This document shows, in pieces, positions 1 to 32,000 of a stretch of DNA of 32,000 bases (position 1 is the first letter of the stretch; each line of letters begins with the position of its first letter). The position numbers and the translations under genes are program-made. Origin of the DNA: Wallemia ichthyophaga EXF-994. Taxonomy: Eukaryota > Fungi > Basidiomycota. The stretch lies in assembly GCF_000400465.1 (NCBI RefSeq), contig NW_008806274.1:480244-512243 (forward strand), given 5' to 3'. The notes beneath the pieces were generated by a model. It searched no databases. It saw nothing but the letters and a program-made list of their open reading frames with translations, and had not been told where the DNA came from.

Positions 1-906
1 AGGAGGCAAAAAAATATAATTTTTGTAATTCTTGTAATTCTCATTTAGGACTATTTTTGAAGCTTTTTTATTTGGAGATCACCAAAATTCGTAAGTCAGC
101 CATCTGAAATGAGATAGGGGTAGTAGACGGGAATTCCAAGTTGGTAGATATTGAATGGAGGGTAGATATGGGGATTTACTTCGAATTCGGAAGGTGCCAC
201 GGAAATTATAGTCTAGTTTTGCTTACTTGTTGAAATTGTCAGTATGTAACATTCCTGCGTCTGTTTTTCACTTGCTTGGTATTTGCAGGGAGACTCGAGC
301 AGGGTTCACATTCATTGAGAATTTCATACTATCGGGTGCTATCGAAAGTATTAAACAGATTTTTTACATCGCCCTTCTACATCACAAGTGTTCTGGGGTT
401 CCAGTGATGTAGAGTTGAGTCGCAATGTGGGTGTTTGCGGATGTAACGAGATATGATAGCCCTGATGAATTTTTCACCTAATAATATGTAGAATCAGTGT
501 ATTGATCTCTGCAGTGTCTTCACTTCAATCATAATTATATGACTGAGAGGCGGCAGCAAGAACATCCGCGTAAGTGAAATGAATCGATCAAAAAGGCAAG
601 ACAATCAAGCACGTTAAATTAAAAGAGAGGCGCTACATACGACCTTTATTACGGATTCTAATTCCTTCAGAGGCATATTTCAAGACGACCGAAGTGCACC
701 GTCATGAAGCTAAAAATTAAGCTGTCGACAACCTCACTGTACCAACACAAACTGAAACGACTTTCATACCAATTAAACATTTATGTATGTGATAAATATG
801 AAGAAAATTCATTATGTAAAAGAATGTAAACTAGTGAACCAGTCTAAACCAATGCAAAAAAGTGTCAATGCTAGATTCTCCGAGAGTGCTTATCCTTGGC
901 ACGCCC

Positions 907-3900
907 CTAAGAACTTTTCTTGAACAAGCCCATGAACTTGCCAAAGGCCATCTGCACCATAATAGTAGGACTGAAAAACTTGACCTTGGTCAACCAGTAA
1001 AGGCCATAGCAAAGCGCGAGATTGCTAAAGAATGTGTATAAACTGAATATACCGAAGTAGCCCCATGGCCAACCTTCACCTTGGTAGACATGTATCTGCG
1101 AAAGGAAGGAGGATGAGTCTGACATAGGACAGTATTGGCAAGCAGTGGTTGCCGCAGGGTTCGCGAGATATCCAGGTGAGGATTGCGCGAATGAGCCGGC
1201 ATAGGCTTCACAAGTTTGACCAGGTGGTGGATTGAAAGTCGCCATTTCACTTTCAACACACCTGACGGTGGTGTCGTGAGTTGTAGCGCCTGCGTTACGT
1301 TAGGATTTTACTGAGTAATCAACTGCCAACACTTACCAATCATACCGTCGAGGAAGTACGTGAGAGGGTTGATGTAGTAAAGAGTGTATCTCCAGATAAC
1401 TGGAATATTGCCGTATTGAATGATGATACCGTTGATCAAGTTGAGGACGACAAGGTGGAATGGCATTGAGTTGGCGACGAAATGTGGTGAAGGAGCGGAG
1501 GCACAGAGCCAAACAGCCCACCATGAAACGAAAATCATGAACTCGATAGTCATCAATAGGCACAGCGCTGGATCAGCTCCAGTTCTAATGCCACTATCAG
1601 GTGTGTAGGAGAAACCAACTGGCCAGTACCAAACAACCCAATAAACTACCGCATTCAGCAAAGCATAGGGTAATTCAGATATCAAGAACGCTGTCATCCA
1701 CGCCTGCCACGAATAAATCTTTGAAGGGTTCTCTCTGGCCATAAATAAGCCCCAAGAAGTATAATATTTTGGTAATGTTGCATTGAGGATCGCTGGAGGC
1801 AACATAACGATAAGGAAAGCACTTTCGGCAAAATTAGCACTAATAGAGATAATGATTTCTTATACTTACCTGAACATGCGTTGCTGGAGTTCTTGTTGTG
1901 AATTACCGATTTTGAAGAAAGTGAAACCATTGAAGAGAGCGACGATGAATGTGACGAACAATTTCCCATATCCGTAGGCCGCATCTCTCCAGTAATTTCT
2001 CATTGAACGTTGGGTGAGTTGCCATACTTGAACCGACATTGGTTGTGAAAAAGTCCTAGTCATGGCTCTAGTCAGCTCTCTTGGTTTCTGCGACTTCTCG
2101 GTATTGATTCTGTCAACCTCCTCTCTGATAGAAGCGCAGTTCTTCGAATGGCGGTAGAGATCAGCAAAGTCAACCTTGTTTCCGTGAGCGTCACGACCAT
2201 ACGCGATCATCTCAATCGCATACTCAGCAACGTTCTCGTTGTCGTGACATGGGCGCGCACCGACGCTTTTGAAGTAATCGACTATCGTGTTTCCGTTGTG
2301 GCCAACCGGTCCTTGATACACTACGTTACCACCTGGAGCGAGCAAGAGGAGTCGATCGAAGAATTCGGTGAAGAGCATACTTGAAGGTTGATGAATAGTA
2401 CACAGAATTGCTTGGCCAGCACGTGCAAGCTTCTCCAAGAAACGTCCGATTGAGTATGCCGATTGCGAATCAAGACCAGAAGTTGGCTCATCGAGGAAGA
2501 GAAGTACGTCTGGCTTGGCTGCCAATTCAACAGCAATAGTGACTCTCTTACGTTGCTCAACTGATAAACCTGCCTCGGGTGTACCCACAATCGCGTCTTC
2601 GAGATCTCTTAACTCAAGCAAGTCCATAATCTGTTCGACGTAATCGATGACTTCTTGACGTGGTGTTTCGCGTGGCTGTCTAAGAATTGCGGAGAATTCT
2701 ATCGACTCTCTAACTGTGGCGTATGCATCGTGCAAGTCACCTTGTTGAACATAACCAGTACCTCTTTGGAATGAGTTCAGTTCAAGAGGTTTACCGTCGA
2801 TAAGCATGTCACCAGAAACAACACCCATTGCCATTCTTTGAGAGAGTGTGTTGAGGAGAGTGGTTTTACCCGCACCAGATGCACCCATCAAAGCGGTGAT
2901 TGTACCAGGCTTGACGAATCCGGTTATATTGTTGAGTAGCTTTCTGTCGCCACCAGGGGTAGACACAGTGTAAGAGACGTCCTTGAATGTGAAATCAGCT
3001 TCAGATGGTTTGATTGAACCTGGTGTAACTTCCGTCACAGGAGCACCACCCTTCTCATCTGTTGAGCGAGCTGTTGGTCCAGTTTCAACATCGCCAACCA
3101 TAGCCTTCTCAGTTTCTTTTGCCTTAGCCTTACCCTTCTCGGTCTTAGCGAAGACGGTAACACCACCACCATTTCCTGAGAAGTCGAAAATCTCACTGAA
3201 GAGAGCAGTTGCCAATAGGTAACCAATCAGATAAGCCATAACGTAACCGAAGTTAGGCCAAACGTGCGAGAAACTATAGCCGAAAGCAGTATTGATATAG
3301 TTGTCACCAGGAATAGTCAAGCTACCGGGAACGGAGCCTTGGAAAGCGCATGTTTGGTAGGCTACTTGTGCACCTGCAATGTTTGGAACAACAGATCCTG
3401 GAGCGCATGACAAAGTCATACCGTGGAATTCGTTAGCCATGGCAGCTTCGAAAGCAAATGGAAGTGGGTTAATGTAACTGATCCACTTAAACCACTCTGG
3501 CATATCAGTACGTGGAATAACATAACCAACGAAGACAACAGCAATGTTGAGCGCACAGACTGAAAATCTGATGGCTTTAAGACATTGTTAGTATCATCGT
3601 CTGTCATTTTGACAAATACTCACCTTCATTGAACGTTGGACTAAGGGCTGCAACGGCACGGTAGAATTGAGTCAACGACATGGCAGTAATGAAGACGAAG
3701 AGGTAGTATATGAAAAATTGACCAGCTGTGTACTGAAGTGATGCCAAGAAGTAGACGATAATTGACATCAAAGTGACACACCCGAACAAAATTGGGATAT
3801 CAACGATAGCTCTAGCAAAAACGACTGCTGATGGGCGATAAAAGGCAAATTCCCTTTGCCTTTGGATGATTACTCGTCCACTGACAGCATCGAAGAGCTC

Positions 3901-5605
3901 CGGCAATTGAAGCCAACCAATAAATAATATCGAAAAGAACAGAATACCACCGCGAGAGAATGCTCCACTAGAGCTTTGAGGTTCACCATAGAACATTGAC
4001 GCGACGACGAATGAAACGACCAGAATTGTAACGAATTTAGTAACATAACCATCAAGTTGACCAATTTGTAACTGAATTTGACGAATAACGCAGTAGTAGA
4101 TTTGCTCAAAGTACGAAACAGTGTATGGAGAGCTCTTAGCCATACGCCTCTTCTTTTCCTCGCGAACAGAGTCTTTGAAAATTCCCAGATCCCTATGGTC
4201 AGAGGAAAATGCTTGATCAGCAGCGGCAAGTGCTGCTTGGTAGTAGTGAGAAGATTTGTAAGCTTGTTCAAGGTCTTCAGTTGTACGAGGAGCACGGCCT
4301 TCCCAGCCTTCCTTGTATGTACGCTCGTGAAGATCAGTGATACCTGTCAGGAAATCCGCAGATGTTTGACGTGGTGGCTTGTAGAAACCAAGACTTTGGA
4401 AGTAAGCACAAGCCTCGTTGGCTGGACCATAGAAAATACAACGACCGTCATCGATCAAGCAAACCTTGTCGAAAAGTTCGTAAATACCTTCACCGGCTTG
4501 GTAGAGCGTTGCAATTGATGTACCACCAGTGATATCGGTAATGATTCTCAAACTTCTAACATAATCGACCGCGGTAGAAGCATCCAAACCACGAGTGGAG
4601 TTGTCCCAACACATGACAGAAGCACGAGTTGCGAGTGTTTCGGCAATGGAGACACGCTTACGCTCACCACCTGAGACACCTCTCACCATGTCGTTACCAA
4701 CGACCGTGTTTGCGGTGTGCTCTATACCGAACATCTTGAGAAGAGCTTCAAGAACGTATTCAACAAACTGCATTCTGGCCATTCCTTGAGGTCTAACACG
4801 AGGAACTTTTTCACGCAAAGCAAATGCAAGTGTTTGAGCAACGGTGAGTGTAGGGAAGTGAATGTCTTCCTCAGTGTTCATAACAACTTCACCACGGTAC
4901 TTGTGCTTGACCTCCTTAGGAGTCAATCCACCATAGTCGACATCACCGTGTACGCCGACGTAACCTCCTCTCTTGTTGGCGAGTGCTTTGAGGAATGTAG
5001 TGCAACCAGAGCCAGGCTTTCCAAGCACAAGCATCATTTCGTTGCCAAGGGCACCCGTAAAATCGTCAACGAGGTTGCGTACAGGTGGTTTTCTGCCAAT
5101 TTTCAGTTGGGGGATGTAGCGGGTAACGAATTCGTAGGCGTCAGGACCAAAGGTAGACATAACAGCCTCTGGGAAGGTTTTGACAAATGTAGAGCCGCTT
5201 CCAGCACCCTTGACCTGTTATAATGTGAGAAATGATCACGGACCCATATATACTGACTCACCGTCAAATGCCTCCAGGAGACACCAAGATGTGGCTTGTG
5301 GGTTTTACCAGCATCCTGGAAACGCTCTCTAGCGCCCTTGAGTGATGCGTCAAGGAGGGTGATTTGTAAGCAAAGTGATTACATACAGTGATGAAAGCTT
5401 GCAAGTCGAACTCGTCCTCGTCTCCCTTGACGGTGGCGTCCGACACAGACTTACGCTGCTGGTCTGATGATTGTTTTGATGATTGCTTTGAATCCTGCTG
5501 TTCTTTGCTGAACTGCCGGGACAATCTTCTGAAGATCTCCTTGGAATCATCAACGTTAACTTCGTTGGGAGATCCCCAACTAGCTTCGTTGCCTTCTTTA
5601 GACAT
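907..5605 (-). CDS. Full-length PDR-family (fungal ABCG) ABC transporter, NBD-TMD-NBD-TMD, 1485 aa, 6 exons
   Basis: Exons 5605-5387, 5336-5262, 5214-3624, 3574-1870, 1821-1337, 1289-907 sum to 4458 nt, joined by GT-AG introns of 47-50 nt. NBD1 has GKPGSGCTT (PDR-type Cys Walker A), VSGGERKRVSIAE and CWDNSTRGLD. NBD2 has GASGAGKTTLL, LSVEQRKRVTI and FLDEPTSGLD. PDR_CDR-like extracellular loop NEFHG...C. Confidence 0.96.
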
Positions 5606-5670
5606 ATTTGTTTGATTATGAGATGATGGTTTTGAAGAAAAAGTTGGGCGTCTTTTGTCACATCTCGCCG

Positions 5671-5737
5671 GGGTCCGCGAACTTAGCTAAGCAAGGTGGG
5701 CAGCCCCAGTCGACGGTTTTGGAAGGGTTCGCGGCCC
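5671..5737. promoter_or_regulatory. Inverted pair of CCGCGAA elements upstream of the ABC transporter (candidate Zn2Cys6/PDRE-like sites)
   Basis: GGGTCCGCGAAC (5671-5682) and GTTCGCGGCCC (5727-5737) are near reverse complements, 66-132 nt upstream of the ATG. TCCGCGAA is one base from the yeast PDRE TCCGCGGA. Function is inferred only. Confidence 0.3.
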
Positions 5738-6898
5738 TTGATGACAAATTACGCAGTCTATCCTTATCAAGTCATTACGCCCTGGCTATCTAGCTACTTA
5801 ATTTATGCGAGTGTGGGACGCTTTACACGCCTTCATTCCCCTTGGTATCGCCACAGAGAAAAGCACGAAAAGATGCGCAGTGTGACAAATTCAATTGTAA
5901 TGTCATGATCGTAGTAGTTGTAAGGCTTATACGCATTCATGTCCAGGTATTCCAACTTCGTGCCATTTATCGGTCAAAGTGGGGTCTTCAAAGGCGAAAA
6001 TGCAGTGACCTCAGGGATTCGCCGGGCTAATGTGGCTCGCAGAAGCCAATCAAGCACACTCAATCACTTTTAGTTCTGTTAGATATCCTTTACTGACAGC
6101 GTACCTGGCATTACTAATCCCGGTGCCAATGTCAGTTCATCCTTGACATGATCTGACGCGAAGTTTGCGTGGCATGATACTAGCATCCCTGTATCTGACG
6201 GTGCCTGATTTTTTCCGTCGCTTTCGGACACTATCAGTACCTCGTACGCTCGCTTCATCGCCAAGAGCGGCACCCAGGAGATAATATGACGGATTAACTA
6301 TGGAATTACAGGAGATACAAAATGAACCCTGCTGCCAAGTACACAATCTCGCTGTGCAGGTCGCAAATGGTATCTAGATCCTTGTGATTTTGCATATGCA
6401 TTGGCTTGCATTAAATTCAGTGATGCTTTGCCAGATAAAGGACATTCAAAATATACATTTACTGTTTCTGTTGTGTTTTATCCGCCTTGTGTGACTTTTG
6501 AGGTGGATCGCAGGAGTAGTACGCGCCGAGAGTGGGGAAAGTAGAACAATAAGGACGTTATCGAGAGCATAGATAAATTTGAACGTGATACACTTGGTGT
6601 ACGCTTGCATTCAGTTAGTCGTACATCCCAGCGAAAATGACGACGCTGAGGTTTGCGGACATGCATTGACTTATCAAAGTACACAGTTACGTACAAATTT
6701 GTAAGCATTATTTTCAGTAGCACTATTCGATTACGATCACGGCTTGTACAGTTCTCAATTAAAGTTTTTAAGCTTTCATTTCCCCCTAATGCCGTCATCG
6801 CTATGCAGCCTCTTGGAAATGCATAGAGGAAGCAACAAATCCAGGACTTTCAATAAACTATTATCCATTTAATATTTCCAGCTGCAATGGGAATATGA

Positions 6899-7177
6899 TT
6901 GCAGGCATTCGCCCATTCCAACCGTCCTGTGTGTTATAGAAGGGCTGATTTACGACTTATGTGGAACATTTTGAATAAATAGTCTTGCCGGAAAGCAATG
7001 AAATTAATGAGAGGAGTGTACCTGGATAGAAAGAGAGAGGTGCACTCGGAAGGCACCTCGCTTGAAGTTAGCGATTTGGTTGCCATTGCTGAGTAATTCC
7101 AAATCCCCAAATATGGAGGTACGAAGAACTTTGAACGCTTCAAAAGAGTGCTCTTTTGCATTGGTTTGAAAGGTTAA
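6899..7177 (+). pseudogene. Possible decayed reading frame, family unknown
   Basis: 93-codon frame LQAFAHSNRPVCYRRADLRLMWNILNK*SCRKAMKLMRGVYLDRKREVHSEGTSLEVSDLVAIAE*FQIPKYGGTKNFERFKRVLFCIGLKG* with only 2 internal stops (TAG 6980, TAA 7094). No homology recognised. Confidence 0.2.
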
Positions 7178-7655
7178 GCTTCCATATACCTCAAGTATAG
7201 TCTTTTGGATGCGTGTTACGTTTTACAACGCGTAGGCTCAGTCTTAGCTCTCAGGAAGAAATAACGCCACTTCCATTTGTATCTCATATTATAAATTTAA
7301 TCCATACAGCAAAAAGTGGTGGTTAAATCAACTGTAGTCCACTAATGTTGAGAAAGCCGACAAGACGTTCGCGTTACCTTGGCATAGGCGCGCGGCGACT
7401 TTTTTTTTAAATACTCAACCTTGGTACGCTAAGCTGCCTCCTGGAGATATGTCGAGACCTTTCAACTCATGTAGGAGTATTAGATGATCAGTGTACATTT
7501 TACTGCTATCAAGATGGAATCAGATGCAATGTCTGGACAGATAACAGCTATGACATGCGGGAATGCTCAAGCTCTCCCCTAATTTAAACAAGCGTCGTCC
7601 AATCATACATATAAATAAGACAACCAGTCTCTTGTGATCTCATCTCTCGCATAGG

Positions 7656-7994
7656 CAATCCCTTGCTTCAGCCAAGTCTTTAAAGGCACGAGAAGACTAC
7701 ATTTCATATGTGATTAACTTGCATGACTGCGAAAAGTCTATAGCAAAGTATCCAAGCATCTTAGGTTCTTATTCTGCTCGTACTTGCGTAAACACCTTCA
7801 AATTCATCACAAGTCAACTCAAAGATAGTGCTTAGAGCAGCAAAAGGTTCTCAGAATTACTTGATATCATTTTGCCAGGCTTTGATATCATTAATAGCCT
7901 CAATTAAAATCATCTCCCGCTCAGTCAGATTTGCGCCTCAGCTCTTACATATCGTGATGCATTTGTACAACTGGACAGCCTTAGAATATACTAA
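7656..7994 (+). pseudogene. Possible decayed reading frame abutting the RPL34 stop, family unknown
   Basis: 113-codon frame (QSLASAKSLKAREDYISYVINLHDCEKSIAKYPSILG...DSA*SSKRFSELLDIILPGFDIINSLN*NHLPLSQICASALTYRDAFVQLDSLRIY*) with 2 internal stops (TAG 7833, TAA 7905). No homology recognised. Confidence 0.22.
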
Positions 7995-7996
7995 TT

Positions 7997-8431
7997 TTAC
8001 TTAGCAGTTTGGCTCTTGATGACCTTCTTGACGATCTTGGCCTCCTCAACCAAGAATGCACGTACGATTCTTTCACGGACGCAGTGAGCGCAACGGCTAC
8101 CACCATAAGCACGAGTGACGGACTTTTGGCGCTTAGAGATGGTTGCGTAGCCTCTTGGACGGAGAGCTGGAACCTGTGTGCGATGGTTAGCAAGTAGGAG
8201 GGAATACACAGGCGACGTACACCTGAGAGAGCTAAACCACAGTCACCACACTTTGGAACGGTTGGCTTCTTGTGGATGTGCAAGTAGCGCAATTGTCCAC
8301 CTATTAGCACTTGTCAGCAGTCTTCTCTGAGCGAGAATCGACCAACCTGGGGTCTTGATGACACGACGCTTGTTGGACTTGGTGTTGTATGGGTTTGGCT
8401 TCCTCAATTGAACACGTCTGGCATCAACCAT
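7997..8431 (-). CDS. RPL34: 60S ribosomal protein L34 (eL34), 113 aa, 3 exons
   Basis: Exons 8431-8347, 8300-8221, 8173-7997, with 46 and 47 nt introns. [63 protein letters not shown] are typical eL34 motifs. Confidence 0.98.
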
Positions 8432-8913
8432 CTTTAACTGCTCTTCAACGTCGGTAAAAAAAGAAGGTAGAAACGCCTTTCGCCCACATTTTTTCGACCA
8501 CCAAAATTAAAATTTATGAGGTAAATTTAAAGCCAAAATGGGCTAATGATACTTTTCCTGGCAGTGAATCGTGGGCTTAATGTGCTTGAGGCTTTTTCGC
8601 TGGCTCTGCCGGTTTGGTTGATGCGGTAGTGCGTAAGCTGAGAGACGCTCACATAAATGGGCGATGCTTGAGACTGGCTTGTATGCGAGCGTGAAGTATG
8701 CGTATTTGTGTACATGACTGGTGAGGCATCTTTGTGTGACGCACCTACGCAGTGCACTGTATCCCATCTCATTGAGATATTGCGTGTATCTCAATGAAAT
8801 AGAGGCATTCCATTTCTGCTGTATTTTAGCACAAATTATTTGATTTTTACTCGGCTCAATCTCACAGTGACGTGCGATGTCACTTCGAGCACAACCACCA
8901 CGATCTATGCAAG

Positions 8914-11900
8914 ATGAGTGATCCAAACGATCTCAAGCCACCAGAAACAGACGTAATTCTCCTTTTTTTACTGCAATACTGCCACTCACGCCTCTCCAGA
9001 CCGAAAGCAGGTCGCCATCTCCCAAGCCAGTGGGGATGTCAATTAAGGAGAGGATGGCTATGTTCAACAAGCAGGCTGAGTCCTCAAATGCACCGTCTGC
9101 CAAACAGCCTCCTCCATCTATCGGCAGAAAGCCTCTGAACTGGCAACCCCCTGCTGAGCGTAAGGTGTCCTCAGGAGAGGGAAGAAGCGGCCTCAGCGCC
9201 AATGACGCAGCCAGTTCTATCTCAAGACCAGGGGGCAGCCTCAAGGACCGTATGGCAGCCTTACAGGGCGCTTTCGGATCTGCCTCGGCTCCATCTCCAG
9301 GTCCAAAGCCTGAAGTTAAACCGAAGGAGACGAAACAAGCCGACGATATTAAGTCGCCTATCGAAGAGTCAGATCAGCAAGATCGTTCTGAGTCTGTCAA
9401 TGTGCGTTCTACAGATGATCCAGATGTTGCTAAAGGCGCAGCATCTGACGTAGTCAAGGATCATTCCGACGAACCAGAAGCTAATGGCGATGAAGATGCT
9501 GAAAATGCAGAGGAAGATCGTGTCAAACGTCAAGATATTGCCGCTCGTATGGCCAGACTTGGTGGAATGCGTCTTGGCGGACCGCCAATGCCTTCTTCAA
9601 ATTCCAAAACTCCAGAGCCAGAGACATCAGCTGTATTGCCTGAAGAAGCTCAAACCTCACATAAAACTTCAGAAGAGCTCCAAGAGGAACAGAAGCAGGA
9701 GCCCAAACAGAATATACCAGCTCCGGTAGATACCACAAATATGCAAGAGGAGTCGACAGTAGAAGCAAAATCAGAGGCAGTACCAGAAGCCAAACCTGAA
9801 GAACCTGTACAATCAGTACAAGAAGAGCCTCTCCCTGAACCAGAACAAACTTTTAATGATGTTAAAGAGCCTATTGAGGAACTCAACGACCAACCCACTT
9901 CAATGAAGGCACCTCCGCTAGCTCGCAGAGCTAAACCACCACGCCGTCGTCTTCCTCAAACGCAGGTACAAACGGACGATCTTGACGCGGCTACTACAAC
10001 CCCACTCCCAGAAACACCAGCTATAGAGCAGGTTTCCCAGGAAGAGGAGAAGGTAGAGAAAGAAGAGGTGTCTCAAGAAGCGTCTTCTCGTGAGCCAGAC
10101 CAAGCACTCAAACCCGTCACTGATGACGAAAATCCAGGTGGTGATCACCTTCACCGTTTCTCACCACCTAGCTCACAGGAAGAGGTTCAAACAGATGAAC
10201 AAAGCACGGAAGATCGTCGTATCTCAATCGCTACTGCTCTCGTCGACAAACCAACACCACTCAATGAGGCTATTGAGCACTTTCACAGCCCATTAGATAA
10301 AGAAGAGACTCCAGTAGAAACTCCAAAAGATGAGATCGAGCCGTCTTCTCCGCTGCCAATTGCTCAGCCAAGTCTCCCTGTTACCGAGGTGCAAAAGGAT
10401 GAGGAAGCACCTCCAAAAATGCCTGAGGAGGCAGGAGCTCCTCAGAATTATGCCACATTGGACGATGACATCGAAAGCTCCGAACGTAAGTAATTTATTT
10501 AATGTACATGCATACATTTAATTCGATTGAATAGCTCGTAACGATGATGAAAAGGGTAAAGAACGCCGCACTTACTCAGAATCAGACTCCTTGGATGTGG
10601 ATGTAGCCAACGAAAAAACTGAACAAGCGAACGAACCACAAAACATCGAAAACTCGTTAGAGCACCGTCTTGAAAAGGAAAGCAGAAAAGCAGCTGAGAA
10701 GGAAGAACAGGAAGCAGATGCGGTAGGCAACGACGATGTTTTGCAGACGTCAGATGAGAATGAAAGCGATGAACCACCAATTCCATCTGGCAAGCCTATA
10801 GTTGAAAAAGAGAAGCAGGAAATAGACGAAAATGTCCAAGAGCCGGTCACTTTGGCGGATGAAAGTAGTCCTGAAGTGGTAAATGAAACGGCATCAGTGG
10901 CAGCTCCTTCTGTTGGTGAGGAACAGGACCAGGCTCCTATAGAAGAGGCAACCTCTTCAAATGCTAAAGGCGGCATCGCTGAACGCATGGCAAAGATCTC
11001 AATGGCAGGTGGTTTCAAGTTTGGTCCTGCACCACCAGTGCTCAACAAGCCAGTCCAACATTCAGAAGACTGGGAAGCCAAGGAAGACAAGGAAGACAAC
11101 AAGGAAGAGGAGATAGCTGAAGCTGCACCACCAGTAACTGAAGTCGAAGACGAGAAGATGTCAATATCTGAGAAACCGGTTGAACAGGTTGATGAGACAA
11201 AGGAAGGCATCACACAGCCAGATGATTCTAAAATTAAAGGAGCTCAAGAGACTCAGGAGACTCAAAAGTCAGAAGAAACAGAAGAGACAGACGCTGAGCG
11301 CCGCGCTAGGATTGCAAAGAAGTTGGCTGCATCAGGTACTCTTAGACCGGTCTTTGGAGGCACTCCTGAACAAGTATCACCGGCACCACAGGAGAAGAAA
11401 AAGAATGATTTCGATGACTTTGATGACTTTGATGAGGAGGCCAGTAATTCAGAAGCATCAGATGACGATGACATGAAGAGATTTATGGAGGGCGTGCAAA
11501 AGAAACCTAATTCGGACGAGAGAAGTGATGGTGAGAACTTTAAATTTTCTTTACAACATCTAATTCCTTCAACAGTAGGTGACTCAGCTGTCTCGTCTGT
11601 ACAAGGAGATGGCCTCGAGTCTAAGGACTCGCAATCACACCCAGAACCTTCTGATCCGGAGGAGGACAAAAAGTCTATCCCCTTGCCTTCAAGAAACATG
11701 CCATCTCTCACTACTGAACTATCAGAGTCTTCAGAAGCAACTATGCATCCAGATGCAAACGGTTTAGCTGAACAAATTCATCCTAATACTGTCGCTGAAC
11801 CTGAATCAGAAGCTGAGATGTCACCACCACCAATTCCAAGTCGTCAGATTGTTGCTTCTCCACCAACACCAGTCAGGTCAGTCCCAAGTCTTCCGCAGTC

Positions 11901-13726
11901 GCCACCAGAGCGGACTATGCCAGTAGCATCTCCAATAAGTACCGACTTTGAAGCTGGAAAGCGAAAGTCAGTCGAAAATAGTCCATCTCTTGCTAGTCCA
12001 CCTGCACGCACCTTGCCAGTAGCGCCTCCAATCAACACCAACACTGAAATTGGAGAGCCCAAGTCAGTCGAAAATAGCCCATCTCTTGCTAGCCCACCTG
12101 CACGCACCTTGCCAGCGCCTCCAAGTGCCGCTTCTGCATCTTCGCCAAGGCCACCTATTCCAAGAAGGAGACCATCATTGAGTAGCCAGAAATCGATTAA
12201 CAGATCATCTCTGGGTAGTGTGATGGATCAAGGTCAGTCAAATAGGCCTAGAACGTCTTCAGTCAGCAGTTCGGTGGATCAACCAAATTTAAGATCATCC
12301 TTAACGAGCACTAAAGACGCTCCATCCCTCCCTGGCTCACCACAAGTAATGGAGCCAGCGATGCAAGAAGATTTGAACGAAGATAACGATCTAGCTGAAA
12401 GACGTAGAAATATAACCGAGAGACTGGCTGCTTCTGGTGGAATAAGGCCATTGGTCGGAGGTTTGCCTCAACAACAAAGCCGTTCTGTGCCTCAACACCA
12501 AGAAGAAGCCTCTGAGCCTAATGAAGAACTTTCAAAGGGACTCAAAGGCGATGCTGATGAGGAGGAGACACCTGAGTCAGAGGCCGAGAGACGTGCACGT
12601 ATCGCTAAGAAGCTCGCTATGCAAGGTACTATCAGACCAATCTTTGGTGGCATGGAGTCGCAAGAGCCAACACAGTCTCAAACTGAACCAGTCGTTGAAG
12701 ACGTTGAGCAACCAAAGCTGGAGGTTGAAGAGCAGCACCTTGAAACGCCAAGGAGTGCAGATCAACCCCCACCGGTGCCAAGGCAGCGCCCTAGGTCATT
12801 CCTTGGCAGACCATCATCGATGATCTCGCCACCAAAAACTCCTCCTCCGACAAGTCCCCCTCCTGATCCACCTATAGCACCACCTTCTCGCCAACTGCCA
12901 AAGTTGGAACCGCCCACATCTCAACAATCAACAAGGCATGGTGAGGAAGATATAGATGACGAGAAACATAAAAGTAGCGGAGAATTCGTTCGCGTGCCTT
13001 CACAGAATCTATCAGTGACCACACCAAAGACTGAGCGCGATTCTTTCGAGTTTGTCACACCACCGAAAGATAGAGATATACCATCGCCGAGGTCTGGTAA
13101 GAGCCCAACCGGTCCACGCCCAGCCGGAAAGCACATCTACACCCACGACGAGTTAGTGCAGTTGTCACAATCGCTTGGTAGAAAGATCAACGAGTTCACG
13201 AAGGCGCAATATGAGTTATCCAAAAATATGCCTATCGCTGATGGCACATCTATTGGATTCGTCACTGAGACGCTCGCATTCTGCAATGCTGCCAGTGATC
13301 CCGAAAATTGGAACTTTGGTCATTTGATACACTCTCAAAATGCTCAAGGCATTGTCAAACGTTTGGACGATCCACGTGTAGGTGACATCCTCGTTCTCAA
13401 ACATTCCGAATTCAAAGGAAGGGTGCGTAGTGCTTTAGGACGATATTTATAAACTAACACACATTCACAGAAAGCATTCGGCAACTATAAGTCTCACTTT
13501 GGTGCAAATGGACCACAAGTAGCTTTCGTGGCTGAGTACGAGCTTAAAAAAGGAAAGGTGTCAGCTATGCAGTCAACGTCTCAACCAAACCATTATCCAA
13601 CCGTGGGTGCTAGTAATCAAAGCTATCTAGAAAGCTAACACTGCATAGCTCGAATACATATCGATCAAGTTCGGAGACTTGAAGGATGGAAGCTTTGATA
13701 TATTCAGACCGGTACCATTATCTTGA
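8914..13726 (+). CDS. Large acidic/Pro-rich actin-patch-type scaffold with BBC1/AIM3-like C-terminal domain, 1540 aa, 5 exons
   Basis: Exons 8914-8952, 9000-10485, 10535-13422, 13471-13602, 13649-13726 sum to 4623 nt, with 46-49 nt introns. The long disordered PXXP-rich body ends in a globular domain (IADGTSIGFVTETL...FGHLIHSQN...DDPRVGDILVLKHSEFKG...FDIFRP) that resembles the BBC1/AIM3 C-terminal domain. Family assigned by recognition, not by search. Confidence 0.8.
11899..12123 (+). repeat. Coding tandem repeat, 96-bp (32-aa) unit, about 2.3 copies
   Basis: AAGTCAGTCGAAAATAGYCCATCTCTTGCTAGYCCACCTGCACGCACCTTGCCAG starts at 11965 and again at 12061 (period 96). Protein unit SPPxRTxPVAxPIxTxxExGxxKSVENSPSLA. 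Confidence 0.9.
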
Positions 13727-14217
13727 ACGTGAAATTATGGGATATTTGCTTTATGTTTTTTACGAGTTAATGTTTATGCAATCACTTTCTCTTCCATAGA
13801 CTCAGATTGTTAAAATTAGAATTTCTAATTCATGTTTTAGTGGACATATAATAAAGCCTGACCATAATGAGAACAAGTGCTTGTGTGTAGAGGCTTAAAG
13901 CTATGAGGTCGTTTAAATGGTATCTGCTCGTGCATGAGGTTTCAGCAACGCTCGCACACATTGTGGTTGTGCTAGTCATTCCAGTGAAAGGTGTTGGTGA
14001 CAGCATTTACAGCAAGATCACACACATGCTTGCAAAAAGCAGAAAATGATATAGCCATCAAGTCTCAATTTTGAGATGAAAAGAATTCGCGCTTGTGTCG
14101 ATCCCGCTCTGATGATTAGAAATATGAATAAAGCACAATTTATAACAGTAGTCTTTTGAGCTTTATTGTAGAAAATTCTTCAATATCCTCTTTCCAGATG
14201 TTGTGATAGCGTTTAGG

Positions 14218-15438
14218 ATGACGTTCATCAAGCGATTCTTGCAAATCACCGACAGGGGTATAAGACTGAATGACAAGCACATCTCCTGGCCAATTATCAG
14301 AGACGCCGATCTAGAAGGACTCCACCCATCAACAACGCAGAAGACATGGGCAACAACCGACGTTCCGGTTGATTCTAAGCCACTTGATGCCCGGTTTGAT
14401 GAGCAGTCGCAGACGCTTAGTGTTAATTGGCACGACACCCCAGGTCTACCGAAGAGCAGTCAGTACAATCTGAAGACACTTTCAGAAGCCTTCAGCAGCA
14501 GACCTTGGCAGACATTTCCACCCCATATCCCAGCTGCCAAGCCGTGGAGTGTAAAGGAGTTCACCAACAACAGCCAGCACTTTGACGTTGCAGAACTGTA
14601 TGAGTCACCTTCTATGCTTCTCAAAGCACTTACACAGCTGCACGAGCGTGGTCTCATCTTCATAAACAACGTGCCGACAGAAGATACCACAGATGCAGGC
14701 TGTGGACTGAGACGAATGGCCGAGAGCTTATTCGGTGAACTGAGAAATACCTTCTATGGACAGACGTGGGACGTGAGAGCATTAGGCGGTCAGAGCCGAA
14801 ACGTCGCTTATACGGGACTCGATTTGAAATACCACATGGACTTACTGTGAGCGGGCTTTATCGGCTTCTGACTCAACTCATGCCTTCGCAGGTACTTTGA
14901 AAGTCCACCGCGCTTCCAATTCTTGCATTCACTTAAGGCACTAACGAAGGAGAAGTCACCGCAAGGACACTCATTGTTTCTGGACTCATACAAAGCAGCT
15001 GAGGAGCTTTCGCATCAATCACAGCAACTCCTTAGATCAGTTCCGATAGTGTACGAATACGACAATGATAATCACCATTACATACACTCACATCCTGTTC
15101 TTCAAGAGTTTGGAAGTAATCTGCAGTCAGTGAATTACTCACCACCATTCCAGTCACCACATCAACCGTTTATTGCGGAGTTAGAACCAGAGACACAGGT
15201 GAAATACTTGAACGCTCTCAGGGAGTGGAACAACTTATTGGATCGCCAGGACCTAAATCTTGAGACGCGTTTGAGCGAGGGAGATTGTGTTGTATTCGAT
15301 AACAGACGAGTGTTGCATGCTCGTAGAGCATTCGATGAGCAAGGCGGTCAGGATGAGATTGTTAGGTGGCTCAAAGGAACATATGTAGATGGAGATGCTA
15401 TCTGGGATCGCTGGAGAGTCGTGAAAGAGAGTCAATAA
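14218..15438 (+). CDS. Fe(II)/2-oxoglutarate dioxygenase, gamma-butyrobetaine hydroxylase/TauD family (AIM17-like, probably mitochondrial), 391 aa, 2 exons
   Basis: Exons 14218-14846 and 14892-15438 (45-nt intron). TFYGQTWDV, NVAYTGLDLKYHMDLLYFESPPRFQFLH (HxD), GDCVVFDNRRVLHARRAF (distal His), RWLKGTYVD. Basic N-terminus. Confidence 0.9.
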
Positions 15439-15609
15439 ATGACATGAATGATATTTGCTTATCGTATTGTGTGTTGAGTCACTTTGCCTCACGAGATCGA
15501 CATATGTAGATTGATGCAAATGATTCAATGTGAAATGTTCACAAAGGAATCCTTCTCTTGTATTCAACCGCTCACGTATGACGATATCTCTTCACCTTCA
15601 ACCATCAAC

Positions 15610-16581
15610 ATGTCGAGCGCAGTGCAGATATTGACAGACTATCGCAAGGAGGGTGTGAGGCGGTCGCAAGAAACATACAATTTGTCAAAGCAGATCTACG
15701 GTACACGCCATGAGCGTAGCTTGGGAGATGAGAGTGGGTGGTCCACCGCTGTGCCTTTGTTTTCTAAATAAAGCTTCAAGAGTGGGCCTTTTACGAGCAA
15801 TTTGCAATCGCTGCACTGGATGTCGGTGATCACAATTTGGCCGAGGTGCGAGGATGTTCTTAGCAAGCTAGTCAACAGACTGACATCGCCAAAGGAGCTG
15901 CTTTTACGTCTAGCTGAGAAGTTCCCACTGTCGCCTCGCGTGTCGGTAATCGAAGGCATGATGTTGGAAGCCAAGCGTGAATTCGGTCTGGCTGAACGTT
16001 TGTACAACAATCTACTGGAAGAGGATCCAACCAACGTCGTGAGTTAGTAGCTAACGGAAATATTACGTTGACACTATCTCAAGGCGATACAAAAACGTAT
16101 GATAGTGCTGACGAAGCTGCAATACCCTAAGGACCTATCTAAGGCGACGGATAGGTTGACAACCTACTTGGACACATTTTACTTGGATCCTGAAGCCTGG
16201 ATGGAGCTGGCAGATATATACACACAGCAGCAGAGCTATCAAAGAGCGTTATTCGCTATTGAAGAGTGTCTGCTCATGCAGCCTATCAATCCATACTACA
16301 TACTGAAGTATGCGGAAACTCAATACACATCGGGAGATTTTCACGAAGCCTACAACTCGTATTTACGTGTTGTCGAGCTTCAAGACAGCTTTCCTAGGGC
16401 TTGGCTAGGTCTCAAAATGTGCTGCAGGAAGCTTCTCAAGTATCCTCATAACGAGCAGCCTGAACATCTTTCTAGAGTTGATGTGCTAGCTACAAAAATG
16501 TCATTAGACATGTACACATCTTCATCCACTCATAAAGTCGATGATGACACTCGTAAAGCTGTATTAAAATTCGTTGAGTAA
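15610..16581 (+). CDS. EMC2: ER membrane protein complex subunit 2 (TPR protein), 276 aa, 4 exons
   Basis: Exons 15610-15733, 15781-15845, 15895-16038, 16084-16581, with 45-49 nt introns. WAFYEQFAIAALDVG, FPLSPRV, GMMLEA, YLDTFYLDPEAWMELADIY, FAIEECLLMQP are typical EMC2/TTC35 motifs. Confidence 0.92.
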
Positions 16582-16832
16582 AATTAGATACCCAATTATA
16601 GTAGTGTGTCATCGCTGGTTAATGTGTTGTGTCTGTATTTGAGGATTGATTCATTCTGGCGTCGCTCAGTCACAGAGCTACTATTAAAATAAAGAGATAA
16701 CGCAGTTAAATACAATACAACCTGAAGATCAGTACATGACTAAAAATAGGAGAGCATAAATTATATTTTGAAAATGGTTATACAACACAATAATGCAGGA
16801 ATAATTTTGACGGGATTTGATAAGGCGACAGA

Positions 16833-19678
16833 TTAGAGTTCAACTTGTGGATGAACGAGGTATGTGACTTGGTCATCAGTGGATGAGGATGGGTCTTGAC
16901 TCTCCGTATCGCGATCAGCACTACCACGCAGCTCGAGCAAATATTGATCCTGGAGGATTAGTTAGGAAATAAATTTAGTCAAGCATCTACACCTACCTTG
17001 ACCAACTTCTTCAAGACCTTTGCCATTAGAGCCTGTTCAGCCTCGAGTTGTTCAATCGAGTCTATTTCCTCCTCCTTTGATTCAATGTATGACTGTATTA
17101 TCTCATCCTTTGTGACACCAGAACCGGTTGTGTTCTCTACTGTGAGAAGGTGCTGCACGACAAGTGACATGAGTGACATATACTTGTCGTATGTGATAGT
17201 AAGTTTGGTTTTCTCAGCTGTTGGTTGAGGTGTATTTACGCCGCCCTCAGAAGCTGGAGGTGCAGATGACGAAGGCTGGACTGATGAAGTTGGAATTTGG
17301 AGATTGGGGTCGGAGGAAGATGTTATGTCTTGGGTAACATTATCCATAGGCTCAGTTGGTTGTTGTTCGTCTTCATCATCCAATCCTACATCATCCTGCT
17401 CGACGTGAATGATAGATTGACGGAGTAAAGAGTAAGCCTCCTTAACATATTGTGGAAGGATTTCGTTTGAGCAGTTAGCGCGTGCTATTGCTTCTGATAA
17501 TCTGATCATGGATTCCAGCTGTCTGACTGTGATTCTGTAGCTATTTCTACCAATACCCTGTGCATCATCTTGTCTCAGTATCCTGTATTTCTCAACCAGT
17601 AAATCGGAAGCTTCCACTGTCATTCTTGGTTGGAATGTCCTACTGTATCTGATAAATCTTTGCAGCTGCTCAGTGTTAAATTCAGGCTCGAGCGCTTGAT
17701 CTCTGAATCTGTGAATATTGACAATGTGTCTTGCGAGCATATCATCGACGCTCTCATTGCACTCGTCCAAAACAACGAAGAAAAGATCGAATCTACTCAT
17801 GATTGGTGCAGACATTGCGACGTTCTGTCTGAGCGTTGCTTTACGATTGTAGCGTCCACCGATTGGATTGGCTGCTGCTAAGATTGATGTTCTAGCATTG
17901 AGCGTAGCTTGTAAACCGGCTTTTGCAATAGAAAGTGTTTGTTGTTCCATAGCTTCGTGGATTGCAACTTGGTCTGCTATATCCATCTTATCAAATTCAT
18001 CAATCGCACAGATACCATTGTCTGCCAACATGAGTGCTCCAGCTTCGATTGTAAATTCGCCAGTCTCCTCATCTTTGACCACTGCAGCTGTTAAACCAGC
18101 AGCTGAGGATGCTTTACCGGATGTATAAACTGCTCTTGGAAGGAAAGACGTGACATACTTCAAGAATTGAGATTTGGATGTAGATGGATCACCGACAACA
18201 CAAATGTTGATATCTCCTCTCAAGTGAATACCCTCGTGAGTGCGCTTGTGTACACCACCCATTAGCTGTAACAACAATCCCTTCTTGACAATATCGTGTC
18301 CAAATACAGTTGGTGCTATACTCTTCACTAGACGGTGGTAGATGTTGTCGGTATTAACCATTGCTCGAAGTTCTTCGATTTCTTGTTGCGTTAAGCTTCT
18401 GAGGAAGGTATCTTGATCTTCTTCCTCCTCATAATCGGCCCTGACGTTGGTAGCAGAAGATCTACCATCTGCCGACTGAACCATGCAAGCCAAATAAGCA
18501 GTCTTGTATTGCAAATCGCGCACACCGAGCGCCTTTAAGCCCGTAACACCCTGATTATCAGTTCGACCGCCTGAGTTTTCTCTCATTAACTCAGTGTTTA
18601 CACCAGGTATACCCAATTGACTGACATCCGGTACGACGATGAAAGTACCTGTGAAAGTGCACTTGTCTCCAGCCTTTGCCTTTTCAACCGTTTCACCACG
18701 AAGAATGACATCCAAAGATCTTGGCATCGAACCGGTCGGAATTTCGTTTGCATTCTCTTGTATACGGACTTTCTGCCAGTCTGAGAACTTTGACTGTTCA
18801 ATTATAAGTCTCCAAGCGTTTCTGTTGTTGCACGTTGGATTTGGACACATGCTTGGCTCTGTGAATTTGAATTGCTGTTCTATATCGTGCATTACAACAC
18901 CGCATTCTTCACAAGCGAAGCAGCCGTTGACAAGTTCAGGCCTGACTTCTGAAGTACGCGTGACTGTACCGCCAACACTCATCAATGTACCGATCTTGTC
19001 TGTTCTTAGGTCTCTGATGCCACTAACGATTGGAAGATCGTAGAAAGCGATTTGGAATTCCCTTATGATATATGAGCTGGCAGATTGTGTGGCTGTGACA
19101 GTTTGGGCGTTGGAATAGAGATAACCTGGTTCGTATTTGTGTACCAAGTTTTGTACGGCGCGTTTCAAGAAAGGCAAGAATCTATAGTACTGATCTGTGA
19201 CGGCCTTTGCTAAGATATCTTCACGTTCAAGTAGGTGAGAGAATGATACGTATAGCGTTGTAAAGTTGTATTCTCTCATTCCGTGTATCTGCTCGACGTA
19301 GAACTTTGATTCCGCCTCAGCTTGCATTCCATCTACGCCAGGCGTAGCAGCGAGATCAACAACTTCAGTGTATGACTCTAAGAAATTCTCAAAGCTCTCC
19401 ATGACCTTTTCTCCAGTTGCATCTTTGACTTTTGGTACTTCAGAGCTGCAGCAGTGTGAGATGAGATTTAAAGACATCTACGACACCCACGGATCTTGTG
19501 GATTGCGCTTTGCTCTTCTGCGTGCGTTTGATTCTTCACCCGCCTCATCATCTTCGAGATTATGATCCTGGATCGACATATCGTTTATGGGACGCGCTGG
19601 AGGGGAGCTTTGCCTCTGTGCGCCAACATCGGAGGTTGGATCTGGTAGTGGACTGGATGGTCCAAGTGGCGTGCTCAT
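16833..19678 (-). CDS. MCM6: DNA replication licensing factor Mcm6, 917 aa, 3 exons
   Basis: Exons 19678-19491, 19445-16997, 16949-16833. Zn finger CEECG...CPNPTC, Walker A GDPSTSKSQ (Mcm6-type), ICAIDEFDKM, arginine finger MSRFDL, C-terminal winged-helix region ending YLVHPQ. Confidence 0.97.
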
Positions 19679-19694
19679 GGCGGTGATAAGTTAG

Positions 19695-19726
19695 CGCGTG
19701 TTGAGTCAGCCTGCGTGTCTTCGCGT
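19695..19726. promoter_or_regulatory. Two MCB-like ACGCG cores upstream of MCM6
   Basis: CGCGT at 19695-19699 and 19722-19726, 17-48 nt upstream of the MCM6 ATG. MCB/MBF control of replication genes is established in yeasts; its use here is inferred. Confidence 0.35.
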
Positions 19727-19868
19727 CGAGATGGGAATGGAAAACAATAAAATTAAGATATTAACAAGAATATAAGTGGATTATATAGTGTATTAGGTCC
19801 TTGGTATGGATCTGTAAATTACTTAATAGATTCGTTGAGATGTGATTTGACTGTGCCTTGCGCATTTA

Positions 19869-20741
19869 TTATTTCTTTGGGTTTACTGTGTTACGGCGCT
19901 GAACAGTGCGTTCACGCTGTGTCATCTCGTTAGATTAATTAGGCTCTCCATGCCCTCTCCAACTCACATCTGTTATAGCCTTCCCATTCGTTAGTCTATC
20001 CACGCGTTCCATACGCTCATCAACGAGAGCATCAATCTCCGCCTTGTGCTGCTTCTTTAACTCGAGCTCTCTTTGCCTTTGCTCGCGTTGACGCTCAGAA
20101 GACTCAAAATCTGACTTGAGACGCTCAAGCTTTTTAGCAATTTCGTGATGGCTCTTGATAGATTTCTCCAATCTACCATTAGCTTGTGTTATAGATTTCT
20201 CAGCTTTAGCGCTCAATTTCTGCGCTTTCTCTGCATCCTTGAGAGCGTCTTTGAGAGCAGCTGCATCGTTCTTGGCTTCCGCCTCCAAGATTTTTGAAAC
20301 CTGTTTAGCATCTTTGCCCTCATTCATCAGAATCGCTCTGCGGTCATCATCCCCTAAACGTGCATCCGCGTCTTGGAGGCGGTTTTGTTGATCTTGGGAT
20401 ACTCTCTCTGCACCTCTAGCTGAGGCTGTGGCTGATGGTGATTTTTGGAGGTTTGCACCTTGATCTCCGTTGATTGCTCTGTCTGCAACCCCCTGTGGCT
20501 TTGACTCTGTTGGTGTGCGTTGAATCGAGGTTGGAGGCGATGGGGATGTTGCTTCTGGTACTTGTGGTACTGGTTGCGATGTATTTGCTGGCTCTGCTGG
20601 TACTGATGTTGTAGGCTCAGCTTGCTTGGTGGCGGGGGATGACGTATCTATATGTGGCGGGACTTGCTCCGAGGTCTGAGCAGGTGCTGATTTCTCAGCG
20701 ACTTCTTGTGGCTGTGTGGCTACTTTGTCTGCTTCTGACAT
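19869..20741 (-). CDS. Uncharacterised protein, Pro/Thr/Ser-rich N-terminus plus Lys/Glu/Ala coiled-coil C-terminus, 273 aa, 2 exons
   Basis: ATG at 20741 (MSEADKVATQPQEV). Proposed 51-nt intron 19967-19917 (GTGAGT...CTAAC...ACAG) gives the C-terminus RERTVQRRNTVNPKK*. Long open frame with heptad-like composition. Confidence 0.8.
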
Positions 20742-21111
20742 TCTATTCCAAATTACCCTTTTCGGTTGATGAATGTGCTTACAAAACCTACGAAAGCAGT
20801 CGTGCACGGAAGGAATGCGGATGAGAATGAGAATGAGTCTAGAACAAGTTACGCATAAAAATCACAACCGAAACACCTCAGAAAACGCAAGACATACATG
20901 TGGAAATATTGTGTTATTGTGTGATAGAGCGTAATTGAGCGCGATGCTAGGATGGTCTGTATTAGTGCTTATTGATCGGATATTTGATGCAAGTTATTAG
21001 AATAGTAGTGATTTAATTTCGCACTATAAACTGTTCATAACAAGTGCTTGGCGTGTGTATTTGCCCGTAAAATGCCTATGAAAAGAAAGTAACTGAACCT
21101 TTAGCTAATGC

Positions 21112-22910
21112 TCAGCTTTGCTGCTTATAAGAAGATGTGAAAGCAAGATTATCCAACTTGTTCGTCTCCCCTGTAAAATCTGGTGTTGGTAAAGGGGAAT
21201 CAGAATGCGATCTATCACTCTTGTTCAATTGATGGTCTACTACTAGCTTTGGATCATACGCCCGCGTATACATGTACTGCTCTGGACTTCCTCCTACTGA
21301 ACTATTTGATGATTCTGCCAGCTGATCTGAGCTGGAAGAGTCGGATGGTACATGATGTCCTCCGTAATTGCTCACGTACGAGGTGTCGTTGTTTGAATAG
21401 ACATTGTATGTCGGTCCCGGCATCTCATGCGCGGGTACGAACGTAGATTTATGCTTCTCATCGCTAACATTCAACATTGACTTTGCTTCTATTGGTGAGG
21501 GTGAATTCCTGATATCATTGTTTGAGTTCTTCTCCTTTTCCATGTTGTATGAGGCAAAGTTGTCTCCTATCTTGTTAGACGACGCAGGTACACCTTTGTT
21601 TGAAGCAGCTGCGGCTGCGCTAGGTTTATTGTAGATCATTGTGCTTCCTAAAACTGTGCTAGCACCCATTACGAAACCAGGAGTAATTGGAAAGTCGAAA
21701 AGAATGACTGATGCAACTGAAGAGATTACGATTGATATTGAGGTAGCAAATCCTTTTAATATCTGTGCGCTTTGGTTAGTGAGGTATTTCAGGATCATAC
21801 GCTACACCCACATTATCGGAATATTTAATAACTAAAGCCGTGACCAATCCACCAAGCACCTGAGTTAGTACAGTTGCATACGCCCAAACGTTGAAGTTGC
21901 GTACCAGATTAAGGCGTTCCAAGAGCCCAAGGCCATGTGTAGCTTGTCCAAACAGTACTGGTAGGAGTGCAGGAGGGAAGCTGAACAGGGATAGCTGTAC
22001 GTTTCTAACCCAAAGATCGACGTTGGATCCCTTCAAAACAAGTTCAAAGTACACTCCAGCCAGACCAGAAGTTAAGCAGGCCATAGCGACAGCCATGAAC
22101 CCTGTAATTGGATTACCGGCGTGCACACCCCCCTGCGATGAAGACATGGTGGTTGACTGAACCTGGACAATACCAACTCCGATAGCCAGGAAAACGAGCG
22201 AGAGCCACTTTGTCTTTGTAAGGCTTCTGCCGAGCAGGACTACAGAGAAGAGGGCTGTGGTGAGAATCTTCATCTGATAAGCGACCTAAGGGAGAAATGA
22301 GTGAGTAGGATCTTTAAAACAACACATCACGCACCTGGAAAGTAGCTACTTCCAAGTTAGACGCCGCCACGAATGCCAAATTGTTCTGGATGACATAGAG
22401 GATCGCAGGGATGGAGAGCTTCCAGGAATCCCTACTAAAAATCTGAGCCACGAGTATTTTTGCTTTAAGTTTAGTATCCGAGGGGCGCTGGTCGTCTTTG
22501 AGGCTGAGGGATATGCGTCTCTTGTTGTGGCTGGCAGACGGTTTGACAGGGAGATTTCCTAAGAAGGATTTCTTCTTCTTGGGAAATAGCGGGCTGAGGT
22601 GATCCTCTCTATTTGAATTGAGAGCGTGATCATCCGTACGCTTGTACGCCGTGTAGAGCGATATCGACGCCTTTAGTATCTCAGTCAATAAGACAGCAGA
22701 AGCGGGATTGTACGAGTGCTCAGGATCTGAAACGCGTGAGTAGCGCATCAATATCGACAGACTAGCGTTCTGCAATGCCAATGTGACCAAGCTGAGGTAC
22801 TTGAGCGGTATCCCGTATAACTCCTGCTTTTCCACGGGGCTGAGATTAAGCGCAGGCGCCCGCTTTCTGTCGCTCGAGAACGATGATTTCTTGTTGGTTA
22901 TCGACGACAT
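21112..22910 (-). CDS. Nucleotide-sugar transporter, SLC35A (UDP-galactose/CMP-sialic acid transporter) family, 566 aa, 3 exons
   Basis: Exons 22910-22335, 22285-21812, 21762-21112. LKYLSLVTLALQNASL, KLSIPAILYVIQNNLAFVA, TFQVAYQMKILTTALF, GLAGVYFELVLK, LWVRNVQL, GGLVTALVIKYSDNILKGFATS. Disordered C-terminal tail. Confidence 0.93.
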
Positions 22911-23081
22911 ATTAAGTCTTTTATAAGTCTTGCTGGAAGCGAGCTAAGATGTTTTTGGGGATGCTTTCGGATGAAATTACGGAAAATGTTTAAATTCAAA
23001 TACAATTACATTTTATTAGTCTTTGCGTGTTCTGCGTGCTTTGCTTGCTCTTTCGCTTGGTATCATTCAACGTCTTCTCCG

Positions 23082-23678
23082 CTACGGCCAAACGCCCCGC
23101 TTCTTCGCTTGGGGCGACGACGGCGCGCATAAGAGGCTGTTCAGATTCATTGCTACTCTTCCCCTTGGCTTGACGTCCTTAGGCAGCGTCTCTACTGGCG
23201 ATGGCGGTACTTTTTGGACCACGTGATCCACCTGTTTGGAATAACTCGTGAGGGGCTGCGCGGAATTCGTTGCATCTGCGTCTGCCTCGGCTTCGGCAAT
23301 TTTAGGCGACTGCTTTATCGTGCTTTTGCTCTTAAACAAATTAGTCGTCCGCTTTACCTTTGAGCCACTATCAAAGCTCGTCTCTACGAATGTCAATGGC
23401 TCATTCTCGTTATTGTTGAATTGTCTGCGCTTCTCATTCTGTCGCTTGTTCTGGTACCATACTTGCACATTTCGCGACGACCTGTCATCTCAATCAGTAC
23501 TTGTGCTCGGGTTCGGTAGTGTCACTCACATTCCAACATTCTGCGCAATCTCTGCGCGCTTGCTCGCGCTTGGAAGTGGATTTCTCAGGTATTCTTCCTC
23601 TAATAGTTGCAGCTCTTGCGGCGTCGTTCTCCTTCTCCTCTTCCTTGACTCTATTGCCGCAAAATTTTCGTTACTCAT
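23082..23678 (-). CDS. Homeodomain transcription factor, Yox1/Yhp1-like, about 182 aa, 2 exons
   Basis: Exons 23678-23530 and 23481-23082 (48-nt intron). RKRRRRTTPQELQLLEEEYLRNPLPSASKRAEIAQNVGMSSRNVQVWYQNKRQNEKR is a complete homeodomain. The C-terminal end of the model is less certain. Confidence 0.85.
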
Positions 23679-23815
23679 TGCTTTAATGATCTAGTTGTGG
23701 ATGTAGAAAATAAACCTACGCGGTTTGGTTTCTATGTCTTAATTAAGTCACCTTGCCATTTTGGGTTGAATTGATAATCTATTACCGAATGCGTCGATTT
23801 ACGCAGTTTGCGTGA

Positions 23816-23829
23816 TTCCTATAAGGGAA
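23816..23829. promoter_or_regulatory. Mcm1/ECB-like palindromic box upstream of the homeobox gene
   Basis: TTCCTATAAGGGAA resembles TTWCC-N6-GGAAA, about 140 nt upstream of the ATG. ACGCG at 23718-23722 is nearby. Confidence 0.25.
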
Positions 23830-23989
23830 GGTTCCAAGTGGGGTGTGCGTACACTCAATTTGGCAACCTGCCCGTTGGATTTTTTAACAGGTTTTTGTGG
23901 GGAAGCACAGTCCTTAAGAGTGTTTTGACCGGGAAAGTAATAAAACCCGTTTAATCACATTGCATTACATTATTCATTACACGTGTTGG

Positions 23990-25916
23990 CTAATTATCTT
24001 TCTTAGATATGGACGAGTTCATCTCGTTCACAGTCTGTCTCAGTTTGATTTCATCGTTGTCAAGTGGTCTGTCCTTGTTTGATTTGCTGCATCTAGCACT
24101 GCTATGCAACGCCAATGCCCTGTCACGCACGATAGCCGCACTCGCAGAGTTATCCCATATAGCTATCTTGAAAAGCCTAGCAAAGATACCCTTAATTACG
24201 AAATGTCCGTGAGAAGCTACGAGCGCTGCGACAAAAGCTACTAAGACACCACCATGCGCTGCGAGTATACCGCTATTTTTGAACGACGTATTGAAGAGAA
24301 TGACGAGTGATGTGTTGATCATTGCACTGAGCCAGCTCAAAAACGACAAAGCGTCGAGCCATGGTCCAATACTATCCGTTGAACGGGGTATACAGCGACT
24401 ATAATGTTTGATGAGCTTGAATGCGTCTCCGCGAATTTCAAAAAAGTTGTTGATCAGTCCCATGAGTGGTGCAAGTGGCCATGCGACACTCCATAGCGAG
24501 ATAAAGCCGAACTGAATTGGTTTAGTGATTTTTTCAAAAAGCAAACGAAACACACCTGCGTAACCATCTCCGCATAGTCCTCGAACAGATCATATGTATC
24601 CTTAGCGACTTCCTCTCTGACGGCTTGCAGATAATCTCTCTCTTCTGGAGCGTCTTTCGGGGTGTAAGTGTTCTTGGAGATGTGCGATCTAACGAAGGAC
24701 ATGATATAGGGAAGACCAACTTCTTGGAAGGTACCAATAGCTTGAGAGGTAACCATCTGCGCGAACAGCTGCGTCTGTATCCTACTTCCATCAATCTCTA
24801 CTATCTCATTTGTGCCGAATATCTCAAACTTCTCAAATCTCTTTGATGCCGCCTTCACCAGATCCTTACCGAAGGGTATATACACATATGCCGTCAACGC
24901 AAGACCGGCAAAGCTGACAAGAGAGTTGAGAGTGAAAGACTTTATGGTCAAGCTTGCCTCTGTGTCGCTGTGCGTGGCGTGGTTTTCCCATCTACTCAGC
25001 TTGTTGAGCACGGGTTGATATGCAGTGATGAGCAGCGGAACAATACCGCTGCATACTGCACTCAATATGAGTGACTGTTTGAGTGTGTTAGACGTTGGTG
25101 TCTTCGACACTTTCTACCCACAATGTACGACTTGAGAGGACCGTTGTAGAATTGTAATCCAAACTCCTCTATGAAGAAGATGCTGAGTTGTGTGTGAGTT
25201 TATAACAGCCAGAAACACCACACACACATGGTGAGTAGGGCAGCCAATAGCATGGCGAATAGCGCAAGGACAGGAAGCGTAGCCATTAGCTTACTCTCAC
25301 GAACATACCACGCCGTTCTTTCTCTCTCTACTCTGGTCAATTCGATGCTCTTCGAGCCATCAGAACCCCACTGCACGCTAAGAGCGCGTTCCGCTACACG
25401 CCAGTACTCGACGAAAGCTACAGCGTAAAGACTAACGAATATGGCGTAAAATGAACTAAATTGAGAGCTCCTAAACCAGCAAAAAAAGCCAATGAGGGAA
25501 GGCAAAATAAGTGACCTAAAGTAAGACCTCAAGAAGGCGAAATAGAAGCCAACGTTAACACCAAAGGCATTCTTGATGCTTGTGAGCTGTTGGTTGGATA
25601 AAAGATAACTGCTAGTCAAGTCGCTAATTAATGTTTTGTTGAAATCGTGATTGTGGGGTATGACGACTTTCTTCACGTCGGGTGATGCGTAGTGGACCAT
25701 GAAATAATCGTAGAGGTTATTGCACTCACTGTCTACACTCCGTCTAGTAGATTGTTTTGCTTGTAAGAATGCCAAGACCTCGTCGTCGTTGGAGCCGGGC
25801 CTCACAGCCCAGCTGAAAGAGCTCTGGAGTTGGTGGAGAGCCTTCAAATGAGCGTCGCTGCTGCTGAGCTTGTAAACGACTATGAGATCAACTTTCGCGG
25901 TCTCGAGACTGGGCAT
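23990..25916 (-). CDS. IST2: Anoctamin/TMEM16 family (Ist2-like) channel/scramblase, 596 aa, 4 exons
   Basis: Exons 25916-25228, 25182-25122, 25074-24556, 24511-23990. [84 protein letters not shown] are typical anoctamin motifs. Confidence 0.92.
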
Positions 25917-27236
25917 TGTTGTGGTATCTGTGAGAGAGGCGTTAACTGAGCTATAAATAGATGGCACTTGAAAATCCTATGGTTATTATTAGCTGTGTTA
26001 GAGGTACTGGGTCATGGGCTCTTTCGGTGTTCTGACTGTCAACTGGTCGATCAGTTTTCTTAATCTGCATTTCAAAGCATATCTTGGCATAAGTTGATGT
26101 GCGAGTGCGAGTGCTTGTGCTGCCAAAAGACACGACGCCTTTCTACTCTCAAACTTCGACGCATTAGACGTGCCAGAAAATTACTTCAACCCAAGTGGGG
26201 TAAAAGTTGGTGAGGTTGAGTGATGAGGTGGCTGTAAGGTGGAAGTACTTAGAGAAACTCATTTATCGCGTTTTTATACATAATTATTATGATGCTCGAG
26301 GCACAGCCTGGCATGAGTTTATTCAACAACAACGGTATATGATATCTAATCAAATTCTTAAAGTTGTATCGAGCCATGCCAATAGGGTCAGAGAATTGTA
26401 TTGCAGCTTATGCTCTGATTCCCGTCACTGGGCCCTCTGATCTCCAATTGAGTGGTCGTGCATAGCAAGCTGAAGAAAGGAAGGGCAAGAACAAAACAAA
26501 TTCAAGGTTGGAAATAATCAGTGCTTCAACTCGCGGCACGCCCAACCTCAAATCCCCGATTTCCTTCCAATCCGCAACGAATCATCGTTAGACGTGTTAT
26601 GTGGATTGGTAAAATTGTCTTGAATTATTCCTATCTATTTCAATATCCAAAGTATTTTTCTGCAAGAAATGATGATGATGATAAAATCTGAATATATTGT
26701 GAAGACGATAAATGTTATAAACTGCGTCCATCAATACTTCATAAAGCATGGGGAGTCAAAGGGGGGTTGCTGAATTTACTGAAAGTTTTTCTTAAATAGC
26801 GTCGTAATTTGTAAATTTATGGTGGTTCTCAATTACATTGAAACACCGGTTCTGCGAGATGATGAAGTTTTGATATTATTTACGCGCAATTTCTGACTTA
26901 TCAGCAATTCTGTAAACGTCTTGATCTTTGTGAGGTGAAACTGCACACAAAGAGCAAGGCGCTGAGATTAATAAAAGAATTAAGTCTAAGATGTATCAAA
27001 AGAAAAAGTAGTCGTTTAAATAGTTTAGAATTCTAGGTTTTATTCCCATTGTCTCGTTATCTTCATTGTCCTCGTGCATAATCATGCATAATCTTCATTG
27101 TTCTTTATTCTCATTGTTCTCATAGCGACCATGATGTCATGTTACCTGTTCCTGCATCTTGCCCGCTTTATTACCTACGAAGGTAGGGGCACATGCTTAT
27201 AACTTCAATAGTACGACTGGTACAACTTGCTAGTTC

Positions 27237-27316
27237 ATGATGAGGTCCCAGGTTCGATCCCTGGTATCTGCATAGACCAGCAGATATAGCTCAGTGGTAG
27301 TAGCGCATCACTAGTA
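27237..27316 (+). tRNA. Circularly permuted tRNA-Thr(AGT) gene: 3' half 27237-27272, 7-nt linker 27273-27279, 5' half 27280-27316
   Basis: The re-joined sequence GCAGATA TA GCTC AGTGGTAG TAGC G CATCA CTAGTAA TGATG AGGTC CCAGG TTCGATC CCTGG TATCTGC A is a 73-nt cloverleaf. It has a perfect 7-bp acceptor stem, 5-bp anticodon stem and 5-bp T stem, C32-U33, anticodon AGT, A37, the Thr identity pairs G1:C72 and C2:G71, A box TAGCTCAGTGG and B box GGTTCGATCCC. No complementary half exists in the normal order nearby. Confidence 0.9.
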
Positions 27317-27325
27317 ATAAATTCA

Positions 27326-27338
27326 TTTTTTGTTTTTT
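27326..27338 (+). terminator. RNA polymerase III terminator (T6-G-T6)
   Basis: TTTTTTGTTTTTT begins 9 nt after the end of the tRNA 5' half. Confidence 0.8.
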
Positions 27339-27648
27339 GCTGCCTTTTATTAATTAGGCCGATGTCATGACACATCTTGAGTGTAGTATCGAGTAGAGTT
27401 TTGGTTAACTTAATTTTTACGCGTTGCTTCAATCATTTGCCTGGAAGGCGGGTTGCTTTACAAAATTAAATGATGATGCTCTATGAGATTACCACGGATA
27501 TAAGTCTAGGCAGCACGCCAGACCAATCGGATGAAAAGTTACTCAACCAAGTAGCATTAACATCACGCTTTTAGACGTGCAGAAAATCCAGCGAAGCTGC
27601 ATATGTATATTTATACAATAAAAAAGTGAGCCAAGTGCACAGACAAGT

Positions 27649-28360
27649 TTACTCGTCGTCCTCTTCAGCCTCACCGTCACCGCCTTCAGCAGCAGCAGAG
27701 GCACGGGCGCGCTTACGCTTAACGCGACCAGGGCGAGCGCCACCGTATGGAGAGGTTTGAGAGAAGTCAATGTGCTTTTGGGAGTCGAGTCTGTATAGAA
27801 ATCAATAAACTATCGAGTAAAAGAAAAGGCGTAATACTCACCTCACAGTGAACGAAGGGACGTTGACGATCTGCTTACCAACGCGGATGTGACGTTGAAC
27901 AATGAGCACACGAGCGTGGTGGATCGACTTGGCAAGACCGCTCTTGAAGACCTGAGTCTGAAGACGACGTTCCAAGAAATCTTCAATCTTGAGAGCCAAT
28001 ACGTAATCGAGACGCCTGCACGAGGAGAACCGTTAATACGTTTATTCGTGACAGTGGACTTTCTCTTGAAGGGTTTAATGCCACTCACATTCTTGATTCG
28101 TCAAGTACACCAATACGCACAAGACGTCTGATCAATGCGTTACCTTCGAAAAGACGCTTTGGTTCCTTCTCATCGAGCTTGAGGAGCTCACGGGCAGCTC
28201 TACGGATCTTTGACAAGGTGAAAGCGATACGCCAGATTTCACGCTTGTTACGGAGACCGTATTCACCAGCGAGCTTTAACTCAGCGTCCAAACGGGCTGA
28301 TTCGAATGGACGACGTGGGACCTTGTAAGTCTTGCTGTGATTTACTGGCGCACGTGGCAT
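27649..28360 (-). CDS. RPS9: 40S ribosomal protein S9 (uS4), 195 aa, 3 coding exons
   Basis: Exons 28360-28089, 28015-27842, 27790-27649, with 73 and 51 nt introns. [82 protein letters not shown]. Confidence 0.98.
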
Positions 28361-28535
28361 CTATGTAGATGTTAGAGGATTTGGTTGATAGGAAGATTTG
28401 AGAGGTTGTGGTTGGTGCGAGTGAGTGGGTGGTGTGCAGCTTTGACGGTGTTTGCTGTGTGTACAGCCTTCAACACTACCCACTACCACTCTCTTCCCTT
28501 ACACGCCCCTCAAATTCCTTCCATTTTTCACTCAC
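28361..28535 (-). other. Putative 175-nt 5'-UTR intron of RPS9
   Basis: Minus-strand donor GTGAGT at 28535-28530. Branch CTAAC and acceptor ATAG lie immediately before the ATG (ctaacatctacatag|ATG). Confidence 0.6.
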
Positions 28536-28906
28536 ATCGAGGTCGCTGAGGAACCCGGCCAGACAAATTTACAGGCAAAATACGTCGCATAATTTTATTT
28601 TCAAAATTGCACAAAAGGGCGATTAAATTGTAGATTTGAGTAAACGTAGTCTTAGTCCTTTAGAATATCAAATTTGTTCCCTTAAATCGCCCGATTTATA
28701 TTGGCAAGGAAGTGAGATGACTCGGGGTGAGATGACAGGAATTGCAGGGACACACATCTCACACATCACCCAACATACCACAAACGCCTCTCCATATTAA
28801 TATACTCAATTACTCATGTTACACTGAAAATCTGACTGGCATAGATAAACTGAAATATGATACTCCATTTGATATTAAATTAGACTCAAACTACTGCTTG
28901 CTACTA

Positions 28907-30762
28907 CTAGTGTTGTATATGCGTGTGCGAATGTGCTTGCGCTTGTATCTGTCCCGTATCATACCCATTATAAGCCCCATACATACCACCAATCGGGGGA
29001 GGTGGGTAGTTAGGATACATCTGCACGGGTTGTTGCGGTACTGTCGGTGGTGGTGGAGCGTAGACCACATTAGATGGTGGTGGCTGAGGTACTTGAGGTG
29101 GTTGTGTCGGTGCCCCCGGTGGTGGATATTGAGGGAAGGGCGATTGAATTGCTGGCGCGCTTGGCAGTGGGCGGGATGGCTGTGATTGTTGTGACGGTTG
29201 TGGTGGCTGCGACATTGGCGACGGTTGCTGCTGCGCATACATAGCATGAGCGCCGCTATATTGCACGTCCGAGGGATTTTGCCAGGGTGACCAGCTGCCT
29301 TGAGGTGCCGGTGCTTGTGCTTGCGCTGGTGGAGGGGCACTGGCAGAAACAGGTAGTGGTGCTCCATACTGAGACGGGTATTGGGCAAAAACCGGCGACT
29401 GTCCTACGATTGGTATCTGCTGCGACACTTGAGGGAATTGAGGACCTTGAGGACCTTGTGGTGGCATTTGTGAAACGGGCGGTATTGGCGATGTGCGGGG
29501 AGGTGGGATGGGTGTGACTGGTGTAGCTTGTTGCATTGGTGGCATCTGCATCTGTTGCATTTGCTGTAGTTGCACTTGTTGCAGTGGAGCTTGTGGAGGT
29601 TGGGGCAATGGCTGCGAAGGCTGCGACGGCTGTGATGTTTGTGATGATTGTAATGGCTGCACTTGAGACACTTGTGGTATAGGTGAATGACCCGGCGAGA
29701 CTTGATAGAGGGGCTGCTGATAGTGCTCCTGATGGCTGTTCAAAGGCTGCTCCTGGTAGACGGGTTGGATAGCGTATGTATTAGGAGAAGGCTGTCTGAT
29801 TGGACTTGTGCTTGCTGGAATGTTTTCTGGCTGCGGCGATGGCAAAGGAGACGGAATGCGCAACTCACCTCCGTCTATATAATCAGGTCTGTAGAGTGAC
29901 ATGTTCGACAGCGATTGTCTGGTCCGCAATGATTGGGGGATAGTGGCAGGATGACCAGGACGCAACGACGTGGGATGACCGAGATTGGCGGTGCTGGTGC
30001 TTGTGGTGGTGGCGATGCTGCCACTCATATTACCATTGTTATTGCCGCTGCTGCTGCTCGTTGGCTGTCTCTCGCCTGGGGCTGACAGCCTTGGAGCTCG
30101 TTTGGCAGGTGGTCTCGTAGGAGTTGCGAGAGATTGCGTGGCTGGCTTCGTTGGGTACTTTTTAGGCGGTGGAGAGGCATTTGAGAAAAAGGTCAATTCA
30201 AGACGCACTTCGCCGCGATATTTGCCGCCGTCTTTCGAATCGAGAGTGAGGGGAACCCATACTGAAGAGTCTTAGCGCGTAGATAAGATAAGAATAGTGT
30301 AACACCCACAGTCATCCTCGCCTTTGGTAAGTGAACGCGTGAGATCGACGAAAGCCTCACCGACCTTGGTCGGATCCCTGCTATCATCAGCCCAGCATAC
30401 GACAGACATACTCTTGGTAGAAGCCGTTGACGCGCTGGAAGACCTTCTACCCATCGAATCCTCGAGTTCAGACATGATGGGAAAGCGCAACTCAGCATCC
30501 CATTCAGGCGCTTGGCCACCGCGGTTGATCGTCTGTGTACGCTTGGTAGGAACGGGTGAAGAGGGAATTCTTAGTGTAACGTATGGAGATTGCTTGCCTA
30601 TACGCTGCTTGTCAACCAGATTGCGCTGACCAAATGCGTCAAAATAGGAAAACAAGGCGGAAAACCGAACAAGAGACTCACGGCACGATCAACGACGATG
30701 ACGAGAGTACCAATCTCATTTCCAGCCTCAAATTGCTTGGGAGGTGGGCGAGGTGGAGACAT
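28907..30762 (-). CDS. INN1: C2-domain cytokinesis/ingression protein with Pro/Gln-rich tail (Inn1/Fic1 family), 583 aa, 3 exons
   Basis: Exons 30762-30682, 30625-30310, 30261-28907. IGTLVIVVDRARNLVDKQRIGKQSPYV, RTQTINRGGQAPEWDAELRF, KYRGEVRLELTFFSN, followed by a long PXXP tail. Confidence 0.88.
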
Positions 30763-30796
30763 GTACGATGTTGGTTGTTAAGAAGGAACGGCGAAG

Positions 30797-32000
30797 ATGG
30801 TCAGAGCAATTGCGTCAATATTGGATACAGATTTGTATAAGGTGAGTTTGTGTGTGTTTACGTGGTTATATTATAATTTATATTTAAACAGCTCACAATG
30901 CAACAAGCTGTCCTTGAGCATTTCCCCAATGTAGACGTTAGCTATCGATTCACAAATCGCAGTATGCAAATGCGTTTTAATAAACAAGCTTACGATTCTA
31001 TTATGGATGGATTACAATGTGCGTAAGATACGTAACAGCCACACAGCAGCCACTCAACTCACTCCACTCCAAGTCCTTACCCAACTCACCCTACAGCCCC
31101 ATGAATACTCCTATTTACTATCTGATAAGGCCCCCATGTTCAAATCCAGCTATGTCGATTACCTCTCCAACTACCGCTTCAAGCCACACGAGCAACTTGA
31201 CGTACGTCTCGTAAATACAGACAATAACGGCTTTGGTGACCTGGAAATTGATATACGTGGTAAATGGGTGGAGACCATCCTCTATGAGGTACCACTGATG
31301 TCAATTGTCTCCGAGTCTTACTTTGCTTACGTAGACACTGATTGGTCTTATGATGGCCAAGAATCTATCGCCAAAGAAAAAATGAAATCTATGGCTCAGA
31401 ATGGTATTATTCTCGCAGAATTCGGTAGCAGACGTAGAAGATCGTTTCAGGGACATGATATCGTTATACGCGCGCTTAAAGAGGAGAGTGATCGTTTGCA
31501 GAATACAGGCGCATCTGGTAAACTCGGTGGAACGAGTAACGTTTTTTTCGCTCTCAAGTACGATCTCCCTCCTATTGGTACTGTAGCCCATGAATGGACT
31601 ATGGGTATCGGTGCTATCACCGGATATAAGAATGCTAACTACACGGCATTGGATTTATGGGAAAAAACTTTCGGTGACAAACTACTCATCGCTCTCACTG
31701 ATACTTTCACCACTGAAGCTTTCTGGAGGGAATTATTGGACCATCCTCAGAAAGCTAGCAAATGGATTGGGATTAGACAGGACTCAGGTGATCCCGTCAA
31801 ATTCTGCAAGGATGCTAATGCTGTTTATCAGCAGTTGGGTATAGATACTCACACCAAAACTATCGTCTTTAGCGATGGACTGGATAGTGATTTGTGTATC
31901 AAGCTCAAGCAGGTAACAGACGAGCACGGCTTCAAATCTAGTTTTGGTGTTGGTACTTACCTCACAAACGACTACCGCAAAGCATCAAATGTTAGTGAAA
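30797..32000 (+). CDS. NPT1: Nicotinate phosphoribosyltransferase (3' end beyond the window)
   Basis: Exons 30797-30841, 30892-31018, 31074->32000. SILDTDLYKLTMQQAV, YRFTNR, ILYEVPLM, AEFGSRRRRS, GTSNV, GTVAHEW, LTDTFTT, GIRQDSGDP, IVFSDGLD, FGVGTYLTND. Confidence 0.97.

Follow-up and report, generated by a model that had tools for sequence, protein, structure and literature searches.

Permuted tRNA genes have so far been described in a few unicellular algae, in a nucleomorph, and in one archaeon (PMC3978253; 2026 review PMC13578239), and all 34 of the 34 published cases belong either to algae or to the one archaeon. Such genes have been linked to unusual TATA-dependent, TFIIIC-independent transcription and to splicing endonucleases of broad specificity. 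The type II permuted genes, which have the 37/38 junction, are known from Ostreococcus and Micromonas, from the nucleomorph of Bigelowiella natans, and from Cyanidioschyzon merolae (Soma et al. 2007; Maruyama et al. 2010; PMC3978253). The locus described here comes from Wallemia ichthyophaga (Basidiomycota), and it would be the first permuted tRNA gene outside algae and archaea, as well as the first one in fungi.

The locus was analyzed within a 32-kb window, which is the whole stretch of DNA under study, and all positions below are those of this window. The + strand from 27237 to 27316 contains a circularly permuted tRNA-Thr(AGT), in which the two halves are present in swapped order on the same strand, separated by a 7-nt linker and followed by two T6 runs (Table 1). 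In the native gene order no tRNA was recognized by ARAGORN or Rfam. The un-permuted join of 27280–27316 with 27237–27272 was recognized by ARAGORN as a 73-nt tRNA-Thr(agt), with the anticodon AGT at 27313–15 within the loop CTAGTA. The complete cloverleaf was rebuilt from both halves, and 20 of 20 stem pairs are formed in it, both in W. ichthyophaga and in Wallemia mellicola. The D arm is irregular, with an additional T in its 3′ strand (...GTAGC). The true A box is located downstream of the B box, so that the two boxes are in inverted order. The permuted arrangement is identical in 10 independent assemblies of W. ichthyophaga strains, and therefore it is not an assembly artefact.

Table 1. 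Features of the permuted tRNA-Thr locus, in window coordinates
Feature	Position	Strand	Evidence or remark
Leader of the presumed Pol III transcript	27200..27236	+	Conserved part of the upstream flank
A-box-like motif TAGTACGACTGG in the leader	27209..27220	+	42 nt upstream of the B box; putative promoter element
Leader segment TTGCTAG	27227..27233	+	Complementary to CTAGTAA (27311-17: C32-A37 and the first trailer base)
TTC, last three leader bases	27234..27236	+	With A38, unpaired 4-nt bulge holding the presumed 3′ cut site 27236/27237
tRNA-Thr(AGT) 3′ half, A38 to A73	27237..27272	+	ARAGORN, un-permuted; W. mellicola BLAST match begins exactly at 27237
Parts of the 3′ half, anticodon side			Anticodon-stem 3′ strand TGATG, variable loop AGGTC
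Parts of the 3′ half, acceptor side			T arm CCAGG-TTCGATC-CCTGG, acceptor 3′ strand TATCTGC, discriminator A
B box GGTTCGATCCC (T arm)	27251..27261	+	Sole window match pairing with an A box in the scan
Intervening linker TAGACCA	27273..27279	+	Closes the acceptor stem
tRNA-Thr(AGT) 5′ half, G1 to A37	27280..27316	+	ARAGORN; W. mellicola BLAST match stops exactly at 27316
Parts of the 5′ half			Acceptor 5′ strand GCAGATA, T8 A9, D arm, anticodon-stem 5′ strand CATCA, loop CTAGTA
True A box TAGCTCAGTGGT of the 5′ half	27287..27298	+	Sole strict A-box match on the + strand of the window
Trailer ATAAATTCA	27317..27325	+	Presumed 5′ cut site 27316/27317
Two T6 runs, Pol III terminator-like	27326..27338 (27326-31 and 27333-38)	+	

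In its layout the Wallemia locus is similar to the type II algal genes, because the two halves share one strand with the 3′ half upstream, the junction falls between 37 and 38, a terminator T-stretch follows the 5′ half and none is present within the linker, the encoded 3′ end lacks CCA, the leader and the trailer can pair beside the anticodon stem, and an origin by tandem duplication is plausible. The intervening sequence is also short, as in the published permuted genes (7 nt in W. ichthyophaga versus a range of 1–74 nt; PMC3978253). On the other hand, the host is a basidiomycete, and neither Wallemia species has a proper hBH/BHB motif with 3-nt bulges. For the algal genes, TATA-like promoters that lie upstream and do not depend on TFIIIC are assumed, while the Wallemia leader has an A-box-like motif with canonical spacing to the B box. 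In comparison with the type II genes, the circular intermediate and the mature tRNA of Wallemia are predicted. The locus also shares features with intron-containing eukaryotic pre-tRNAs (PMC10485636), including the interruption at 37/38, the predicted pairing of the anticodon loop with a non-tRNA sequence stacked on the anticodon stem, a potential pair of C32 with a G a few bases before the 3′ cut, and, in W. ichthyophaga, the presumed location of the 3′ cut in a bulge. It differs from them in that its "intron" is open, with the trailer as the 5′ part and the leader as the 3′ part, and in that the bulge of W. ichthyophaga has 4 nt and the G is at −4, while W. mellicola has the G at −3 and a favored fold with no bulge. 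The break in the anticodon loop, rejoined via flanking complementarity, is reminiscent of the split tRNA genes of Nanoarchaeum equitans, and the likely precursor, two tRNA copies a few nucleotides apart, resembles the tandem tRNA–tRNA dimers of yeasts. In contrast to those split genes and dimers, the Wallemia halves are on one transcript in swapped order, and they are neither separate loci nor two complete genes.

The comparison with W. mellicola provides evidence that the gene is functional. The gene order in W. ichthyophaga is RPS9, the tRNA, and then the Anoctamin gene, with the locus between these two opposite-strand genes, while in W. mellicola RPS9 is followed by THOC2, which marks a synteny break. 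No tRNA was found downstream of RPS9 in W. hederae (L003) or in W. mellicola (L004–L009). The RPS9 side is rearranged, and the W. mellicola ortholog was reached only from the MCM6 side, where the first loci (L001 and L002) end before the tRNA or are without it. The ortholog adjoins the same conserved 75-nt element as the W. ichthyophaga gene. In W. hederae (L001 and L003) no copy was detected by BLAST, motif scan, or a covariance model in the sequence covered, which extends to 844 bp before the end of the contig. The BLAST match of W. mellicola covers exactly 27237–27316 with 84% identity, beginning at A38 and stopping at A37, and the flanks of the gene are unalignable between the two species. 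The W. mellicola locus has the same order of 3′ half, linker, and 5′ half, and it also gives a 73-nt tRNA-Thr(agt) by ARAGORN. The linker is TAGACCA throughout W. ichthyophaga and CACA or CAC (3–4 nt), depending on the strain, in W. mellicola, so that between species neither its length nor its sequence is kept. All 20 of the 20 cloverleaf stem pairs are retained in every sequence, with none broken; three pairs (29-41, 4-69, and 5-68) are altered on both sides and one is altered on one side. When the partners were slid by 1–3 columns as a control, only 25%–53% were paired. The loop CTAGTA with A38, the discriminator A73, and the odd D arm are identical in the two species, and the B box is kept in W. 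mellicola as GGTTCGATTCC. These data indicate that the cloverleaf is maintained by selection via compensatory changes between the halves. Because the ortholog holds all 20 pairs, three of them via double changes, the gene appears to be alive, in agreement with the original prediction, which had argued against a dead fragment.

The variation among W. ichthyophaga strains points in the same direction. Only two variants were found across strains in the block 27200–27320, while the flanks are variant-dense, and 27218–27320 has one variant versus 20 variable positions in the adjoining 138 nt. The only variant of the 5′ half, 27288 A>G in a single strain, exchanges a purine for a purine at position 9. 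In the leader (27200–27236) the sole variant among the 10 strains is 27217 C>T, while the 32 nt upstream of it (27168–27199) hold nine variable positions. In the trailer, 27317–27320 are invariant, and 27321, 27324, and 27325 vary among strains. The binomial P value was 0.02 for the interval named a priori in the original prediction, and the population-level constraint is moderately significant, with P values of 0.01–0.06 by the background chosen.

Taken together, 27200–27338 is probably a functional circularly permuted nuclear tRNA-Thr(AGU) gene, which would be older than the split between W. ichthyophaga and W. mellicola. In wider searches no match was found by the metagenome scans, either for the permuted pattern or for the 3′ 20-mer; the scan of prokaryote genomes gave one chance match only, inside a bacterial coding region; and the literature search for the tRNA sequence itself gave no match. 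The flanks matched no ribozyme and no other RNA family of Rfam, even at permissive thresholds.

The leader and the downstream flank were compared with the elements expected of Pol III transcription. The leader motif TAGTACGACTGG fits the relaxed A-box pattern TRGYNNRRYN(0-1)GG, which has three matches on the + strand of the 32-kb window, one of them being the true A box at 27287. In the W. mellicola leader, TAGCCCAGCGG at −38 fits the strict A-box pattern, and the distance to the B box there is 52 nt. The frequency of A-box motifs is about 0.03–0.13 per kb. The presence of leader A-box-like motifs at the canonical B-box distance in both species suggests ordinary TFIIIC-driven transcription of the permuted gene. 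The sequence TATAA at 27198–27202 was also considered as a promoter; this candidate is weakened by A27199G in one strain and by the fact that a start directed by the A box would fall on TATAA. Runs of T6 or longer occur 12 times on the + strand in 32 kb, and a random position has such a run no more than 25 nt away with a probability of 0.009. The first T run of the locus varies by strain (T8, or T3), and the T6 at 27333–38 is invariant; in W. mellicola the corresponding runs are T5, at +11 and +20. The leaders of the two species cannot be aligned to each other. The W. mellicola leader, however, aligns to positions 2–19 of its own 5′ half (P = 0.026), and the leader may have arisen by decay of the 5′ half of an ancestral tRNA copy that lay upstream. 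No 3′-half remnant was detectable in the trailer.

The leader can also pair with the anticodon loop, and the original prediction was that leader and trailer together form a bulge–helix–bulge (BHB) at the 37/38 junction. Its base positions proved exact. In this structure CTAG of the leader (27230–27233) pairs with CTAG of the anticodon loop (27311–27314) in a 4-bp central helix, which is flanked by a 3-nt bulge (U36 A37|A, 27315–17) and a 4-nt bulge (UUC|A38, 27234–37) and closed by an outer helix of UAA (27318–20) with UUG (27227–29). A continuous 7-bp helix had been named as an alternative fold, and with the cloverleaf enforced it is this helix that is the optimum (−29.6 kcal/mol), while the BHB conformer (−23.6 kcal/mol) is 6.0 kcal/mol worse and its outer helix has an ensemble probability of 0. 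The ensemble probability of the 7-bp helix is about 0.5 with short leaders; in unconstrained MFE folds with a long leader neither the cloverleaf nor the leader helix appears. The complementarity of TTGCTAG and CTAGTAA exceeds chance (P about 0.005–0.03): a contiguous complementary run of at least 7 between the 15-nt leader and C32..+9 was found for 3.0% of random 15-mers of the window, and the duplex energy of −6.7 kcal/mol was matched by 0.5% of them. However, CTAG is palindromic, which confounds complementarity with homology, and it is just as possible that the CTAGT of the leader (P = 0.003 for its occurrence inside a 10-nt leader) descends from a copy of the anticodon loop that has decayed.

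The comparison between species separates what is shared from what is particular to W. ichthyophaga. The segment TTGCTAG is invariant in the 10 W. ichthyophaga strains, and because of this there is no covariation of the helix within the species. The leader CTAG, for which conservation in orthologous loci had been expected, is absent in W. mellicola, where the leader ends with ...CACATGCT|A38 and is without the bulge bases (TGCT[AGTTC]ATG versus TGCTATG). Opposite positions 32–35, the W. mellicola bases at −6 to −3 would give C-G, U.U, A.A, and G-C instead of a central helix. The G proposed to pair with C32 is present in W. ichthyophaga, but at −4 and not at the canonical −3. The 4-nt bulge is indeed non-canonical, as had been noted, and the strict hBHBh′ form, in which two 3-nt bulges are each cut behind their second base and a central 4-bp helix lies between flanking helices of at least 2 bp, is not found, since W. 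ichthyophaga has only one 3-nt bulge and no stable or conserved outer helix, even though it does have both the CTAG/CTAG central helix and the anticodon stem. The helices predicted for W. mellicola are different ones, between leader and trailer and between leader and anticodon loop. The distal leader/trailer helix there has −15.1 kcal/mol (P = 0.002), while the leader helix of W. ichthyophaga is proximal (P = 0.005). The G of W. mellicola is at the canonical position, and the canonical A-I conformer is 8 kcal/mol above the optimum. Hence, the pairing differs between the species in sequence, register, and geometry. The reading of the flanks as a split intron holds insofar as the leaders of both species can pair with the anticodon loop or the trailer, while the particular BHB is unsupported. 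The position of the junction at 37/38 is supported by the first trailer base of W. mellicola, which is T, because a cut at 38/39 would there yield U38 and not the conserved A38. A distal inverted repeat of TTTATTAC (27167–74) and GTAATAAA (27314–21) was rejected for W. ichthyophaga, because common variants at 27168 and 27321 break its pairing and are uncompensated.

The literal form of the original prediction, that a near-strict BHB of leader and trailer is the motif recognized by the endonuclease in W. ichthyophaga, is thus unlikely. Its register is exact for 37/38, with the central helix on 32–35 and the cuts 2 nt beyond the helix; the last invariant trailer base, 27320, is also the last base of the outer helix; and the algal permuted junctions accept relaxed BHB forms (PMC3978253). 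These points are outweighed by the folding energies, by the size of one bulge, by the inability of W. mellicola to form the BHB, and by the fact that eukaryal TSEN depends mainly on the mature domain and the proximal A-I pair (PMC10485636).

It could also be considered that the locus encodes a tRNA-like non-coding Pol III RNA that is never made into a tRNA, as is the bacterial Y RNA-like YrlA (RF02553), a permuted tRNA mimic. The order of the T arm, a closed acceptor-like hairpin, and the D arm upon a stem of the 5′ and 3′ regions is the same, the predicted precursors have their ends paired as a stem, and compensatory changes would be expected here as well. The YrlA model is the top Rfam match at both loci (for W. 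mellicola 35.3 bits with an E value near 1e-5, for W. ichthyophaga 20.3 bits), but both scores are far under the Rfam gathering score of 69, and the match rests on generic tRNA arms. Unlike in YrlA, the Wallemia segments assemble into a whole tRNA whose 7-nt anticodon loop is intact, in a eukaryotic host and with a Pol III-type terminator. The split loop CUAGUA|A is identical in both species although its pairing partner in the leader has changed, which suggests constraint on the loop itself, that is on decoding, and not on the stem. Moreover, the anticodon AGU, G1-C72, C2-G71, and A73 suit a eukaryotic Thr tRNA, and no TROVE/Ro domain is among the entries listed of the published W. ichthyophaga Pfam table. 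Such an RNA therefore seems quite improbable.

The possibility of a dead relic, left by tandem duplication or rearrangement of a tRNA-Thr gene, with the leader CTAG as the leftover of an upstream anticodon loop that is complementary only through palindromy, is very unlikely. The leader sequence CTAGTTCA resembles the loop CTAGTAA (P = 0.003), the locus is at a synteny break with an irregular D arm, and the metagenome and prokaryote collections contain no supporting matches. However, the ortholog has three double compensatory changes and no stem-breaking change between unalignable flanks, the D-arm irregularity is common to both species, and the terminator is kept despite sequence turnover. Duplication may well have been the origin of the gene, which is apparently not dead. 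Expression of only the downstream part, with TFIIIC on the true A box and a start in the linker giving a 5′-half-like RNA of ∼55 nt, or a role of the site as a chromatin boundary, bound by TFIIIC, that separates RPS9 from the Anoctamin gene, would fit the true A box followed by a terminator, the perfect B box, and the location between opposite-strand genes, but is just as improbable, because it leaves unexplained the covariation of the halves in the acceptor and anticodon stems and the conservation of the entire 3′ half and of the leader.

For a functional permuted tRNA gene the following maturation can be proposed. Two proteins with the tRNA_int_endo domain are among the entries listed for W. 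ichthyophaga (Zajc et al. 2013, Table S1). Pol III would start about 10 nt upstream of the fossil A box in the leader, which probably descends from the 5′ half of an ancestral tRNA copy that lay upstream after a tandem duplication, and would transcribe through both halves as far as the T-run. The body would adopt the tRNA fold, with the linker closing the acceptor stem, and the leader would pair with the anticodon loop like an anticodon–intron helix, in W. ichthyophaga by 7 bp and a 4-nt bulge with the 3′ cut site. The Sen endonuclease, placed mainly by the mature domain, would cleave after A37 and before A38, and a Trl1-type ligase would join these two bases into a circular intermediate, from which the linker would then be removed by RNase P and tRNase Z, after which CCA would be added and A34 deaminated to inosine. 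We infer this processing by Sen, Trl1, RNase P, and tRNase Z by analogy with known pathways. In budding yeast, splicing and end-processing occur in separate compartments, so that the route via a circular intermediate would need extra RNA traffic.

It is a more tentative and rather doubtful proposal that Wallemia obtains its tRNA-Thr(AGU) from the permuted gene alone and that this gene is transcribed by the ordinary TFIIIC route via the fossil leader A box. If it were the sole source, the decoding of ACU and ACC would depend on endonuclease cleavage, circular ligation, and re-opening by RNase P and tRNase Z, and if the fossil A box also served as proposed, this would be a previously undescribed survival route for a permuted tRNA gene in a TFIIIC-dependent eukaryote. 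The two Wallemia species provide a natural experiment, in which leader and trailer were rebuilt around a tRNA body that stayed fixed, and which bears directly on what the eukaryal endonuclease needs at 37/38. A conserved permuted tRNA of a basidiomycete would show maturation in vivo by the opisthokont Sen/Trl1 machinery and would show that functional fungal tRNA genes are silently missed by standard finders; it would also open this pathway to the well-characterized fungal enzymes and to yeast genetics.

[quoted passage not shown] In the native order no tRNA was found by ARAGORN and no match by Rfam at gathering thresholds; when the halves were re-joined, ARAGORN identified a 73-nt tRNA-Thr(agt) in which the acceptor stem has 7 bp, the anticodon and T stems have 5 bp each and the D stem has 3 bp with either a C13·U22 mismatch or a bulged U. 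The permuted order was present in 10 W. ichthyophaga strains, each assembled independently, which excludes an assembly artefact.

Features of the permuted tRNA-Thr locus, its W. mellicola ortholog and neighboring genes
Feature	Position	Strand	Description
PDR-type ABC transporter gene	1866-5160	-	intron-split, upstream
MCM6, 832-aa ORF	16979-19477	-	100% identity to a W. ichthyophaga protein; next-best matches W. hederae 93%, W. mellicola 92%
3′ half, positions 38-73	27237-27272	+	read from sequence
Linker	27273-27279	+	TAGACCA, read from sequence
5′ half, positions 1-37	27280-27316	+	read from sequence
T6 runs	27326-31, 27333-38	+	read from sequence
Long ORF, 433 aa	28907-30208	-	Pro-, Gln-, Ser-rich; no Pfam match
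Variant C>T	27217		pyrimidine to pyrimidine, inside A-box-like motif
Variant A>G	27288		tRNA position 9
W. mellicola 3′ half			A-TGTTG-AGGTC-CCAGG-TTCGATT-CCTGG-TAGATGC-A
W. mellicola linker			CACA; CAC in two strains
W. mellicola 5′ half			GCATCTG-TA-GCTC-AGCGGTAG-TAGC-G-CAACA-CTAGTA
W. mellicola trailer			TTGGATGATC directly after 5′ half, then T5 run

At the loci searched in W. hederae and W. mellicola no tRNA was found 3′ of RPS9, because that side is rearranged. A 75-nt element located 490 nt 5′ of the tRNA (26673-26746), which matched the extreme start of one W. mellicola contig, was used as a synteny anchor for locating the tRNA, and longer contigs from other W. mellicola strains were found via the MCM6 cluster. 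There, a match to 27237-27316 with 84% identity adjoins the element and is limited exactly by A38 at its start and A37 at its end; un-permuted, it also gave tRNA-Thr(agt). In a five-sequence alignment 20 of 20 stem pairs were standard in each sequence, while sliding the partners by 1-3 columns left only 25-53% paired. Both sides of pairs 29-41, 4-69 and 5-68 were changed between the species, and pair 7-66 showed a one-sided change from A-U to G·U. Of the three compensated pairs two lie in the acceptor stem, as does the one-sided change. This stem joins the upstream 3′ half with the downstream 5′ half, so both halves evolve together as a single molecule. No difference between the species was seen in the anticodon loop, A38, A73 or the irregular D arm. 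Scanning 362 kb, including two W. hederae loci, with a covariance model made from these sequences detected no additional copy.

Synteny breaks at the tRNA (25970-28360 compared with W. mellicola loci L004 and L022): W. ichthyophaga has RPS9, tRNA and Anoctamin in that order, while in W. mellicola THOC2 follows RPS9 and the tRNA is located separately, on the side of MCM6, and W. hederae has another arrangement with an extra gene 5′ of Anoctamin. Within intergenic DNA that otherwise cannot be aligned, the 75-nt element (26665-26750, + strand; L022 1471-1543, - strand) shows 88% identity between W. ichthyophaga and W. mellicola. It includes a 21-nt stretch that is the same in both (AACTGCGTCCATCAATACTTC), the C-box-like motif ATGATGA and, internally, CTGA. 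Rfam gave only weak matches to C/D snoRNAs (15-20 bits), and the element is a candidate snoRNA. Among W. mellicola strains an indel of ~260 bp lies between the tRNA and this element (L022 ~911-1471 versus L023 ~1175-1470), and several assemblies (L002, L024, L031-L034) terminate ≤1-2 kb from this region. A "tRNA-Asp(atc)" with a 1.4-1.7 kb intron called by the intron mode of ARAGORN (L022 875-2653, L023 1139-2652, L024 1110-2623) is spurious, because it merges a portion of the permuted tRNA with sequence far away; it exemplifies how standard finders mishandle permuted loci.

The 34 permuted tRNA genes reviewed previously come from six algae and one archaeon, with linkers of 1-74 nt, T-stretches downstream and, in green algae, mostly a 37/38 junction (PMC3978253). 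Algal lineages are still the only ones named in a 2026 review (PMC13578239), and our literature search on permuted tRNA and fungi found no fungal case. The Wallemia gene fits the structural definition of the published genes, and its sequence makes it a further member of this known kind in an unexpected lineage. The main functional rival is a YrlA-like RNA. The best Rfam match at both loci was YrlA, a bacterial mimic of tRNA whose connectivity is permuted in the same way (20.3 and 35.3 bits; gathering score 69). This match confirms the topology, but the YrlA-like reading is disfavored because the split anticodon loop is invariant although its pairing partner changed.

The original prediction held that the leader (5′ of A38, 27200-27236) and the trailer (3′ of A37, from 27317) form a bulge–helix–bulge (BHB) with a 4-bp CTAG/CTAG central helix. 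Each base cited for it lies where claimed and its register is correct for a junction at 37/38; one bulge, however, contains 4 nt, which places the G paired with C32 at -4 from the 3′ splice site instead of the canonical -3 (PMC10485636). Leader bases 27227-33 (TTGCTAG) are complementary to 27311-17 (CTAGTAA); a run this long occurs in 3%, and a duplex this stable (-6.7 kcal/mol) in 0.5%, of random genomic 15-mers. Since CTAG is a palindrome and leader CTAGTTCA also resembles a decayed anticodon loop (P=0.003), the complementarity could be inherited rather than a product of selection. Unconstrained folding of 27190-27331 recovered the T and acceptor hairpins alone. For a transcript begun at 27220-27227, a continuous 7-bp helix had an ensemble probability of ~0.5 and the proposed outer UAA/UUG helix of 0. 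When the four cloverleaf stems were enforced (27198-27331), the optimum was the cloverleaf with the 7-bp helix (-29.6 kcal/mol), as compared with -23.6 kcal/mol for the BHB conformer.

The leader CTAG, expected to be conserved in orthologs, is absent in W. mellicola, where the leader ends in AATTTCACATGCT before A38 and positions 32-35 would face -6 to -3 as C-G, U·U, A·A and G-C. TGCT(A), complementary to U33-A37, occurs in both leaders, and five extra bases in W. ichthyophaga (TGCT[AGTTC]ATG versus TGCTATG) explain its 4-nt bulge. With the cloverleaf enforced, three structures were predicted in W. mellicola: two small leader hairpins, pairing of U33 to U(+1) with the final leader bases and A38, and pairing of trailer +1 to +10 with the leader 5′ end (GAUCAUCCGG, -52 to -43). 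This distal helix (-15.1 kcal/mol, P=0.002 in L022; -14.0 kcal/mol, P=0.004 in L031) was weaker in two further haplotypes, which carry uncompensated changes. A canonical conformer (C32:G at -3, 3-nt bulge) is possible at a cost of 8 kcal/mol. These models suggest that both species can clamp the ends of the precursor close to the junction, each with its own nucleotides and geometry. Such differing clamps disagree with fixed-BHB recognition and agree with a eukaryal endonuclease that would measure from the mature domain and tolerate a varied anticodon–intron helix (PMC10485636). Two tRNA_int_endo proteins are listed for W. ichthyophaga in the published Pfam table (Zajc et al. 2013, Table S1). 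The idea behind the BHB survives in altered form: the view of a living gene with intron-like flanks at the 37/38 junction stands, while the specific BHB lacks support or is wrong. A perfect 8-nt inverted repeat (27167-27174, TTTATTAC; 27314-27321, GTAATAAA), which could pair the far-upstream leader with G35 to +5, is broken without compensation by common variants at 27168 and 27321 and is probably a chance occurrence in AT-rich sequence.

Among the ten W. ichthyophaga strains 28 positions vary in 27030-27660, with two in the block 27200-27320, nine in 27168-27199 and five in 27321-27330. For 27227-27320, the interval of the original prediction, the binomial P(≤1 variant) was 0.02 with the intergenic background as reference and 0.06 with all 631 nt. 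The first T-run is T6, T8 or T3 depending on haplotype (27321-27331: reference ATTCATTTTTT; one lineage CTTTTTTTTAT, with T8 beginning 5 nt past A37; another ATTCATTTA), while T6 at 27333-38 is invariant. Only 12 runs of T6 or longer occur on the + strand of the 32 kb, and the chance of one ≤25 nt downstream of a random position is 0.009. Short tandem repeats (TGCATAATCA ×1.9, TCATTGTTC ×3.4) occupy 27030-27130, where most W. ichthyophaga short-read assemblies break (contig ends 27028, 27049-27076), not at the tRNA.

In the permuted order the true B box (27251) comes before the true A box (27287), an arrangement expected to misplace TFIIIB in fungi. The leaders of both species contain an A-box-like motif, a strict match in W. 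mellicola (TAGCCCAGCGG at -38) and TAGTACGACTGG at 27209-20 in W. ichthyophaga, departing from the consensus only at A14. They lie 52 nt (W. mellicola) and 42 nt (W. ichthyophaga) 5′ of the B box, a spacing normal for tRNA genes, and such motifs occur at ~0.03-0.13 per kb. In W. mellicola the leader also aligns to the gene's own 5′ half at positions 2-19 (P=0.026), and we infer that an ancestral upstream copy may have left its 5′ half, now decayed, as the leader; tandem duplication is the proposed origin of permuted tRNA genes (PMC3978253). The leader A box could still direct TFIIIC, and transcription would then start near 27197-27201, at the beginning of the conserved block; the TATAA at 27198-27202 offers a weaker promoter candidate. 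A possible fossil A box in the leader would account for the transcription of the permuted gene.

Follow-up and report, generated by a model that had tools for sequence, protein, structure and literature searches.

The 32,000-nucleotide stretch of DNA analyzed here (the window) carries on its plus strand a tRNA-Thr(AGT) sequence whose two halves stand in reversed order: tRNA positions 38–73 come first and are followed by a 7-nt spacer (TAGACCA) and then by positions 1–37 (window 27237–27316). This permuted arrangement is real and lies far beyond chance. We tentatively read it, with a confidence just short of an even chance, as a functional circularly permuted tRNA-Thr(AGU) gene with a 37/38 junction (type II) in the nuclear DNA of Wallemia ichthyophaga. 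This halophilic basidiomycete belongs to the Wallemiomycetes, and its compact genome measures 9.6 Mb. The arrangement, the quality of the cloverleaf, the signals in the flanks, and the invariance of the locus between divergent haplotypes were observed, and from them we infer every step of the pathway by which a tRNA would be made. The original prediction took the DNA to be fungal, and this was confirmed by an MCM6 that is 100% identical to that of W. ichthyophaga and by the identity of the window over 11.4 kb to scaffold KE007224.1 of EXF-994 (L033).

The 3' half (27237–27272, plus strand, as are all features given here; A38-TGATG-AGGTC-CCAGG-TTCGATC-CCTGG-TATCTGC-A73) contains the 3' strand of the anticodon stem, the variable loop, the T arm, the 3' strand of the acceptor stem, and the discriminator base A73, and the B box (GGTTCGATCCC, 27251–27261) lies inside its T arm. 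The intervening sequence TAGACCA (27273–27279) links A73 to G1 and would close the acceptor stem as a loop. The 5' half (27280–27316; GCAGATA-TA-GCTC-AGTGGTAG-TAGC-G-CATCA-CT-AGT-A) contains the 5' strand of the acceptor stem, the D arm with the A box inside it (TAGCTCAGTGG, 27287–27297), the 5' strand of the anticodon stem, and loop positions C32–A37 with the anticodon AGT (27313–27315). Both boxes are perfect consensus matches and stand in reversed order, the A box downstream of the B box. A TATA-like element (CTTATAAC, 27196–27203), a candidate TFIIIB/TBP site, is located 34 nt upstream of the 3' half and is followed by a putative leader (27204–27236) that includes UUGCUAG (27227–27233), the complement of the anticodon-loop sequence CUAGUAA (27311–27317). 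The trailer (27317–27339) consists of ATAAATTCA and then T6-G-T6-G, a candidate RNA polymerase III terminator in which the first T6 (27326–27331) begins 10 nt past A37 and is separated by a G from the second (27333–27338). The halves, the spacer, and the T6GT6 stretch described in the original prediction are thus read exactly so at 27237–27338. For comparison, CTAGTAATGATG is the junction sequence of the conventional order in a tRNA-Thr gene, and CAUCACUAGUAAUGAUG is the sequence to be spanned in a mature tRNA-Thr with the acceptor stem GCAGAUA/UAUCUGC. In the definition of Soma et al. (2007), a permuted tRNA gene has its 3' half upstream on the same strand with a spacer at the acceptor end, halves that rejoin into a cloverleaf of recognizable isotype, a TATA-like element no more than approximately 50 bp upstream, and a T-stretch downstream, and the locus has each of these features. 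The definition also includes a bulge-helix-bulge formed by leader and trailer at the junction, which the predicted fold at this locus merely resembles, and expression by way of a circular RNA to a mature tRNA ending in CCA.

Neither ARAGORN nor Rfam at its gathering threshold called a tRNA across the whole 32-kb window, in keeping with the expectation that a standard tRNA scan would miss the locus, and a permissive Rfam scan matched the 5' half alone (22.3 bits, threshold 29). When the 5' half was rejoined to the 3' half, the resulting 73-mer was identified by ARAGORN as tRNA-Thr(agt) and aligned without gaps to conventional 73-nt tRNA-Thr(AGT) genes, the differences in the stems being compensatory; the predicted rebuilding of a 73-nt tRNA-Thr(AGT) was hence borne out. 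We also used a covariance model of the permuted layout that was trained on 4 conventional genes from other organisms, the window's own sequence being excluded. This model matched 27237–27316 over its full length (72.2 bits, E = 1.1e-21) with 20 of 20 pairs standard, and conventional genes scored under it gave half matches of just 31–40 bits. A search with a permuted model, of the kind suggested in the original prediction, thus succeeded at this locus and returned no match in the loci searched from relatives.

The D arm of the 5' half (GCTC-AGTGGTAG-TAGC) exceeds the most frequent form in length by one base. Scanning JGI metagenome contigs for this D arm together with the Thr(AGT) anticodon loop gave 7 loci, 5 of which are conventional tRNA-Thr(AGT) genes with T-run terminators. 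Since the same D arm occurs in conventional fungal-type tRNA-Thr(AGT) genes, we rejected it as a sign of decay; the peculiarity is normal for this type of tRNA, and the sequence is therefore not degenerate. An exact scan of the JGI metagenomes for the T arm plus acceptor gave zero matches, and a protein search with the minus-strand ORF crossing the permuted junction found nothing. Rfam also placed a YrlA (Y RNA-like) hit at 27226–27321, which we discarded: its 20.3 bits stand against a threshold of 69, and the hit mirrors the order of a T arm followed by a D arm and gives no evidence for a Y RNA. Folding the putative transcript without constraints gave an unremarkable z-score of -1.38 and did not recover the full cloverleaf; in this fold the acceptor helix was closed over the spacer with an 8-nt hairpin loop that included A73.

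To look for the missing halves, we aligned the leader to the 5' half and the trailer to the 3' half, locally as well as anchored, and scored the results against shuffles and other non-coding windows. No significant similarity was found, either unanchored or in register (p = 0.26–0.9). The alignments were no better than those of shuffles or of other non-coding windows, and we rejected the idea that the flanks are decayed missing halves; because no decayed remnants are present, the block is cleanly bounded. Tandem, dimeric, or decayed tandem tRNA genes were rejected on the same values and because two copies in series were not found. The claims that GCAGATA is absent upstream and a T arm absent downstream, and that the locus is not two normal genes in tandem, thus withstood the leader and trailer comparisons. 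The sole extra matches in the flanks are CTAGT (27230–27234), similar to C32–T36, and AT (27317–27318), similar to A38–T39. As ACTAGT is palindromic, the CTAG of the leader could be a remnant of homology and could equally be an element that pairs with the anticodon loop. A 226-bp segmental duplication bracketing the locus (repeat pairs D3 and D4) was not significant and was attributed to chance. Just upstream of the promoter-like region there is a short degenerate tandem or dispersed repeat (27054–27123) with units such as TCTTCATTGT and TGCATAATCA, and a sequence look-up of 2 small ORFs in the vicinity (27098–27202 and 26833–26946) found neither on record.

These flanks bear on the main alternative, to which we assign a sizeable probability somewhat below an even chance: that the layout, though real, is an inert relic left by a recent rearrangement of tRNA-Thr(AGT) copies, one that is intact because it is young and that yields no functional tRNA or just abortive transcripts. 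Such a relic could have formed from a tandem pair 7 nt apart, in which the outer half of each copy was lost, or as a fragment of approximately 1.1 units from a tandem or concatemeric copy. The short terminal redundancy formed by the CTAGT and AT matches resembles the ends of a fragment slightly longer than one unit, as in the second route. The first route, however, demands 2 independent clean deletions that left exactly complementary halves and no remnant, which is improbable.

Whether the block exists as assembled is a separate matter. The EXF-994 reference was built with SOAPdenovo (K = 21) from short reads, and the strain genomes of 2019, including GCA_004917865.1 (L032) and GCA_004918345.1 (L039), were built with IDBA-Hybrid (k up to 120) guided by that reference. 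The layout could thus be an assembly artefact, either a tandem array, collapsed to one unit, in which conventional tRNA-Thr genes recur at an 80-bp period with incomplete copies at the ends, or a chimeric path through shared tRNA k-mers; we consider this improbable. It would fit the positions at which contigs stop, since many strain contigs end short of the locus at 27027–27130 and Logan contigs end at 27291 and approximately 26700, and it would also fit the origin of the data, purely de novo confirmation covering the point where the 5' half meets the trailer, and the leader, 3' half, left junction, and spacer resting on the reference and guided assemblies. However, the junction at which the 5' half passes into the trailer was seen in 4 de novo k = 31 Logan assemblies of SRA runs, in which T12–A37 are identical and are followed by ATAA and a T-run. 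The Logan contigs from the RPS9 side all end at 27291, and an A/C variant (27321) follows at a distance of exactly 30 nt. A k = 31 variant bubble therefore explains this stop, which we rejected as a repeat signal because sharing with a conventional copy or an array cycle would place it at 27289. The remaining breaks coincide with an (ATG)n microsatellite (approximately 26700) or lie around a polymorphic retroelement insertion site (27012–27023). The same layout is present in L032, which is nearly identical to the reference, and in L039, which represents a divergent haplotype, and the 3' half, spacer, and 5' half are identical in the two. L039 has variants of its own up to 27217 and again from 27321, and a k of up to 120 exceeds the 80-nt unit. 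In addition, all 3 junction k-mers must be present in the reads, and an array flanked by a half-copy on each side would be at least as odd as a single unit.

Some features of the region surrounding the locus were also recorded. All short-read contigs from the anoctamin side break at the (ATG)n/(CAT)n microsatellite (26665–26746), and the sequence adjacent to it also opens the contig of a relative (L004, 1–45) and resembles both a W. mellicola segment (L031, 47–119) and the 3' end of the retroelement in L034. The latter is an 856-bp insertion found in strain GCA_004918895.1 (L034, 120–975) approximately 215 bp upstream of the tRNA block (window 27012–27023); with a 12-bp target-site duplication (CTATTTAAACGA), a (CAT)n tail, and a Cys/His-rich ORF fragment, it resembles a 5'-truncated non-LTR retroelement. 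Four SRA samples (Logan contigs L008, L009, L015, and L016) apparently hold both alleles at 27321, because every contig ends exactly k-1 before this position. W. ichthyophaga is treated as haploid, and these runs may be strain mixtures or metagenomes, or may come from strains with 2 copies of the region.

We then considered how often the flanking signals are expected. Among non-coding positions in the window, a run of T5 or more within 12 nt of the element end occurs at 2%, a TATA-like motif at -50 to -15 at 9.5%, and the two jointly at 0.16%. Three trailer haplotypes were found (ATAAATTCA-T6, ATAAC-T8, and ATAACC-T6), each with at least 6 T within 5–10 nt. Between EXF-994 and L039 there are 23 differences over the 1,683-nt intergenic region (1.4%), 12 of them within 150 nt of the block (4%), compared with a genome-wide SNP density of 0.13–0.40% in W. 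ichthyophaga. No difference falls in 27218–27320, a stretch of 103 nt that includes part of the leader (27218–27236); L039 variants run up to 27217 and resume from 27321. At the local rate, an invariant 80-mer has a probability of approximately 0.04 for this one locus in 2 haplotypes, yet the same invariance between EXF-994 and L039 is seen in 42.5% of all 80-nt windows taken across the intergenic region. A conserved body within divergent flanks is hence a suggestive signal in these sequences and not a decisive one. The TATA-like element, which is readable in the L039 haplotype, is unchanged there although positions 27192 and 27195 just upstream of it differ, and 4 of the 5 upstream differences are transitions. 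Actively transcribed tRNA genes have a conserved body, unusually divergent and transition-rich flanks, and a dip in divergence at the TBP site, a signature established in animals and one plant, not in fungi (PMC6130373). The pattern at the W. ichthyophaga locus, read from one locus and 2 haplotypes, matches this signature and would be consistent with transcription.

The same comparison weighs on the relic in both directions. That a difference-free 80-nt stretch is common across the intergenic region (the 42.5% given above) agrees with an inert sequence, and a relic that arose in place would have inherited a native promoter and terminator without any selection. A relic placed by random insertion, however, would owe the T-run, the TATA-like motif, and the leader complementarity to coincidences at 2%, 9.5%, and 7%, respectively. 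The layout is, moreover, older than the separation of haplotypes whose neighboring 300 nt differ by 4%, and still 103 nt are unchanged, and a T-run was retained through the turnover of the trailer in 3 haplotypes; both observations argue against an inert sequence.

If the locus is a functional permuted gene, its expression would proceed as follows. The upstream TATA-like element would recruit RNA polymerase III, with a start at approximately 27220–27230, and the transcript would consist of the leader, the 3' half, UAGACCA, the 5' half, and the trailer, stopping in the T6 run at 27326–27331. This RNA would fold into a cloverleaf in which the 7-nt spacer loop closes the acceptor stem and the anticodon loop is open. 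The tRNA splicing endonuclease would cut after A37 and before A38, and a Trl1-type ligase would join A37 and A38, producing a circular intermediate. RNase P would then cut 5' of G1 and tRNase Z 3' of A73, CCA would be added, and A34 would be deaminated to inosine. In favor of such a gene are its exact and complete anatomy, a junction at the canonical intron position 37/38, a spacer of 7 nt that is within the known range (intervening sequences of permuted tRNA genes measure 1–74 bp; PMC3978253), and a leader able to form a 7-bp helix with the anticodon loop.

This helix was recovered when the fold was constrained to the cloverleaf: 27227–27233 paired with 27311–27317 (7 bp), leaving UUCA (27234–27237) as a bulge of 4 nt, not 3 nt, at the 3' junction. 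The 5' junction was placed inside the helix, so that the 5' cut site can be base-paired, and the outer helix was weak; the central 4-bp helix (27230–27233 with 27311–27314) is perfect and can be extended to the 7 bp. The energy gain of the leader/trailer pairing was -6.6 kcal/mol, a value equalled by 7% of shuffled flanks. The predicted leader/trailer fold is thus only BHB-like, not a canonical bulge-helix-bulge, and is marginally better than that of shuffled flanks. This non-canonical BHB and the reversed order of the boxes speak for an inert relic. Fungi normally depend on TFIIIC, and reversed A and B boxes should not suit this factor, so that TATA-directed initiation must be assumed in Wallemia. 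In budding yeast, tRNA splicing is cytoplasmic and end-processing is nuclear, and a permuted precursor would need an unusual itinerary between these compartments.

The 2 perfect boxes also raise the possibility that the locus is transcribed or bound for a purpose other than making tRNA-Thr: the A box could give rise to a short RNA that covers the 5' half and ends at the T-run directly 3' of it (a tRNA-half-like RNA), or the B box could serve as a TFIIIC-binding chromatin element. The divergence of the flanks would agree with this as well, as it indicates transcription and not necessarily the production of a tRNA. However, such a product leaves the intact, adjacent 3' half and the acceptor complementarity unexplained and is less economical than a functional gene or a relic, and we regard it as very improbable.

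Relatives were searched near the syntenic genes. Neither a half-tRNA nor a permuted match turned up in W. hederae (L030), W. mellicola (L031), or the relatives represented by Logan contigs L004, L010, and L012; as synteny around the locus is broken and the closest relative's intergenic region was covered in part, this result holds for the loci searched and not for the genomes as a whole. An ortholog in a related species, which would mark a functional tRNA gene, was accordingly not found among the loci searched. The gene order anoctamin-[tRNA locus]-RPS9 (window 24454–28360) is not kept in W. hederae, where no RPS9 lies within 3.3 kb upstream of anoctamin, or in W. mellicola, where no anoctamin lies beside the nucleotide-sugar transporter gene. 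By this comparison of gene order, the intergenic region that hosts the tRNA locus appears to be itself a lineage-specific junction. The lack of an orthologous copy in the sister species examined and the lineage-specific anoctamin-RPS9 junction are both consistent with a young locus, as the relic requires. The relic would also agree with the presence of further tRNA-Thr genes: the W. ichthyophaga reference annotation holds about 11.55 kb of tRNA genes, which we estimate to represent approximately 140 genes (range roughly 130–150), and other copies of tRNA-Thr(AGT) therefore probably exist. The published W. ichthyophaga transcriptome was obtained from standard cDNA libraries with fragments of approximately 200 bp. 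The proposal in the original prediction that this is a functional permuted gene consequently stands in part: the invariance of the block between divergent haplotypes, the T-run in every haplotype, and the TATA-like element kept in L039 speak for it, and the non-canonical BHB, the reversed boxes, the lack of an orthologous copy in the loci searched, and the probable existence of other Thr(AGT) copies speak against it.

The closest known counterparts are the type II permuted genes of green algae of the Ostreococcus/Micromonas type, the Bigelowiella natans nucleomorph, and Cyanidioschyzon merolae (Soma 2007; Maruyama 2010; PMC3978253), in which the 3' half likewise precedes the 5' half on one strand. 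They have in common with the Wallemia locus a short spacer at the acceptor end, a 37/38 junction in the anticodon loop, an AT-rich or TATA-like sequence upstream and a T-stretch downstream, halves that form a canonical cloverleaf, and a CCA that is not used as encoded. The Wallemia locus differs from them in its basidiomycete host, in that a single such locus and no family was seen, and in its predicted 3' bulge of 4 nt instead of 3 nt; furthermore, the circular intermediate is here a prediction. Transcription is a further point of difference, given the TFIIIC dependence of fungi noted above: C. merolae is without recognisable TFIIIC subunits that bind the A and B boxes (PMC3978253). The permuted order is also shared with tRNA-iMet and tRNA-Tyr of Thermofilum pendens (Chan et al. 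2011, as summarized in PMC3978253). According to that summary, the iMet gene has a 7-bp intervening sequence, as in Wallemia, an AT-rich promoter is predicted upstream, and the T. pendens genes differ in having their junction at 59/60 in the T loop, an encoded CCA, and archaeal transcription and splicing machinery.

Split tRNA genes, described in Nanoarchaeum equitans and other archaea, resemble the Wallemia locus in that the halves are encoded separately and the break is often beside the anticodon. The split halves, however, come from distant loci and are joined in trans via complementary leaders, whereas the Wallemia halves are adjacent and would join in cis through a circle. Dimeric tRNA genes are known from yeasts, namely tRNA-Ser/tRNA-Met-i of S. 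pombe, with a 7-bp spacer, and tRNA-Arg/tRNA-Asp of S. cerevisiae. Like the Wallemia locus, they present a tRNA 3' end that is succeeded a few nucleotides later, and without an intervening terminator, by a tRNA 5' end of the same strand; unlike it, they consist of 2 complete tRNAs, while Wallemia has 2 halves and no remnant of the other halves. By analogy, a dimeric tRNA gene is a plausible evolutionary precursor of the Wallemia layout, matching the tandem-duplication model for the origin of permuted tRNA genes (PMC3978253).

Reviews of 2014 (PMC3978253) and August 2026 confine permuted tRNA genes to certain unicellular algae, nucleomorphs, and archaea, and such genes have been discussed either as leftovers from the early evolution of tRNA or as peculiarities of particular lineages that go with unusual transcription and splicing machinery. 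A full-text literature search returned no report of a fungal permuted tRNA gene, and neither review names an opisthokont case, in agreement with the original prediction, which knew of no fungal example. The locus might be, at a probability close to but under one half, the first example of a functional circularly permuted tRNA gene among Fungi, and among opisthokonts as a whole. It would then be a known kind of gene in an unexpected kingdom and in a basidiomycete whose genome is otherwise ordinary, and would imply that ordinary fungal splicing endonuclease, Trl1-type ligase, RNase P, and tRNase Z suffice to process a permuted precursor via a circle and that a tRNA gene whose A and B boxes are reversed can be transcribed by RNA polymerase III when a TATA-like element lies upstream to direct it. 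It would further imply that permuted tRNA genes arise sporadically outside algae and archaea, unseen because standard finders cannot call them, and that tRNAscan-type gene counts can miss real genes. As the locus appears species-specific, a working gene would mean that permuted genes can arise recently, and an early stage of the tandem-duplication model or of an RNA-mediated origin would have been captured. Being short and cleanly bounded, and with an acceptor stem (GCAGAUA) that may be distinctive, the locus lends itself readily to tests by sequencing of tRNA or by introduction into laboratory yeast. Even if inert, it would give a rare and clean view of the way in which a permuted layout comes about.

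Two of the tRNA-Thr(AGT) sequences in JGI contigs deserve mention in their own right. In contig Ga0247809_1033317 (L022, minus strand, approximately 1075–1233 in plus-strand coordinates, corresponding to 943–1101 on the reverse complement), the T arm of a tRNA-Thr(AGT) that shares the D arm of the Wallemia locus is split, at approximately 53/54, by an 85-nt insert that starts with GTATGT, contains ACTGAC, and ends with CAG. These signals look like those of a spliceosomal intron, and excision of the insert restores a 73-nt tRNA (ARAGORN) that is followed by a T-run; the insert is either the insertion that killed this copy or a non-canonical intron, the latter in a nuclear tRNA gene of probably fungal origin. 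In contig Ga0247773_1086118 (L023, 381–476), a tRNA-Thr(AGT) with 2 mismatches in its acceptor stem, which may be a pseudogene, carries at the canonical position a 23-nt intron with a CTAG complementary to the anticodon loop, a complementarity that this intron has in common with the Wallemia leader.
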